From a virus (Duplodnaviria; Heunggongvirae; Uroviricota; Caudoviricetes): DNA of 48,730 bases. The stretch is from IMG/VR virus record IMGVR_UViG_3300012346_000137, positions 1 through 48,730 of that record; one strand, given 5' to 3'. Shown in pieces: positions 1 through 48,730 of this stretch. Every line of letters begins with the position of its first letter. Within the stretch, counting starts at the first letter, position 1. The notes beneath the pieces were generated by a model, which worked only from the letters and a program-made list of their open reading frames with translations, was not told the origin of the DNA and did not search any database. Made by a program: the position numbers and the translations under genes.

Positions 1-2
1 AT

Positions 3-374
3 AATGACAAAACAATTGGAGTAATTGTATATAAAAAGACAGGAGTAAATGAGTTCTCTTTTGTGTCAGAAGATCTCCCTACTGAATGGATGTCAGGCAT
101 ACTTTGGCAGCAAGCATTTAGATTCTTTAGAGAGAAGTATAAATTCTTTACTTCAATACATCCTATTACGATATCAACAGGAGGTAAAAATAGTTTTAGG
201 TGGAGATGGGCTGCTATAACAATGACAACAGTTTTAGATGAAATTGTAGATATTGAAGATGAAAGTGATTTAGGCTTTCTAACCTACGAAGAAGCAGAAC
301 TTGCTTGTCTTAAAAAATTAATTGAAATAGTAAAAGGTAAAGAGGTAGCTATCTGTTGCCATACTAATAGTTAA
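3..374 (+). CDS. Hypothetical phage protein, 5'-truncated by window edge
   Basis: Frame is open from nt 3 (NDKTIGVIVYKK...) through the track ORF at 63; C-terminal YEEAELACLKKLIEIVK. Confidence 0.7.
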   Translation, partial: NDKTIGVIVYKKTGVNEFSFVSEDLPTEWMSGILWQQAFRFFREKYKFFTSIHPITISTGGKNSFRWRWAAITMTTVLDEIVDIEDESDLGFLTYEEAELACLKKLIEIVKGKEVAICCHTNS

Positions 375-386
375 AAACAAATAAAT

Positions 387-491
387 ATGGAAACATTATT
401 AGAAATATCAATGACTCTATTATTATTATCATTTTCTGCACTTACTATATTAGTATGCATTTTGGTATATAAACAATTAAAAGATAAATAA
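387..491 (+). CDS. 34-aa single-TM peptide (not in ORF track)
   Basis: ATG387..TAA491, METLLEISMTLLLLSFSALTILVCILVYKQLKDK; A-rich upstream; fills the gap before thioredoxin. Confidence 0.6.
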   Translation: METLLEISMTLLLLSFSALTILVCILVYKQLKDK

Positions 492-494
492 CAT

Positions 495-767
495 ATGAGT
501 GAAAAATTACAAGTGAGCTACTTCTCAGCTGTATGGTGTGGACCATGTAAGATGTTCAAACCAGCATTTGAAGATGTAACCAGTCAATTTAGTGATGAGA
601 TTGATGTGCACTATTATGATGTAGATAATGATCGTGAAGCAGCATCAGCTAAGATGATTTCTGCAGTGCCTACAGTGATTCTTACGAAGGGCACAGAAGA
701 TGTGTTCAGGAATTCAGGAGTGATGTCTAAAGCAGCATTGAAAGAACAAATAGAAAAACACAAGTGA
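495..767 (+). CDS. trxA: Thioredoxin
   Basis: WCGPC active site, cis-Pro motif SAVPT, 90 aa. Confidence 0.95.
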   Translation: MSEKLQVSYFSAVWCGPCKMFKPAFEDVTSQFSDEIDVHYYDVDNDREAASAKMISAVPTVILTKGTEDVFRNSGVMSKAALKEQIEKHK

Positions 768-979
768 TGGGAAACAGACCAATGACCACTAGAGAAATCT
801 ACAAAGAGAACAAGTTACCTAGTAAGAATATCCTCAATACTACATTGGTCACTCAGCTTGAAGTTATAGAAAATGGTGTAGTTAAATACTATAACTGGGA
901 CAGTAGTGCTAAAGTAGTAGCAATGATTGAGGATACAGGTAAGACATTACGATTATACATTAATCATAAAAAGAAATAA
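764..979 (+). CDS. Hypothetical protein
   Basis: Coupled to upstream gene by GTGA overlap. Confidence 0.65.
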   Translation: MMGNRPMTTREIYKENKLPSKNILNTTLVTQLEVIENGVVKYYNWDSSAKVVAMIEDTGKTLRLYINHKKK

Positions 980-980
980 T

Positions 981-1205
981 ATGCCAGACATAAGTTGTTG
1001 CCAAGGTGGTAGTTGTCCATTGAGACTGCACTGCCATAGATACACAGTTAAACCTGATGAGTTGAATCAATCATATTTCAAAGACCCTCCATACAAGATG
1101 AGCATGATGTTAGATGAGCACCATGGTTACGTAGGTGTTGTCACTATTACATGTGCACATTTTTGGAACAATGATAAATATGAAGATGAAAAACCTACAA
1201 ATTAA
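981..1205 (+). CDS. Small Cys-rich protein (MPDISCCQGGSCPLRLHCHRY)
   Basis: ATG981 follows the upstream stop; Cys cluster typical of small phage proteins; track start 927 overlaps upstream gene. Confidence 0.7.
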   Translation: MPDISCCQGGSCPLRLHCHRYTVKPDELNQSYFKDPPYKMSMMLDEHHGYVGVVTITCAHFWNNDKYEDEKPTN

Positions 1206-1374
1206 TGAGGATTTTGAAAGAGAAGCATTAAAAGATTTTGTATATTTGTACGAAGAACAACAGTTGTTAGAGAAGGAAATTAACAGAAAACCAGCACAAC
1301 TAGTTGTTGTTGACATTGACAACGTATTACAAAAACAGAGAAATGAAGTTGAACGTAACCCCCTACCATTTTGA
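1180..1374 (+). CDS. Hypothetical protein
   Basis: In-frame ATG at 1180 within track ORF 1135..1374. Confidence 0.55.
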   Translation: MKMKNLQINEDFEREALKDFVYLYEEQQLLEKEINRKPAQLVVVDIDNVLQKQRNEVERNPLPF

Positions 1375-1969
1375 GCAAATAGTTAAGAGTGGCTTTACAC
1401 TTGATATGGTTTATTTTCTGAAGCTTGTTGAATCAGGCTATGATGTAACCAAACTCTGTGAAACCCCAAAGATAGATGTGCTCTGTCAAACTGTACGTAG
1501 AAAAGGACTTGTATCAGAGTCTTTCAAGCTTACATTGATAGGTAAATCTATCTTAGGGCTTCTAGATGAGGAAGGTGAAACAGAACTTAAGCTTGTTAAG
1601 ACTAAAGCTAGTGTTGATGACTTTGAGAAATGGTGGAAAACCTATCCAGGCACAGACACATTTACACACAAAAGCAACTCTTTTACAGGCTCTCGTAGCA
1701 TGCGTGTAAAGAAAGATGATTGCAAAAGCAAACTGAATGCTATTCTAGCTGAAGGTGAGTATAAAATAGAGGAACTGATAGCAGCATTGGAATATGAAGT
1801 GCTACAGAAGAAAGAGAATTCAGTGAAGACAAAAAGTAATAGACTTACGTTTATGCAGAACAGTCTGACATATCTGAATCAACGAACGTTTGAACCATTT
1901 ATTGAATTAATCAGGGAAGGTAAACAGGTGACAGAAGATCGTACACCAACAGGAGGAACAGATATATGA
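1343..1969 (+). CDS. Putative replication initiator / helicase-loader-like protein
   Basis: FEKWWKTYP...YLNQRTFEPF resembles phage replisome-organiser C-terminal domains; immediately upstream of DnaB; ATG at 1343. Confidence 0.45.
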   Translation: MKLNVTPYHFEQIVKSGFTLDMVYFLKLVESGYDVTKLCETPKIDVLCQTVRRKGLVSESFKLTLIGKSILGLLDEEGETELKLVKTKASVDDFEKWWKTYPGTDTFTHKSNSFTGSRSMRVKKDDCKSKLNAILAEGEYKIEELIAALEYEVLQKKENSVKTKSNRLTFMQNSLTYLNQRTFEPFIELIREGKQVTEDRTPTGGTDI

Positions 1970-3027
1970 GTTTTGATCAATTAAGAAAAGCTGTACAAGA
2001 TGGTCTCGATGGTAGAAACACTGGTATTCCTATGGGATTCAATAGATTGAATAAATACATAGGTATACGTAAGGGTATTTACACATTGGTGGGTGGTTTG
2101 ACAGGTTCAGGTAAGACCAGCTTTGTGGATGATGCATATGTGCTCAATCCATTTGATTGGTTTATCAAACAGAAAGACCCTAAGCTAAAGCTAAAGATCA
2201 TCTATCGCTCTATGGAGCGTAGTAGAACCTACAAGCTTGCTAAATGGACTTCTAGAAAGATATTCCTAGATCATGGTGTAATCATCAATGTAAGTAAGTT
2301 ATTAGGTTGGACAGAGAGAATGACTCCAGACGAGCACGATTTGTTCCTAATGTACGAAGATTATATTGGTGAGATGAACGAAGTGATGACAATCATCGAT
2401 GGTCCTGATAATCCTGTAGGTATAGCTAAACAAATCAAAACGCATGCTGAACAACATGGTGTGATTGAACAGCTTGATCAGTATAACAAAGTGTACATTC
2501 CTAACGACAGTAATGAAGTGACTATTGTTATTGTGGATCATGCTGGTTTGTTAAAGCTTACCAAAGACCTACCTACTAAAAAGCAGGTGATTGATAAAAT
2601 GTCAGACGAATTGAGATATGCTCGTGACTTCTATGGATACACTCCTGTAGTTGTGAGTCAGTTCAATCGTGACATATCAAATGCAATGAGACTTAAAGCT
2701 GGTGATGTTGAACCTAGATTGGAAGATTTCAAAGAGTCAGCATCAACCCAGGAAGACGCTGACGTGGTCTTAGCATTATTTGATCCTTCAAGATATAATG
2801 TAAAAGATCCCTCAGGTTATGATTTAGATAAACTAAAAGATGAGTTTGGAGCTAAGTACTTCAGAAGCTTGAGACTAATTAAGAATTCTTATGGTGAAGA
2901 TGATGTAAGAATTGGACTTGGTTTCTTAGGTTCTGTAGGTATGTTCAAGGAGCTACCAAAACGAGCTCAGATGACTGATGATGTCTATGATGATGTTATC
3001 AACAAGTCATTCTTTATAAACAAATAA
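1966..3027 (+). CDS. dnaB: DnaB-like replicative helicase
   Basis: Walker A GLTGSGKT, Walker B IVIVDH, VVVSQFNR, QEDADVV. Confidence 0.9.
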   Translation: MSFDQLRKAVQDGLDGRNTGIPMGFNRLNKYIGIRKGIYTLVGGLTGSGKTSFVDDAYVLNPFDWFIKQKDPKLKLKIIYRSMERSRTYKLAKWTSRKIFLDHGVIINVSKLLGWTERMTPDEHDLFLMYEDYIGEMNEVMTIIDGPDNPVGIAKQIKTHAEQHGVIEQLDQYNKVYIPNDSNEVTIVIVDHAGLLKLTKDLPTKKQVIDKMSDELRYARDFYGYTPVVVSQFNRDISNAMRLKAGDVEPRLEDFKESASTQEDADVVLALFDPSRYNVKDPSGYDLDKLKDEFGAKYFRSLRLIKNSYGEDDVRIGLGFLGSVGMFKELPKRAQMTDDVYDDVINKSFFINK

Positions 3028-3028
3028 T

Positions 3029-3211
3029 ATGAAAATTAAAGCACATTGGAGTAACACATTGCCAACAAGTAAAGATTACTGGTGGCAGATAGTATTATTA
3101 CCAACAATTAGTATTTTTAGAAGAATTGATGCTGAATCTTATGCAGCAATCAACTTCGAATGGTTATTTTGGTCATTCACAATAACAGTAGAATATGGCA
3201 TCCCTGCGTGA
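3029..3211 (+). CDS. Hypothetical hydrophobic protein
   Basis: Fills gap between helicases, aromatic-rich. Confidence 0.55.
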   Translation: MKIKAHWSNTLPTSKDYWWQIVLLPTISIFRRIDAESYAAINFEWLFWSFTITVEYGIPA

Positions 3212-4277
3212 TCAAAGACAGAAACATTTTGCTGATATTTGGATGAATAATGGTAAGTTTGGTATCCTCAACTTATGTCCTAGATTTGGTAAGATTTATA
3301 CCACAATCAACATATTAGAGAAACTACCAAAGAATATCAACATACTTATAGCCTATCCTGATTTAAAGATTAAACAATCTTGGGAAGATGATTTTAAGGC
3401 TAGAAAGTATAAGAATCCAAACATCACATACACTACACATTTGTCTCTTAAAAAACATGTAGATAGTCAGTTTGATTTAATAGTTCTTGATGAGATACAC
3501 TTGCTGTCTGAAGCACAATTACAAGTTGTGTCAGAAATGCTTGATACCCATAAACATGTATTAGGTCTTACTGGTACACTTTCTAGCTGGACAGAAAGAA
3601 CATTAAATGAAGAATTAGGTTTACCTGTCATAGCTCATTATCCAATTGAGAAAGCTATTGAAGAAGGTGTTATTACAGACTATCAAATCACTGTGCTTAC
3701 GACCCCTCTTGATAATGTTGTCACTCGTAACTATAAAGGTAAGTGGAAGACTGAGAAGAAACAGTTTGATGCTTATGGTTGGGTGATAGATCAGATGGAG
3801 AGACAAGGTAAGAGCACAATGTTCTTAAGACTTGCTAGAATGCGTATCATCCAGAACAGTCTGGCTAAACTTAACTTAACTAAGAAGATTTTAACTAACT
3901 TCAAGGATGAGAGAATTCTAGTGTTTTGTGGAGTGACAGCAATAGCTGATGAATTAGGTATCCCTGTCTATCACTCTAAAGCAGGAGATAAACAAGTGTT
4001 TGAAGATTTCGCTGCAGGTAAAGGTAATCACCTTGCTGTAGTGAAGATTGGAAACACTGGTGTGACATACAAACCTCTTAATCGTGTGATTATCAACTAC
4101 TTTGACAGTAATGGAGAGAATCTAGCACAAAAGATTAATAGGTGCATGGCTATGGAATATAACAATCCAGAGAAGAAAGCCAACATTTATATTATTTGTT
4201 CAACAGAGGATGTGGAGAAGAAATGGCTGCAGAAAGCATTAGAATTCTTCGATCCTAACAAAATCACTTACAAATGA
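3195..4277 (+). CDS. Superfamily 2 helicase-like protein
   Basis: Walker A-like CPRFGK, DEIH, LGLTGT, motif VI-like QKINRCMA. Confidence 0.8.
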   Translation: MASLRDQRQKHFADIWMNNGKFGILNLCPRFGKIYTTINILEKLPKNINILIAYPDLKIKQSWEDDFKARKYKNPNITYTTHLSLKKHVDSQFDLIVLDEIHLLSEAQLQVVSEMLDTHKHVLGLTGTLSSWTERTLNEELGLPVIAHYPIEKAIEEGVITDYQITVLTTPLDNVVTRNYKGKWKTEKKQFDAYGWVIDQMERQGKSTMFLRLARMRIIQNSLAKLNLTKKILTNFKDERILVFCGVTAIADELGIPVYHSKAGDKQVFEDFAAGKGNHLAVVKIGNTGVTYKPLNRVIINYFDSNGENLAQKINRCMAMEYNNPEKKANIYIICSTEDVEKKWLQKALEFFDPNKITYK

Positions 4278-4477
4278 AATTTGAATTAACAGAAGACATT
4301 AGTTTACAATCAGGTACAATGTATTGTGTAAGAGTAGATGGTACAGCTATTAAATGGTTTGCTAAACAAGAAGAAGCTGAGAAGTTCTTTGATGAAGTTA
4401 CTGCTAATCCAGATTTGTTAAAACCTGTAAAAAATATTTTGAAGTCTCAAGAAATTGATGTATCTTTGGAACATTAA
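4274..4477 (+). CDS. Hypothetical protein
   Basis: ATGA-coupled ORF. Confidence 0.65.
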   Translation: MKFELTEDISLQSGTMYCVRVDGTAIKWFAKQEEAEKFFDEVTANPDLLKPVKNILKSQEIDVSLEH

Positions 4478-4500
4478 TAACATTGAAATCAAACTAAAAC

Positions 4501-5172
4501 ATGGCAAGCAAATTAATTGGAATTGTTGGTGCAACAGGTACTGGCAAATCAACTTCAATCAAACACCTAGACTACAAAGAGACATTTATCATCAACGTAG
4601 CCAAGAAAGAATTACCATTTAAAGGAGCAGAGAAGCTCTATTGTAAAGACAACAAAAACTACAAGGAGATGGATGATGCGTTAGACATCGCTCGTCAACT
4701 TAAGAGAATCTCTGATGAACAACCCCACATTAAAAATGTAATCATTGAAGATTCAAATTACATTATGGGATTCAACATCGTATCAAAGGCTGACCAAGGT
4801 GGTTATGCAAAGTTTAGCTTAATGGCTAAAGATATGGTTGAGTTGTTTAGAGAGGCTCGTAAATTACGTGATGATTTAAAAGTGTTCTATTTCACACATC
4901 CTGAAACTATTGAAGATGGTGGTGAGATTGTAGGATACAAAATCAAAACTGCAGGTAAACTGATTGACAATCAGATTGTGTTAGAAGGTTTATTAACTGT
5001 ATGTTTGTACACACACGTAGAGGAATCAAAGGATGGTACAGTAACGTACAACTTTGTAACAAACAGGTTTAAGAAATATCCAGCAAAGAGTCCAGATGGA
5101 ATGTTTGGGGATATTAAAATACCAAACAACTTACAACAAGTTGTAGAAGCAATAGATGAATATTATAAATAA
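4501..5172 (+). CDS. AAA-type ATPase (Sak4-like recombination ATPase)
   Basis: GATGTGKST, Walker B VIIED, located before an SSB-like gene. Confidence 0.75.
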   Translation: MASKLIGIVGATGTGKSTSIKHLDYKETFIINVAKKELPFKGAEKLYCKDNKNYKEMDDALDIARQLKRISDEQPHIKNVIIEDSNYIMGFNIVSKADQGGYAKFSLMAKDMVELFREARKLRDDLKVFYFTHPETIEDGGEIVGYKIKTAGKLIDNQIVLEGLLTVCLYTHVEESKDGTVTYNFVTNRFKKYPAKSPDGMFGDIKIPNNLQQVVEAIDEYYK

Positions 5173-5191
5173 CAATTAAAACGTAGAAATC

Positions 5192-6058
5192 ATGAACATT
5201 GGAGGAAGTAAAAGAGAATCAAACTTTGAAAGCACAGAATTCACAAAGAAAGTGGGCTTATTTGAAGCAAAAGTAATTGCAGTTAACCCTGATGCAGAAG
5301 AGTATCAAGAGGTGTTAGGCATTCAGTTGAAAGAAGACAGCAAACAAGCTGAGTATCTAGGAGAAAAAGATGGTAACAAAACATTACGTGTTGACTTCTG
5401 GTTAGAAGAAATCAAAGGTAAGGACAAGTTTAAAGTTACATTCTTCTTAGAGAACAAGGTTAAGGAGAACAAAGACCAAACTAAGAAGCAGTATATCAAC
5501 AACATTGGTACTTGCTCTTGGGCAGCAGATCCTAATGATTTAGCTGAGTGGTTCACAAAGAGAGACTATCGTCCAGCATTTGTAGGTGAAGAAGAGTTAT
5601 ACAACTTCTTACGCACATGGTTGGGTAACATTGACTATAGACAAGATAATGCCATTTTACAATTAGAGTGGAATAAATTGTTAAAGGGTAATGTAAAAGA
5701 TTTGAAAGAACAAGTTAATAGTGAGTGGGCTACAAATGTTGTGGCTTTAGCTACTGTTAAAACTGTTACAAAAGATGATGGTGATAAAGAATACCAAGGT
5801 GTTTACAACAAGGCATTCTTACCAGCTTATTCTATCAAGCAATTTAGATTGGTAGACTATAGTAGCAGCAATGAATTAAGTAAATTACGTGAGAAGAAAA
5901 CTAAAGACTTAAAACCTCATGAGCGTTTTGTATTAAACGTTACAGGTGAGTATGGTTGTAAAGACTTCTTCTTATTGAAGGACTTGCGTGAGTATAACGC
6001 AGCAGATAATTTCGCATCTTCAGACAAAGTGTTTGAAGCTGACGATTCTGATTTCTAG
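5192..6058 (+). CDS. Single-stranded DNA-binding protein-like
   Basis: Acidic C-terminal tail ending EADDSDF; position between ATPase and primase. Confidence 0.55.
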   Translation: MNIGGSKRESNFESTEFTKKVGLFEAKVIAVNPDAEEYQEVLGIQLKEDSKQAEYLGEKDGNKTLRVDFWLEEIKGKDKFKVTFFLENKVKENKDQTKKQYINNIGTCSWAADPNDLAEWFTKRDYRPAFVGEEELYNFLRTWLGNIDYRQDNAILQLEWNKLLKGNVKDLKEQVNSEWATNVVALATVKTVTKDDGDKEYQGVYNKAFLPAYSIKQFRLVDYSSSNELSKLREKKTKDLKPHERFVLNVTGEYGCKDFFLLKDLREYNAADNFASSDKVFEADDSDF

Positions 6059-6076
6059 TTCCATTTTTCTATTTTT

Positions 6077-6110
6077 CCCTCCTCAGGATAAACTCTGGGG
6101 AGGGTTTTTT
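6077..6110 (+). terminator. Intrinsic terminator
   Basis: CCCTCCTCAG-loop-CTGGGGAGGG followed by T6. Confidence 0.8.
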
Positions 6111-6121
6111 ATTTAATACAT

Positions 6122-7126
6122 ATGATACAAGGAGTAAGAAAGACAAAGCTATCTATAGCAAACATCTTAACTAAGGTGAGTGAGTATGATATCTTCAGAT
6201 ATTATATGCCTAATACAGACTGGGTTATCAATAAGGTGACCTATTCTCCATTTAGGAATGAGAACAATCCTTCATTTGTAATAGGTAATAAGTATGGACA
6301 TCTATCTTTTCTAGACTTTAGTGACACAAGTAAACGTGGTGACTGTTTTACATTTGTACAAACGTTGCACATGCATCCAAGTATGAGTGATACACTAAAG
6401 ATGATAGACAAAGATTTTGGACTAGGACTATCTGATGGTAAGTCTACAGGTGAGTATAAAAGAATAGTTTCTGAATATAAACAGCCTGAGATGGAGAAGA
6501 GATACTCCCTAATCCAGGTTAAAGTGAGAAAATTCAATGCTGATGAGCTAGCTTATTGGGCTCAGTATCATCAAGATTTGCAGGACTTGAAAGACAATAA
6601 TGTATTTGCCATCAAAGAACTCTATCTTAACAAGCAGAAGTTTCCATTAAAGCCATCTGAACTAGTGTTTGGTTATTTGTATGAGGGACAGTATTGGAAG
6701 ATATACAGACCTTTTGCTGATCGAAAGCACAAGTGGATGCCTAACAACGTACCTATCACAGCAATGGATGGTAAACAAGACATAAAGAACTGCAGCATAG
6801 CTCTTATCAACAAGTCTAAGAAAGACTATATGGTGATGAAGAAGTTATTTCCTTGCAGTTGTGCTGTACAGAACGAAGGTTATGCATGTTTCTCTGATGA
6901 GAACATAGAATACCTGAAAGCTAACTCTGACAGACAAATCTTATCCTTTGATGCAGATGAGGTGGGTGTAGAGAATTCAAAACAGATTACACAGATATTT
7001 GGTTTTGACTATCTAAATGTACCACGTAAATATCTAGCAGAAGGAATTAAAGACTGGGCTGATTTAGCCAAAGCACATGGTATGAAAGCCATAGAAGATT
7101 ATTTAAAAGAAAAACAATTATTATGA
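6122..7126 (+). CDS. dnaG: DNA primase (DnaG/TOPRIM type)
   Basis: N-terminal SPFRNENNPSF...GDCFTFV (Zn-finger-derived), TOPRIM NKSKKD and FDADEVG, C-terminal KDWAD. Confidence 0.8.
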   Translation: MIQGVRKTKLSIANILTKVSEYDIFRYYMPNTDWVINKVTYSPFRNENNPSFVIGNKYGHLSFLDFSDTSKRGDCFTFVQTLHMHPSMSDTLKMIDKDFGLGLSDGKSTGEYKRIVSEYKQPEMEKRYSLIQVKVRKFNADELAYWAQYHQDLQDLKDNNVFAIKELYLNKQKFPLKPSELVFGYLYEGQYWKIYRPFADRKHKWMPNNVPITAMDGKQDIKNCSIALINKSKKDYMVMKKLFPCSCAVQNEGYACFSDENIEYLKANSDRQILSFDADEVGVENSKQITQIFGFDYLNVPRKYLAEGIKDWADLAKAHGMKAIEDYLKEKQLL

Positions 7127-7839
7127 ATTGGGACAAATTCAAAGACCAATTTCATCCATCGTGGCACAGACACATGAAGCCTTTCATAGAGAGTGAAGAG
7201 TGTGATAAGATATATGCATATTTAAAAGCTGAGAGTCAAAGAGGTAAGAAGATAGCACCTGCATCACAGAATGTATACAGATGTTTCCAAGAAACTTCTT
7301 ATGATGATCTAAAGCTGGTAATGTTAGGTATGTGTCCATATCACACAGCTATCGAAGGCAGTCCTGTAGCAGATGGATTGCTAATGGGATGCTCTATAAC
7401 AAATGCATGGCAGCCATCCTTACAGAAGTTCTATGAAGGTATAGAAATAGAACTGTATAAAGGATTGTGTTTGACATGTGAAAGACCTGCAGATGTGAGC
7501 TATCTAGCACAACAAGGTGTGTTGATGTTTAACGCAGCTTTAACTACAGAAATAAACAAAGCTGGCTCTCATATGCAATTATGGGAACCCTTTACTAAGT
7601 ATGTAATAGAAGAAGTGTTGAATGTAACACAGGTTCCATTTCTATTTTTAGGTAAGGAAGCAGCAAGATATCAGAAGTATGTAGGACCATTTACGTGGAA
7701 CTTTACAGTGAGTCATCCTGCTAGTGCATCTTACAAACAAACAGATTGGGACACAGAAGGTACATTTACAAAAATTAACAAAATACTAAAGGAGAACAAC
7801 AACACAGAAATAGACTGGTTGATGGACGTTCCTTTCTAA
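7123..7839 (+). CDS. ung: Family-1 uracil-DNA glycosylase-like protein with variant catalytic loop
   Basis: LVMLGMCPYH (canonical GQDPYH), GVLMFNAALT, HMQLWEPFT, SHPAS. Confidence 0.8.
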   Translation: MNWDKFKDQFHPSWHRHMKPFIESEECDKIYAYLKAESQRGKKIAPASQNVYRCFQETSYDDLKLVMLGMCPYHTAIEGSPVADGLLMGCSITNAWQPSLQKFYEGIEIELYKGLCLTCERPADVSYLAQQGVLMFNAALTTEINKAGSHMQLWEPFTKYVIEEVLNVTQVPFLFLGKEAARYQKYVGPFTWNFTVSHPASASYKQTDWDTEGTFTKINKILKENNNTEIDWLMDVPF

Positions 7840-7850
7840 AATCAATTAAC

Positions 7851-8207
7851 ATGTATATAAATTCAAGAATTGGTGGTGATATCCACCAAGGGGATCTTAT
7901 TGCTGTAGCTAATGGTAATGATTTCTCAATAGGTATATATTTTGGTAGAGGTATAGGTGGCACAGTTCAATACTATGATCCATCTACAGCTAGATATGTA
8001 AAAGAACGTTATGATAGAATGACTGAGGTTCAAAAGGAAAAGAACCCACTTAAACTTGGTAGTTTTTGGAAGAATTTTGTAAACAGTCCAAGAGACACCA
8101 GAGTTATGAAATTACACAGAGAAAGCATTATTAATCAACAAATGATAGATGATATACAACTATCAAAAGAAATGTTAGCACAATTTAATATTACAGTAAA
8201 CTTTTAA
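7851..8207 (+). CDS. Hypothetical protein
   Basis: 118-aa ORF in co-linear operon. Confidence 0.65.
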   Translation: MYINSRIGGDIHQGDLIAVANGNDFSIGIYFGRGIGGTVQYYDPSTARYVKERYDRMTEVQKEKNPLKLGSFWKNFVNSPRDTRVMKLHRESIINQQMIDDIQLSKEMLAQFNITVNF

Positions 8208-8218
8208 ACAGAGAAAGC

Positions 8219-10591
8219 ATGATTTTAGAAAAACAAACAGAAGCACACATTTTGCAAGAGGGAGAATCACAAGATTCAGTAAAAATGTCCCTAGACTTAG
8301 ATTCTGCACAGGTATTGATGCAGATGTTAAGTAAGAATTTATATTCAGACGCAATAGGCTCTACAATTAGAGAGTGTGCAAGTAATGCTTTAGACTCACA
8401 TAGAAGAGCAGGCACTACTGATCCAATTATTGTTTCATTTAAGAGAAACCACCAGTCAGACACCTATGAGTTTGCAGTTGAAGACTTTGGTATTGGTTTA
8501 GATGCAGATGATGTAGTTAACATTATCAGTAAGTATGGTAAATCAACCAAACGTGACAGCAACACAGAATTAGGTATGATGGGTCTTGGTTTCAAAGCTC
8601 CATTAGCTTATTCTTCTAGCTTTTATTTTGTTGCTAGAAAGAATGGAATGGAAAGAAAATACATGATGTATGAAGGTGAAGACACTAACACTATTGATCT
8701 GTTGTATGAAAAACCAACAGAAGAGAGAAATGGTGTAAAGGTGATTGTTCCAGTGGGTTATTATGATAAGGGTAACTTCAAGAAGAAGATTCAAGAACAA
8801 CTTGCTTATTTTGAGAGTGTGTACTTTGATGTAGATGCTCACATTGCAGGACCTGTAACAAATGATTTTACTATCGTAAGAGCAGAACATTTCCAGTTCT
8901 CCAGCATGGCTACTAATAGTTACATGCATATGTGTCTAGATAATGTTAGCTATCCTATTGACTGGGATAAACTTGGTATTAGAAGCATTGGTCTTCCTAT
9001 CGCTCTTAGATTTAGTTTGAGTGATGGATTATTCCCAACTCCTAACAGAGAGGCTATCAGATACACTAAAGAGGCTAAAGAAACAATTCTTAAGAAGCTT
9101 GAGGCTGTAGCTAATGTATTCATGGATAAGTACAATGAATCTATTTCTGATAGTGATGATCCAGTGGCTGTGTTGAATAGCTATAGAAACAGACAGAAGA
9201 CTATTCCTAGATTCTATTCTGCAGACAAAGGTTCAACAGTGACAATTGATGATTTGTTAGCTTATGCAACAACTCCTGCTAAACAGCCAAAGATTGTTGG
9301 TATTGAAAAGCTAGACTTAGCTCGTGTAGCTACACACTTACCAGATTATATGTTTGGTGAATGGAAATTGAAATATAAATACAACAATGGTAAATTTAGT
9401 GAAGCAAAGGGCTATTGGTCTGACTTCACCTATCATCTATTAGCTGGTGAAAGATATGGTGAATCTGGCATCACTTACATGTTCTCTGAGCAATTAGGTG
9501 TACGTAAGAAAAACTATCTAAGAAGTGTATTAGGTAATAGTCATAAAACAATTAACTTTGTTAAGTTTGATAAAGCTTTTGAATTAGGAGCTTTTGATGA
9601 CCAAGCAGGTTATGAGACTTATTATAGAATCTTAGAACTTAGAAAGTATCCTAAATCTCAATGGAGAGTGTTAATTCAGGAATTCCAGAAGTTGCTTAAG
9701 ATGTTCACTGACAAGTTCATTGATGCTGATGCTATAGAAATCCCTGAAGAATGGGTGCTTGAACAAAAGGCTAAACGTGCTAAGGTGTCTACAGCATCAC
9801 TTGTTCCAGGTCAGAAGAAGGTAAGACTTGCAGGAGAAATCTCTGTAAAGCTAGCATCTGATTTACAAGTGTATGTTAATGGACAGAATTGTAAGTTTGT
9901 TCCTAACACGTTCAAGATGGCTGAGTTGTACAAACATAAATGGTTAACTGTGTATGGTAAGGAAGAGAATCGTGATCAATTGGACAGACTCTATCATACC
10001 TTTAAATCACAAGTTAGATTTGGTATTGTATCTAATGCATCTTATGCTAACTTAGAAAAGGCTGAATTACATAACTGGATAAACATAGATAAATTTATGG
10101 AAGGAAAAAACAAACCATTCATGAGAATGGTTACTAGTATGATGGTAACACGTTTTGTTAGAGACAATAGTAATGTATTTAGTAAATTAGAAAGATTAGC
10201 ATATGTTTCTGAAGATCTTGCTAATAAGATGAGAAGTTTAAATGCTTACACATCAAAGAATCCTATTACAAGGACTAATCTAGATCAAGAAAATGTCTTA
10301 ACAGAATTTGCTATAGAAAACAAACTAGTTGATCCTGAAATTTATCCAACAATGTTAGAAGTGAAACAACTACTTGAGAAGTTGCCATTCATCGAAACAA
10401 TATCACGACATATTCCTAGCTATATTAGCTCTGATACTAAATCAGAAAAAGCAATCAATACAATGATAGCTGATTTATTTAAGTATCACAAACAAAAGGT
10501 GAACTTATCTTTCTACCCAAAGATGAATGAAGACAAGCCTTTAGAACAAGCGTTGACAGAAGAAACAATTAATCAATTACAAACAATTTAA
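8219..10591 (+). CDS. rIIA: rIIA-like protein (N-terminal GHKL ATPase)
   Basis: IRECASNALDSH, EDFGIG, GKSTK, GMMGLGFKAP; paired with rIIB-like gene. Confidence 0.8.
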   Translation: MILEKQTEAHILQEGESQDSVKMSLDLDSAQVLMQMLSKNLYSDAIGSTIRECASNALDSHRRAGTTDPIIVSFKRNHQSDTYEFAVEDFGIGLDADDVVNIISKYGKSTKRDSNTELGMMGLGFKAPLAYSSSFYFVARKNGMERKYMMYEGEDTNTIDLLYEKPTEERNGVKVIVPVGYYDKGNFKKKIQEQLAYFESVYFDVDAHIAGPVTNDFTIVRAEHFQFSSMATNSYMHMCLDNVSYPIDWDKLGIRSIGLPIALRFSLSDGLFPTPNREAIRYTKEAKETILKKLEAVANVFMDKYNESISDSDDPVAVLNSYRNRQKTIPRFYSADKGSTVTIDDLLAYATTPAKQPKIVGIEKLDLARVATHLPDYMFGEWKLKYKYNNGKFSEAKGYWSDFTYHLLAGERYGESGITYMFSEQLGVRKKNYLRSVLGNSHKTINFVKFDKAFELGAFDDQAGYETYYRILELRKYPKSQWRVLIQEFQKLLKMFTDKFIDADAIEIPEEWVLEQKAKRAKVSTASLVPGQKKVRLAGEISVKLASDLQVYVNGQNCKFVPNTFKMAELYKHKWLTVYGKEENRDQLDRLYHTFKSQVRFGIVSNASYANLEKAELHNWINIDKFMEGKNKPFMRMVTSMMVTRFVRDNSNVFSKLERLAYVSEDLANKMRSLNAYTSKNPITRTNLDQENVLTEFAIENKLVDPEIYPTMLEVKQLLEKLPFIETISRHIPSYISSDTKSEKAINTMIADLFKYHKQKVNLSFYPKMNEDKPLEQALTEETINQLQTI

Positions 10592-10601
10592 AACAAAAAA
10601 C

Positions 10602-12101
10602 ATGATAAGTTTAAAATGGTTCAAAAGTGCTATTGAACGCACAATCGAGAAAGTAGTAGAAAACAAAATAGATCAGGCATTTGATGCATTAGATAAAGAA
10701 GAGGGGGCTCAATCCCCTTCTTCATATCAATGGACATCAACTACCACTGATTACACTACACCAATGGCAAGTAAGCCTTATCTAAACATTAAATTGGTTA
10801 ATGACAACTTAACTATTATAATGCAAGATGGTTCTATTCTGACTAAGTCTCCAGCAACATCTGAGGACTTTAATGCTGCTAGAGCCTGTACATCTGAAGC
10901 TTGTCTACTTGATCTTGTAAGTTCTCCAGAAGTGAGAGAAGAAAGAAAGAAAGCAGAAGCTGAGTATGAGAAAGCTAGGGCTATCAAGAAAGGTGTAGAG
11001 TATTTATCTACATTGAATGAGTTTGAGATGAAAGATGGTTCTTTGTACTTAAAAGGTATCAATAGAAGTTTACCTCCTATTCTTGTAGAAGAATTCTTAG
11101 AAGTGGTTGGTAAACATGGTAACACAGATAACGATGAGTTTCAATCACTTAAGCGTTTCTTTATGTGGTGTTGCTTGAACCCAAGAGCTGAAGTGGCACA
11201 TGAGTTATATCGCTTCTTAAAGGATAATAGCTTTAGAATCACTAAGCAGGGCTTCTTTGTAGCATTGCGTAATGTTGTAACATTACATGGTTCTAATGAA
11301 CTAGTTCAGTTTGTATCTAATGCATACAACAAAATCAAGGCTGTATGGAAGAAGAAACCAGATGATTATTTTGTATTCTTACAAAATGGTGAATACAAGA
11401 TAGTGCACAAAGATAACATTTCTAGAGAAGAAACTGAAGCTTGTGATTATTGCGAAGGTGATGGGTTTACACTAGATTTCGATGGTGATTCAATGACATG
11501 TGATGTATGTGATGGTACTGGTGAAATTACCCATTACTATGATAACGATCATGGTGAAAACATTGGTAACTTAACTGAGTTATACCTTGACTTACCTAAC
11601 AGAGCTGAGAACAGATTCACAGACGACTGGACAAAGACATTTGACATTCGTATTGGTAGACCTGTAAATATGCCTATGGAGCAATGTAACTGGAGTACAC
11701 AAGATTGTGCAGCTGCAGGTTTACACTTCACATCTGATCAAATCCACTATGTAGGTTGTGGTGATACATCTGTATTAATCCTAATCAATCCTATGAAGGT
11801 GGTTGGTATTGGTCAACATAAAGGTAGATGCTATGAGTATTTACCAATTATGACTGTACCTCGTGAAGAAGCTACTAGCATCTTACATGACTTAGAGTTT
11901 GACACTCTTGAGTTAGACGAGTCTTATGCTGTACGTGAATTAGATGGTCTTGTAGAAAAAGCTAAACAAGGTTTTGCTACAGAGTCTAAGAAGTACAACT
12001 TCAACTTGCCTGCATTATCAACTGTAGATGTAATTAATATTGTTAGAAGTCTTGATGAAATTAAAGATGAAATTTCTAAAAGAATCGTAACTTTAGATTA
12101 A
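10602..12101 (+). CDS. rIIB: rIIB-like protein with CxxCxGxG insertion
   Basis: LNPRAEVAHELYRFL, ITKQGFFVALRNV, CAAAGLHF, LINPMKVV..GRCYEY; follows rIIA. Confidence 0.75.
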   Translation: MISLKWFKSAIERTIEKVVENKIDQAFDALDKEEGAQSPSSYQWTSTTTDYTTPMASKPYLNIKLVNDNLTIIMQDGSILTKSPATSEDFNAARACTSEACLLDLVSSPEVREERKKAEAEYEKARAIKKGVEYLSTLNEFEMKDGSLYLKGINRSLPPILVEEFLEVVGKHGNTDNDEFQSLKRFFMWCCLNPRAEVAHELYRFLKDNSFRITKQGFFVALRNVVTLHGSNELVQFVSNAYNKIKAVWKKKPDDYFVFLQNGEYKIVHKDNISREETEACDYCEGDGFTLDFDGDSMTCDVCDGTGEITHYYDNDHGENIGNLTELYLDLPNRAENRFTDDWTKTFDIRIGRPVNMPMEQCNWSTQDCAAAGLHFTSDQIHYVGCGDTSVLILINPMKVVGIGQHKGRCYEYLPIMTVPREEATSILHDLEFDTLELDESYAVRELDGLVEKAKQGFATESKKYNFNLPALSTVDVINIVRSLDEIKDEISKRIVTLD

Positions 12102-12107
12102 CTTTGT

Positions 12108-12133
12108 AAACCCAGGGAGAAATCCCTGGGTTT
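12108..12133 (+). terminator. Intrinsic terminator (possibly bidirectional)
   Basis: Perfect AAACCCAGGGA-GAAA-TCCCTGGGTTT hairpin. Confidence 0.8.
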
Positions 12134-12149
12134 ATTTAAATTATTACAT

Positions 12150-12542
12150 ATGGCAGTCAAGAAAAAGAGGGCTACTAAACGAGTTAAAACAGTTAAGCCC
12201 AGAAACGCTGGAACAATGACTGAATCTGCATTTTGGAGTTTTATTAGGAGTGGATTGAGACAGAAGTCTAGATGGTGGAAACCTATCACTGAATGTAAGC
12301 TAGCAGCTAAACGTGCATATAAGGGTACCAACAAAAGACAGAAGTTTGAATACCAATGTAATCAGTGTAAAAGCTGGTTCCCTGAGAAACAAATTAATGT
12401 TGATCACATTGAGCCTGCAGGAAGTTTAAATTGTGCTGCAGATCTACCTGGATTTGTAGAGAGACTATTCTGTGAACAAGACAATTTACAAGTGCTATGT
12501 GAAGCTTGTCATGACATTAAAACAAAAAATGAAAAGAAATGA
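12150..12542 (+). CDS. HNH endonuclease
   Basis: CNQC, VDHI, NLQVLCEACH. Confidence 0.85.
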   Translation: MAVKKKRATKRVKTVKPRNAGTMTESAFWSFIRSGLRQKSRWWKPITECKLAAKRAYKGTNKRQKFEYQCNQCKSWFPEKQINVDHIEPAGSLNCAADLPGFVERLFCEQDNLQVLCEACHDIKTKNEKK

Positions 12543-12763
12543 ACGAAGAAGAATTAGGTTGGTTAAAAGTAATCTTTTCATATATAATGAATCAGATTGA
12601 GCCACAAAAAAGTATACCTCTTGATCATCTAAAAAGTCTAAATATTACTGATTTAGATGCTATAACAGAAGACATGTTTGAAGAAATAGTGTATACTAAG
12701 GACGATCTTCAAGCAATGAGAGAAGCATTAAATGACATAATCATTAAATTTGAACAGAGATGA
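12539..12763 (+). CDS. Hypothetical protein
   Basis: ATGA-coupled ORF. Confidence 0.6.
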   Translation: MNEEELGWLKVIFSYIMNQIEPQKSIPLDHLKSLNITDLDAITEDMFEEIVYTKDDLQAMREALNDIIIKFEQR

Positions 12764-13011
12764 TACATACAGAAAGAACCAAGATATATGAAGGTAACAT
12801 AGATGTCCCTGAAATGTATATAATGAAAGCTGCTAGAGCTCAGACTGGTTTAAAGCTTGAACACAAGGGAAAGTTTATGGAACTTACTTATGCACAATTA
12901 ACTGATAAACTTGTAAGAAGACAGTATTACATACCTAAAGATAAAGATTCAAAAGGTAAACGTAAAGCTGGATATTACTTGTACATCTATAAATGGAAAC
13001 CAATAAAATAA
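12760..13011 (+). CDS. Hypothetical basic protein
   Basis: ATGA-coupled ORF. Confidence 0.6.
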   Translation: MIHTERTKIYEGNIDVPEMYIMKAARAQTGLKLEHKGKFMELTYAQLTDKLVRRQYYIPKDKDSKGKRKAGYYLYIYKWKPIK

Positions 13012-13017
13012 AATAAA

Positions 13018-13401
13018 ATGGATTTAAAAAACGAAGCATTACGTAGGAACTACGATGCTGTATTAAAGAGTGGAATGTTCTTTGAATGGTATCCACAACT
13101 AACAGGTGAATGGGAGAAAGACTCTGAAGCCTGGGGTAAAATATTTAATAAAGTTCCTAAGGAAGAACCACAAGTGAGAGTTGAGATTCAAAAGACTCCA
13201 TCTTTCACAGAGGTTTGGTATGAAGGAGCAGTGGTATTCAAAGGAGAAACACATCAGTTCTGGTTGATTAGTCCAGAAGGTGTTGATCCTCATGGAAATG
13301 AATATGAAATAGAAGTGAGGTGGTTCTTTGCTAGAGTACCAAGAGAAATTAGGGCTATGCACCCTTATATTGTTGACACATTTAAAACAAGAAACAAATG
13401 A
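13018..13401 (+). CDS. Hypothetical protein
   Basis: Co-linear ORF, A-rich upstream. Confidence 0.65.
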   Translation: MDLKNEALRRNYDAVLKSGMFFEWYPQLTGEWEKDSEAWGKIFNKVPKEEPQVRVEIQKTPSFTEVWYEGAVVFKGETHQFWLISPEGVDPHGNEYEIEVRWFFARVPREIRAMHPYIVDTFKTRNK

Positions 13402-14438
13402 TACAGGGACAAAAAACAGAGGCAGTTTACAGAGCAGTCTATTTAGATAGCAGCTCAAGCTTAAAAGACTTCTCCATGGATAGGAAGAAGTATTACAAGA
13501 AATACATATTGAATGAGTTTGTAGAAGACGAAGACTCTAAAGCAGCAACTACAGGTAGAATAGTGGAGACATTGCTATTAGAGCCTGAAGAGTTCGATAA
13601 CAGATTCTATCTATCTTCTTGTGCTAGTACACCAACTGGATTAATGTTAGAATTCGTAGAGGCTTTATACAAGCACACTAAGGATGCAACTAACGAAGAT
13701 GGTTTAGTTACAAGAGAGATGCAAGATATCATCCAGGACGCTTATGTTGATTCAGGGTTCAAGATTAAATTGGAAGCTGTGTTAGCAAAGTTCAATGACT
13801 CAGAAGCAGAACTATATTACAAGGAAATCAGAGAGGTTAGATCTAGAAGACTAACAGTTGTGACTACTAAAGAAATAGAGAATGCTGAGAAGATTGTAAC
13901 AGAGCTGAAGAGTAACATTGTCACTGCAGAGATTGTAAACAAGGTGAATAGCATGAGATATAGTGTATTCAACCAGTTGCAGATTGAGGGCTATGATGTG
14001 TTTGGTCATACATTTAAGTCTATGTTAGACAAAGTGATTGTAGATCATGACAAGAAAACAGTTCAAGTGATTGACTTGAAGTGTACATGGTCTGTAGAGA
14101 ATTTCTATAACGAGTATTATTTGTACAGAAGAGCATACATTCAAGGATATTTGTATCATGAAGCTGCAGGGTTCTGGGCAAGTGAAATGGGTTATGGTGA
14201 TTACACTATTCTATATCCTCAATTTATGGTTTGTGACAGCACTAACTACATGAATCCATTGATTTATCAAATGTCTGATGAAAACATGCAAGATGCAATG
14301 AATGGGTTTGAGTACAAAGGAAGAGAGTATTCAGGTGTTAGACAGTTGATTCAAGACCTTAAATGGGCTTTAGAGCACGACAAATGGAACATCTCTAGAG
14401 AGAATTATATTAATAATGGTGTAGTAAAATTAGGCTAA
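13398..14438 (+). CDS. PD-(D/E)XK nuclease (RecE/ExoVIII-like)
   Basis: KSMLDKVIVD...VIDLKCT, YIQGYLY. Confidence 0.8.
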   Translation: MIQGQKTEAVYRAVYLDSSSSLKDFSMDRKKYYKKYILNEFVEDEDSKAATTGRIVETLLLEPEEFDNRFYLSSCASTPTGLMLEFVEALYKHTKDATNEDGLVTREMQDIIQDAYVDSGFKIKLEAVLAKFNDSEAELYYKEIREVRSRRLTVVTTKEIENAEKIVTELKSNIVTAEIVNKVNSMRYSVFNQLQIEGYDVFGHTFKSMLDKVIVDHDKKTVQVIDLKCTWSVENFYNEYYLYRRAYIQGYLYHEAAGFWASEMGYGDYTILYPQFMVCDSTNYMNPLIYQMSDENMQDAMNGFEYKGREYSGVRQLIQDLKWALEHDKWNISRENYINNGVVKLG

Positions 14439-14986
14439 TGAAGTTACAGAAAACAATAACTACTATATTTATGGTCCCCACTTTAAGTATATCTAGAGAT
14501 AAATTGACAGCTAATAATTTCATTAATGGTTATATTAAAGATTCAAGAAGAGAGGTGCAGTATGATAACTGCATCTATCTTCTATTTAAACCTGAGAACT
14601 TAGATAATTTTAGAGATTTTCTTGATGAAGAGTATGAACGAACAAAGTCTATTGTAGATGATTATGATTACGAAGATGGATATGTTGTGGTAGTTTATAC
14701 TTTGAATTCTAGACTATCAGAAGACTTTGAACTGATTAAACAGAGCAAATATTCTAAAACTTCACCTAAGTTTCAGGAAATATTTCCTAAAATAGTTAAA
14801 GATGGTCCTCAAAAAGGTAACATAGGTCTCCAGTATAGAATATTTAATAAAACTGAAGACTTGAAAAATTATTGGGAAGACATATTAGACATGTCATTAG
14901 ACGAAAGCTCTGATATAGAATACTGGCAAGGTTTCTTTGAAGAAAACGAAACATTAAATCTAGAAAAAATTAAAGAACATGTTTAA
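14438..14986 (+). CDS. Hypothetical protein
   Basis: TAATG-coupled to nuclease. Confidence 0.7.
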   Translation: MKLQKTITTIFMVPTLSISRDKLTANNFINGYIKDSRREVQYDNCIYLLFKPENLDNFRDFLDEEYERTKSIVDDYDYEDGYVVVVYTLNSRLSEDFELIKQSKYSKTSPKFQEIFPKIVKDGPQKGNIGLQYRIFNKTEDLKNYWEDILDMSLDESSDIEYWQGFFEENETLNLEKIKEHV

Positions 14987-15182
14987 TCAACAAATTTTAG
15001 ACCATTTAATTAAAAAATATGGTAAAGAAAAGACAACGCTCTTCTGTGAAATGGAGAGTGAAAGGAACGCTTTGTTATACAACGAGGTGGAAAAAGACAA
15101 TAAGCACTACCCAGAACCAAACGAATGGCAATTTGAAAGGGACTGGTGGGCTGAGAGTGGTAAACAATTAAAACAACGATAA
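14979..15182 (+). CDS. Hypothetical protein
   Basis: Overlapping co-linear ORF. Confidence 0.6.
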   Translation: MFNQQILDHLIKKYGKEKTTLFCEMESERNALLYNEVEKDNKHYPEPNEWQFERDWWAESGKQLKQR

Positions 15183-15562
15183 TGAAAGCACAAGAATTAT
15201 TTGAAAAGTATCCTAAAGCAGCTGAAGTTGTTATTAGCCATTATGCTGATACATTTGTTAAATCTATAGAAGAGTCAGATACTCCTGAGGAATTCAAAGA
15301 GTTTGCTAGACAACAACGTGTTGATGATCACTATGTTGCAGAATTTATTGACAATAACCCTAGGGGAGCATTTGATGTATTTGATGCTAATAAGATTTAC
15401 ATCACTACTCCTGTATCTATGATAGATGGCTATTTTAGTTGGAAGATATCTGTAGATGAACAAGTTTATGAGCATGAAAATGCAGAATATCTTGAAAATA
15501 GAAAGCTGGCTGAAGCTGCAGCTATAGAAAAAGCATTTGAAATCTTAAATGAAAAGTTATGA
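15182..15562 (+). CDS. Hypothetical protein
   Basis: TAATG-coupled; C-terminal RKLAEAAAIEKAFEIL. Confidence 0.65.
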   Translation: MKAQELFEKYPKAAEVVISHYADTFVKSIEESDTPEEFKEFARQQRVDDHYVAEFIDNNPRGAFDVFDANKIYITTPVSMIDGYFSWKISVDEQVYEHENAEYLENRKLAEAAAIEKAFEILNEKL

Positions 15563-15810
15563 GTGATCAAATAGTATTAGAGGTTATAGAGAAGTATGCT
15601 AAGCGTAGTGAGATAGGAATTACCAAGTATGGTACCACCCTAGAAACTAACAATAAGGATAACTATCTTCAACATCTACAAGAGGAGTTGATGGATGCTA
15701 CCCTGTACATTCAAAAACTTATTGACCAAAATAAGGAAATAACTAAGTTAGTTAAAAACCATTCAAACGATGCTGAATTAGGTGCTAAAATTAGAGCCCT
15801 AATTAACTAA
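15559..15810 (+). CDS. Possible MazG-like all-alpha NTP pyrophosphohydrolase
   Basis: KRSEIGITKYG...LQHLQEELMDATLY; EExxD acidic motif; upstream of RNR. Confidence 0.4.
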   Translation: MSDQIVLEVIEKYAKRSEIGITKYGTTLETNNKDNYLQHLQEELMDATLYIQKLIDQNKEITKLVKNHSNDAELGAKIRALIN

Positions 15811-15838
15811 TTTAGTTAGACAATATTTTTCAATTTAC

Positions 15839-15869
15839 TTGGATTATAAAAATGGGGGTTGTATATTTG
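15839..15869 (+). promoter_or_regulatory. Bacteroidota-type sigma70 promoter for RNR
   Basis: TTG(15839-41)-N20-TATATTTG(15862-69). Confidence 0.7.
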
Positions 15870-15884
15870 CAACCCTCATTTTTT
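15848..15884 (+). terminator. Hairpin/terminator whose loop is the -7 box
   Basis: AAAAATGGGGGTTG-TATATTTG-CAACCCTCATTTTTT. Confidence 0.65.
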
Positions 15885-15904
15885 AACTAAAAAACACAAT
15901 AAAT

Positions 15905-17758
15905 ATGGACTTAGGATTAGATGCCTTGGGAAAGATTACAGTGTTCAGCAAATACGCTAAACACATCCCAGAATTACAAAGAAGAGAAACCTGGAACGAG
16001 ATCGTTGACAGGTATGAAGAGATGATGATTAAGAAGTATCCTAGTCTATCAGAAGCAATTACAGAGAGTGCAAAGTTTATCAGAGAGAAGAAGGTTTTGC
16101 CTTCAATGAGAGCTTTGCAGTTTGCAGGTCCAGCAATGGAAGTGAATAACGCAAGAGGTTACAACTGTGCCTACCTACCAGTGGATAGTTTATATAGTTT
16201 CAGTGAGACTATGTTCTTATTGTTAGGTGGTTCAGGTGTAGGTTTCTCAGTGCAGAAACACCACGTTGCTCAATTACCTGCTATTAAGAAACAAGAGAAC
16301 TACAGACAGCGTAACTTCCTTATTGAGGATAGTATCATGGGCTGGGCTGATGCTGTAAAGGTGCTTATGAAGTTCTACTTTGAAGGTGGTACAAAACCTA
16401 AGTTTGACTTTAGAGCTATCAGACACAAAGGAGCTAGATTAGTAACTGCAGGTGGTAAAGCACCAGGACCAGAACCATTAAAGATCTGCTTGTCACACAT
16501 TGAAGCTATCATGGAACGTAAGGCAGATGGTGAGAAACTATCTCCATTAGAAGCTCATGATATCATGTGCCACATTGCTAACTCAGTGCTAGCTGGTGGT
16601 ATCAGAAGAAGTGCTATGATTAGTCTCTTCAGCCATGATGATGAGGAAATGATTACATGTAAGTATGGTAACTGGTGGGAATTGAACGAACAAAGAGGAC
16701 GTTCTAACAACTCAGCTGTGCTTAAGAGAGGTGAAGTGAGTGAGGAAGAATTCATGGCATTATGGAAAAGAATTGAAGCATCAGGAAGTGGTGAACCAGG
16801 AATCTATTGGTCTAATGACCTAGATTGGGGTACTAATCCTTGTTGTGAAATAGGTCTTCGACCTTTCCAGTTCTGTAACCTATGTGAGGTGAATGTATCT
16901 GATGTTGTTGACCAAAAGGATCTTAATGATCGTGTAGGTGTAGCAGCGTTCTTTGGTACATTACAAGCAGGATTCTTTGACTTCCATTACTTACGTCCTA
17001 TCTGGCAGAAGACAACACAAAAAGATGCTCTCTTAGGCATAGGAATGACAGGTATTGGTAGTGGAGAAATCCTTAAATATGATTTAGAAGCAGCTGCAGA
17101 GATAGCTAAGATTACTAATCAGTTAATTAGCAACAAGATTGGCACTAATGAAGCAGCTCGTGTTACATGTATTAAGCCTAGTGGTACAACATCATTAGTG
17201 TTAGGTACAGCTTCAGGTATTCATGCATGGCATGCTCCTTATTACTTACGTACAATGAGATTTAATAAGAATGAAGCTATTGCACAATACTTGATGATTA
17301 ATCACCCAGAGTTGTGTGAAGATGATGTATTACGTCCTACAGACACAGTTTGTGTACGTATTCCAGTTAAAGCTCCAGAAGGATCTATCTTTAGAACTGA
17401 ATCTCCAATAGACACATTAGAACGTGTTAAGAGATTCTCTACAGAGTGGGTTAAAAAAGGACACATCAATGGAGCTAATACACATAACGTAAGTGCTACA
17501 ATTTCTATTGATAAAGAATGGGAAGAAGTAGGCACATGGATGTGGGAGAATAGAGAGGTGTACAATGGTTTGTCTGTATTGCCATTCTTTGGTGGTACAT
17601 ATAAGCAAGCTCCTTTCGAGGATATTACAGAAGAAGAATACAATACACGTATTGCTTCTGTAAAGGAAATTGATTTAAAGAATGTGATAGAAATGGATGA
17701 CAACGTTGACTTTGGTCAAGTTGCAGCGTGTGCAGGTGGAGCCTGTGAAGTACAATAA
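15905..17758 (+). CDS. nrdJ: Class II (AdoCbl-dependent, monomeric RTPR-type) ribonucleotide reductase
   Basis: YNCAY, GTNPCCEI, FCNLCEVN, TCIKPSGT, C-terminal ACAGGACE; no beta-subunit gene adjacent. Confidence 0.9.
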   Translation: MDLGLDALGKITVFSKYAKHIPELQRRETWNEIVDRYEEMMIKKYPSLSEAITESAKFIREKKVLPSMRALQFAGPAMEVNNARGYNCAYLPVDSLYSFSETMFLLLGGSGVGFSVQKHHVAQLPAIKKQENYRQRNFLIEDSIMGWADAVKVLMKFYFEGGTKPKFDFRAIRHKGARLVTAGGKAPGPEPLKICLSHIEAIMERKADGEKLSPLEAHDIMCHIANSVLAGGIRRSAMISLFSHDDEEMITCKYGNWWELNEQRGRSNNSAVLKRGEVSEEEFMALWKRIEASGSGEPGIYWSNDLDWGTNPCCEIGLRPFQFCNLCEVNVSDVVDQKDLNDRVGVAAFFGTLQAGFFDFHYLRPIWQKTTQKDALLGIGMTGIGSGEILKYDLEAAAEIAKITNQLISNKIGTNEAARVTCIKPSGTTSLVLGTASGIHAWHAPYYLRTMRFNKNEAIAQYLMINHPELCEDDVLRPTDTVCVRIPVKAPEGSIFRTESPIDTLERVKRFSTEWVKKGHINGANTHNVSATISIDKEWEEVGTWMWENREVYNGLSVLPFFGGTYKQAPFEDITEEEYNTRIASVKEIDLKNVIEMDDNVDFGQVAACAGGACEVQ

Positions 17759-17759
17759 T

Positions 17760-17939
17760 ATGGAAAAGAAAGAATTCATAAAAAACGTACATTACTATTT
17801 GGAGGAGGGCAGAGTGGTATTCACTGCCCTCCAACATATAGAGCGTGGCTATTGTTGTGGGAACAACTGTAGACACTGTCCTTATGAGCCAAAGGCTATA
17901 AAAGGAAACAAAATATTAGCAAATGATAAAAAAAGTTAA
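17760..17939 (+). CDS. DUF5522-like Cys-rich protein
   Basis: RGYCCGNNCRHCPY; ATG17760 two nt after RNR stop. Confidence 0.7.
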   Translation: MEKKEFIKNVHYYLEEGRVVFTALQHIERGYCCGNNCRHCPYEPKAIKGNKILANDKKS

Positions 17940-18002
17940 AATATTTTGCAATTCTATGCATTTATTTGCATAGTTTTGCCACCTCTGTTTTTTGTTAATT
18001 AA

Positions 18003-18039
18003 AGCCCCTGGTGTTTCTACATTGGGGGCTAATTTTTTT
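18003..18039 (+). terminator. Intrinsic terminator
   Basis: AGCCCCTGGTGT-TTCT-ACATTGGGGGCT plus T7. Confidence 0.7.
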
Positions 18040-18048
18040 ATAAAAAAC

Positions 18049-18079
18049 TTGGTGCATTGGTAGTAATTTCTTAAATTTG
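18049..18079 (+). promoter_or_regulatory. Bacteroidota-type promoter for recA operon
   Basis: TTG(18049-51)-N20-TAAATTTG(18072-79). Confidence 0.7.
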
Positions 18080-18096
18080 TATATAAATTAACAAAC

Positions 18097-19134
18097 ATGG
18101 CAAAAACAGTGAAACCAACAGACAGTGGTGTCTCTAAATTCCAGGATGCTTTAGACAAGCTCAACAAACAGTATGGTGTAGGTACAGTACTAGCACTAGA
18201 TTCCAAAACAGATGGTCATTATGATGTAATCAGTACAGGTTCAATTGGATTCGATTGGATCACATTAGGTACTGGTGGATTCGTTAAAGGTAAATTGTAT
18301 GAATTGATGGGATGGGAAGGCTCAGGTAAGTCTACCATTTGTGGTCATGCAGTTGCTGAATGCCAAAAGGCAGGTGGTAAAGTAGTGTATATTGATGGCG
18401 AGCATGCTGTTGATAAAAACTATTTTGAAGCTATTGGTGTAAACACAGCAGACATGTTCATTGCTCAACCAAGTTGTGGTGAGGAAGGTTTCAACATTGC
18501 TATTGAGATGATCAAAACTGGTGAGGTTGACTTATTGATTATTGACTCAGATTCATCATTGATTCCTAAGAAGGTGTTAGATGGTGATGTAGGTGATAGC
18601 TCAATTGGTTTGAAGGCTAGATTAAATAGTAGCGTCTATTCTAAATTAAAGTCAGCAATGTCAATCCACAATACATGTGTGATTGTTATTAGTCAGTACA
18701 GAGAGAAGATAGGTGTTATGTTTGGTAACCCTACTACAACACAAGGTGGTCATGCATTGAAGTTTGCATCAGATGCTCGTATCGAAGTGAGTAAATCAGC
18801 TGCAAAGGATGGTGATGTAACTTATGGTAACATTACAAAGGTGAAGGCTGCTAAGAACAGAATGAGTCCTCCATTTAGAATGACTAGCTTTGAGATTGTG
18901 TATGGTGTAGGTATTGATAAGGTGAAAGAAATCATGGACTTATTGAATGAATATGAACTTGGTAGAAAGTATGGTCAGACAATGACGTTTAATGAAATCA
19001 AATACAACCTTGAAGAATTCAAACGCATGTTGTTAGACAACGAAGAGTTCTATAATGAAATCAAACAAAGTATCATTAACAAAATTAAAAACATTGAAAT
19101 CGTACAAGATGAACAACCAATCATTGAAGATTAA
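18097..19134 (+). CDS. recA: RecA recombinase
   Basis: GWEGSGKS, YIDGEH, LLIIDS, ISQYREKIGVMFGNP, GGHALKF. Confidence 0.95.
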   Translation: MAKTVKPTDSGVSKFQDALDKLNKQYGVGTVLALDSKTDGHYDVISTGSIGFDWITLGTGGFVKGKLYELMGWEGSGKSTICGHAVAECQKAGGKVVYIDGEHAVDKNYFEAIGVNTADMFIAQPSCGEEGFNIAIEMIKTGEVDLLIIDSDSSLIPKKVLDGDVGDSSIGLKARLNSSVYSKLKSAMSIHNTCVIVISQYREKIGVMFGNPTTTQGGHALKFASDARIEVSKSAAKDGDVTYGNITKVKAAKNRMSPPFRMTSFEIVYGVGIDKVKEIMDLLNEYELGRKYGQTMTFNEIKYNLEEFKRMLLDNEEFYNEIKQSIINKIKNIEIVQDEQPIIED

Positions 19135-19561
19135 ATTACAAAAGGTAACAGAAGATGCTCGCATGCCCATCAAGGGTAGCGAGCAGGCTGCTGCCTATGA
19201 TGTTTATGCTCACAGCATAACAGACAAGGGTGGATATAAAATGTGTGTAGGTCTTGGGTTCAAGACAGAGATACCTAAGGGATACAAGGGTATTATCGTC
19301 CCACGCAGCAACTTAACTAAGTTCAACTGGGTGTTGAATAACTCCTTTGGTGTTATTGACTCAGATTACAGAGGTGAATGGATGGCTATCTTCACTCCTA
19401 TTGTTAATGGAGGATCTGTTCCAGAATTTCCATATGGTATAGGAGATCGTGTAGCTCAAATCTATTTTGAAGAAGTGTTACCTATATCTTTTGATGTGGT
19501 TCCTGAATTGGAATCATCAGAGAGAGGTGAAGGAGGATTTGGATCAACTGGATTAAAATAA
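19109..19561 (+). CDS. dut: Trimeric dUTPase
   Basis: Five motifs AAYD, PRSN, GVIDSDYRGE, RVAQ, RGEGGFGSTG; ATG at 19109. Confidence 0.95.
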   Translation: MNNQSLKIKLQKVTEDARMPIKGSEQAAAYDVYAHSITDKGGYKMCVGLGFKTEIPKGYKGIIVPRSNLTKFNWVLNNSFGVIDSDYRGEWMAIFTPIVNGGSVPEFPYGIGDRVAQIYFEEVLPISFDVVPELESSERGEGGFGSTGLK

Positions 19562-19566
19562 TATTT

Positions 19567-19782
19567 ATGTCAAGTTCAGCAAGCCCATCATGTCCAAATT
19601 GTGGAGGATATCTTTATCCTCCATTAATGTGGCATGGTATAGTACCACCTAAGATGTGTACATGTGCAGCTATTAAACAAAATAACATAGGATGGATATG
19701 CCCAAGATGTGGCAAATCTAATTCTCCAAGTGTTACAAGTTGTGGTTGTTCAGCCAATGATCCTTTAAAAGTAACATGTTAA
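19567..19782 (+). CDS. Small Zn-ribbon protein
   Basis: CPNC, CTC, CPRC, CGC. Confidence 0.6.
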   Translation: MSSSASPSCPNCGGYLYPPLMWHGIVPPKMCTCAAIKQNNIGWICPRCGKSNSPSVTSCGCSANDPLKVTC

Positions 19783-20192
19783 TGAAATCACAATGTAAAA
19801 CTTGTGGTAGAAATTGTGAGGGAGAATATTGTTTTCAACATAAGCCTAGAAAACCTTTTAAGCCTAAGAAGAAGCTTCTAGCGTATAAACCTAAAGGGTA
19901 TCAAGTTAACTACGAAGATGCCTTAAAGATGAAGAATTTCTTTATGGATATTTGGAATAAAAAGAAACATTATTCTGAAGTGAGTGGAGATTATTTAGGC
20001 TCTGAAGCATTGTCAACATATTTCCATCACATACTACCAAAGAGTAAATATCCAGAAGCAGCTCTGGATGAAGAAAACATAATACTTCTTACGCTTCTAG
20101 AACATGAACAAGTAGAAATGGACATCTATAGATATGAAGAAGTTAATAAAAGACGTGAAAAACTCCTAGAAAAATATGAAAGAACCAAGTAG
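19776..20192 (+). CDS. NinG/HNH-like nuclease
   Basis: N-terminal CxxC..C...C..H; FHHILPKSKYP...NIILLT..EH. Confidence 0.55.
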   Translation: MLMKSQCKTCGRNCEGEYCFQHKPRKPFKPKKKLLAYKPKGYQVNYEDALKMKNFFMDIWNKKKHYSEVSGDYLGSEALSTYFHHILPKSKYPEAALDEENIILLTLLEHEQVEMDIYRYEEVNKRREKLLEKYERTK

Positions 20193-20826
20193 AGAACGTA
20201 AGAATGATATTAAATATCTAGTTCAACTAAACGATGAGCAAAAAGAAGCTAAACGTCTCATTAGAGAGAATCAAATAGTTATTATCACTGGTAGAGCTGG
20301 TTGTGGTAAATCATTAGTCTGTGCACAAGTTGCTTTAGACTTTCTATTCAAGAAAGAAGCAGATAATGTATTTGTTACTAGAGCTACAATTGAAGTGGGT
20401 AACTCGTTGGGCTTTCTACCAGGAAGTTTAGATGAAAAGTTTAATCCTTATTTAGAAGCATTTCAAGAAAACTTGAATAAATGTTATGATAAAGCTAAGA
20501 TTGAACAACTTGTAGCTGATAAGAAAGTGCTTGCCTACCCTGTACAGTTTATTCGTGGTAAAACCATCGATGACATATTAATCGTAGAGGAAGCTCAGAA
20601 TCTATCTAAAGCACAGATGTTAGCCATATTAACTAGACTAGGTAAAACTGGTAAGATTGTCATCAATGGTGACATGGAACAGCAAGATACCAAGGATAGT
20701 ATTAATGGGTTAGCTTATGCTATAGAGCTGTCTAAGAAGATCCAGGACATTAAATGGATTAAATTAAAAGAGAACCACAGAAGTGATATCGTGGGTAAAA
20801 TATTAGAGTATGAGTATGGTAAGTAA
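20176..20826 (+). CDS. phoH: PhoH-like ATPase
   Basis: GRAGCGKS, LGFLPG, RGKT, VEEAQN, GDMEQQD, HRSDIV. Confidence 0.9.
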   Translation: MKEPSRERKNDIKYLVQLNDEQKEAKRLIRENQIVIITGRAGCGKSLVCAQVALDFLFKKEADNVFVTRATIEVGNSLGFLPGSLDEKFNPYLEAFQENLNKCYDKAKIEQLVADKKVLAYPVQFIRGKTIDDILIVEEAQNLSKAQMLAILTRLGKTGKIVINGDMEQQDTKDSINGLAYAIELSKKIQDIKWIKLKENHRSDIVGKILEYEYGK

Positions 20827-21268
20827 ATTATGTAACTGGATTGTAATAATTGCTGCACTTTCAGCAGTTACTTATTTTTCTATTTTACAAATTGAGCCAG
20901 AAATCTTTGCAAGATATCAGGTTATTACACTAAAAGGTTCTACCTTTGACATGGATGTAACTGTGCTTATTACAGATGATGTATCTTTTGCTACTAAGTA
21001 TGTAAAAGAGAACCTGGATAGTACAGTGACAGCTGCAGACTTCAACGCTAGAGCAGTAACCTTCCCTATAGTAGATGGTAAATCTCCTATAATATGGATG
21101 TCTAGTATTGAAGACCAAGGAGTTGTAGCTCATGAACTGTTCCATACAACATTAAATATAATGTATTGGACAGGAATGGAGCTTAATTCAGAGACAGAAG
21201 AAGCATTTGCATATGAAATACAGTTCTTAACAAATTCTTTTTATAATCAAATAAAACCAAACAAATGA
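20810..21268 (+). CDS. Membrane-anchored zincin-like metallopeptidase candidate
   Basis: N-terminal hydrophobic segment, VAHELFH (HExxH), downstream EEAFAY. Confidence 0.5.
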   Translation: MSMVSKLCNWIVIIAALSAVTYFSILQIEPEIFARYQVITLKGSTFDMDVTVLITDDVSFATKYVKENLDSTVTAADFNARAVTFPIVDGKSPIIWMSSIEDQGVVAHELFHTTLNIMYWTGMELNSETEEAFAYEIQFLTNSFYNQIKPNK

Positions 21269-21510
21269 GTGATCAACTTTTATGGATCAAAGGAGAGGAA
21301 TTAGTAGGATTGGATTTTAATCCATCTAATAACTCTAATGTACAAAAAGCTAAAGAACTATGTGCTGAATTAGCTAATTTAATGAATCAACCTGCACCTG
21401 GGTTAGGAGAGAATATATCTCCAACATATGAATTGTTATACAAACAGGCAATGATGGATGTATTAAAAGCACAAATGATGGTAGTTAAGTTATTAACCTT
21501 TAAATATTAA
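21265..21510 (+). CDS. Acb2/Tad1-like helical-hairpin protein (candidate)
   Basis: LVGLDFNPS..VQKAKELCAELANL...AQMMVVK pattern. Confidence 0.4.
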   Translation: MSDQLLWIKGEELVGLDFNPSNNSNVQKAKELCAELANLMNQPAPGLGENISPTYELLYKQAMMDVLKAQMMVVKLLTFKY

Positions 21511-21513
21511 AAT

Positions 21514-21798
21514 ATGATGGCAACAGGATGGGAAACAAGCCCACAACAAGAAGTAGGTCCACAGCAAGATTCAGAACCAACGTTACAACAAAAACTTAAT
21601 GAAGAAAGAATTGAATTATCAAAGAAACTTCAAAAGTTAAAGACTTTTGTAACTATGGATGCTAAGTTTAAAGAATTAAACTATGAGCACAAAGAGTTAT
21701 TAGAAGAGCAGTTAAACACAATGAATAAGTATGAAAACATACTAGTTCAAAGAATGATATTATTAAATCAACCTCAAATTTCATACTTCAATGACTAA
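21514..21798 (+). CDS. crAss001_48-like protein
   Basis: EERIELSKKLQKLKTFV...LLEEQLNTMNKYENILVQRM. Confidence 0.6.
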   Translation: MMATGWETSPQQEVGPQQDSEPTLQQKLNEERIELSKKLQKLKTFVTMDAKFKELNYEHKELLEEQLNTMNKYENILVQRMILLNQPQISYFND

Positions 21799-22063
21799 TT
21801 TATTTTTCTACACAAGACAATCAGAAGATGGTAAAGTGTACACAGACAGCTTTAACTTAAACAAAGTAATCAGAACTATCCAAATCGATGACAACAAGGT
21901 GTTAGTCTTATTAGACGATATCCATGAGCGTCCAGAAGATGTGCCAGAAGTTAAGAATGGCAAGATGGTAGGTCAAAAGAGAGTACGTAATGTATTCCAA
22001 ACTGAAATCAATTTATTTGATGCAGATGCAACAAGATTTAATGAATTAGGAAAACAATTTTAA
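21791..22063 (+). CDS. Hypothetical protein
   Basis: Co-linear ORF. Confidence 0.7.
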   Translation: MTNLFFYTRQSEDGKVYTDSFNLNKVIRTIQIDDNKVLVLLDDIHERPEDVPEVKNGKMVGQKRVRNVFQTEINLFDADATRFNELGKQF

Positions 22064-22065
22064 TT

Positions 22066-22347
22066 ATGAAATTATTAGGAAATCGCATCTATTTAGAGGT
22101 GCCAAAGCAAGTAGAAGAAAACAAGTTAATCGTAGACGAGAACACTAAAGAAGCATTACAAAGAGAAATGCTTAAGACGTTCTCTAAATTAACTGTGCAC
22201 TCTGTAGGAGACATTGTAACTAATGTTAAAGCAGGTGATGTTGTGTTAGTAGACCCAGGTAAGGTGTCTCAAGGTCAATTGATTGACTTGTCAGAAGGTG
22301 AACAAGTAATTCTTGTTAGTCCATTTGACGTTATAATGATTTGGTAA
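22066..22347 (+). CDS. groES: GroES-like co-chaperonin
   Basis: MKLLGNRIYLE, TVHSVGD..NVKAGDVVLV, C-terminal DVIMIW. Confidence 0.7.
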   Translation: MKLLGNRIYLEVPKQVEENKLIVDENTKEALQREMLKTFSKLTVHSVGDIVTNVKAGDVVLVDPGKVSQGQLIDLSEGEQVILVSPFDVIMIW

Positions 22348-22348
22348 T

Positions 22349-22993
22349 ATGGAAAAGATAATTCATCAAATATGGGTTGGACCTTATGAGATGCCTGTTC
22401 GTGAACAAGGGTTTATACAAGAATTGAAAGATAAAAATCCTACATGGGAACATGTACTATGGAATAATAAAAATCTTCCAAAGCTACCAGAAAAGATCCA
22501 AGTGTTATTCGATCAGTTTGAGAAACAAAAAGATTATGCTCACCAAGCAGATGTACTTAGAGTTTTTCTAGTGAAAGAATATGGTGGATTATATATGGAT
22601 GTAGACTTTAAATGTTCTGAAGGATTTGACAGTTCTGAGTTTCATAAATATGATGGATTATTTTGCTATCATGGTGGAAACGATTATACTATGCCAAATG
22701 GTATATTCGCTTCCACTAAGGGTGGCGATCTAATTACCTATCTAACAGATATGGTTGATATAAGTAAAGGTGGGTGGTATGGTCCTAGTTGGTTAGGTGA
22801 CTCTGTAAAGAGTTATTTAAACCTTCATAGAGAAGCAAGTCATGAGCTCGTTAAGAAAAAACTTAATGAAATCAATGTCAATTATTTATTGTTTCCTGAA
22901 TTAGAAAACAAACATATAAGACACCACGCTTTATATTCCTGGTCTCCAGAGAATAAAAGAAATTTTGAAAATGGAAACATAAACTATTTATGA
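22349..22993 (+). CDS. GT32 (DXD sugar-binding) glycosyltransferase
   Basis: IIHQIW, ADVLRV..EYGGLYMDVD. Confidence 0.85.
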   Translation: MEKIIHQIWVGPYEMPVREQGFIQELKDKNPTWEHVLWNNKNLPKLPEKIQVLFDQFEKQKDYAHQADVLRVFLVKEYGGLYMDVDFKCSEGFDSSEFHKYDGLFCYHGGNDYTMPNGIFASTKGGDLITYLTDMVDISKGGWYGPSWLGDSVKSYLNLHREASHELVKKKLNEINVNYLLFPELENKHIRHHALYSWSPENKRNFENGNINYL

Positions 22994-23775
22994 AAAAAGT
23001 AAGCTTTGTATGTACATCATACAGAAGATTCTACTGTGTTAGACGTATACTAGCACAGTTCTACGCACAAACCTATCCAAACAAAGAGCTCATCATATTC
23101 AATACAGATATGGAATATCCATATGAAGTGGAATATAAAGATGCAAATGTTATTATCGTTAACAATGATAAGAACTTAATCACTGGAGAACCTTATAAGA
23201 ATAGAGGAGAAATCTGCAGAGATGCAGTTGGATACACTACAGGAGATTATTTCATGTTAGCAGATGATGATGATATCTATTTACCATGGCATCTTCAGCA
23301 GGCTGTAGAGGGTATTGAAGAACTAGGTACAGATGCATGGAAACCTGAAAAGAGTTTCTTTGCTGCTCCAGGTAAACTAGAACTAGTAATGAACACCATG
23401 GAAGCTAGTGTAATAGTGAAGATGGAAAGAATTAAAGAAATTGGATTTAGATCTGATCTTACAGGATATGAAGGACTTAGTTGGTATACTAAGTTAAGAG
23501 ATGAGAAGCAGTTAGATGAGCACAATAAAAACTATGTACCATCTTATTGTTTTAACTGGTCTGATCCTTCAGAAGTAGCTGGTCATAAACAATCAGGAGA
23601 CATCAATAATCCTAACAATTTTGAGAACCATAAAAGAGCTAGTGGTGATTATGCAAAAGAACCATTAACTCCTATTACAAAATTAGAGTTGGCTGAAACT
23701 TACGATAAGTATTATAAGTTCTTATTGAACAATCCTGATCAAATCAACCAGGAATATTACAAACGATACGTATGA
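22990..23775 (+). CDS. GT2 / GT-A glycosyltransferase
   Basis: VSFVCTSYRR, ELIIFN, ADDDDIYLP. Confidence 0.8.
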   Translation: MKKVSFVCTSYRRFYCVRRILAQFYAQTYPNKELIIFNTDMEYPYEVEYKDANVIIVNNDKNLITGEPYKNRGEICRDAVGYTTGDYFMLADDDDIYLPWHLQQAVEGIEELGTDAWKPEKSFFAAPGKLELVMNTMEASVIVKMERIKEIGFRSDLTGYEGLSWYTKLRDEKQLDEHNKNYVPSYCFNWSDPSEVAGHKQSGDINNPNNFENHKRASGDYAKEPLTPITKLELAETYDKYYKFLLNNPDQINQEYYKRYV

Positions 23776-24434
23776 AAGTATTAGTATTTACGTCTTCTTA
23801 CAAGAGACCCCACATGTTAAGACAGTGTATTCTAAATGCTAAGAACCAGACCTACAAGAAGTTTAAACATGGTATAAACATTACATCAGATAAGGACGAT
23901 CTACAAAACTATGTAAGATTGATAGATGATGTATACGTTCCTGGTAAGATGGGGCTTATACATTCTACAAATAGCCATACACACTTCAATAACATGGCTG
24001 CTATTAAGCAGTTCAGGAACTACGATACATACGATGTGTTCATCAAGATGGATGACGATGATGTATATAAGTCTGGTTATGTAGAGAACATTGTAAATAT
24101 GTTTGAAGCACGTCCCACAATAGATATTGTATCCTCAAAGATTAGTCACCAACTGAATGGACACAAGCTTTATTACAGTCCTGAGGGATATGACAACCTG
24201 GGAGGTAATCCTGGAGAGTCTACATATCACATGCCTATGACCTTTGCTTTTAATAAAAGAGCATTTGATGTCATTAAAAACCTAGAAGAAAAAGATATAT
24301 GTGGTGGAGATGATATGATGTGGAGAATGCATTGGGAAGCACATGGATTAAAACATGTTGCTGTAGACAATGCAGATGAAATCATATGGCATATACATGG
24401 TAAGAATGATTCAACAGCAAGTTTCTTGGAATAA
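23772..24434 (+). CDS. GT2 / GT-A glycosyltransferase
   Basis: FTSSYKRP, KMDDDDVY, GGDDMMW. Confidence 0.75.
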   Translation: MKVLVFTSSYKRPHMLRQCILNAKNQTYKKFKHGINITSDKDDLQNYVRLIDDVYVPGKMGLIHSTNSHTHFNNMAAIKQFRNYDTYDVFIKMDDDDVYKSGYVENIVNMFEARPTIDIVSSKISHQLNGHKLYYSPEGYDNLGGNPGESTYHMPMTFAFNKRAFDVIKNLEEKDICGGDDMMWRMHWEAHGLKHVAVDNADEIIWHIHGKNDSTASFLE

Positions 24435-24464
24435 AAAAAGCCCCTTAATTGGGGCTTTTCTTTT
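24434..24464. terminator. Bidirectional terminator at convergence of the two arms
   Basis: AAAAAAAGCCCC-TTAATT-GGGGCTTTTCTTTT. Confidence 0.85.
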
Positions 24465-24509
24465 GGGTGACCTAAAAGCAGTTCTTATGGTATGCAGATA
24501 GGTACAGAT

Positions 24510-25262
24510 CTATAATACTTTATAAAACTCATCTAGAAGACATCCTTCTGGATGATATGTGTTTTTATCTAAGTTCCTTGTGTTAAATGGTGTTGTGTAT
24601 ATGTGAGATAGGTAAGAGTCTTTTAGTCTTTCTTTAGCTTCATTGCATAAACTAGGATCAACAAAGTAGTCAAACTCATCCCATCTTATTTGATAAAAAT
24701 ATTCTTTTGGGAATATACCAACTTTATCACTATAACTTTTTACAAACCTCATTAAGAAGTCTGGTCCAAATACACCCCACCCTTTCTTTTTACCTTTCAT
24801 TGAATACAGAAATCTTATTAGATCATTCATGTATCTCTTTGAATATTCGCTGTCTATATATAACACTCCATTAGCTATGTAATCATCGTGTTGTATACCA
24901 GCACAGAGTTTGTAATCACCCCTTAGCTTTTCAAATTCTACAGAGGGTCTTAAGCAAAAACAATCTGTATCAAACCACCAACCTCCACCAACTTTATTAA
25001 TTAAAGCAATTCTAATTATATCAGAAAAAGCTGCTAATGAAGATTGTGTGTTAGTTTTACCATTAAGTTCATCGTGGTAACAAAGATCTCTTATTGCATG
25101 ATAGTTTAAAACTGTATTTGCATTACAAGACTCTGCTCCATCAACTTTTAGATTATTATATGACCACAGTTTCACTTGGAAACCATGGTCAATAAATGAT
25201 TTTATACAAGATTTTTCTAGTATACCTAATTCACCTTCCCAAAAGAAGTTAGCTATTTCCAT
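24510..25262 (-). CDS. GT32-like glycosyltransferase
   Basis: ANFFW, SDIIRIALINKVGGGWWFDTD, GVFGP. Confidence 0.8.
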   Translation of the reverse strand: MEIANFFWEGELGILEKSCIKSFIDHGFQVKLWSYNNLKVDGAESCNANTVLNYHAIRDLCYHDELNGKTNTQSSLAAFSDIIRIALINKVGGGWWFDTDCFCLRPSVEFEKLRGDYKLCAGIQHDDYIANGVLYIDSEYSKRYMNDLIRFLYSMKGKKKGWGVFGPDFLMRFVKSYSDKVGIFPKEYFYQIRWDEFDYFVDPSLCNEAKERLKDSYLSHIYTTPFNTRNLDKNTYHPEGCLLDEFYKVL

Positions 25263-25265
25263 ACA

Positions 25266-25421
25266 TTATTTAGATAGCCTTTTTTGTTTCATAGGAAGCA
25301 TAGGACTCTTAAGTCTCTTAGGTGTATCAGCTTCTCTCATAAATGGTTTATTAGGAGCTGGGTTGTTCACCTTAGGAGCCTTACGAGGCTTACCAGATTT
25401 CTTTGCTTTACCAGCTGTCAT
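25266..25421 (-). CDS. 51-aa basic protein (not in ORF track)
   Basis: MTAGKAKKSGKPRKAPK...MKQKRLSK; starts 1 nt after the upstream stop and ends 3 nt before the GT start. Confidence 0.7.
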   Translation of the reverse strand: MTAGKAKKSGKPRKAPKVNNPAPNKPFMREADTPKRLKSPMLPMKQKRLSK

Positions 25422-25422
25422 A

Positions 25423-25791
25423 TTACTTGCAGCCATATTTACATTTTTTCATACCAGAAGACTTAGCCACCTTAGCACCCTTCTTAGCAATAACACCACG
25501 ACCTTTTAAGATGTCAGCTTTAGTAACCTTACCATCTTTATTTAAGTCTGGGAAAGATTTACCATCTTTAGCTTTCTTAATAGTCTTGCCATTTTTAGCT
25601 TTACCAGCAGCTTTCTTCTTCATGGCTTCTTTACCAAATACAGAAACTTTATCTAACTCAGCAGCTTGTTTTCTACCAATCTCATCTAATTCAGATTTCT
25701 TGTACATTTTACCAGTCATTTCACCAGCCATCATCTTAGGAGCTGTTTTCTTAACAGCTGTACCTTTTTGTGCTTTTTTAATTGTTGCCAT
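25423..25791 (-). CDS. Lys/Ala-rich protein with EF-hand-like loop
   Basis: KAxxG repeats; DLNKDGKVTKAD. Confidence 0.75.
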   Translation of the reverse strand: MATIKKAQKGTAVKKTAPKMMAGEMTGKMYKKSELDEIGRKQAAELDKVSVFGKEAMKKKAAGKAKNGKTIKKAKDGKSFPDLNKDGKVTKADILKGRGVIAKKGAKVAKSSGMKKCKYGCK

Positions 25792-25793
25792 TT

Positions 25794-26210
25794 TTACTTA
25801 GATTTACGCTTTGCAGCTATTTTTTTAAATGTTTTTGCTAATGTTTTAGCCTTACCTGTACAACCTTTCTTAGTGATTGGTGTACATTTACCTTCTGTAC
25901 CACGCTTCTTGATGGAAGCTGCAGCTTTCTGCATCCATTTACCATCCTTAGCCTTACCACCATTTTTCATATTAGACAACTTCTTCAAGTCTATAGGATC
26001 AATGTCTTTAGCTCTTGTAGAATCAGAAGGATTGTTCTTGATATTAAACAAGTTTCTATTTCTTGCTGAACTTTCAGTAGGACTAGTAGTCTTATAATAT
26101 CTAGGACCATCTGGTGTATTAGTTTTGGTAACTACATTATAGCCTTTAGCATCTTTGTAGACACTTTCACCATATTGGGCTTTCTTGATTTTCTTTTTAA
26201 TCGCTGCCAT
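25794..26210 (-). CDS. Lys-rich protein
   Basis: KAQYG, MKNGG, KAKDG motifs. Confidence 0.75.
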   Translation of the reverse strand: MAAIKKKIKKAQYGESVYKDAKGYNVVTKTNTPDGPRYYKTTSPTESSARNRNLFNIKNNPSDSTRAKDIDPIDLKKLSNMKNGGKAKDGKWMQKAAASIKKRGTEGKCTPITKKGCTGKAKTLAKTFKKIAAKRKSK

Positions 26211-26575
26211 TATTTCTTCTTTTTAGAAACTTTAGCACCAGATTTAGCTTTACCAATAGTTCTTTCTTGAACTTTAGTCCAAGCACCTTTAGGATCTACC
26301 ATACCAGCTTTCTTTGATTTTGCACCAACACCAGCTGCTAATTCTTTTTTAACCTTGCCACCATTTTTTAATCCTAACTTATTTTTAACTGCAGCACCTG
26401 TTTCTTTTATTTTTTTGACGATATTAATATCTTTTTGTTTTGGATTATCCCTTTCTGTGGCTCCTCCAAAAGTAGATACATATTTACCTACAGCTTTTAC
26501 AGCGTCCATTCCTGTTTTTTTCTTAGTTGAAGTACCAGATTGTGCCTTTTTGATAGGCTTTTTAATAGTTGCCAT
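26210..26575 (-). CDS. Lys-rich protein
   Basis: KAQSG, LKNGG, KAKSG motifs. Confidence 0.75.
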   Translation of the reverse strand: MATIKKPIKKAQSGTSTKKKTGMDAVKAVGKYVSTFGGATERDNPKQKDINIVKKIKETGAAVKNKLGLKNGGKVKKELAAGVGAKSKKAGMVDPKGAWTKVQERTIGKAKSGAKVSKKKK

Positions 26576-26580
26576 TATTT

Positions 26581-26730
26581 TTATTTTTTAGATTTTGATT
26601 TAATCTTTTTCTCTTGTTTTAACATAGCAGCTGTAGGTTTCTTTCCAGATCCTTTGTTAGCTCTGATGTTATCCCACAAACCACGTTGTGAAACACTACC
26701 ATCTTTACGTTTAATCATTTGTTTTGCCAT
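26581..26730 (-). CDS. 49-aa basic protein (not in ORF track)
   Basis: MAKQMIKRKDGSVSQRGLWDNIRANKGSGKKPTAAMLKQEKKIKSKSKK. Confidence 0.7.
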   Translation of the reverse strand: MAKQMIKRKDGSVSQRGLWDNIRANKGSGKKPTAAMLKQEKKIKSKSKK

Positions 26731-26731
26731 G

Positions 26732-26752
26732 TTAACAATTCCATTTACGAAG
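26732..26752 (-). repeat. Displaced, synonymously different copy of the last six codons plus stop of the 27182..27544 gene
   Basis: CTT CGT AAA TGG AAT TGT TAA versus TTA AGA AAA TGG AAC TGC TAA (27182-27202); both read LRKWNC*. Confidence 0.85.
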
Positions 26753-26756
26753 TTAA

Positions 26757-27194
26757 TTAATCAAATACATCAAATTCTTGATTGACATATTCATTATATT
26801 CTTTAATATCATCTGATTCTAAACTATTAGCTAGAAGATATATCCTAGCAAACTCTAAAAGATCAGGATCATCTCTAAAGTGACCAAGTCCTTTATTACA
26901 GTGATTGCAGAGCATTCCTCTTATTGTGTTTGTTTTGTGACAGTGATCTACAACTAAGTCTTCTTCTGAACCACAAATTACACATTCCTTAACAGTTTCT
27001 ATAATTTCTTTTAAGTCTTTATCAGAAATCATAGATCTATACAATCCTCTTCTTGTTTCACTTCTGTAAGAAGCTCTACATTCTTTGCACCAACTATCAA
27101 AACCAGACTTAGTTTTGTTATGTAAAGGAAAATACTCTTTAGTAAGAGGCTTTTCAACAGCACATTTGGTACATTTTTTATTTAGCAGTTCCAT
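26757..27194 (-). mobile_element. Free-standing Endonuclease VII-type HNH homing endonuclease gene
   Basis: CTKC...CKEC Zn finger, CVIC..VDHCH..RGMLCNHCNKGLGHF.D; flanked by the duplicated host-gene end. Confidence 0.85.
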
Positions 27195-27544
27195 TTTCTT
27201 AAAGCTAATGCTTTTCTAGTAGGTTTACCATTAGGTTTCTTCATAGGTCCTTCTACTCCTGACATACGAGCACAAAAGCTTTTTCTTCTTTTAGCGTCCT
27301 TAGAACCAGGTTTAAGCTTTGAAGGCTTAGTTGTAACAGCAGTTTTTAGTTTAGAACCTGGGTTAGCTCTTCTATAAGAAGCTACACCTTTAGCATTAAG
27401 ACCACCTGATTCAGATTTGCCTTCTTTTCTTTGCCAAGCTGGAGATACTTTACCACCTTCTTTAAGAGTAGAGCCTTTAAACTCTCCTTTCTTTTTAATC
27501 AAAGGACCATTTGGAACCTTTGTAGGTTTTTTTACTGTTGCCAT
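27182..27544 (-). CDS. DUF6321-like basic protein
   Basis: PAWQRKEGKSESGGLNAKG, RRKSFCARM, ALRKWNC. Confidence 0.75.
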   Translation of the reverse strand: MATVKKPTKVPNGPLIKKKGEFKGSTLKEGGKVSPAWQRKEGKSESGGLNAKGVASYRRANPGSKLKTAVTTKPSKLKPGSKDAKRRKSFCARMSGVEGPMKKPNGKPTRKALALRKWNC

Positions 27545-27822
27545 TATAAGCTATTTTTAGGAGCATCATTTGCCTCCTTAGCTATTCCAGTTTCTACAGC
27601 CTTAGCCAAAACATGTTCTACAAGATCTGATGCTTGAGCAGCTTGGAACAAAGCCTGTGCTTCTGGAGTGCTTAAGATAGCACGAAATGCGTTTAATATT
27701 ACACCAAATTCAGTTCCTGATAATTCAAATTTATCGTCCTTGCTCCAAATGTATTTCTTTGTAGGATCGAATGTAATTGTTTCAGGAGTTTCTGCGTGAA
27801 AATCTTTTATTTCTTCTGACAT
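27544..27822 (-). CDS. Hypothetical protein
   Basis: First gene after promoter; TAATG-coupled to next gene. Confidence 0.7.
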   Translation of the reverse strand: MSEEIKDFHAETPETITFDPTKKYIWSKDDKFELSGTEFGVILNAFRAILSTPEAQALFQAAQASDLVEHVLAKAVETGIAKEANDAPKNSL

Positions 27823-27840
27823 AATTTATGGTTTTAAGAC

Positions 27841-27872
27841 CAAAGATATGTATTTTTCTAATATCTACCAAA
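27841..27872 (-). promoter_or_regulatory. Bacteroidota-type promoter
   Basis: TTTG-N20-TATCTTTG on minus strand. Confidence 0.7.
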
Positions 27873-27873
27873 T

Positions 27874-28533
27874 TTATTTTAGCTCTGATTTGTACACCTG
27901 TCTGATGTTCCACAGATGACGATAGTTTCCTCCAGAGTGATCTCCTAGATAAGCCATACTTCCATGTTGACCATTCTTTTTTCCTCTACCAATTAATGTG
28001 TTATCAATTACCTGACAAAACACTTCGTTAATCATCATTAATGCCCCCTTACAATTCTCTGTAGAATAATCAAATGCTTTTCCTAATGCACCTGGACCTG
28101 TACAATCTACAGGATGTACACCATAATGTTTTGATTTACAATTACTTACTATAATATCAATAGCTTTTTTCAAATTCTTATTACCTGGTGGAGCATAAAA
28201 CATGCTGCAGGAAACATATCTATCTATTGTGTCTTTAAAAAATATTGGTTTACCATCAACATACTTATCTATACCAGGAAGAATAGAAAAACTAACATCT
28301 AAATACCATCCACCATGAATATATATAATTGCAAACTTAGCTAAGTCTGCTTTAAACGAGTATGGGATTAGTTCATCATAAGCCCAGATTACATCTGGTT
28401 CAAAGTTATTCTCTAGTAGTTCTCTTACATCAGCGTCATTCCACAGCCTATGTTCATAATTAGCTTTTACTTTTTCTATCTTATCAAGTGCTACTGGAGA
28501 TGGGTTGTTGGTTATATATACTTGGTGTATCAT
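27874..28533 (-). CDS. GT32 glycosyltransferase
   Basis: MIHQVY, KADLAKFAIIYIHGGWYLDV, CTGP. Confidence 0.85.
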   Translation of the reverse strand: MIHQVYITNNPSPVALDKIEKVKANYEHRLWNDADVRELLENNFEPDVIWAYDELIPYSFKADLAKFAIIYIHGGWYLDVSFSILPGIDKYVDGKPIFFKDTIDRYVSCSMFYAPPGNKNLKKAIDIIVSNCKSKHYGVHPVDCTGPGALGKAFDYSTENCKGALMMINEVFCQVIDNTLIGRGKKNGQHGSMAYLGDHSGGNYRHLWNIRQVYKSELK

Positions 28534-29213
28534 TTTATTATCACTGGTTCGTTATCTAAATATCCTGTGTAAACAGAATGGTGTCCTCTAGTTATACAAT
28601 CGTATGTCAATCGTACAGCATCGTTACACTCAAACTCTAAATATCCATCTTGATATAAATGTTTAGTTTCAAGAATTGCTCTACTGTAACATAGAGGTCC
28701 TGTAACACCTAAAACATCAGTTTTAATATCTAAGTTGGGTCTTTTTCTGTAGTTACGTACATTTTCTTTAATACGTTGTATCACCTTCTCTAATATTGGA
28801 TGACCAGGTTCAGCCATTATATGCCAATTCTGAAACTCACCAAGCTTATATCTAAGTGTGTCAGCATGCCAACGATGACACCAATGTCCTGTAATAAACT
28901 TATAATTCTCAGCCCATTCAGTTAGGTCTCCTTCAGGAGCACTTTTAATATCAAAATAGAATCCCCCCACCTTATATATAAGTAGGTATCTAAATAGATC
29001 AGCCCTTGCCATACCAAGCTTTGGATTAATCATGTTATACATGTCCAACATTTCTTGGTCGTAGTTTTCTTTAATGAAGTTGATTATATCTTCATCATCG
29101 TATAACCTGTATTCAAATGTAGGACAATTGTCCTTTATTCTAAATACTACTTCTTGTAGTTCTAATGGGAGATTTTTAGTTTTGTATGTTTGATGTATTA
29201 TCTTAGGTATCAT
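28530..29213 (-). CDS. GT32 glycosyltransferase
   Basis: MIPKIIHQTY, RADLFRYLLIYKVGGFYFDI, VTGP. Confidence 0.9.
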   Translation of the reverse strand: MIPKIIHQTYKTKNLPLELQEVVFRIKDNCPTFEYRLYDDEDIINFIKENYDQEMLDMYNMINPKLGMARADLFRYLLIYKVGGFYFDIKSAPEGDLTEWAENYKFITGHWCHRWHADTLRYKLGEFQNWHIMAEPGHPILEKVIQRIKENVRNYRKRPNLDIKTDVLGVTGPLCYSRAILETKHLYQDGYLEFECNDAVRLTYDCITRGHHSVYTGYLDNEPVIIK

Positions 29214-29222
29214 ATTGTTGGT

Positions 29223-29921
29223 TTACTTATTTATAAAAGTAAGATAATGATCTTTCCAATCTACATTATTTGGATTATCTAGTTCTGTTGGATAAGTTGC
29301 TGTGTCAACTTGTACATCTTTAACTATTGCTTTAGAAATGAAGCTAAGTTCGATTACTTCTGGTATAGCATACCCTTCATAGTTAAAAGTCCCAGCATAG
29401 TTATTACCATGTACGTGACATAAATAGAAATGTTTGTTTAGATTTTCTATAGCAGCTATAAATCTATTTCTAAAGTTTTCATCAGATACCATGTGGAATT
29501 CTATAACTAAACCTGAACAAACATCTGCAAGTCTTTCGATGTCAGTGTTTTCTAACCATTCGTATTCATAGCATTCAACATCCACTTTTAGTAACACCTT
29601 TCCAGATATACCAAGTTCTTTATAGTGATTTAAAAAGTTATCTGTTTGCTCCTGAGGGGTTCCAGATAATCCTTTTTTATACCATGTAAACAAGCTAGGA
29701 TATTCTGTATGAATTCCTTCTATGGTGTGATCATACCCATACACTTTCTTGTTAGTAAACTGTATGTAATGTTCATCAAATGTGATGTCGTTATTTATTC
29801 CATAACTAAACAAACATTCACTGTCTTGTAATAATTGCTTAGGAAGAACATACCCCCCATCATTGGTTCTTCCAAGTCTAATCTTTTCTCCTACATAGTA
29901 GGGCTTTAGTTGGTTTATCAT
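29223..29921 (-). CDS. FkbM-like SAM-dependent methyltransferase
   Basis: RLGRTNDGGY, SYGINNDITFD, LLKVDVECYEY, HVHGNN. Confidence 0.7.
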   Translation of the reverse strand: MINQLKPYYVGEKIRLGRTNDGGYVLPKQLLQDSECLFSYGINNDITFDEHYIQFTNKKVYGYDHTIEGIHTEYPSLFTWYKKGLSGTPQEQTDNFLNHYKELGISGKVLLKVDVECYEYEWLENTDIERLADVCSGLVIEFHMVSDENFRNRFIAAIENLNKHFYLCHVHGNNYAGTFNYEGYAIPEVIELSFISKAIVKDVQVDTATYPTELDNPNNVDWKDHYLTFINK

Positions 29922-29924
29922 TGG

Positions 29925-30206
29925 TTATAATTCTATATCAAATACTATTGTTGCTGAGCTTTTGATGCTCTTGCTCAAATTAAGTTTGAGTTGCAACACA
30001 TTATGAAACTTTAATAGCTCCTCCAATAACATCTCGTTGTAACGAGGTACTGATGTGGCTATTCTAAAGTGATAAGATTTAGGATGCTTTGTTATCTCTA
30101 CGATAGCTAGCTCATCCACTGAATCTATAATTCCTTCCAAGTGAGCAAAATAAGCCATTTCGTTATCTTGCATCACTTGAGGAAAGTATTTTTTACTAAT
30201 TTGCAT
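29925..30206 (-). CDS. Hypothetical protein
   Basis: Co-linear ORF. Confidence 0.7.
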   Translation of the reverse strand: MQISKKYFPQVMQDNEMAYFAHLEGIIDSVDELAIVEITKHPKSYHFRIATSVPRYNEMLLEELLKFHNVLQLKLNLSKSIKSSATIVFDIEL

Positions 30207-30610
30207 TAGGACAAAGTTAATAAGTATTTAGTTTTAGCTGCTTCACCACTTAAGGCATCAGCTAGGTTACATATGTCATGAAAGTTATTTGCTTCACCAT
30301 AACTCTTTAAGTTACTAGCAAAGTCCATAAGAGCTACTACCACTGCTGTTGAGTCTGCAGCAGTTAATGGCTCTATCTTAAATACACCAGGACGCTTACC
30401 TGTATAACCCATCAACTTCTCTATAACACCATCTTTGAAATCATGTACATAATCGTACAATCCTCCAAGAGCTTGATGTTCAGCATAACTCTTTGTCTGC
30501 CAATGTAATAGATGTAATTGCTCATGGAAGTGTGTAAGCTTTCCAGCTATTGTTTCTAAATTTAGTTCTCCTGATTTCATCATTTCCTCAGGGAATAGGG
30601 ATTTTGCCAT
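30206..30610 (-). CDS. DUF5856-like ferritin/Dps-fold protein
   Basis: HLLHWQTKSYAEHQALGGLYD...D..IE..MG; KTKYLLTLS. Confidence 0.7.
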   Translation of the reverse strand: MAKSLFPEEMMKSGELNLETIAGKLTHFHEQLHLLHWQTKSYAEHQALGGLYDYVHDFKDGVIEKLMGYTGKRPGVFKIEPLTAADSTAVVVALMDFASNLKSYGEANNFHDICNLADALSGEAAKTKYLLTLS

Positions 30611-30635
30611 TATATATTATTTAAGTGTTGATTTG

Positions 30636-31739
30636 TTAACATTGTACTAATTGACCTGCACTAGCAGCTACGTTTACATGAATGGTTTGTGAATATGGAG
30701 GACTTGGTGGTAACACAGTGTAAACATATGGATTTGAAATACCACAATATGTATAATAAGGTCCTTGATCACCAATTCCAAAATTTATATCATTATCTGA
30801 CATATCTGTTACAGCAATATACGTATTATATCCAACAAAACCTGCTGCTATTGGAGCATATAGATTACCATTTGGATACCCTCCAACATAACTTGAAAAT
30901 ATACTGTACCAACTTACACCATCTAAACTATACTTAATTTTAAATGGAGTTGATATACCATCTGTTTCGTAGTGTAAATAACCATCAATACCAGTGTTAC
31001 CTGGTGGTGGAAAGTATATTGTTGTAGTAGTTGTAGTAGTAGGTGCAATTGTTGTAGTTGTAGTGGTTGTACATTCTGTACAAGGTTGTGGATTCTCAAA
31101 TATCACTCCAGTAGAAGCTGCTATTCTAATAGAAGAAATAACACCATTGTTATCTGTAGCAAACCATCCATCATTAACTCCACTATAAGGAGAAGTTAAA
31201 GCTGGATCATTGTAAAGAACAGAACCTAATGTTAATGTACTTACATTAGAATAGAATGTTACAAAAGGACCATTTGGATAATTTGTACAAGCAATACATC
31301 CTGATGTATAATTAGGAATAAGATTGGTATAAAAACTATATACAGCTTGAGTAGTTGTTGTACTAGTAGTAGGAACTGCAGTAGTTGTACTTGTAGTTGT
31401 AGAAATAGGAGGAAGTGTTGTAGTGGTTGTGGTAGTTATACCATTACCTCTATACTGTGCATTAATTTCAAGCCATGTTGTTTGGCTATTGTTATCTCCT
31501 GGTTCTTTTGTTAGCAACACAAGGCTGCTTGGGACAACACGATTGAAATAATCTATACGAACAAAAGCTCTCAACACATTAGTGCCTGAAGAGCCTGTCC
31601 AGTTAGTACCTATTACATTACTAACAGCTTGCCAGTTACCCACTTTTGGTGGTTTAGCACTTATGATAGGACCACCAGCGACAATGCGTCCCTGGTGATC
31701 ATATCTTACATAAGCTATATTGCCATTTCTTCCTAGCAT
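30636..31739 (-). CDS. Thr-rich putative virion decoration protein (paralogue 1, tandem VRYD module)
   Basis: AYVRYDHQGRIV..PKVGNW and AFVRIDYFNRVV; several poly-Thr tracts. Confidence 0.65.
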   Translation of the reverse strand: MLGRNGNIAYVRYDHQGRIVAGGPIISAKPPKVGNWQAVSNVIGTNWTGSSGTNVLRAFVRIDYFNRVVPSSLVLLTKEPGDNNSQTTWLEINAQYRGNGITTTTTTTLPPISTTTSTTTAVPTTSTTTTQAVYSFYTNLIPNYTSGCIACTNYPNGPFVTFYSNVSTLTLGSVLYNDPALTSPYSGVNDGWFATDNNGVISSIRIAASTGVIFENPQPCTECTTTTTTTIAPTTTTTTTIYFPPPGNTGIDGYLHYETDGISTPFKIKYSLDGVSWYSIFSSYVGGYPNGNLYAPIAAGFVGYNTYIAVTDMSDNDINFGIGDQGPYYTYCGISNPYVYTVLPPSPPYSQTIHVNVAASAGQLVQC

Positions 31740-31748
31740 ATTATTTTA

Positions 31749-32228
31749 TTAACAACTTTCTTGAACTCCATTATTATATCCTGCTGAGCCAGATTGAACA
31801 GTAATGTAAACAACAGAAGGTGAAAAAGAATCTTTAACTCTTAATGATACACCAGGATCAATTCCAAATTGAGCCCATGTATATCCTGGAGCCAATGATA
31901 CGTCCCCAGCTGTAGCTATACCATCAGGGAACACTATAGGTAAATTAAATTGACCTTCATAAATACAAATATTACCTGAAGGACCAAATCGATAATCTGC
32001 ATTATAAAAAGTCAACGCTTGTGTTGTAGATGTTGTTGTTGTAATATTACCTCCAGATGTTGTAGTAGTTGTAGTAGTTCCACTACTAGGATTACAACAA
32101 AGATCTGCATTGATTTGTCTCCAATTGCCCACTTTGGGCTTGCTTGCTCTAAATATAGGACCAGCTGTAACAACAGTGTTGGTTCCATCATATCTAACCC
32201 AAGCTTTTAATTTGCTTTGATTTGCCAT
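31749..32228 (-). CDS. Thr-rich putative virion decoration protein (paralogue 2)
   Basis: KAWVRYDGTNTVV..KPKVGNWRQI..LCC then poly-Thr. Confidence 0.65.
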   Translation of the reverse strand: MANQSKLKAWVRYDGTNTVVTAGPIFRASKPKVGNWRQINADLCCNPSSGTTTTTTTSGGNITTTTSTTQALTFYNADYRFGPSGNICIYEGQFNLPIVFPDGIATAGDVSLAPGYTWAQFGIDPGVSLRVKDSFSPSVVYITVQSGSAGYNNGVQESC

Positions 32229-32246
32229 TTTATTTTATATTTTTAT

Positions 32247-32271
32247 AAAAAGCACACCATGAAGATGTGCT
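32247..32271 (-). terminator. Possible intrinsic terminator
   Basis: AGCACATC-TTCAT-GGTGTGCT followed by TTTT on minus strand. Confidence 0.45.
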
Positions 32272-32286
32272 CTATTTATTATTTAA

Positions 32287-32997
32287 TTAACAAGCTGTAT
32301 AACTATCAATTGTATTTCCAAATGGACCACTCATAGTACACACTTGATCTTGAGCTGCAAAGTATATGCTAAGGTATGTACCATTTGCTACTGGATTATA
32401 AATAACACTTAATCCTGCATCCATAAATAAATTAACACCTGTGTTTAAGCTTGGTGTATTAGCATATACAGTTATCATTGGATTAACTCTAGCACAAGCA
32501 TCTCCTGGAGATGATGCACCATATGCATCAAATGAATACACAGGAAGTTCTGTAGTAGTTGTAGTAGTTGTTACTTCTGAACAATTTAATACACTTAATA
32601 CACCACCTGCACCAACAACATAGTTAATCATCATTCCTCCTTCATAAATTACCCATCCTTCGTACAAAGGAATAGTTAATTCTGCATTTACATACACAGT
32701 AACACCTGCTGTTAATACAGGAGATGCTGAGTAAAATGTAACATCACCACTTGTTGTAGTAGTACATGCATCAAATGCGTTTGTCCAATATCCTCTTATA
32801 AACGCTGTTGGAGTTACACTAATTGTTGTGGTTGTTGTGGTTGTTCCACTGTCAGTGCAGCATAAGTTTTTAGTGATTTCACCCCATCTTCCATTCTTGG
32901 GTTTCTTCTTTCTAAAAACAAGGCTACCTGAAACTACTCTGCCACTACCATCGTAGCGAACAAAAGCTTTTAAATCTTTAAGTTTTACACTTCCCAT
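32287..32997 (-). CDS. Thr-rich putative virion decoration protein (paralogue 3)
   Basis: KAFVRYDGSGRVV..KPKNGRWGEI..LCC, two poly-Thr tracts, two repeated AC..FYS..L..G domains. Confidence 0.65.
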   Translation of the reverse strand: MGSVKLKDLKAFVRYDGSGRVVSGSLVFRKKKPKNGRWGEITKNLCCTDSGTTTTTTTISVTPTAFIRGYWTNAFDACTTTTSGDVTFYSASPVLTAGVTVYVNAELTIPLYEGWVIYEGGMMINYVVGAGGVLSVLNCSEVTTTTTTTELPVYSFDAYGASSPGDACARVNPMITVYANTPSLNTGVNLFMDAGLSVIYNPVANGTYLSIYFAAQDQVCTMSGPFGNTIDSYTAC

Positions 32998-33013
32998 AAT
33001 AATTGTTATTAGG

Positions 33014-34030
33014 TTAATAGTTTAGGTTATATTTGTTTTTTAAATCAATAAGTCGAGACAAGTAATAATGTGTACAAAACTTCTTACTGGTTTCATCATT
33101 CATTACCACTTGTAAATGAGGATCTAGGAAAGGATCTGCACCTTGGTGGTACTTACCTTTATAAAATGCTGGATAGCCATTAGCTGTATCACTAACGATT
33201 CCTGCATTGTGAAATATGCCAACTTCTTCTACTCTTTGAATTGGATCACTAGACCACGCAAAAGCCATTTCAGGAATGTTCTTTGCTTCTTGTTTCCTAT
33301 ACCAAAGATTCCATAGAACAGCCCACATATCAGCACACCAGCTTTGAAAACCTGTATTCTCATCTTTGAAGAACTCTCTGTTCACTTGCATTAAAAATGT
33401 TCTAATGATCAGACAGTCTTGTAGCACCTTTTCCCAGAAGTCAGCATCTACATTCTTCAGCAGATACTGTGCTCCTCCTGAGTGTTGGTTGTGTTCCTCA
33501 GCAATCGCTCTGCTGATTCCACACATCTCTGCTAACTCTCCAAGAATATCTCTCTTCTTATACTCTTCTAGCTTCTCAGGCAAGACTTGGTGTATTTTAC
33601 TATCAAAATATGAAGCGTTGATGTAGCTGTTTGTATCAGACAAATAACTAACATCGTCATTTAAATAAGCATCTAAATTAAACTTAGGAGTTAACACTGT
33701 ATCACTATCACAATAGAGAACAGCTTTATCCTTCATCTCTGGGTGCTCAGCAAAGTATCTCTTTAATACATAAGGACGTAGGATAGGAATGTATGTTCCT
33801 AAGAAATTACTAATCCCATCAACGTCTTTGTAAAAAACAAACTCAGCCTCAGGGTAAAGATCTACAACTTGTTTCCACTTTGTATTTTCTTCCCTGAAGC
33901 TGGGTATGAATATTAATACTATTGCTTTATCTGAATGTCCTAGCTCTCTTAAGCTCTCTAGCCACATATGCACTTGCCATGTGTAATAGGTATCATCTGG
34001 TTGAGCACAGATAAATTTAAGATCCTTCAT
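33014..34030 (-). CDS. GT-A glycosyltransferase resembling peptide O-glycosyltransferases (SERGT/HPAT-like)
   Basis: YYTWQVHMW, YIPILRPYVL, YCDSD, GGAQY, WCADMW, IFHNAG. Confidence 0.6.
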   Translation of the reverse strand: MKDLKFICAQPDDTYYTWQVHMWLESLRELGHSDKAIVLIFIPSFREENTKWKQVVDLYPEAEFVFYKDVDGISNFLGTYIPILRPYVLKRYFAEHPEMKDKAVLYCDSDTVLTPKFNLDAYLNDDVSYLSDTNSYINASYFDSKIHQVLPEKLEEYKKRDILGELAEMCGISRAIAEEHNQHSGGAQYLLKNVDADFWEKVLQDCLIIRTFLMQVNREFFKDENTGFQSWCADMWAVLWNLWYRKQEAKNIPEMAFAWSSDPIQRVEEVGIFHNAGIVSDTANGYPAFYKGKYHQGADPFLDPHLQVVMNDETSKKFCTHYYLSRLIDLKNKYNLNY

Positions 34031-34073
34031 ATATGTAGTTTGTTGGTTTGTTTGTTTGTTTAACTATCTAAAA

Positions 34074-35135
34074 TTAGTTAGTCAGAACGTTCCATCCACG
34101 TCCTTGTAAAATAGTTCTAGCATCTATTCCTACTTGAGAAGGAGCAGAATTGCTTCCACCATATAAATATAAAGTTCCATTTGATACGTTAGTTGTACCA
34201 TTTGTACCATCTAAACTAGCCCATAGTGCTAAGATACCATCTACAGAAGCTTGGCTAAGAGCACATCCTTGTAAGTCAATTTGTGGATTGTTACCATTAC
34301 CATTATATGTTTTAGTCACTCCTACTGTACCAAGTTGGAAATTAGTTAATGCATAATTTGAATTAAATGTTAAAACATATGTATTAATAGTCTCAACGTT
34401 TGGTAATTGGAACGTTGTTAAAGCATTACTATATGAAGTAATTGAAAATCCATTTGAAGAGATTGTAGTTACAGAAGGTAATACAACTTCAGTAAGATCT
34501 CCTGCATTCTGCAAATTCATAGAAAACTCTTCTAAAACAGGGAAAATAGTACTTGTAATTGAAGATATTCCTAAATAATTTAAATTTACAGTTAGTCTAG
34601 CAGAGGTTAATGCTGCGAACGATACACTTGTCGTTGTAAATGAACTATTTGCTCCTAAGGTTAATCCATATGATCCTATAGTTACTAATTTTGGAGCACT
34701 AATTGTAGTCAATACTGCGTTAGAAGTTAAATTCATTCCATCTGCATATAGTAACTCAGGTAAATCTATTGTTTGTAAAGAAGAAAAATTACCAATGTTT
34801 ACACTAGATGCATTAGCTAATGTTGGAAAAGCAATAGAGCTTACTGTAGAAGAAGGATTGCCAGAAAAGTAAATGTTTGCATAAGAAACAACTGGTATTG
34901 ATTGTGCTCCTGTTGCAGTAGCAGAATAATTTGCTCCAATACTATAGTTAACAGTACCACTTGTTCCTAATTGACCTACTGTTGTAATATCTAATGTACC
35001 AAAACCACCTGCTGCTAAATCAGCAATAGCTTGTGCTGTTGTTTTTACTGTAACATTGCTTTGTACAATTGCTACTTCTTCAGATCCAGTTAACGATGCT
35101 GCTGAAGATAATTGACTTATTTTTACGTTTGCCAT
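34074..35135 (-). CDS. Fibre/adhesin-like protein with LRR/L-domain solenoid
   Basis: N-terminal KISQLSSAASLTGSEEVAIVQ; repeated L..I.LP.L units; C-cap LSQASVDGIL..GGSNSAP..GWNVLTN. Confidence 0.6.
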   Translation of the reverse strand: MANVKISQLSSAASLTGSEEVAIVQSNVTVKTTAQAIADLAAGGFGTLDITTVGQLGTSGTVNYSIGANYSATATGAQSIPVVSYANIYFSGNPSSTVSSIAFPTLANASSVNIGNFSSLQTIDLPELLYADGMNLTSNAVLTTISAPKLVTIGSYGLTLGANSSFTTTSVSFAALTSARLTVNLNYLGISSITSTIFPVLEEFSMNLQNAGDLTEVVLPSVTTISSNGFSITSYSNALTTFQLPNVETINTYVLTFNSNYALTNFQLGTVGVTKTYNGNGNNPQIDLQGCALSQASVDGILALWASLDGTNGTTNVSNGTLYLYGGSNSAPSQVGIDARTILQGRGWNVLTN

Positions 35136-35144
35136 TTTATATTT

Positions 35145-35354
35145 TTAATTTAATATGATAAAATCATTATTCTCAGTGATTAACTGATCATTGTTTTCTG
35201 TTGTCAAATAACTAACAGCAAGTGTTGTTGTAGTGGTTGTTGTACCAACTTGAACGTTTCCTGCCACTTGTATCAACTTCTCTAATTGCTTAGATATGCT
35301 CCAAAGCAGCTTAGCCTTTTGACTCCATCCTATTTGTTGACTTGGTATTGCCAT
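35145..35354 (-). CDS. Small Thr-rich protein with MAIPSxQIGW module
   Basis: N-terminus paralogous to 36607..36978; T7 tract; tandem TENND. Confidence 0.65.
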   Translation of the reverse strand: MAIPSQQIGWSQKAKLLWSISKQLEKLIQVAGNVQVGTTTTTTTLAVSYLTTENNDQLITENNDFIILN

Positions 35355-35365
35355 GTTGTTATAAT

Positions 35366-36595
35366 TTAAACGTTACCCATTTGTAATGATCCTTCTGTTC
35401 CTGCAAATGGATTGCTTGCAGAGTATGTTGCTCCAGAGTTTGTAGCATTATGATTATTACCACTGTTATCAGTTATCTGTGCATTTAAGTCTGTTCCTTG
35501 GAAGATTAATAACTTAGTTCCCATAAGATTAGGTAAAGTAGAAGTTGGTACTGTGAATCCAGCAGTGTCATAAACTTGAGTGGTAGTCCATCTGAAGTTA
35601 GTAATCAATCCATTGAATCCTGAACTAGGCTCATTACCATATCCAATTGTCAATGGTAAACCTTGGCTAGAGATAGATCCACTATAAGGAGCACTATTTA
35701 CTACATTACCATTTACAAACATATAAGCTGTAGATCCTACTCCCATTACACAGATATGAGTCCATTGTCCTGGAGTGAATGTAACTCCTGTAGCTAATAA
35801 AGGTGAATTGTTTGCCCAGAAATATAATGAGCTTCCACTACCTTCAATAGAGATAGCATTAGGAGCAGGGTATGCACCAAAGCTATATGGACGAGGGAAA
35901 CCACTAAAGTTAGTTACATTAACAAACATCTCAATAGTGAAGTCTCCTACAATATCAAAGTCTGTACTAGCAGCAATGCCTACATAACCTGGAGGAGCTT
36001 GATTTACAAGAACTGTCCATCCTTTACTTTGTAAATTTGCTCTAGCTGCAGAACTGTTTTCTGTAGGAACAGCATTTGTACCACCAGATAAATCTACATA
36101 TCCATTCTCTACAGCACTACCAGCTAACCATTGTAATGTATAATCTACAGCTGTTTCTGTAAGAGCATTGCCACTAAGAGAAACGTCATTAAGAGATGCT
36201 TCAGGTAATGTGATTGATGTAATAGCATTACTAGAAAAATCAAAACCTGTAAGATTATTAAATGACGAGTCTGATATATCTATAGCTCCTGTTATACCAC
36301 ATTGATCCATATCTATCCATTGTAAACTAGTAAGTCCTGCAAGGCTAGGAATACCAGCTGAGAAATCACTATCATCAAGACGTAATTGCTCAAGAGCTGT
36401 ACATCCTGTTAAATTAATAGACGTTAAAGATGGATCACCACTACCATCAATTAGTTCAGTATCACTTACGTCTACATTTGTTAATTGTGTAAGTCCAGAT
36501 AGATTTACTGTCTGTAAAGAGTTCCAGTCTGCATTAAATGTTTGCAGATTAGTTAGGTTTTGTAAACCTGTTATTGATGTTATTACTGTTGCCAT
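35366..36595 (-). CDS. LRR plus LamG/ConA-like lectin domain protein
   Basis: LTNLQTF/LTQLTNV/LEQLRL LRRs, C-cap as in 34074 gene, DFTIEMFV..WTHI..FVNG..FNGLITNFR. Confidence 0.7.
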   Translation of the reverse strand: MATVITSITGLQNLTNLQTFNADWNSLQTVNLSGLTQLTNVDVSDTELIDGSGDPSLTSINLTGCTALEQLRLDDSDFSAGIPSLAGLTSLQWIDMDQCGITGAIDISDSSFNNLTGFDFSSNAITSITLPEASLNDVSLSGNALTETAVDYTLQWLAGSAVENGYVDLSGGTNAVPTENSSAARANLQSKGWTVLVNQAPPGYVGIAASTDFDIVGDFTIEMFVNVTNFSGFPRPYSFGAYPAPNAISIEGSGSSLYFWANNSPLLATGVTFTPGQWTHICVMGVGSTAYMFVNGNVVNSAPYSGSISSQGLPLTIGYGNEPSSGFNGLITNFRWTTTQVYDTAGFTVPTSTLPNLMGTKLLIFQGTDLNAQITDNSGNNHNATNSGATYSASNPFAGTEGSLQMGNV

Positions 36596-36606
36596 GTTTG
36601 TTAAGA

Positions 36607-36978
36607 TTAATCAGTACCCCAAAAAGATAAATAAGTTACTTTAGTTGCATCACTGAAACATAATTGTACAGTGTGTGCAGTATTTTCAGCAGTGTAAAGA
36701 TGCTCTATGTCTACAGCAGCACCAGTAGTGATTGTACCATTACTTGTTGTACCATCACCCCATGTAGCAGTGTATGTTATATCTGCTGATGACTCAACAG
36801 TCATTCCAAAGTTAAGTCCACCTATTGTAGTGTTAGCTACAAAATCAATACAATTTGTATTTGCTGGTGCTTGACCAATGTTATATATAACCTTAGTTAA
36901 GGTTTCCAATTGTTTGGCTATCTGCCACAGAAGTTTTTCTTCTGTTCCCCAGCCTATTTGTCTAGATGGTATTGCCAT
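36607..36978 (-). CDS. MAIPSxQIGW module plus PKD-like domain
   Basis: YTATWGDGT...HLY is a PKD-like signature. Confidence 0.6.
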   Translation of the reverse strand: MAIPSRQIGWGTEEKLLWQIAKQLETLTKVIYNIGQAPANTNCIDFVANTTIGGLNFGMTVESSADITYTATWGDGTTSNGTITTGAAVDIEHLYTAENTAHTVQLCFSDATKVTYLSFWGTD

Positions 36979-37000
36979 TTTATTATTATTTTAATATGTA

Positions 37001-37897
37001 TTATCCTACATTAAATATAGAAAGGTTAACAGATGGAGATGCAGGTCTAGTTGGATTAGTTCCTTCAGCAGTTGGTAAAAGTCTCATACCAGTAGCTTGT
37101 GACCACCAATAAAACTTAAGATATTGTCCAGCAGTTAATGCAATTGTATCTGTTATTTTTGCAAGTGTCTGATCATTTTGTGCTCCAGTGGTAGTAAATG
37201 TAAATGCTGAATTAGGTACAATTACATCATCAACTGTATACCAAACAGTTACATTATAGTTTGATGCACCACCTGTAAATGCAAGTTGAAGAGCAATACT
37301 TAAAAAGTAAGTTCCTGCATTAGTAACATTAACTCTATTATCTGGTCCTAATGTAAAACCATTTGCAGCCTGTGTTGAACCAATCAACACCTGATTAGCT
37401 ACAGTTGCTCCACCATTAGTTTGTAATGTAGAATCAAAAAAAGTTGCAGAATAAAGATTGGTGGTAGGACCTGGAATACCTTGTATTCCTTGCACACCTT
37501 GAATTCCTTGTTCTCCTTGTGGTCCCTGAATACCTTGTGGTCCTGGAGGTCCTTGTAAATCACCTACATCTTCCCAATCATTTGTTGCTGTATTCCAAAC
37601 ATACAAAGAACCATCTGACTCGATGATCCATGCTGTACCAGCTGCACCAGGATCTCCACCAGCACCTGCATAGAATGCAGATAGGTCAGGATAAGATCCT
37701 AACACTGTAAGTGCAGCACCTGTTTCACCTTGAATTCCCTGAGGACCTTGTACACCCTGAGGTCCTTGAGGACCAACAGGACCTTGTGGTCCAACAACTG
37801 TTGAACTAAGAGATATAATTAAATCATCAAGATTTAACCATCCTTTGTAGCCTTTGGCTACTTTTTCCCAAAAACCTGTCTTAATAAATGTAGGCAT
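37001..37897 (-). CDS. Collagen-like fibre protein with C-terminal beta-sandwich (C1q/BclA-like)
   Basis: Two Gly-X-Y (GPQ/GIQ) tracts separated by a LYVWN..WEDVG module. Confidence 0.8.
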   Translation of the reverse strand: MPTFIKTGFWEKVAKGYKGWLNLDDLIISLSSTVVGPQGPVGPQGPQGVQGPQGIQGETGAALTVLGSYPDLSAFYAGAGGDPGAAGTAWIIESDGSLYVWNTATNDWEDVGDLQGPPGPQGIQGPQGEQGIQGVQGIQGIPGPTTNLYSATFFDSTLQTNGGATVANQVLIGSTQAANGFTLGPDNRVNVTNAGTYFLSIALQLAFTGGASNYNVTVWYTVDDVIVPNSAFTFTTTGAQNDQTLAKITDTIALTAGQYLKFYWWSQATGMRLLPTAEGTNPTRPASPSVNLSIFNVG

Positions 37898-37902
37898 AAT
37901 AA

Positions 37903-37932
37903 CAAAGATATGTTGTTTTTTAGTATATACAA
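37903..37932 (-). promoter_or_regulatory. Bacteroidota-type promoter, near-leaderless transcript
   Basis: TTG-N19-TATCTTTG; -7 box ends 5 nt before ATG37897. Confidence 0.65.
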
Positions 37933-37989
37933 TGACTTACTAAAAATTTAGTATAACTAAAATGATTAGAGATTGTATAACTGAATTGA

Positions 37990-39174
37990 TTATAAATTAA
38001 CCTTACTACCAACCACTGCAAAGAACAGCATTGGAATAGAAGGATCTGTGCTTACACTAGTCTTTAGACCAGTGTTGAACTTAAACCTTTTTGTAATTGA
38101 ATAGTCCATACTGAAGCCTGTAAGGAACATCATATCTTCACTTATTGTAAAGGTGTTATCCTTTATTCCATAAGTTACAGGGCTCCCAGAGATATATAGG
38201 TCAGGAGATATGGTCAAGCGTTTATTGATTTGAAATGGTTTAGTGTAAAACACTAATAAAGAATGACTTGTAGTGAACTGCTCAGGTGTTTTTTGAATAC
38301 TCACTGTAGCATTGATACCAGTCACACCCCACTTTCCTAGAGGATATATCTGTGCGTATGTAAGAAAACCAAATGTGTTACCAAATGCATGTACTAATGT
38401 AGCACCACTGTTATCTATTCTTGATAACTTACCATCATCAAAGTTCATTTTAGTGTAGCGTCCACTAAGAGCAAACTGTTGTAAGTTACTCCATACCATT
38501 CCTGTCACTCCCCAACTCACATCTCCAGCCATGGATGTTTGAGATATACCACTAGTTACAATTAAGTTAACTGAGTTATCTAATGTTTGTCCTGCTGTAA
38601 GATCAGAGTTGAATAGTATGGGATTCATCTTAGCTTGTGATTTACCACCCCCCTTACTGCTAGACTTTCCTCCAGATTTAGACGAACTCGAGGAACTTTT
38701 AGACGAACTTCCTCCAGAACTACTTGATTCTGAACTACTTGTAGTTTCACTGCTAGACGAAGTACTAGACGAACTAGCAGCACTAGATGCTGCAGCACTT
38801 GCAGCTGAGCTAGCAGCAGAGGAAGCTGCTCCACTAACAGCAGAACTTACAGCTCCACTTACAGCTGATGAGACAGCAGATGCTGTAACAATTGTAGAAG
38901 TTTGTGTTGCTTGAGCCACTGCACACGCAGAAAACTTTTTGTACTCTTCGTAAACTTGATTAATCCAGGCTTGAAAAGCCCCACTATAAACATCGTTAGC
39001 TGTAAAAGCTTTAGATTTATTATAAAAAACAACAATGGTAGAGCCAGAAAGAGGTATACTAAAAGTGCTAACAACTTTAGTGCAAGGGTCTGTAAAAGTT
39101 TGTATAAGAGTTTGAGAATACGCATATACTGGTAGTATTACTACTGTTATTAGAATTAAAATAAACTGTTTCAT
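37990..39174 (-). CDS. Exported protein with Ser/Ala linker and probable outer-membrane beta-barrel
   Basis: Signal peptide MKQFILILITVVILPVYAYSQ; long S/A/G tract; C-terminal half of alternating amphipathic strands. Confidence 0.6.
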   Translation of the reverse strand: MKQFILILITVVILPVYAYSQTLIQTFTDPCTKVVSTFSIPLSGSTIVVFYNKSKAFTANDVYSGAFQAWINQVYEEYKKFSACAVAQATQTSTIVTASAVSSAVSGAVSSAVSGAASSAASSAASAAASSAASSSSTSSSSETTSSSESSSSGGSSSKSSSSSSKSGGKSSSKGGGKSQAKMNPILFNSDLTAGQTLDNSVNLIVTSGISQTSMAGDVSWGVTGMVWSNLQQFALSGRYTKMNFDDGKLSRIDNSGATLVHAFGNTFGFLTYAQIYPLGKWGVTGINATVSIQKTPEQFTTSHSLLVFYTKPFQINKRLTISPDLYISGSPVTYGIKDNTFTISEDMMFLTGFSMDYSITKRFKFNTGLKTSVSTDPSIPMLFFAVVGSKVNL

Positions 39175-39890
39175 TATTTAGTGAAGATTCCTTTTTTAAT
39201 CATACGATCAAGGATTCTTGCACATGCTACATCTAACGCTTTCTTTGTTGCTATAGAGATGGTTGATTGATTAAATTTTACAGGGTCAAGACTAGCATCT
39301 GATAATCCTGAGGTCTCTTTAGTAGTTTTAGCTTCACCTAGTCCAGAGCCAGAGAATACAACTCCAGTCTCAGCATCAGTGAATCTCACCTGAAGACCAA
39401 TACGTGTAACCATTAACTGACTAGTAGCCAACTTAGCTGATACAGTTTCATCTTCTGATATACTGTAGTCATAGCATTCTATAGTTACAAAGTATTTAGC
39501 TAGTCTAATCTTTCCTCTTCCATCCAACTTATCTTCAGAGATTCCTGCTTGGCTGGCTTGAAACTGCTTAACCATTCTGTTTTTGATTTCTGTCTTATCT
39601 TCTGTAAACTTGAACCTGTTAAGGTTTTCAAGGTATTCCATTGAAATATTGGCAACACCAAGTCCCACTCTCTTTTCTTTAAGTTCTGGATACATTTCAT
39701 ACATTTCATCATTGATGCCACATTTAAGTATTTGAATAGGAATCTGAGGACCATCGTAATCTAGGAAGTCAGAAATGTCAATAGACTTCTCAAAGCTAGC
39801 TTTATACTGCTCTGTAGAAGTCTTTGCCAATTGTGCACTTGTTACATTTATATATAAAAAGGTAACAAGAAATATCAATAAATATTTCAT
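39174..39890 (-). CDS. CsgG/HfaB-like exported protein
   Basis: Signal peptide; LGVANISMEYLENLNRFKFTE, AKYFVTIECYDY, IGLQVRFTDAETG. Confidence 0.65.
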   Translation of the reverse strand: MKYLLIFLVTFLYINVTSAQLAKTSTEQYKASFEKSIDISDFLDYDGPQIPIQILKCGINDEMYEMYPELKEKRVGLGVANISMEYLENLNRFKFTEDKTEIKNRMVKQFQASQAGISEDKLDGRGKIRLAKYFVTIECYDYSISEDETVSAKLATSQLMVTRIGLQVRFTDAETGVVFSGSGLGEAKTTKETSGLSDASLDPVKFNQSTISIATKKALDVACARILDRMIKKGIFTK

Positions 39891-40516
39891 TAGTCTTTTA
39901 TTTTACCACATTTGATACATTCGTAATCGCCATCAGAATCTACATCAGCAAAGATGTGATCACATTGTCTATGTGCTCCTAACTCGTGTTCAAGTTTAAG
40001 TTTCTCCATAGCTTGCTCATGCTCTTGTTCATCAAGTTCTAAAGCTTGTCTATGTTCTTGCTCATCCTTTTTAAGTTCAAAGTTTTGTTTATTCTCTTCT
40101 TTAGCTAACTCTCTAGCTGCAGCAGCACCTGCTACAAATGCATCAGGGATGATTGGAGCTACAGGTTTGTTAGATTCTTTCATGTCGTTAGTATGAGACA
40201 AGGTAACACCATCTTCCTCATCCATCTTCTGTACTAACATCTTATCCTTGTCAGTATCACTGAACCAGTAGTCAATGATTTTACCATAAGAGCCAATGAA
40301 TGCACCAAGCATTAACATCAACAACTCTTTCCATTCTGCAGCAGCAGATATATTATTGTTAAGAGCTAAGAATATACCACCTATAATTAATAAGAATCCA
40401 CCCAATACTAATCCTGTGATGTACCATCTACGTAACATCATAGCATTTAATAACTCTTTGAACCCTGAAGGTTGTTCGTTTACTTTCTCAGTTGGTTTTG
40501 ATTTAAATAAGTCCAT
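39890..40516 (-). CDS. Two-TM membrane protein with C-terminal Cys/His metal ribbon
   Basis: Two hydrophobic helices; LGAFIGSYGKIIDYWFSD; CDH..DVDSDG..CIKC. Confidence 0.7.
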   Translation of the reverse strand: MDLFKSKPTEKVNEQPSGFKELLNAMMLRRWYITGLVLGGFLLIIGGIFLALNNNISAAAEWKELLMLMLGAFIGSYGKIIDYWFSDTDKDKMLVQKMDEEDGVTLSHTNDMKESNKPVAPIIPDAFVAGAAAARELAKEENKQNFELKKDEQEHRQALELDEQEHEQAMEKLKLEHELGAHRQCDHIFADVDSDGDYECIKCGKIKD

Positions 40517-40617
40517 ACGTTTGCGATTGTTTCTTGGTTTTGTTTTACTAGCTCAGCTTTTTTTATACCAGATCTTCTAGATCTCTGAGCAACAGGTTTT
40601 GCTTTTTTCTGTGCCAT
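40480..40617 (-). CDS. 45-aa basic protein (not in ORF track)
   Basis: MAQKKAKPVAQRSRRSGIKK...NQLRK; ATG 3 nt after upstream stop. Confidence 0.55.
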   Translation of the reverse strand: MAQKKAKPVAQRSRRSGIKKAELVKQNQETIANVWTYLNQNQLRK

Positions 40618-40620
40618 AGA

Positions 40621-40926
40621 TTACCACTTTGGTGCTTCTTCTTTAAATTCATCACCCTCTTTCTTCTTAGGAGCAGGTGCAGGTTTAGCTGCAACTTCTT
40701 TCTCCTTGATGATAACTGTCTTACCACCACCAGCTGCTTGAGACTGCTGATTAGAGTTTGTGATGTTAATTACTGGAGCAGCTGCTGGAGTTACTTCTTT
40801 CTCATCTCCACCACCTGTTAATTTGTTTGTTACAAAGCCACCTACAGCTAATGTAATTGTACTAACTAGACCTATGATAATGTTCTTAATAGAGGTGCCA
40901 GTTGATTCTTCTTTTTCTTCTGCCAT
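40621..40926 (-). CDS. Single-TM membrane protein
   Basis: IIIGLVSTITLAVGGFV helix plus low-complexity tail. Confidence 0.7.
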   Translation of the reverse strand: MAEEKEESTGTSIKNIIIGLVSTITLAVGGFVTNKLTGGGDEKEVTPAAAPVINITNSNQQSQAAGGGKTVIIKEKEVAAKPAPAPKKKEGDEFKEEAPKW

Positions 40927-40931
40927 GTTGA

Positions 40932-41303
40932 TTATTTTTTAATGGTTATTTGACGTTTATATTCTTTACCAGATATATCAATTAATACAACTGAGTAGTC
41001 TCCAGAATTAACATCTGAGTAGTCTAACTCTTTGATTACCAAGTCTTTATCAGCTGTAAATCCTGTAGCAGATTTAACATCTCCTTTAAGATCAATTAAC
41101 TGCAAAGAGTATTTGGCTCCAGTAGTAACTGATAAATTAGCAATCACCTTTCCTGTAGATATAGGAGGATTGATACTGTTGATCTGTGTCACCTTAGCTT
41201 GTACACCAAGTTCGATAGTTGGTGTAGATGCAACCTTTGTGCAAGCAAGGAGTAACAATATAGATAGGAGATACACTCCAAATAGTACTGATAGTTCTTT
41301 CAT
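40932..41303 (-). CDS. Lipoprotein made of a stand-alone T9SS C-terminal-domain-like fold
   Basis: Lipobox LLLAC; NPP, YSLQLIDLKG, SGDYSVVL, KRQITIKK. Confidence 0.55.
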   Translation of the reverse strand: MKELSVLFGVYLLSILLLLACTKVASTPTIELGVQAKVTQINSINPPISTGKVIANLSVTTGAKYSLQLIDLKGDVKSATGFTADKDLVIKELDYSDVNSGDYSVVLIDISGKEYKRQITIKK

Positions 41304-43000
41304 TAGAAATTATTATATCCTGTTAATTTAATTTGTGTAGTGTTCAACTTAATTCCCAATTGGTTACCAGACATGTCTGATGCATCCATATTAGAAGTCA
41401 CTTTGATATATGAGTTGATGTCTAATCCATTTTGTAATGTAGAGAATAACACTTTAAATGGTACACCTCCTGGGTATGGGATAGCTACATTCTTATCTAC
41501 AGCACCAAACTTAACTCTACCTGGTCCATGGGAAGCAAATACTAACCACATAGGAACTTCTGCTGTAACAGATTCAAACTTCACTTTAGTCTCATCGTAT
41601 ACAAACTCAAATTGTAATCCTGACATGCTAGCCCCTTTACCATCTACAGCCACTGGTACAGTGAACTCATTACCAGTTACAGTGATGTTATTAAGACTCA
41701 CTTCTATAGTTGTATTTGGTTTAGGTGTATTCACAGCTGATGAGTTTAAACTGAATGATTGTATTGTTCCATCAGGTTTAACCACTTGTGAGCTATGTGA
41801 TCTATTGATGTCTCCAGGGATTAAGTATTTAAGTCTTAAGTCTTGAGCCACTGTAGATGTTTTAAATCTAGCTCCATATAAGTTAGCTTGTTTCCATCCT
41901 GCTGGAGATAATGTATCATAATCATTTGCCAATAGCAAAGGGATATTATATAACGTTTGTCCAGCAATAGGCTTTACCACTGTATCTACAGCTATCACTT
42001 GAGCAAATAATGCTGTAACATCGTTACCATCAAACTGTTTGTTCATTATAATATCAGAAGCAACCCAGCTAATTCCAGACTTGAAGTTAGCATTAGTGAA
42101 TGTGCCATCTAAGTTTTGTTTAACAAACTCATTCTGAGCTGATGTATAATCACTTATACTTACAGCTTTATTTAAGTAAGAAGGTATGCTATCACTAGGA
42201 ATTGTAGCAAACACTTTATATACAGTGTTAGGAGTTAACTCAGATCCTAAGAAGAATGTACCATCAGGTCCAGGAGTAACTTGTGCTTTTACAACACTGG
42301 TTGCTGAGTCTACAAACATTAACTTAGGAACAATGCTTGATACATCCACTTGTCCATTAACTAATGCATTAGCACTAGGTATAGGAGTGATATAAGAGTT
42401 ACGAGGCTTAGGCATAAACACAGTGTTATATCCTGTGTATTGATTTCCATAAGATTGTGCAGCGTTAAAATACACTGAGTCATATGCAAATCCAGCATCA
42501 ATGTTCTCCACCTTAAATCTTAAATAAGCAAGATCGCCATCTACAAGATTTGCTGTAGAGGCTGTATTCACCCATATACGATTGATAGCTTTGATACCTC
42601 CTTGTGAATAGTTATACTGAGCATAGTTAAAGTTGGTAATACCATCTGTAGTTGTGTTGTATATATTCTTATTGAATGTATAGCCAGGATAGTATGCATT
42701 TTGAAACGTAGCTGATGCTCCTTGTGGAAGAGCTGAACCTTGGGCTCCAGCTGTAGGGAATACAATATCAATAAAATTGATAGCTGTAATCTGATGCTCG
42801 AAGTCTAAATAAAAAGATCTTGCTGAAGAATTGTTGTTCTTATAAGCAAGAGCTAATTGTACAGTGTCTCCTTTTTTAATAGCCCCACCACGAATGTTTA
42901 CGCTTTGTTCTGTAGGACGTAATACTAATTCAGGGATTTGAGCATAAGAAAATGTTACAATTATATTTAAAATTGTAACAAGAAATAATAGTTTCTTCAT
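41303..43000 (-). CDS. Exported cohesin/dockerin-like scaffold protein
   Basis: Signal peptide; cohesin-like termini (VPVAVD..MSGLQFEFVYDETKVKF); central dockerin-like AVSISD / ASDIIMNKQFDGND. Confidence 0.6.
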   Translation of the reverse strand: MKKLLFLVTILNIIVTFSYAQIPELVLRPTEQSVNIRGGAIKKGDTVQLALAYKNNNSSARSFYLDFEHQITAINFIDIVFPTAGAQGSALPQGASATFQNAYYPGYTFNKNIYNTTTDGITNFNYAQYNYSQGGIKAINRIWVNTASTANLVDGDLAYLRFKVENIDAGFAYDSVYFNAAQSYGNQYTGYNTVFMPKPRNSYITPIPSANALVNGQVDVSSIVPKLMFVDSATSVVKAQVTPGPDGTFFLGSELTPNTVYKVFATIPSDSIPSYLNKAVSISDYTSAQNEFVKQNLDGTFTNANFKSGISWVASDIIMNKQFDGNDVTALFAQVIAVDTVVKPIAGQTLYNIPLLLANDYDTLSPAGWKQANLYGARFKTSTVAQDLRLKYLIPGDINRSHSSQVVKPDGTIQSFSLNSSAVNTPKPNTTIEVSLNNITVTGNEFTVPVAVDGKGASMSGLQFEFVYDETKVKFESVTAEVPMWLVFASHGPGRVKFGAVDKNVAIPYPGGVPFKVLFSTLQNGLDINSYIKVTSNMDASDMSGNQLGIKLNTTQIKLTGYNNF

Positions 43001-43681
43001 TTATAGTAGTTTGTTTACCAGCGAGTTACACGCTTTCTTTAAAGCAATTGATAAGTTTTGTTGGTTAAACTTTCCACCTTCGTCTATTAGGAGTGTGGAA
43101 ACACTCGTTTCATCTGCAGATTCTTCAACAAGAGCTTTGCGAATGACTTTACCATCTTTAATAATCGTTCCATATAATCTGATTACAACTGATTCTTTAT
43201 TAGAATGCATCACAGAGAAGCTAGATTGAGTCTTCAATACATCTAAGTATACAACATCAATGTCCAGTCTAATGTCTGAAGCATGGTCAATGTCATATTC
43301 CTTGTCTTGTATCACTTCTTCTACGATGTTCTTGATACCAAACTCAAGGTTACGATTACCAACCAGTGGTCCCATCTTCACCTTGTTAGTAATATTACCT
43401 ATTGCTACAGATTTGTTTTGGTAACTGATGTTTCCAGGAATAGAAATAAAAGAACCATCAAGTGTATGAGATAATCTATTACTCACACGTCTAGGAACGT
43501 CACTACCTGTAGCAGACAATATTAACATTGTAGTTTGAAATGTCATAGCTAATACCACCCAGGTACAAGCTAGATATACTATCCCTAAGAATAATTTACT
43601 TTCCTTGCCCACGATATGGTTTTTTGTTTTTATCTTTTGGTCCTGATGTTTTAGTTGCTTTACCACCTTTGCGTTTTCCAA
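43001..43681 (-). CDS. TM-anchored TolB-N/CsgG/LptE-like fold protein (start uncertain)
   Basis: TM helix; VAIGNITNK, LEFGIKNIVEE, ALKKACNSLVNKL. Confidence 0.5.
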   Translation of the reverse strand: MENAKVVKQLKHQDQKIKTKNHIVGKESKLFLGIVYLACTWVVLAMTFQTTMLILSATGSDVPRRVSNRLSHTLDGSFISIPGNISYQNKSVAIGNITNKVKMGPLVGNRNLEFGIKNIVEEVIQDKEYDIDHASDIRLDIDVVYLDVLKTQSSFSVMHSNKESVVIRLYGTIIKDGKVIRKALVEESADETSVSTLLIDEGGKFNQQNLSIALKKACNSLVNKLL

Positions 43682-43724
43682 AAGTGATTTTCATTCTGTC
43701 AGAGCCACCTTTTGCTTTTGCCAT
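43596..43724 (-). CDS. 42-aa basic protein (not in ORF track)
   Basis: MAKAKGGSDRMKITFGKRKGGK...KKPYRGQGK; ATG 6 nt after endolysin stop. Confidence 0.6.
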   Translation of the reverse strand: MAKAKGGSDRMKITFGKRKGGKATKTSGPKDKNKKPYRGQGK

Positions 43725-43730
43725 GTTGGT

Positions 43731-44330
43731 TTATTTTAATAATGAATAATATTCGTTAAAGTGTTTAATACGATCAGGTAAACCAATTGTACCACCATTC
43801 ACACGCTTGGTAATCATTGTTACCACTTCTATAGCAGCACCCTTGTCAGCTAACTGATTCAACTTGTTCTTGTTCCAGAACCATGCTGCAGAAGCCAAAG
43901 GATATTTGGTAGCTACTAAGTCAGGGTTCTCTAATATACTATCTTCAACAGCATCATCAAATGCCTTATAGTTATCACGTCCTGTTAACTGTATGAATCC
44001 TCTTCCTCTGAACTTATACCCATCACCAGACGCTTCGTTACCATTACCCATACGACCACCATACACTCTGTTAGCAATCTTCTGTGGTTTCTTAGCATAG
44101 TCTAAAGCTAGAGCTTCACTAGGAAAATACTTCTTGAATATACCCTGTAAACCTTTAGCTGAGTAGTTTAGATTCTCTTGTGTGATTCTAAAGCCACCAG
44201 ACTCATGACCACATTGAGCTAAGAAATGAGCTAGTCTTAATGGTGTGTTAACAGCAAACTTCTCCTGGATACCAGGGATTTGATTAATTACACTATCAGG
44301 AACATGTCCTTTTAATTTACTTAGATCCAT
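43731..44330 (-). CDS. GH19 endolysin
   Basis: AHFLAQCGHESGGF, ENLNYS, FRGRGFIQLTGRDNY, SAAWFW, TKRVNGG. Confidence 0.92.
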   Translation of the reverse strand: MDLSKLKGHVPDSVINQIPGIQEKFAVNTPLRLAHFLAQCGHESGGFRITQENLNYSAKGLQGIFKKYFPSEALALDYAKKPQKIANRVYGGRMGNGNEASGDGYKFRGRGFIQLTGRDNYKAFDDAVEDSILENPDLVATKYPLASAAWFWNKNKLNQLADKGAAIEVVTMITKRVNGGTIGLPDRIKHFNEYYSLLK

Positions 44331-44517
44331 CTTTTTTCTTTTTTGTAGCAGGCTTCTTCTTTTTAGCAGGAGCCTTCTTTGGTTTTTCTTCTACTACCAC
44401 TTCAACCTTAGGTTCAAGCTTGTAGATTTCTTCAATTGATTCTTTCTTAACTTCTGCATATGTAGCAGCAGGTTTTGTAGAGAAGAACGCTTTGATAGCT
44501 TCGATGATTTTTTTCAT
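44317..44517 (-). CDS. Small protein with Lys-rich tail
   Basis: Amphipathic N-terminus, KKAPAKKKK tail. Confidence 0.6.
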   Translation of the reverse strand: MKKIIEAIKAFFSTKPAATYAEVKKESIEEIYKLEPKVEVVVEEKPKKAPAKKKKPATKKKKDGSK

Positions 44518-44518
44518 G

Positions 44519-45118
44519 TTATTTGATTTTCCAATAAGAGCTTACACCAAACGTGAGTTGTTCACCAATGGTTGAGCCTACGTTGATACCAACGATTTTA
44601 TCTTTTTTAGATTTATAAAGAATGCCTAGATTGGCACCAGTTACTCCCAATGTTTTGTTACCCTCAATACCACCACCAAAGAATAAGTTAGCTGTTGGGG
44701 GAGCATAGTGGGTGATTGTTTTAGTTGTTGTGATTGTAGGGATCTTGTAGTTAGATCTTACAGAACGTCCTTTAATACTGTTCTGATTCACAGTGTCTGT
44801 GATAGCTACATAGCCTAGTGTATCTAATCTGATAGTATCCTTAAATTCTACAAGAGCTAAGTACTTACTTAACAAATCATTATACTGAGCTAAAAGCTTA
44901 GGATAGTTTGTGTCAGCAATATACTCTGGAGGAGTGGCAATAGTATCATGTAACACCTTGCCTTTCAATGTCTTATAAATAGTTGTGTCATGCACAGACC
45001 AACTTGTATCGTGTACAGTTACTGTGTCAGACTTCCTGTGCTTAGGAGAGCAACCATTCTTAGAGAAGGCTACATATAACACCAAGACTAATATTATACC
45101 AGTTAATAGTTTACTCAT
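44519..45118 (-). CDS. Spanin-like membrane protein
   Basis: N-terminal TM/GC motif, DT-rich stalk, C-terminal beta strands ending YWKIK; inside lysis cassette. Confidence 0.5.
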   Translation of the reverse strand: MSKLLTGIILVLVLYVAFSKNGCSPKHRKSDTVTVHDTSWSVHDTTIYKTLKGKVLHDTIATPPEYIADTNYPKLLAQYNDLLSKYLALVEFKDTIRLDTLGYVAITDTVNQNSIKGRSVRSNYKIPTITTTKTITHYAPPTANLFFGGGIEGNKTLGVTGANLGILYKSKKDKIVGINVGSTIGEQLTFGVSSYWKIK

Positions 45119-45353
45119 TACCTTTTGTTTTATTTATCCATTTGTCAACAGATGCAATACCAAAGCATGCAATCGTTAAGATTTTAAATGAGTCAAATAT
45201 GAACTCATTCACCAACAATGGTTTGTTCATAGCCCCTGTAACTATATCAGCTACAGCAAAGATGATCATCATAATGAACGCTGCAAATCCAATTACAGCC
45301 TTCTCATTGATTGAGTTGCTATCATTAAATAGATCGTGGAAGAACTTTTTCAT
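45111..45353 (-). CDS. Holin-like protein
   Basis: 80 aa, two hydrophobic segments, upstream of endolysin. Confidence 0.55.
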   Translation of the reverse strand: MKKFFHDLFNDSNSINEKAVIGFAAFIMMIIFAVADIVTGAMNKPLLVNEFIFDSFKILTIACFGIASVDKWINKTKGNE

Positions 45354-45624
45354 TCTTAGTTTTTAATTCGTTATTAGGAAGAATTCCTACTACTTCTCTC
45401 ACTACAGATACAGGAGGAAGTTGTGCTGGATAGCTAGCTGATTTATACACCTGTCTTTCAAGGTTATCAATCCTGGTCTTGTCTATATTAGACTGAGCCA
45501 TTAACGCTTTAACGTCAGCTTTAATCTCATTGACATCGTTCCAAATTAGCATAGCTAGGATGGAAACTAAACTTGGGAACACCCAAACTTTAAAGGATTC
45601 AATTGTAGGACTACTCTTTGTCAT
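45325..45624 (-). CDS. Single-TM coiled-coil protein (holin/antiholin-like)
   Basis: VWVFPSLVSILAMLIW plus heptad region. Confidence 0.5.
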   Translation of the reverse strand: MTKSSPTIESFKVWVFPSLVSILAMLIWNDVNEIKADVKALMAQSNIDKTRIDNLERQVYKSASYPAQLPPVSVVREVVGILPNNELKTKNEKVLPRSI

Positions 45625-45737
45625 TGTGTTACATGGGGGTAAAATAAAATACTCTCCCTGCCCACTGTTCAGTAGGTATAGGAGAATATGTAGTTAAACG
45701 TATATTAAGGGGATTGTAGACCAGTTTGGTCTAAGCA

Positions 45738-45769
45738 CAAAAATATGGTAAATTTTTGATATAGCCAAA
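45738..45769 (-). promoter_or_regulatory. Bacteroidota-type promoter for lysis/envelope operon
   Basis: TTTG-N20-TATTTTTG on minus strand. Confidence 0.7.
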
Positions 45770-45777
45770 TTTATTTT

Positions 45778-46338
45778 TTATACAGTACCATACCAGATTC
45801 CCCATTCTATATTGTATGTAGAACCTGGTTGTGCTGTAAAACTATATGATATAGCTGTAAAATCGCAAGTGGTATTTGTATTAGCTACCCTTACACCATT
45901 TACATTTATGAAAGAATATATAGGTTGACAAGGACAAGCTCCATAACCATTAGAAAACGCTGATATAGTTACAGTGGATCTACCCTTAACGTAACCTACA
46001 CCATTGCCTCCAAACGTCAAGAAGGTACCAGCATCGTTACCTCTTTCAGAGTTAGTGGTTTGACTACTATTAAATGGACCATCGTAAGCACCATTTTCAG
46101 CTGTACCTTCCCACTGACCATATGAGTCCATAGACATAGAACATCCATCATACAATTGACCTGTATTCTGAGAATAGTTTATAGTGGCAGCAGGCATGGC
46201 ATATCCATAAAACTCACTTATTGAGTCAGGAGTACCTTTCCCTGCTAAGGAGCTTAAGCTTCTTAGTGATCCTGTAGATACATTTAGTTCATTACGTATT
46301 TGATTTATACTTAAAGGTCCACTATTTGGTAATGCCAT
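45778..46338 (-). CDS. Tail-fibre-associated protein
   Basis: MALPNSGPLSINQIRNEL...PDSISEFYG N-terminus typical of genes following S74 fibres. Confidence 0.6.
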   Translation of the reverse strand: MALPNSGPLSINQIRNELNVSTGSLRSLSSLAGKGTPDSISEFYGYAMPAATINYSQNTGQLYDGCSMSMDSYGQWEGTAENGAYDGPFNSSQTTNSERGNDAGTFLTFGGNGVGYVKGRSTVTISAFSNGYGACPCQPIYSFINVNGVRVANTNTTCDFTAISYSFTAQPGSTYNIEWGIWYGTV

Positions 46339-48313
46339 TTATAATAGATTTAAGTTCCTCAATTTGGTTTGCCTGTGCCTCAATCTGTTTTTGTTGTTCT
46401 TTAAATGCTTCAATAAATAATCCACTAAAGTTACCATAAGATACATTGTACATTCCATCATTATCTTGGTTAACAACTTCAGGAACTACTTGTAATGTTT
46501 CTTGAGCAATAACACCAATCTTTGTTTTTTTATCTTCAGAATCTATTCTTGTATAAGATACACCTCTTAACGCTAACACTTTATCAAGAGCGTTTTCAAT
46601 AGTCTTTACATTCTCTTTTACTCTAGCATCTGAATATGCAGTAACATCTCCAGCCATTGTAAGATTACCAGACATATCCATTTGAAATCTATTACCTGCT
46701 GCAGACCATCCTCCAATTCTAAACACATTGTCGTCATCAAGACCCATGTTAATTGCATAAAATCCTCCTCTATGGAAAGACATAAATGCAGAGTTCCCAC
46801 TTGTAGAATATGCTTGTAATTTAGCAGAGTTAGAATTGTTTACTGCTTGACCTCCATTGTTTGTTTGGAAGTATTGTATACCTGTCCAATAATATGAATT
46901 TCCTAATGCATAATTTAAATTATAAACATCAGTTGCTGTAGCAGCATTACCAGATATACTTCCAGAGCTTGTGATGTAACCATTAGGATTGGTGCTATTA
47001 TATGGAGTGTAGCCAAGAGCACTTGTTACATCACTAGATGAAAGAGTGATTGCTCCTGTTCTAGTATTGAACGATGTTACACCACTAGCTATTGTCCAAC
47101 TTCTATCAGCTGACAAATCATAAGTAGTTCCATTTATAGTTAACGTTCTGCTAGTAGGTACGTAACCACTTAAGTCTGGTGAGTAGACAGGGATATTTAA
47201 AATACCTGTAACATTACTGTATGTTGCAGGACCACTAGATCCAGTTGTTGTAAGACTAATTGCTTGTCTAGCTCTGCCAGTTGTAAAGTATTCGTAAGTT
47301 CCTTCTGGAATATTATCTGTAGTTAAACTTACAGCTCCTGTAAAACCATTTACAGATACAACAGCATCAGTGGTATCCACCTTCTGCCATTTTGTACCAT
47401 CAAATATAGCCCAGTCACCAACATGCCATTCAGCAACACCATCTAAATTAGTTGTACCATATACATCTACAATGTAGTAATATCCTTTAGTACCTACACT
47501 ACTAACCAACGTAGGAGTGTTTGTAGCAGCATTCCATACACCTTGATATATTGAACCTCCAATTAGACTATTGATTTGATTTTGTAACTTACCAAAGGCA
47601 GTTAATATACTATCTGTGGCAGTGATGTTTCCTCCTGTAATGTTAACTCCTGATAATATCTTTCCTGTTACAGCACTATTGTTTAATGTAACACTTGCTA
47701 CACCAGGACCACTAGCTGTAGCTTCACCAGTTAAATCAGTGATGTAGTTTCCTGAAGGAGCTGGTGTATATCCAAGAGCAGTTGTTATATCAGAAGATAC
47801 AACAGGAGTTGCAGACGTGATTAATCCTTTAGCGTTTGCAGCTATCTTTAAGAAGGTATTACTTGTATATACATTAGAATTAACTGTAGCTAATGTAAGT
47901 GTAGTGTTAGAACCAGTGTTACCAGTTCCAGTTACATCACCTATAAAGCTCAGTGCTCCTGAAGGAATGAATACAGCCTCAGTTGTAATTGCTGTAACAC
48001 GTCCTTTACCATCCACAGTGAGTTTAGGAATGGCTGTAGAAGATCCATATTGACCAGGAGTTGAATTCACTGTTGCAAGAGTAGCAGATGCCACACCAGG
48101 ACCTACAGCAATAACATCTCCTGTTAACTGAGTGATTCCTGTTCCACCAGATAATATAATGTCAGCAATAGCATCATTAATCTTCTCTAAAGCAACTCTA
48201 TAGTTATCATTAGTGTTCACACCAATGTACAACAAGTTCTCACCTTCATAGATGACACACTTACTGTCGAGTATTACTGGACAAGCACCTTGGTTTGAAC
48301 AATTAAGATTCAT
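46322..48313 (-). CDS. Tail fibre with C-terminal peptidase S74 intramolecular chaperone
   Basis: SDARVKENV..RGVSY..IGVIAQE..VSYG; internal LTGD/E..GPG repeats. Confidence 0.88.
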   Translation of the reverse strand: MNLNCSNQGACPVILDSKCVIYEGENLLYIGVNTNDNYRVALEKINDAIADIILSGGTGITQLTGDVIAVGPGVASATLATVNSTPGQYGSSTAIPKLTVDGKGRVTAITTEAVFIPSGALSFIGDVTGTGNTGSNTTLTLATVNSNVYTSNTFLKIAANAKGLITSATPVVSSDITTALGYTPAPSGNYITDLTGEATASGPGVASVTLNNSAVTGKILSGVNITGGNITATDSILTAFGKLQNQINSLIGGSIYQGVWNAATNTPTLVSSVGTKGYYYIVDVYGTTNLDGVAEWHVGDWAIFDGTKWQKVDTTDAVVSVNGFTGAVSLTTDNIPEGTYEYFTTGRARQAISLTTTGSSGPATYSNVTGILNIPVYSPDLSGYVPTSRTLTINGTTYDLSADRSWTIASGVTSFNTRTGAITLSSSDVTSALGYTPYNSTNPNGYITSSGSISGNAATATDVYNLNYALGNSYYWTGIQYFQTNNGGQAVNNSNSAKLQAYSTSGNSAFMSFHRGGFYAINMGLDDDNVFRIGGWSAAGNRFQMDMSGNLTMAGDVTAYSDARVKENVKTIENALDKVLALRGVSYTRIDSEDKKTKIGVIAQETLQVVPEVVNQDNDGMYNVSYGNFSGLFIEAFKEQQKQIEAQANQIEELKSIINGITK

Positions 48314-48352
48314 ATATTATAAAGTTATATGTGTAAGGGATTGATATGCAAA

Positions 48353-48381
48353 TAGGCATACACATTTTCCATGTATGCCTA
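48353..48381 (-). promoter_or_regulatory. Perfect 10-bp hairpin at the 5' end of the tail-fibre transcript
   Basis: TAGGCATACA-N9-TGTATGCCTA just downstream of the -7 box. Confidence 0.5.
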
Positions 48382-48385
48382 GGTG

Positions 48386-48415
48386 CAAATTTATTTAAAT
48401 TTAATGTAATTACAA
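48386..48415 (-). promoter_or_regulatory. Bacteroidota-type promoter for tail fibre
   Basis: TTG-N19-TAAATTTG on minus strand. Confidence 0.65.
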
Positions 48416-48450
48416 TGTGCTATAGAAACCTATTCAACATAATATAGCTA

Positions 48451-48729
48451 TTACCTTAATCTTGATTCTTCAGTAACTCTGATGCCAAGTTCTTTAGCTA
48501 TTTCTGGGAACACGTAAGGTAACACCTCATTTGTAGCTTGATATACACCTGGAACGATATTAAATGTATATTTCAAAGGATGAGCTTTTTTCATCATCTC
48601 CTCATCTCCAATAGCAAATCCATATCCTTCTGCAGCTGTGTTTGTAAAAATTTTCCAAGTCTTACTTAACAAACCTAAAGATGGAACAAGACTACCTCTG
48701 GTAATACTCTCCATTGCTAATGGGTTGTA
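48451..48729 (-). CDS. C-terminal end of a gene truncated by the right window edge
   Basis: Frame open from 48729 (YNPLAMESITRG...) to TAA at 48451. Confidence 0.7.
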   Translation of the reverse strand, partial: YNPLAMESITRGSLVPSLGLLSKTWKIFTNTAAEGYGFAIGDEEMMKKAHPLKYTFNIVPGVYQATNEVLPYVFPEIAKELGIRVTEESRLR

Positions 48730-48730
48730 G

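Follow-up and report, generated by a model that had tools for sequence, protein, structure and literature searches.

Why should the last codons of a phage gene be present twice, once in front of and once behind a gene encoding an endonuclease? This question is raised by a locus in the window (the whole stretch of 48,730 nucleotides analyzed here), which comes from an uncultured phage and makes up the initial 48.7 kb of an IMG/VR virus record that is 112.7 kb long and has an estimated completeness of 98%. Our comparison of this locus with related ones makes it very probable that a DHHRN-type free-standing homing endonuclease invaded a gene of the DUF6321 family by break-induced gene conversion, swapping the tail of the encoded protein.

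Organization of the DUF6321 locus

All genes in this part of the window lie on the minus strand. The DUF6321 gene (27544..27182, minus strand; Pfam PF19846, E = 3e-23) encodes a 120 amino acid protein and is a hybrid, with a native-like middle part and a donor-like stretch of about 105 nt at its end. It terminates in TTA AGA AAA TGG AAC TGC TAA (27202..27182), the upstream copy of the repeat. The following ORF, here called EndoVII (27194..26757, minus strand; PF02945, E = 9e-16), encodes a 145 amino acid protein; its ATG is located inside the AAA TGG of the Lys-Trp codons of the DUF6321 end, resulting in a 13-nt overlap, and its stop codon occupies 26759..26757. Downstream of a TTAA (26753..26756, minus strand), the second copy of the repeat, CTT CGT AAA TGG AAT TGT TAA (26752..26732, minus strand), is continuous with P49, a 49 amino acid gene (26730..26581, minus strand) that adjoins DUF6321 directly in nuclease-free relatives; 1 nt (C) separates this copy from the P49 ATG. 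Based on the alignment with the related locus L195, which reads ATT AAT AAA TCA in the corresponding region, the TTAA is probably part of a decayed native tail.

Both 21-mers encode LRKWNC followed by a stop codon; the 6 nt at which they disagree are spread over four codons and change no amino acid. The initial annotation had reported the two LRKWNC ends, the nuclease start inside the first of them, and the 4-nt and 1-nt spacings, and each of these details proved exact. A six-frame translation of the window contains LRKWNC-stop in these two places only. A repeated terminal heptapeptide within 600 nt, anywhere in the window, was obtained in 6 of 200 codon-block shuffles; given the comparative data presented below, a chance origin of the repeat is irrelevant.

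The 112.7-kb record contains one DUF6321 match and one Endonuclease_7 (PF02945) match. No Rfam intron was detected at E <= 1 in positions 26000-28000, and the scan around the nuclease gene returned two chance microRNA-like matches only, in agreement with the intron-less invasion that had been proposed. The nuclease gene is therefore free-standing, located between DUF6321 and P49 with no intron match. A megablast search with 20 kb of the window against GenBank phages gave no match, and blastn against the same phages gave short DUF6321 matches only.

The nuclease is related to the DHHRN homing endonuclease family

The EndoVII protein matches PHROG 2633, annotated as 'endonuclease VII' (E = 3e-29), and among proteins of solved structure its sole relative in sequence is Hpy99I, a restriction enzyme, matched in its nuclease domain (E = 1e-6). 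Aligned with residues 143-195 of Hpy99I, the protein shows conservation of D-H-x-H, R and CN..LG. The catalytic D83, H84, H86, R92 and N100 are all intact, the zinc cysteines C71/C74/C96/C99 are accompanied by a second, N-terminal Cys4 cluster, and the Endo VII motif spans residues 56-120 of 145, that is, the C-terminal half of the protein. Judged by these residues and by the PF02945 match, which is above the cut-off, the nuclease carries the Endo VII catalytic motif (D, H, H, R, N) together with the zinc site of the DHHRN family.

The founding member of this family of homing endonucleases is F-CphI of cyanophage S-PM2; Fang et al. defined the family around it by these same features, and their tree places Hpy99I and the homing enzymes apart from resolvases (PMC6083498). 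Compared by description, the nuclease of the window resembles F-CphI in being encoded by a free-standing phage gene, in having the Endo VII motif in its C-terminal half, in possessing the D, H, H, R and N residues plus the zinc cysteines, and perhaps in belonging with Hpy99I-like enzymes rather than with resolvases. The two differ in their location: the target of F-CphI is psbA, beside a group I intron, and the nuclease described here is found at the end of DUF6321, where there is no intron.

Uninvaded alleles of the DUF6321 gene

A search of IMG/VR with the DUF6321 protein yielded approximately 600 loci, of which 80 were fetched and examined. At three loci (L195, L194 and L060), CTT CGT AAA TGG AAT TGT TAA T ATG GCA AA(A/G) ends an intact DUF6321 gene with no nuclease, and the downstream 21-nt copy of the window is identical at 21/21 positions to these true gene ends. 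The empty allele that the initial annotation had predicted is thus seen in all three, with a T in the spacer where the window has a C, and the native end was indeed pushed downstream, as it had proposed. In L060, whose DUF6321 ends in ...CTT CGT AAA TGG AAT TGT TAA T ATG GCA AAG, P49 is joined directly to DUF6321 (97% identity in protein, ~92% in nt), and the identity with the window sets in precisely with the first codon, CTT, of the downstream copy, extending through P49. L060 was rejected as a comparator for the whole locus, being close in the leftover and P49 only and not in its DUF6321 or upstream genes, and it was replaced by L195. The latter is a near relative of the window (88.6% nt identity in P92, 91% in P49 and 84-93% in further blocks), and its nuclease-free DUF6321 ends in ...AGA ATT AAT AAA TCA CTT CGT AAA TGG AAT TGT TAA T ATG GCA AAA.

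An exact junction pattern with a fixed 1-nt spacer matched the L060 contig only, and a relaxed pattern was used instead. With a DUF6321 stop codon followed by P49 within 0-15 nt, 28 IMG/VR loci were found, among which one (the L092 contig) contains a nuclease and 27 do not. Moreover, four related genomes (114-122 kb, 99-100% complete) contain no PF02945 gene, which argues against an essential resolvase. At this site the nuclease is therefore polymorphic, with some related genomes having it and others not.

The L060 contig (G005), which has the uninvaded junction, contains two other Endonuclease_7 genes (contig positions 67078-67317 and 53876-54109; L060 2399-2752); one of the two, whose product is 32% identical to the nuclease of the window, lies ~400 nt downstream of P49. 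It seems that different members of the Endonuclease_7 family occupy neighboring sites in the same gene array. In L040 (3240-3390), ...AAA TGG AAC TGT TAA is followed by a P49-like sequence, AAAGAAAAGACGGATCT, that lacks the ATG and first codons, which suggests a small deletion at the same DUF6321-P49 junction.

The DUF6321 gene is a hybrid with a swapped C-terminal tail

To locate the boundaries of the foreign DNA, we performed a three-way comparison in which L195 served as recipient proxy and L084 and L086 as donor proxies (98% and 93% aa identity in the nuclease, respectively). Read along the gene strand, the window is L195-like down to 27298, L084/L086-like from 27286 to 26760, and L195-like again from 26759. 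A blastn comparison with L195 aligned 27462..27257 (85% identity), gave no alignment for 27256..26760 and resumed at 26759; as the L195 similarity resumes there, the leftover is probably about 28-30 nt long, and not only 21.

At or above 27298, 22 informative sites are shared with L195 only and 5 with both donors only, whereas from 27286 to the stop codon the counts are 0 and 37 (Fisher's exact test on the two blocks, p = 1e-12). Together with blastn, these sites define a native-like, that is, L195-like, DUF6321 core at 27298..27462 (minus strand). The last L195-type site is 27298 and the unbroken run of donor-type sites begins at 27286, which places the left crossover in 27287..27297, ~30 nt ahead of the point where the FCARMSG motif ends. 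The informative sites likewise delimit the donor-derived 3' part of the gene (27182..27286, minus strand), which comprises ...KSFCARMSG and the tail down to LRKWNC-stop. In the last 118 nt of DUF6321, the window has 91.5% nt identity to L084 and L086, dropping to about 59-60% further upstream.

The tail itself is a 24-residue segment, VEGPMKKPNGKPTRKALALRKWNC (type A), which is inserted in frame with DUF6321 and has no counterpart in L195, where the gene ends in MKKKLTSAKTANDPNSRINKSLRKWNC (type B). Compared with L195, the window has lost 56 nt of native tail and kept the last ~28-30 nt. The whole C-terminal tail was swapped, and this is not a synonymous recoding of six codons; flanking DUF6321 sequence (27286-27182) was co-converted with the nuclease gene. 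The initial annotation was right that a gene end of its own came in with the element, since the donor-type tract 27286-27182 is joined to the nuclease. Its description of that end as a recoded copy did not hold: the end is a different 24-residue tail, in a donor tract that begins ~105 nt before the stop codon.

L195 is not collinear with the window further upstream, having a 220 amino acid ORF between P92 and DUF6321 that is absent there in the window. The N-terminal module of DUF6321 also differs between the two, and more than one rearrangement consequently separates these genomes. The start of the DUF6321 gene in the window, ~34 codons long (MATVKKPTKVPNGPLIKKKGEFKGSTLKEGGKV; 27443-27547, minus strand), has 81% nt identity to the reverse complement of L195 12334-12438, which is the start of another gene, the next one after P49. 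The MATxKK N-terminal modules common to this array of small basic genes seem to have been shuffled by recombination.

The nuclease family recurs at DUF6321 stop codons

Homologues with at least 53% identity to the nuclease (range 53-98% aa) were found at 22 loci. In 19 of the 21 assessable close homologues (L084-L098, L102-L104 and L049), the nuclease start lies inside the last DUF6321 codons, as an ATG in most loci and as a GTG where the DUF6321 Lys codon is AAG, and this position is kept even where DUF6321 is only 37-48% identical to that of the window. The remaining three loci are L099 and L101, in which the nuclease is upstream of DUF6321, and one that is cut by the contig end. In L099 and L101 (about 2496-3160), the nuclease homologue is 64% identical and directly precedes a DUF6321-like gene with no stop codon after ...AWNC, which continues as a longer protein.

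The intact tails linked to a nuclease are of three kinds, namely A, B' (GHKKKNTSA...INKAL) and C, and never B. No nucleotide in the last 48 nt or in the FCARM region separates nuclease-linked from nuclease-free alleles; TTA AGA AAA TGG AAY TGY TAA, the upstream type of end, is common in nuclease-free alleles (L018, L062, L013 and L021). Past the DUF6321 stop codon, nuclease-free alleles have no conserved sequence in common.

Native-tail remnants behind the nuclease

Leftovers of a DUF6321 end are also found behind the nuclease in related loci, with different lengths. The longest, of 27-31 codons, read (MSG)MKKKLTSAKTANDPNSRINKSLRKWKC followed by a stop codon and form mini-ORFs that correspond to a type-B DUF6321 tail (L090 2918-3004; L092 ~3005-3090; L096 ~3180-3275; L102 ~2908-2995). 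Shorter ones of 9-10 codons are present in the window and in L085 (NKSLRKWKC-stop), and of 4-7 codons in L084, L086 and L093. L084 and L093 retain KWKC-stop, which is fused to the nuclease in L093, and in L086 the nuclease stop codon lies inside the CTT CGT AAA of the remnant. L049, L091 and L103 have no remnant. Every typable remnant is of type B, and the long ones all start at the FCARMSG/tail boundary and differ from one another mostly at synonymous sites.

The loci with long type-B remnants encode nucleases ~55-82% identical to that of the window, behind three intact tail types. Either every invasion restores the 27-31-codon mini-ORF, or selection acts on it directly. The junction from the nuclease end to the remnant is collinear in the window and L085 over 37 nt, and the genes downstream differ; contigs near-identical to the window extend through the remnant before they end or diverge. 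Supported by the L085 collinearity, the type-B remnants behind three tail types, the synonymous differences and the contigs, it is conceivable, at somewhat less than even chances, that the native-tail leftover is more than debris and travels with the nuclease as a portable right-hand homology arm. The cassette of substitute tail, nuclease and remnant would then have target-gene sequence on either side and could home into DUF6321 genes irrespective of their downstream neighbors, exchanging one tail type (A, B, B' or C) for another.

Evidence of mobility from related loci and metagenome contigs

The nucleases of the window and L084 are 98% identical in aa and 93.6% in nt, and the flanks of L084 consist of genes that are unrelated to those of the window or ~53% identical in protein (P92, 53% aa). 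Between these two nucleases, 25 nt differences fall in synonymous and 4 in non-synonymous codon pairs, so that the protein is under purifying selection.

Three metagenome studies provided Logan contigs that match the window, with 5-10 differences, over 26724-27291, 26768-27316 and 26723-27287. Two of these contigs end at the cassette boundaries (26723/4 and 27287/91), and the third spans 26768-27316. Another contig, from run X1, covers P49 and the leftover as far as 26753; beyond this point it reads AGC AGA ATT AAT AAA TC on the gene strand, which is how an uninvaded allele reads in its type-B tail. Other contigs, whose type-A tail resembles that of the window by at least 90%, diverge exactly at the stop codon (27182) and are therefore without nuclease.

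One contig run may be the sample of origin, so that the contigs count as supporting evidence only, and parts of the window without contig cover are uninformative. Of the words sampled from 26400-27700, no public sequencing run contained more than one third, so that none of the runs could be shown to hold the entire phage. A joint in run X3 that 'skips 546' was set aside as proof and is taken as a hint, its shorter side being only 26 letters long with unidentified letters between.

A model of homing by tail replacement, and its alternatives

We propose that the invading gene encoded an Endo VII-motif (DHHRN, F-CphI-like) homing endonuclease and that its source was another phage. The enzyme would cut uninvaded DUF6321 alleles, most likely those of type B near the FCARMSG/tail boundary. 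The block copied at repair would comprise ~30 nt of DUF6321 before the FCARMSG end, the alternative 24-residue tail including a stop codon, and the ORF of the nuclease. The left crossover would have occurred in a stretch (27287-27297) whose sequence donor and recipient have in common; at the right end, the copy would have been connected to what remained of the recipient's type-B tail, its final ~28-30 nt, with the loss of 56 nt. As the homology on this right-hand side amounts to ~21-30 nt, short-homology recombination and end joining are candidate routes. The type-B piece would then stay as an untranslated leftover abutting P49, with DUF6321 intact except for its swapped tail, and the nuclease, starting inside the K-W codons, would probably be translated by coupling or re-initiation. 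Either the swapped tail or the insertion itself may remove the cleavage site. The direction of the event (a gain here, or a loss in L195) we infer from the leftover and the mosaic.

This model is limited by two observations already described: type-A tails at least 90% like that of the window also occur without the nuclease, and no nucleotide of the last 48 nt or the FCARM region separates the two classes of alleles. A cleavage site at the FCARMSG/tail boundary of type-B alleles must be weighed against a second location, the stop-codon junction of type-A alleles. There, the nuclease gene would simply be inserted right after the TAA and would split its own site, and the window would represent a rarer, ectopic conversion of a type-B recipient via FCARMSG. 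The constant position of the nuclease start relative to the DUF6321 stop codon, with three tail types, would be expected from such a site, and so would the divergence of nuclease-free type-A alleles from the window exactly at 27182. However, the lack of conservation past the stop codon in nuclease-free alleles would leave a site spanning this junction without a conserved half, and the long remnants, all of which begin at the FCARMSG/tail boundary, fit a break at that boundary. We regard a home site at the type-A stop junction as a possibility of roughly one in a few, of similar weight to a site at the FCARMSG/tail boundary.

The initial annotation had assigned immunity to the synonymously recoded last six codons, which would make the invaded allele resistant to its own nuclease. 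The two 21-mers do differ at synonymous positions only, and the fact that typable remnants are all type B and nuclease-linked tails never are indicates that some difference between the carried and the native end may matter. Against the codons themselves speak the nuclease-free alleles cited above (L018, L062, L013 and L021) and nuclease-free contigs ending at the stop codon, all of which carry the upstream-type codons; the synonymous differences are on this account ordinary allelic divergence. Nor is there any fixed nucleotide difference between the allele classes in the regions compared. Resistance through recoding is consequently unlikely, and if the occupied allele is immune, we infer that a different tail or a split FCARMSG/tail-boundary site is likelier to be the cause than codon changes.

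Two further explanations dispense with homing. EndoVII could be the phage's own Holliday-junction resolvase (an analogue of gp49) and a stable core gene, with the duplicated end as a by-product of rearrangement among paralogous small basic genes; this is very improbable, for while EndoVII is the sole PF02945 gene of the genome and its neighborhood is a shuffled array of Lys-rich genes with common N-terminal modules, the gene is absent from the four complete relatives and L195, occurs as a near-identical block in unrelated flanks, and encodes a protein whose C-terminal-half motif and best solved relative, Hpy99I, are as in the 'endonuclease clade' of PMC6083498. Also very improbable is that the copies are a transposon-like target-site duplication or the decayed remains of another DUF6321 paralogue that lay in tandem: direct repeats do flank the 450-nt insert, but they differ at 6/21 nt and represent different haplotypes (donor and native), there is neither a transposase nor inverted repeats, the genome has a single DUF6321 match, and L195 has one DUF6321 gene abutting P49.

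Comparison with known systems

Homing that replaces a gene end has been described for the gene hybrids created by mobile endonuclease ORFs (mORFs) in fungal mitochondria, which include atp6 of Allomyces macrogynus and atp6, atp9, cox2 and nad3 of Glomus sp. (PMC3630166), as well as Rhizopus atp9 and Mortierella cox2 (as summarised in PMC3630166). In these hybrids, it is the native part that agrees with close relatives, the inserted part being the divergent one (PMC3630166). The locus of the window has the same layout, with a foreign in-frame C-terminal piece followed by an endonuclease ORF and then the native C-terminus, and its native piece is likewise closer to relatives than the inserted tail. 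There are nevertheless clear differences: the host is a phage and not an organelle; the enzyme has an Endo VII motif and is neither LAGLIDADG nor GIY-YIG; the nuclease ORF is not fused in frame and instead has its start codon within the final codons of the substitute tail; only ~21-30 nt of the native end are left here (27-31 codons in some related loci); and the nuclease family recurs with three tail types. By analogy, the element would work like the mORF class without being a member of it by descent.

Intronless homing with co-conversion of flanks is known from T4-type free-standing homing endonucleases such as SegB, SegF, SegG and MobE (PMC2988022, PMC2330249, PMC2790892), and several T4 ORFs of this kind overlap the end of the upstream gene (segF by 11 bp, segC by 20 bp and mobA by 23 bp; PMC2988022). 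The nuclease gene of the window resembles them in its location between genes, its overlap with the upstream gene end, its patchy distribution and the co-conversion of its upstream flank. Unlike the Endo VII-motif nuclease, the T4-type enzymes are GIY-YIG or HNH proteins, and the T4 review (PMC2988022) does not mention a duplicated or replaced gene end. No phage example of a foreign C-terminus followed by an endonuclease ORF and a native C-terminus was found in the literature searched, a weak absence since subscription journals lay mostly outside this search. The mechanism class is known from fungal mitochondria; the phage host and the Endo VII nuclease family are new.

The window and L195 provide a clean before-and-after pair, with mapped crossovers, for homing in a phage in which a coding gene has part of its sequence replaced and the insertion is not simply made between genes. 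In addition, the little-studied DHHRN family would gain a second, well-populated natural target, with dozens of occupied and hundreds of empty alleles as material for defining the recognition site.

DUF6321 in other phages

DUF6321 is widespread in aquatic phages, and homing would drive the exchange of whole C-terminal tail types in this family. The invariant ...RKW(N/K)C end before the stop codon and the FCARMSG motif mark the parts of the protein that are most strongly constrained.

In the cultured podophages L001-L003 (Pelagibacter phages Eistla, HTVC131P and HTVC119P), a DUF6321 protein of 78-81 aa is encoded between the scaffold and capsid genes, and it is preceded by a basic gene of 45-49 aa that resembles P49 (GLYANI...KRxxxKAG). 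This arrangement hints that DUF6321 and P49-like proteins work together and may be virion-associated. Finally, the DUF6321 region of the window (27182-27544) also matches the C-terminal ~90 residues of larger families in PHROGs, namely phrog_10346 (525 aa), phrog_3477 (928 aa) and phrog_727 (450 aa), which indicates that the DUF6321 domain is also used as a C-terminal module of big proteins.

Follow-up and report, generated by a model that had tools for sequence, protein, structure and literature searches.

The gene at 33014–34030 on the minus strand of the window, as we call the whole 48,730-nt stretch of viral DNA that was analysed, likely encodes a phage protein O-glycosyltransferase that uses poly-Thr runs as acceptor tags. 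This assignment draws on sequence comparison and structural modelling, and comparisons among phages give strong support to a pairing of the enzyme with Thr tracts. Transfer to Thr, addition of the first sugar, the identity of that sugar, the virion location of the paralogues described below, and a biological role (shielding, solubility, or adhesion) are features that we infer, as is a Bacteroidota host. If confirmed, the enzyme and its poly-Thr tags would most likely constitute a new form of phage virion glycosylation. A literature search found no description of this enzyme/poly-Thr system, in keeping with the first-pass annotation, which had known of no GT95/96-like enzyme put to such use in a Bacteroidota phage.

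The enzyme gene encodes a product of 338 aa and is surrounded by tail-fibre-like genes. Four motifs highlighted in the first-pass annotation are present in the protein, namely YYTWQ (residues 15–19), YIPILRP (80–86), DSD (108–110), and WCADMW (231–236), and each falls within a conserved block of the family (YFxWQ, YIPxxRP, DSD, and QSWCADMW, respectively). An alignment of 55 family members revealed that Asp-108 and Asp-110 of the DSD motif, together with Tyr-80, Gln-229, His-274, and Lys-291, are invariant. The first-pass annotation likened them, in order, to the plant motifs YFDWQ, YPAINKP, DAD, and WISEMY, a tentative correspondence resting on whole-fold alignment.

The protein matched phrog_4417, a PHROG family of unannotated function, with an E-value of 1e-53, residues 4–319 covering profile positions 1–285 of 293. 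A hmmscan search returned no Pfam family at E ≤ 1, which includes the Glyco_transf_8 (CAZy GT8) model. The 55 relatives likewise belonged to no real Pfam family; the HPAT model PF23452, whose curated cut-off is 23.9 bits, was reached by one of them with E = 0.045. When all six frames of the whole genome were searched with PF23452, no candidate emerged, and the control genomes gave no signal either. The sole matches of the enzyme-family profile among PDB sequences were to TAL repeats and were discarded as spurious. About 2,800 protein clusters (90% identity) matched the enzyme at E ≤ 0.001, the best 120 of them at 65% identity or more. Homologues occur in 77 of 50,697 phage records and in Bacteroidota bacteria, and elsewhere family members occur as fusions with GT2, GT6, GT32, methyltransferase, and radical-SAM domains. 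At the DNA level, the region yielded only a 56-nt low-complexity match to known phages.

No signal or transmembrane segment was detected in the enzyme (maximum Kyte–Doolittle 19-residue mean, 0.78). A type II membrane anchor is also absent, the AF2 model being globular from residue 4. The model (pLDDT 97) displayed a GT-A fold, and its best Swiss-Prot match in Foldseek was Arabidopsis SERGT1 (GT96; E 4e-11, TM 0.60). The HPAT/RDN/PLENTY enzymes (GT95) came next, and all of these ranked ahead of the GT8 members glycogenin and LgtC. TM scores for HPAT1-3 were 0.54–0.58, and HPAT1-3 and RDN were matched at E-values of 1e-8 to 7e-7. Comparison with HPAT-like AFDB clusters gave TM scores of 0.56–0.65, a Chlorophyta HPAT cluster in the ESM Atlas reached 0.71 over 301 residues, and PF23452 was present in 10% and 58% of the members of the enzyme's language-model neighbour clusters. 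The likeness to SERGT/HPAT transferases that had been proposed from the motifs is borne out by structure, but not by the Pfam HPAT model, against which the enzyme obtained no score at E ≤ 1. Amongst solved structures the best matches were of GT8 type, including glycogenin, Skp1 alpha-galactosyltransferase, and GlyE (Z 12.5–13.6), a resemblance of fold only (Z 13.6, TM about 0.46); A64R of PBCV-1 (Z 11.4) and R699 of Mimivirus (Z 10.2) were also matched. LgtC and WbbM, which build lipo-oligosaccharide and O-antigen, are structural neighbours as well, and the fold therefore leaves the acceptor of the enzyme unfixed.

The three genes downstream of the enzyme on the same strand proved to be paralogues, as had been claimed, with 38% identity, a common N-terminal domain of ~45 aa, and many mixed-codon Thr runs; six of the runs are of exactly seven Thr. 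Paralogue 1 (32287–32997, minus strand, 236 aa) consists of an anchor-like N-terminal domain followed by T7, a bead, T7, and a second bead, with the T7 runs at residues 52–58 and 143–149. In its AF2 model the N-terminal domain scored pLDDT >90 and the T7 linkers <50, and two beads were folded. In a fold search, no solved structure resembled this model at E ≤ 0.001, and the matches in BFVD were all uncharacterised viral proteins, including those of a Cellulophaga phage and Virus NIOZ-UU157. Paralogue 2 (31749–32228, minus strand, 159 aa) combines the N-terminal domain with a T7 run, a T4 run, and a small Cys-containing domain. In paralogue 3 (30636–31739, minus strand, 367 aa) the N-terminal domain appears to be duplicated, and after it come T7 runs, three in number, along with S/T tracts and a C-terminal domain. 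Two of its T7 runs (31020–31040 and 31050–31070, minus strand) are split by IAP and fit the family motif P/S-T7-(A/V)-A-P; Pfam Mucin also matched the protein, though weakly and by composition (E 0.03). The location of the three paralogues on the virion is probable from their position among fibre genes.

Thr codon usage was practically the same inside the runs as outside them (ACA, 53 vs 56%; ACT, 35 vs 37%). The runs are therefore not slippage repeats, which agrees with the first-pass annotation; the codon string cited there, ACT ACC ACA ACC ACT ACA ACA, encodes residues 102–108 of paralogue 3. A seventh T7 run of the window, absent from that annotation, lies in a 69-aa protein (35145–35354, minus strand) belonging to a second anchor family (MAIPSQQIGW...), in which the anchor is followed at once by T7 (residues 38–44). 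A 123-aa paralogue of this MAIPS-type domain (36607–36978, minus strand) has the same N-terminus without a Thr run. Of the eight T7 runs in the whole 112.7-kb genome, seven lie within 30.6–35.4 kb, against ~0.02 expected by chance in our own estimate at a Thr frequency near 10%. The one run outside the window is found in a large protein, which has matches to PHROG 'virion structural protein' families. The Thr-run proteins have no detectable signal or transmembrane segment.

Directly after the poly-Thr genes is a syntenic block (29925–30610, minus strand) comprising a gene for a DUF5856 (Dps-like) protein (30206–30610; Pfam E 1e-12) and a 93-aa ORF (29925–30206). Both genes are conserved downstream of that for the enzyme in 73/81 relatives. 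The genes at 27874–29921 (minus strand) encode two GT32-like DXD glycosyltransferases (Gly_transf_sug, E 4e-6 and 3e-11) and an FkbM-type methyltransferase (Methyltransf_21, E 1e-4). Judged by gene content they are lineage-specific cargo, kept in only 3, 2, and 1 of the 81 relatives, and they were rejected as fixed parts of the system. Four further glycosyltransferase genes were assigned by Pfam on both strands of 22349–25262: GT32-like (22349–22993, plus), GT2 (22990–23775, plus), GT2 (23772–24434, plus), and Gb3_synth/GT32-like (24510–25262, minus). A role for these four in Thr glycosylation is only presumed.

Related loci were collected with the single enzyme protein as query, giving close relatives with enzyme identities of 66–95%. 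Same-strand ORFs with Thr runs accompany the enzyme gene in 75/80 of them and are adjacent to it in the loci inspected. Seven was the most frequent run length (4 Thr, 31 runs; 5, 53; 6, 22; 7, 237; 8, 55; 9, 16). Genes of the paralogue N-terminal-domain family follow that for the enzyme in almost every relative, while the MAIPS-type anchor family is present in 78/81 related loci, usually immediately upstream of the enzyme gene, and its members are often ~55 aa long and made up only of the anchor and T7 or T8 tags.

The association extends to distant carriers, in which the enzyme is 26–33% identical. Poly-Thr proteins adjoin the enzyme gene in all seven such phages inspected, whose hosts are Enterococcus, Lactobacillus, Lactococcus, Arcanobacterium, and Chryseobacterium, and in five of the seven C-terminal Thr tags are located on annotated capsid or tail proteins. 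Specifically, phiFL1A has tags at the C-termini of capsid and tail tube, iLp84 capsid and tail tube end in ...PTTTTTTTSK and ...ETTTTTTTSK, respectively, orf10 and orf13 of phage 1706 carry T9/T10 tails, and VPE25 has a tag on the tail tube; in Iacchus, TPWB06, and MA9V-3 poly-Thr proteins are likewise encoded beside the enzyme. The gene directly follows the capsid or tail-tube gene in siphophage carriers, and in temperate siphophages it sits within the head-tail morphogenesis module. Neither GT2 nor GT1 genes were found in iLp84, phiFL1A, or 1706, and the enzyme is therefore their only detectable glycosyltransferase.

Comparison of carriers with non-carriers disclosed that the tags vary together with the enzyme, in the two lineages covered. 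The capsid of iLp84 is near-identical to those of iLp1308, CL2, and R24.2, whose whole records lack the enzyme, and differs by a C-terminal T7 insert; the tail tube has T7 in iLp84 and none in the three enzyme-less phages. The same pattern was seen between the homologous capsid and tail-tube proteins of phiFL1A, which carries the enzyme, and those of the Streptococcus phages Javan570, 315.6, and Javan47. Runs of at least five Thr numbered 2–9 in each of the seven carrier loci, and there were none in the six non-carrier loci. The co-occurrence across phages suggested by the first-pass annotation is thus seen from enzyme to tag (75/80 close, 7/7 distant), but not in reverse. The enzyme family was found in 6/41 viral contigs with an in-frame run of at least seven Thr, compared with 77/50,697 phage records overall, and in 3/56 fragments with poly-Thr tracts. 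Since most such contigs lack the enzyme (35/41, or 8/10 among those at least 70% complete), Thr tracts also occur without it, and the notion that they are exclusive to carriers was rejected.

We propose that a soluble, metal-dependent GT-A enzyme would be made in the cytoplasm of the infected cell and would transfer a sugar from a host nucleotide-sugar to the hydroxyls of Thr runs in phage proteins. Enzyme and acceptors would share this compartment, because neither has a signal or transmembrane segment. The acceptors in the window would be the two small protein families encoded on both sides of the enzyme gene, in which a conserved N-terminal domain of 35–45 aa is followed by at least one Thr7 run, predicted to form a disordered linker, and then by variable small domains or nothing. 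The large protein encoded outside the window with a PHROG 'virion structural protein' match is a further candidate acceptor. Phage proteins that are probably part of the particle would thereby bear mucin-like stalks or tags coated with glycans, to which the nearby glycosyltransferases and methyltransferase may add further sugars or a cap.

An unlikely alternative is that the first sugar is placed on Thr by some other enzyme, of host or phage origin, and that the enzyme studied here then extends the glycan, much like GlyE on serine-rich-repeat proteins. Several of the top fold neighbours, namely Skp1 alpha-galactosyltransferase, GlyE, and LgtC, do extend existing glycans, and the genome encodes at least six other glycosyltransferases. 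However, the accessory transferases of the window are missing from nearly all relatives, the enzyme is the one component that always accompanies the Thr tags, and iLp84, phiFL1A, and 1706 have no other detectable phage glycosyltransferase. Slightly less probable still is action on a non-protein target, such as a polysaccharide of the host envelope, teichoic acid, or lipid, with the Thr runs being flexible linkers that are common in the same phages by coincidence. The many T≥7 viral contigs without the enzyme are in line with this reading, as are the fusions to domains that typify polysaccharide pathways (GT2, GT6, and radical-SAM), the fold neighbours LgtC and WbbM, and the Bacteroidota bacterial homologues. 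It would leave unexplained, though, why the T7 tags of capsid and tail tube, which are separate genes, come and go with the enzyme in two lineages, why enzyme and Thr-run genes are strictly adjacent, and why some proteins consist of an anchor domain and Thr runs alone; moreover, the enzyme is soluble and has no membrane segment.

Glycosylation of phage DNA, in which a sugar on hydroxymethyl-pyrimidines protects against restriction, is very improbable. Phage glycosyltransferases frequently modify DNA, and HPAT relatives transfer arabinose. Pentose and arabinose modifications of DNA are known (PMC12838424). Against this, the genome, which is 98% complete, has no thymidylate-synthase/dCMP-hydroxymethylase homologue (PF00303), and in temperate siphophages the gene belongs to the head-tail morphogenesis module, right after the capsid or tail-tube gene. 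A protein O-glycosyltransferase acting on poly-Thr tags is the reading that we retain.

On balance, it is plausible that the enzyme and its tag form a mobile mucin-type O-glycosylation cassette, in which a distant relative of the plant extensin/arabinogalactan-protein glycosyltransferases is paired with a short portable tag, P-T7-A-A-P, and which phages of at least three bacterial phyla (Bacillota, Actinomycetota, and Bacteroidota) could have acquired repeatedly to coat capsids, tails, and fibres with sugars. In this reading, the sharp preference for exactly seven Thr would mirror the acceptor footprint of the enzyme. Such a cassette would provide a minimal, genetically encodable glycosylation tag functional in the bacterial cytoplasm, and a soluble enzyme with a 7-residue tag would be an attractive tool for cytoplasmic protein glycosylation. 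To our knowledge, some mycobacteriophages are the only phages in which experiments have established glycosylation of the particle, with an effect on antibody recognition. If our proposal is correct, phage self-glycosylation would be widespread, reaching from abundant environmental phages to cultured ones that infect Enterococcus, Lactobacillus, Lactococcus, and Staphylococcus, and some of the latter matter to dairy fermentation or phage therapy. Effects would be expected on the stability and immunogenicity of virions, on their adherence to mucus, and on host recognition, and an evolutionary tie between phages and the plant GT95/GT96 enzymes would follow.

The nearest characterised folds are the plant enzymes SERGT1/SGT1 (GT96) and HPAT/RDN/PLENTY (GT95), which add the first sugar onto hydroxyls of extended, repetitive Ser/Hyp-rich tracts and are Golgi type II membrane proteins. 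They share with the phage enzyme the GT-A fold and a DxD-type motif. In contrast, the phage enzyme is only 12–14% identical to them, is not scored by the Pfam HPAT model, has no membrane anchor, and presumably accepts Thr instead of Ser or Hyp. The best solved-structure matches, glycogenin and GlyE of pneumococcal PsrP, are cytoplasmic GT8-type retaining transferases acting on protein-linked acceptors, but the phage enzyme has ~100 extra residues as helical insertions. Serine-rich-repeat systems also combine transferases of their own with an acceptor protein of low-complexity Ser/Thr sequence; those acceptors are hundreds of residues long, whereas the presumed acceptors of the phage-borne enzyme are short T7 tags.

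Chloroviruses and giant viruses likewise use their own cytoplasmic GT-A enzymes for virion proteins (A64R of PBCV-1 and R699 of Mimivirus), although their hosts are eukaryotic, their glycans are N-linked or on fibrils, and a poly-Thr tag logic is lacking. In mycobacteriophages, capsid and tail-tube subunits are reported to receive glycans at their C-termini from phage-encoded transferases (Freeman et al. 2023, Cell Host Microbe, as cited in PMC12619734). The enzyme family there differs, because no Mycobacterium phage is among the 77 records with a homologue. Here, glycosylation is predicted from genes, and its presumed acceptor is a tag of Thr alone, which in the window is carried by fibre-like paralogues instead of capsid or tail tube. 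Among the carriers that infect Enterococcus, Lactobacillus, and Lactococcus, however, the Thr tags occupy the very sites reported for the mycobacteriophage glycans.

The record is 112.7 kb long, and the window covers its initial 48.7 kb; CheckV put the completeness at 98%, and the GC content is ~35%. Its replication arm, on the plus strand, encodes a DnaB-like helicase, primase, rIIA/rIIB, ribonucleotide reductase, a UvsX-like recombinase, and PhoH; the late arm starts at ~24.5 kb on the minus strand and carries a GH19 endolysin and tail-fibre-like genes (a collagen-like fibre, LRR and LamG proteins, and a match to long-tail-fibre distal-subunit PHROG families). The gene for the 338-aa candidate glycosyltransferase (33014–34030, minus strand) and those for three poly-Thr proteins (32287–32997, 31749–32228, and 30636–31739, all minus strand) sit in this late arm on one strand, with 9–58 nt between genes. 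A DUF5856 gene (Dps/ferritin-like, PHROG 'starvation-inducible regulator') and a 93-aa ORF (29925–30610) lie directly downstream of the poly-Thr genes, as in 73 of 81 relatives.

The first-pass annotation had likened the enzyme to the plant SERGT and HPAT transferases on the strength of the motifs YYTWQ, YIPILRP, DSD, and WCADMW, which are indeed present in that order. No Pfam family matched at E ≤ 1, and phrog_4417, of unknown function, was the sole family matched; at the sequence level, the enzyme could not be recognized as belonging to Pfam HPAT. Its own family is large, with ~2,800 clusters (90% identity) matching at E ≤ 0.001, the best 120 of which share at least 65% identity with the enzyme, and 754 representatives matching at 50% clustering. 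Among deposited phage genomes, 77 of 50,697 (0.15%) encode a member. Longer members are fusions to GT2, GT6, GT32, methyltransferase, or radical-SAM domains, and Asp-108 and Asp-110 of the DSD motif, Tyr-80, Gln-229, His-274, and Lys-291 are invariant in 55 diverse members.

An AlphaFold2 model built from the alignment of these 55 members was very confident (pLDDT 97.2, pTM 0.94). Against Swiss-Prot models, the best match was the Arabidopsis peptidyl-serine alpha-galactosyltransferase SERGT1 (E 4e-11, TM 0.60), followed by the hydroxyproline O-arabinosyltransferases HPAT1-3, RDN, PLENTY, and NOD3, and then by glycogenin and other GT8 enzymes. A search of AlphaFold DB clusters returned the enzyme's own family and then many 'HPAT-like domain' proteins (TM 0.56–0.65), the ESM Atlas returned a green-algal HPAT cluster (TM 0.71 to the model), and the language-model neighbours included clusters with Pfam HPAT in 10% and 58% of their members. 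The fold therefore bears out the SERGT/HPAT resemblance, while membership by sequence did not hold up. The best solved structures (Z 12.5–13.6) were retaining GT-A enzymes of the GT8 type, namely glycogenin, Skp1 alpha-galactosyltransferase, LgtC, UGGT, WbbM, and GlyE.

The three genes following the enzyme gene proved to be paralogues (38% identity), as had been claimed, and together contain six runs of exactly seven Thr (T7). A seventh run lies in a 69-aa ORF (35145–35354); the T7 runs of the window span 31020–35243. Their ACA/ACT/ACC mix follows the proportions seen for Thr elsewhere, in line with the mixed codon usage reported initially. The whole genome holds eight T7 runs, seven of them within one 5-kb stretch of the window. 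The eighth occurs outside the window in a 1,652-aa ORF (positions 74797–79752 of the record, minus strand) that matches two PHROG 'virion structural protein' families and also has a Ser/Thr tract of 31 residues. Another such tract, of 28 residues, occurs in a 520-aa protein of unknown function (83315–84874, minus strand), likewise encoded outside the window. These two proteins, encoded 41–50 kb from the enzyme gene, are likely further acceptors.

Two N-terminal domain families recur among the 81 related loci: the 'VRYDG...PKVGxW' domain of the three paralogues (79 loci) and the 'MAIPSQQIGW' domain of the 69-aa ORF (78 loci). The Thr run directly follows the domain, with a median start at residue 50 in the first family and 38 in the second, and its flanks yield the motif P/S-T7-(A/V)-A-P. 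Sequence beyond the run is highly variable, with differing small Cys-containing domains; in some phages it consists only of up to twelve T7/T8 runs spaced by A/E/V-x-P. Two such family members from related loci (L032:1613-2152 and L031:11325-11711) have a 45-aa N-terminal domain, then only up to twelve T7/T8 runs plus (ST)n tracts, and no globular domain, so that their products look like pure glycan carriers. The model of the 236-aa paralogue displayed a confident N-terminal domain and two folded beads joined by disordered T7 linkers; a fold search found no solved structure matching the beads. All three paralogues in the window end in a C-terminal Cys, and two have a Cys-Cys pair just ahead of the first T7 run, with 'ECCN' conserved in relatives. 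This pattern hints at attachment through disulfides or metal.

Among close relatives, ORFs with Thr runs occur on the strand of the enzyme gene in 75 of 80 loci, adjacent to it in the loci inspected. Poly-Thr proteins also adjoin the enzyme gene in all seven distant carrier lineages inspected (26–33% identity), among them Lactobacillus myophage Iacchus, Arcanobacterium phage TPWB06, and Chryseobacterium phage MA9V-3, and in five of the seven, C-terminal tags are found on annotated capsid or tail proteins. Enterococcus phiFL1A has Thr tags at the C-termini of its capsid and tail-tube proteins, and the tail tube of Enterococcus VPE25 is tagged. In Lactococcus 1706, orf10 (annotated capsid protein/protease) and orf13 (annotated major structural protein) carry T9 and T10 tails. 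Lactobacillus iLp84 has a capsid ending in PTTTTTTTSK, a tail tube ending in ETTTTTTTSK, and a protein with 41% Ser/Thr. In TPWB06 (L088:7164-7926), the tail-tube gene is overlapped at its 3' end by a 68-aa ORF that immediately precedes the enzyme gene and whose product is 56% Ser/Thr; this ORF may be a frameshift extension that lengthens the Thr tail on a fraction of tail-tube subunits. The enzyme match is in two pieces in Enterococcus phages phiFL2A and phiFL1C (H8-H10), annotated in phiFL2A as 'major tail protein'; a frameshift, a gene fusion, or an artefact of annotation could account for this.

Close comparisons served as natural experiments. The enzyme is encoded by iLp84 and absent from the whole records of iLp1308, CL2, and R24.2, and the capsid proteins are almost identical except at the end, which reads ...VLVPTTTTTTTSK in iLp84 and ...VLIPKP in the other three. 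The tail-tube proteins show the corresponding difference, and a 59-aa gene replaces the genes for the poly-Thr protein and the enzyme. Comparison of phiFL1A with Streptococcus phages Javan570, 315.6, and Javan47 disclosed the same pattern. Across all fetched structural modules, runs of at least five Thr numbered two to nine in each of seven carriers, with none in six non-carriers. These comparisons strongly support the coupling of enzyme and poly-Thr genes, whose co-occurrence the first-pass annotation had proposed as a check.

For the reverse test, we used an arbitrary draw of IMG/VR loci matching (ACN)7, 56 of which had an in-frame run of at least seven Thr. Three of these 56 fragments encoded the enzyme, in each case directly adjacent to the run. 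Among whole contigs with such runs the enzyme was present in 6 of 41 (2 of the 10 that were at least 70% complete), roughly a hundred-fold over its frequency in phage records; the same counts show that Thr tracts also occur apart from this enzyme.

Run lengths in close relatives peak sharply at seven (four, 31; five, 53; six, 22; seven, 237; eight, 55; nine, 16), and of the 414 runs with at least four Thr in loci L003-L082, 237 have exactly seven. T7 also occurs in iLp84 and Iacchus. The preference could reflect the acceptor footprint of the enzyme or a constraint on spacing.

Together, structure and comparative genomics, rather than biochemistry, make it probable that the enzyme glycosylates Thr tracts, and this reading of the enzyme and poly-Thr genes is supported. 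The enzyme lacks both a signal peptide and a membrane segment; as a soluble GT-A protein it would act in the cytoplasm, using a host nucleotide-sugar to O-glycosylate Thr runs in phage proteins either ahead of assembly or in the course of it, and the products would be stiff, hydrated, mucin-like linkers or tags. The 394-aa product of 37990–39174 is of low complexity over a long stretch rich in Ser and Ala, with S6 and S4-T-S4 runs. It carries a Bacteroidota-style signal peptide and, being exported, would lie outside the enzyme's compartment.

It is possible that the enzyme extends a glycan rather than initiates one. However, three small siphophages have neither GT2 nor GT1, and a family member is the sole glycosyltransferase that could be detected in them, which favours an initiating role. 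Near the enzyme, the window encodes six further glycosyltransferases and a methyltransferase of the FkbM type; these are missing from nearly all relatives and therefore would be variable glycan-elaborating cargo. In one relative (L002:1-4722, 75% enzyme identity), a sulfotransferase, an APS kinase, and a GT1-family protein of 1,131 aa take the place of the GT32 and FkbM genes near the cassette, which suggests sulfated glycans in some lineages. A non-protein acceptor is also possible and compatible with the fold alone, but it leaves unexplained the joint gain and loss of the enzyme and of tags encoded by separate genes. Glycosylation of DNA is unlikely because no homologue of ThyA or dCMP-hydroxymethylase is encoded in the genome and the enzyme gene sits in morphogenesis modules.

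The proposed glycosylation of Thr tracts by this family appears to be widespread and is amenable to testing in cultured phages. Full-text searches found no literature that connects phage proteins or poly-Thr tags with this family or with HPAT/SERGT-like enzymes. The known precedent is the glycosylation of capsid and tail-tube proteins in mycobacteriophages, as cited in PMC12619734. Compared with that system, the one described here, with an enzyme family that has no detectable homologue in Mycobacterium phages, would represent a variant of phage virion glycosylation.

Follow-up and report, generated by a model that had tools for sequence, protein, structure and literature searches.

What would a phage do with a set of cell-envelope proteins of its own? 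The question is raised by a 48,730-nucleotide stretch of DNA (the window; IMG/VR record IMGVR_UViG_3300012346_000137) in which seven co-oriented, tightly coupled genes occupy positions 37990-43681 of the minus strand (Table 1). The initial annotation had interpreted these genes as a dedicated outer-membrane or surface apparatus combining a CsgG-like channel, a beta-barrel, a cohesin/dockerin pair and a T9SS-CTD-like protein. The carrier of the module, whose genes are designated here by the length of their products in amino acids (g226, g565, g123, g101, g208, g238 and g394), is a crAss-like phage genome of ~113 kb with freshwater Bacteroidota hosts, and further copies of the block are found in uncultured phages by the thousands. 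The ORF listing, together with inspection of hydropathy and N-termini, confirmed that all seven products have a signal peptide, a lipobox or a TM helix.

Table 1. Features of the envelope module and of the genes upstream of it (window positions).
Feature	Position	Strand	Description
Candidate promoter	45738-45769	-	Bacteroidota-type, TTTG-N20-TATTTTTG, from pattern search; heads lysis and envelope unit
g99	45325-45624	-	99-aa protein; N-terminal TM helix, heptad-like periplasmic tail
g80	45111-45353	-	80-aa protein; two TM helices, charged tail; holin-like
g199	44519-45118	-	199-aa protein; exported, beta-rich C-terminus
GH19 endolysin	43731-44330	-	Pfam Glyco_hydro_19 E 1.9e-9; PHROG 181 endolysin E 1.4e-70
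Microprotein	43596-43724	-	42 aa, Lys/Gly-rich; conserved (tblastn)
g226	43001-43681	-	membrane-anchored YajG-like (Lipoprotein_16) periplasmic protein
g565	41303-43000	-	secreted multidomain protein; C-terminal cohesin-like domain, ~residues 442-565
g123	40932-41303	-	small lipoprotein; single beta-rich domain of ~90 aa
g101	40621-40926	-	bitopic inner-membrane protein; one TM helix, Pro/Ala/Lys-rich tail
g208	39890-40516	-	inner-membrane protein; two TM helices, cytoplasmic coiled-coil-like region, CxxC...CxxC end
g238	39174-39890	-	secreted CsgG-fold protein; most conserved gene of the module
g394	37990-39174	-	signal peptide, small domain, linker and 12-stranded outer-membrane barrel

Transcription unit and relation to the lysis genes

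Neighboring module genes overlap by 1 nt or are separated by 0-5 nt, except for a 104-nt gap before g208, and three of the junctions are one-base overlaps of start and stop codons. Of the two flanking promoters proposed earlier, the upstream one fits the Bacteroidota consensus TTTG-N20-TAnnTTTG, which has 8 matches in the window versus 2.8 expected, whereas the site near 37903-37932 presents only a -7-like TATCTTTG box. A sigma-70 scan of the window returned sites at chance level (37 found, 36.9 expected). As noted before, no terminator-like site was found on the minus strand between 37990 and 45100. The module is probably transcribed together with the lysis genes from this one host-type promoter, in a unit that would start at the promoter and probably also include g99, g80 and g199. 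One of the two overlapping micro-ORFs mentioned earlier turned out to be a real conserved gene, with 62-79% identity in 35 related loci (tblastn) and a 40-aa gene called at the equivalent position of locus L002. Three codons could start g226 (TTG 43681, GTG 43666 and GTG 43612) and, because the microprotein gene is real, GTG 43612 is more probably the start than TTG 43681.

The module directly follows the GH19 endolysin, which has no signal peptide. This adjacency, the single candidate promoter and the lack of a minus-strand terminator-like site speak for the main rival of the surface-remodelling reading, namely that the module performs the outer-membrane step of lysis as a substitute for spanins, which we consider rather unlikely. 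On this view, the inner-membrane anchored proteins g226, g101 and g208 would work with a ring in the periplasm and with either a tethered barrel or a lipoprotein to bridge the two membranes, and would rupture or open the outer one after the wall has been removed by holin and GH19 endolysin. Canonical spanin families went unmatched in Pfam and PHROG searches, and the g394 linker, with ~100 residues, could be long enough to cross the periplasm. However, g99 and g199, beside g80, already appear to resemble a pair made of an i-spanin-like protein and an outer-membrane lipoprotein: g99, for which Pfam and PHROG return no family and which is present in 30 of the 56 related loci with full flanks, is i-spanin-like in its predicted architecture, and g199 is possibly a lipoprotein, judging from an N-terminus that ends in ...SKNGC. 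Moreover, a spanin function would hardly require as much as 5.7 kb, and neither the large cohesin and lectin proteins nor the secreted nuclease encoded by some relatives has an evident role in membrane rupture.

Predicted folds of the module proteins

The CsgG fold attributed to g238, whose signal peptide ends in SA|Q, was recovered by several approaches. The AF2 model (pLDDT 82.8) had CsgG as its best Foldseek match (E 5.6e-7), followed by PelC (E 4e-6), and VIA Z values were 12.6 for CsgG, 9.8 for PelC, ~8 for LptE and 7.6 for TraT, these last three being barrel-partner or ring lipoproteins. The superposition on CsgG gave an rmsd of 3.1 over 179 residues. Pfam CsgG (PF03783) does not match g238 of the window itself, but it matches 15 of 36 remote homologues, which connect the family with CsgG and LpoB of Pfam. 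Nearly all close relatives of g238 come from phages: they are present on 518 IMG/VR contigs, but a set of 185,579 species genomes yielded just two, on small MAG contigs.

These matches, together with the phage CsgG homologues known from pelagimyophages and Melnitz (PMC7029224, PMC9004378), would fit an oligomeric outer-membrane secretion pore of the CsgG type (PDB 4UV3, 6LQH), the role first assigned to g238 and one that we regard as most improbable. Unlike the E. coli channel, g238 has no lipobox anywhere in the crAss-like clade, where its signal peptides end in Q; the hairpin equivalent to TM1 is six residues shorter than that of CsgG, its tip being charged and polar, and the segment from the last long strand to the C-terminal helix is ~16 residues too short for a TM2 hairpin. 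With no lipid anchor and neither of the membrane hairpins, g238, as modelled, cannot form a curli-type pore. Profile searches found no gene for CsgE, CsgF, CsgA or CsgB alongside the module, in line with the earlier statement that this is not a curli system. In its predicted structure, g238 looks more like a periplasmic partner of a barrel, of the PelC or LptE type.

A candidate for such a barrel is g394, for which the AF2 model and Foldseek bear out the beta-barrel claim. After a signal peptide ending in YS|Q, the model comprises a Cys-containing alpha/beta domain (22-81), a Ser/Ala-rich low-complexity linker (85-181) and the barrel (185-394), which matches NanC, FapF, KdgM and autotransporter barrels with E from 2e-7 to 1e-5; none of 857 homologues of the barrel part belongs to a Pfam family. 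The arrangement of an N-terminal domain, a flexible linker and a C-terminal 12-stranded barrel is shared with FapF (PDB 5O65) and with type Va autotransporters (EspP, NalP, BrkA; Foldseek E 3e-7 to 1e-5), but g394 falls outside their sequence families and a plug or pore helix is not evident.

The hydrophobic anchor of g226 spans residues 28-56. PF03923 matches g226 itself with E 0.003 and 22 of 25 relatives (best E 1.7e-6, one over the cut-off), and the family alignment comprises a long, TM-anchored form and a short form with a signal peptide. The cohesin-like domain of g565, whose signal peptide ends in SYA|Q, scores 22.0 bits, under the Pfam cut-off of 24.1; the identification is upheld by the 19 of 28 relatives that match Cohesin (best E 3.5e-7), five of the 28 matching C-type lectin, and by a marine relative presenting both Cohesin (43.4 bits) and Por_Secre_tail (30.8 bits), that is, a true T9SS CTD. 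The dockerin and CTD assignments are not supported by profile tests of the window proteins. For dockerin, Pfam gave no match and PDB profiles only a faint one (E 0.35). For a T9SS CTD in g123, TIGR04183 gave E 0.2, two of 25 relatives matched weakly, and hhalign assigned a probability of 0.3% to the alignment with a genuine CTD. The lipobox of g123 is LLAC, with Cys21 invariant in 25 relatives. For g208, no Pfam family was found among 6183 homologues.

Conservation of the module across phage lineages

Among the 56 related loci with full flanks, g565, g101 and g394 are each present in 55, g226 in 53 and g208 in 50, and the flanking tail-fibre genes are common to just 0-4 of 84 compared loci. 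A core set consisting of the cohesin protein, g101, g208, g238, g394 and g226 was found, in nearly constant order, in three phage lineages that are not related to one another: the crAss-like phages, the Flavobacterium myovirus immuto (gp015-gp019) and a marine contig (TARA). Identity between lineages falls to 26-51% for four core genes (g101 and immuto gp016 share 36%), and the N-terminal 94 aa of g208 share 68% with a protein of 104 aa encoded on the marine contig. On these sequence comparisons, the module is conserved and horizontally mobile among phages infecting Bacteroidota, and the co-conservation of its genes as a unit is borne out both within the related loci (at least 50 of 56 for each of the five genes counted above) and across lineages. 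Its parts differ in their median identity to the window proteins: the periplasmic and inner-membrane ones are at 82% (g238), 60% (g101) and 56% (g208), and those predicted to be exposed at 44% (g565), 41% (g394) and 38% (g123).

The location behind the lysis cassette holds for part of the crAss-like clade, where the module directly follows the GH19 endolysin in 40 of 56 loci, but not for immuto or the marine contig, in which it adjoins replication and nuclease genes (DnaB, RNR), the immuto endolysin lying ~6 kb away. This setting counts against a lysis role, whereas the traffic of lysis-side genes into the module counts for it: in many relatives the gene immediately preceding the g238 homologue is g80 (50-65% identity), at ~-300 to -500 from it, and g199 is placed downstream of the barrel gene in others.

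Accessory genes, comprising lectins, extra lipoproteins, a nuclease and a phosphoesterase, differ by lineage. This variability and the shuffled gene order could also be explained by independent envelope morons sharing a permissive, co-regulated spot of the genome, such as an exclusion lipoprotein resembling T5 Llp or TraT, a decoy for the host T9SS, or a receptor mask. The T5 Llp protein is a mobile-element product that resides in the host outer membrane and alters the behavior of the cell surface. The surface-exclusion lipoprotein TraT of the F plasmid shares the g238 fold (Z 7.6), and exclusion has been proposed as a role of phage T9SS cargo (PMC7468147). Llp and TraT, however, are single genes, whereas here six or seven genes are co-conserved, three of their junctions being one-base overlaps; with six core genes persisting together at such low identity, functional coupling is hard to avoid, and we judge the moron explanation unlikely.

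Homologous genes for a secreted Endonuclease_NS lie in or adjoining the module in nine loci from three lineages, and RNR and phosphoesterase genes are near it in immuto and in one further locus (L039). With NanC and KdgM, both 12-stranded solute channels, among the best barrel matches, and a weak Atlas lead pointing to a family of cyanophage proteins of the outer membrane, the barrel might instead serve auxiliary uptake, admitting small anionic solutes (nucleotides, oligosaccharides) and feeding the infected cell in concert with the nuclease and sugar-binding proteins. We find this highly unlikely: no Endonuclease_NS gene was found in the genome of this phage, the barrel resemblances are unspecific, since FapF and autotransporters score just as high, and a porin would have no need of a tethered domain, a ring protein or inner-membrane partners.

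Comparison with known systems and proposed role

Our literature search found no experimental work on such a phage module, as stated earlier, but related phage clusters and cargo have been described by bioinformatics. The "curli-like" CsgG/CsgF clusters of pelagimyophages (HTVC008M group) and of Methylophilales phage Melnitz, for which lysis control, uptake or "sibling capture" has been proposed (PMC7029224, PMC9004378), likewise combine a lytic aquatic phage, a CsgG-fold envelope protein and a small operon that encodes exported proteins but no curlin subunits. Their hosts, however, are Proteobacteria and they encode CsgF and a recognisable CsgG with barrel hairpins, whereas the module described here belongs to phages of Bacteroidota, lacks the anchor, the hairpins and CsgF, and has other partners, namely a separate 12-stranded barrel and YajG-like, cohesin and inner-membrane proteins. 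The "Cryophage" T9SS cargo (PMC7468147) similarly consists of secreted surface proteins, encoded by Bacteroidota phages and exported through the host T9SS, and the marine cohesin relative carries a true Por_Secre_tail, but g565 of the window has no CTD and the module brings its own barrel, ring-fold and membrane proteins. An architectural parallel, in which a hairpin-less ring protein of this fold functions beneath a separate barrel, is the PelB-PelC exopolysaccharide exporter (PDB 9H80; PelC 5T0Z, 5T11), even though PelC is a lipoprotein of ~150 aa, the barrel of PelB is larger and accompanied by a TPR domain, and the module has neither a sequence relationship to them nor polysaccharide synthesis genes. 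This gene composition is not among the systems described.

The reading that we tentatively prefer, and consider quite possible, is that the products assemble into a single complex in the envelope and that this complex gives the infected cell a newly equipped or remodelled surface. It draws on the export signals of all genes, the folds, the co-conservation, the slower change of the periplasmic and inner-membrane parts, the Endonuclease_NS genes linked to the module and the near-confinement of close g238 relatives to phages, and its purpose is one that we infer from the domain types. A shared regulatory niche could also account for the co-conservation, and folded proteins are too large for a 12-stranded barrel, which counts against the surface role, as does the missing CTD of g565. 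The endolysin adjacency and the shuffling of g80 and g199 into the module fit a role in lysis at least as well. In the proposed complex, the g394 barrel would be the outer-membrane element and g238, probably a ring, its periplasmic partner, comparable to PelC with PelB or LptE with LptD, while g226, g101 and g208 would anchor the assembly to the inner membrane. The complex would put, retain or serve phage-encoded binding proteins, of the cohesin or lectin type and in some lineages including a secreted nuclease, on the infected cell surface. Such remodelling, late in infection, may mask or occupy receptors or glycans of the cell and of the debris it leaves, exclude other phages, or stick cells together.

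Architecture of the envelope module and its flanks

The source IMG/VR virus record is 112.7 kb long, with an estimated completeness of 98%, and the window covers its first 48.7 kb. Seven envelope genes, named here by the length of their products in amino acids, form a block on the minus strand, with tail-fibre-like genes on both sides. The initial annotation had described these genes as tightly coupled and each product as carrying an export or membrane signal, and both statements were borne out by an ORF listing and by a hydropathy and N-terminus script. The junctions of the block include three 1-base overlaps, one abutting pair and one 5-nt gap, and signals were identified in every product, namely signal peptides in g565, g238 and g394, a lipobox in g123, and transmembrane (TM) helices in g226, g101 and g208. 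The GH19 endolysin gene lies directly upstream (Pfam Glyco_hydro_19, 38.1 bits, cut-off 25.5; PHROG 181, E 1.4e-70). Of the two promoters thought to enclose the region, the one listed in the table matches the Bacteroidota consensus TTTG-N20-TAnnTTTG, whereas the other consists of a -7-like box alone. The expected lack of an internal terminator was confirmed by a scan that returned zero minus-strand terminator-like sites inside the block. The Bacteroidota promoter pattern is fully matched a second time within the g565 coding sequence, which may be due to chance or may mark an internal promoter serving the genes that follow. A sigma-70 promoter scan of the window was uninformative, with results at chance level. 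Megablast of the 5.7-kb block against GenBank phages yielded zero matches, and no defence family was matched by PADLOC.

Positions of the module genes, neighbouring features and homologues in related loci, with the number of loci encoding each gene among 56 related loci with full flanks
Feature	Sequence	Position	Strand	Loci (of 56)	Remark
Tail-fibre-like gene	window	46322-48313			Peptidase_S74 chaperone domain; upstream of block
Promoter-pattern match	window	45738-45769	-		
g99	window	45325-45624	-		
g80	window	45111-45353	-		holin-like
g199	window	44519-45118	-		
GH19 endolysin	window	43731-44330	-		
Microprotein gene	window	43596-43724	-		
g226	window	43001-43681	-	53	longest reading
g565	window	41303-43000	-	55	
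Second promoter-pattern match	window	41506-41539	-		inside g565
g123	window	40932-41303	-	40	
g101	window	40621-40926	-	55	
g208	window	39890-40516	-	50	
g238	window	39174-39890	-		CsgG-fold gene
g394	window	37990-39174	-	55	
Linker of g394	window	38650-38920	-		about residues 85-181
Collagen-like gene	window	37001-37897			downstream of block
LRR + LamG protein	window	35366-36595			downstream of block
g80 homologue	locus L039	7627-7896			
g80 homologue	locus L044	7685-7945			
Secreted nuclease	locus L039	10779-11381			
Secreted nuclease	locus L085	5050-5670			
Secreted nuclease	locus L001	4202-4780			

Between the endolysin gene and g226 lies a gene for a 42-aa Lys/Gly-rich microprotein, which shows 62-79% identity in 35 related loci and overlaps the longest reading of g226. 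Three candidate starts are available for g226 (TTG 43681, GTG 43666 and GTG 43612). Since the microprotein gene is conserved, translation of g226 probably begins at GTG 43612 and not at TTG 43681; the former agrees with the N-terminal length of its relatives and reduces the microprotein overlap to just 17 nt. At least one gene caller starts g226 at an ATG at residue 52, with which the membrane anchor would be lost. The g226 family is classed, from profile matches, as YajG-like: PF03923 (YajG/Lipoprotein_16) matches 22 of 25 relatives (best E 1.7e-6), scores 17.8 bits on the g226 of the window against a cut-off of 25, and barely exceeds that cut-off in the L039 orthologue (25.4 bits). The anchor of g226 is a TM helix, not a lipobox, and its relatives are of two kinds, some TM-anchored and others with a signal peptide. 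Searching PDB sequences with the g226 profile gave nothing meaningful, and an Atlas feature search pointed to LptE/DUF4410, which are no more than leads. The possibility that g226 is a second CsgG paralogue gained no support, profile-profile comparison with the g238 family giving a probability of 9.9% and aligning one shared C-terminal KFNQ...S.A.KKA helix motif.

A cohesin/dockerin pair had also been attributed to the block, and the cohesin half of this assignment is supported as a cohesin-like domain. Cohesin (PF00963) scores 22.0 bits on the C-terminal part of g565 (cut-off 24.1) and is detected in 19 of 28 relatives (best E 3.5e-7), a C-type lectin domain being detected in 5 of the 28; in the marine relative, a 646-aa protein on a TARA contig, it reaches 43.4 bits and is accompanied by a genuine Por_Secre_tail (30.8 bits). 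The dockerin half went undetected by profile: at E up to 0.01, neither g565 nor any of the 28 relatives matched Dockerin_1 (PF00404). A ScaH dockerin was faintly matched in a PDB-profile search (E 0.35), and there is some likeness at the motif level, with a conserved GDxNRSHS. The lipoprotein g123 has an invariant Cys. The type IX secretion (T9SS) C-terminal domain (CTD) assigned to it could not be substantiated: TIGR04183 gave E 0.2 and 11.6 bits against a cut-off of 23, the CTD profile matched 2 of 25 relatives weakly, and hhalign returned probabilities of 0.3% against the genuine CTD of locus L085 and 2.3% against the C-terminus of gp015 from the Flavobacterium myovirus immuto. The g123 profile retrieved nothing from PDB. 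The inner-membrane proteins g101 and g208 matched no known family, and a GldL/PorL-like identity for g208, considered for its two TM helices and cytoplasmic tail, was dropped, NCBIfam and Pfam support being nil.

A CsgG-fold protein next to a predicted outer-membrane barrel

The CsgG-like fold proposed for g238 was corroborated by structure searches. Its AF2 model (pLDDT 82.8) retrieved CsgG as the top Foldseek match (E 5.6e-7), with PelC at E 4e-6, and VIA placed CsgG first (Z 12.6, rmsd 3.1 over 179 residues), followed by PelC (Z 9.8), DUF330, LptE (Z about 8), FlgT and TraT (Z 7.6). The family profile matches PDB CsgG with E 0.0015. No Pfam family was matched by g238 itself at E up to 0.1, so it falls below the gathering threshold of PF03783 (CsgG), a family that matches 15 of the 36 remote homologues in the g238 alignment (best E 3.7e-23), with LpoB matching seven of the 36. 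In a representative library of 1.84 billion proteins, the g238 family accounts for 206 clusters.

The accompanying claim that g238 forms a CsgG-type oligomeric channel was not supported by analysis of its sequence and monomer model. The lipobox Cys is absent from g238, whose signal peptide ends in ...TSA, before Q; its relatives in the crAss-like clade carry type I signal peptides ending in Q and no lipobox, and most of the distant cellular homologues, unlike the close phage relatives, have a lipobox. The 36-stranded barrel of CsgG is built from two amphipathic hairpins, TM1 and TM2. In the profile alignment, the region equivalent to TM1 is six residues shorter than that of CsgG and has a polar/charged tip, and the segment preceding the C-terminal helix is about 16 residues short of accommodating TM2. 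Since the lipobox and both hairpins are missing, g238 is predicted to adopt the CsgG fold and yet not to be made for a CsgG-type pore, and a module operating through a true CsgG pore is therefore very improbable, the shared fold notwithstanding. The reported absence of curli components was confirmed, with no csgE, csgF, csgA or csgB among the neighbouring products in Pfam and NCBIfam.

Four distant g238 homologues (P0201, P0223, P0232 and P0250) are lipoproteins that join a CsgG/LpoB-like domain at the N-terminus to a caspase domain (Peptidase_C14); Pfam confirmed the fusion for three of them, and P0232 has the same pattern on inspection. No Rosetta-stone link between g238 and g394 was obtained, because the long proteins with a g238-like start are caspase fusions of cellular lipoproteins and not barrel fusions.

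The gene for the hairpin-less CsgG/LptE-like fold overlaps that of g394 by one base. As initially annotated, g394 is predicted to be a beta-barrel protein: its AF2 model (overall pLDDT 66.7; barrel 70-86) presents twelve long strands at residues 186-393, forming a C-terminal barrel, and Foldseek retrieved NanC (E 2.4e-7), FapF (2.7e-7), KdgM (1.6e-6) and EspP (6.9e-6), with these families about equal. The barrel is preceded by a small N-terminal alpha/beta domain with two invariant Cys and by an unstructured, Ser/Ala-rich linker (residues 85-181). This linker passes from (A/V)SS-type through poly-Ser to Lys/Ser/Gly-rich (KS...GG) segments, and its length is highly variable among homologues, proteins of 217 to 545 aa. 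For the Ala/Ser part a helix is weakly predicted, which is reminiscent of the coiled-coil-plus-linker layout of FapF. No significant family was matched by g394 in Pfam, NCBIfam or PHROG, precomputed Pfam domains numbered zero among the best 120 of its 857 homologues, and the Atlas feature search provided a lead, and no more than that, to a cyanophage OMP.

Fold relatives of g238 include PelC and LptE, which serve as outer-membrane barrel partners with PelB and LptD, respectively, as well as CsgG and TraT, also listed among barrel partners or ring-formers. Because the fold relatives have such roles and the neighbouring gene encodes a predicted barrel, an arrangement with a ring or adaptor under the barrel is favoured. 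In this arrangement g238, perhaps with g226, would constitute a periplasmic ring or adaptor below the tethered g394 barrel, g226, g101 and g208 would tie the complex to the inner membrane, and the complex would accompany exported binding proteins (cohesin, lectin).

Conservation and genomic context across phage lineages

The anticipated co-conservation of the genes was evident in the 56 related loci, g565, g101, g394, g226 and g208 each being present in 50-55 of them, and the tail-fibre genes found on either side of the window's block are common to 0-4 of 84 loci compared. We infer that the module proteins act together; that they are independent 'moron' genes, each with its own function, is improbable. 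The g238 family includes 5813 non-redundant homologues in a set of 5.8 billion proteins, many of them on 100-130-kb contigs, the two-TM g208 has 6183, and the CsgG-fold gene occurs on 518 IMG/VR contigs. Relative to the window proteins, median identity amounts to 82% for g238, 56-60% for g101 and g208, 55% for g226 and 38-44% for g565, g394 and g123. The proteins that evolve fast coincide with those for which exposure is predicted, in keeping with a role at the surface. A single-protein scan of 185,579 species genomes detected close relatives of g238 in two small MAG contigs. The small module-bearing contigs L088 and L089, in MAGs labelled Thiobacillus and Micavibrio, probably reflect phage contamination of bins. 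Given that two apparently mis-binned contigs alone were recovered from so many genomes, the module belongs to phages rather than to their hosts.

Related gene sets are found in other lineages. In the 160-kb immuto genome the order is gp015 (cohesin), gp016 (g101-like, 36%), gp017 (g238-like, 51%), gp018, with an N-terminal domain resembling that of g394, and gp019 (g226-like); genes for DnaB, RNR and nuclease surround the set, and about 6 kb separates it from the endolysin gene. On marine TARA contigs the module lies beside RecA, exonuclease and DnaB genes, and, besides the 646-aa cohesin protein, comprises a CsgG-fold lipoprotein (34%), a g394-like barrel protein, a 104-aa protein with 68% identity to the TM part of g208, a protein built like g101, with a single TM helix and a tail rich in Pro, Ala and Lys, but without detectable sequence similarity to it, and a secreted Endonuclease_NS. 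The position behind the lysis cassette described initially thus applies to the window and to the 40 of 56 loci with GH19 upstream, but not to the immuto and TARA sets, which adjoin replication genes. Since the core is found beside replication genes in these sets, gene order indicates that it is a mobile unit and that its place behind lysis genes is specific to one lineage.

The linkage to lysis genes bears on whether the module carries out the outer-membrane step of lysis. Besides the adjacency of the endolysin, the holin-like two-TM gene g80 wanders within the crAss-like group: here it adjoins the endolysin cluster, whereas in some 20 related loci it immediately precedes the CsgG-fold gene, and the 8 kb retrieved upstream of those loci contain no GH19. 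Recognisable spanins are also absent, with no spanin family matched in PHROGs or Pfam and a spanin-compatible architecture for g99 and g199 by inspection alone. Set against these points, the module lies on the replication side in two lineages, and it includes proteins of adhesin type and a nuclease. A lytic role is the main rival to a surface role and is deemed unlikely, if worth keeping in view. Homologues of the secreted DNA/RNA non-specific endonuclease, with signal peptides and 41-50% identity, are encoded within the module or adjacent to it in nine loci from three phage lineages; a secreted Endonuclease_NS was not found in this phage genome. The g199 product is exported and possibly a lipoprotein, and that of g99 combines a TM helix at its N-terminus with a heptad-like tail; their genes flank the holin-like gene with overlapping codons, in an o-spanin/i-spanin-like layout with no family match. 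In some related loci, g199 is located downstream of the barrel gene.

Discussion

The evidence tentatively suggests that the module encodes an envelope complex with a surface role, be it receptor or glycan masking, exclusion or adhesion. A more specific proposal, which we regard as rather unlikely, is a trans-envelope machine of an undescribed kind. It would combine a CsgG-fold ring devoid of hairpins, a 12-stranded barrel on its tether, an adaptor resembling YajG and small proteins of the inner membrane, and would serve to export or anchor cohesin/lectin adhesins of the phage. Such a machine would be independent of the host T9SS or docked onto it, and the cell or its debris would bind host-type glycans, so that neighbouring hosts would be captured or progeny kept off debris.

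CsgG/CsgF clusters without curlins have been reported in pelagimyophages by Zaragoza-Solas et al. (PMC7029224) and in phage Melnitz by Buchholz et al. (PMC9004378), with uptake, sibling capture and lysis control as proposed roles, none tested (PMC7029224, PMC9004378), and phage-encoded T9SS cargo has been described by Bellas et al. (PMC7468147). The theme is common to those systems and to the module analyzed here, whereas all components differ save the fold of one protein. For the present module, service as an uptake channel is decidedly improbable. A literature search found no paper on the Bacteroidota-phage envelope module.

The module is very common. It occurs in no fewer than three unrelated lineages of phages of Bacteroidota, and this phylum plays a central part in polymer turnover both in fresh water and in the sea. 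Because more than 5 kb of each genome is given over to it and its periplasmic core is strongly constrained, the module must, judging from these genomic features, matter to infection. A cultured phage-host pair is available for one carrier, Flavobacterium phage immuto, which makes the question directly testable. The answer bears on two long-standing questions, namely outer-membrane passage by Bacteroidota phages without recognisable spanins, and why lytic aquatic phages have secretion-like genes, the 'curli' puzzle of the pelagimyophages.
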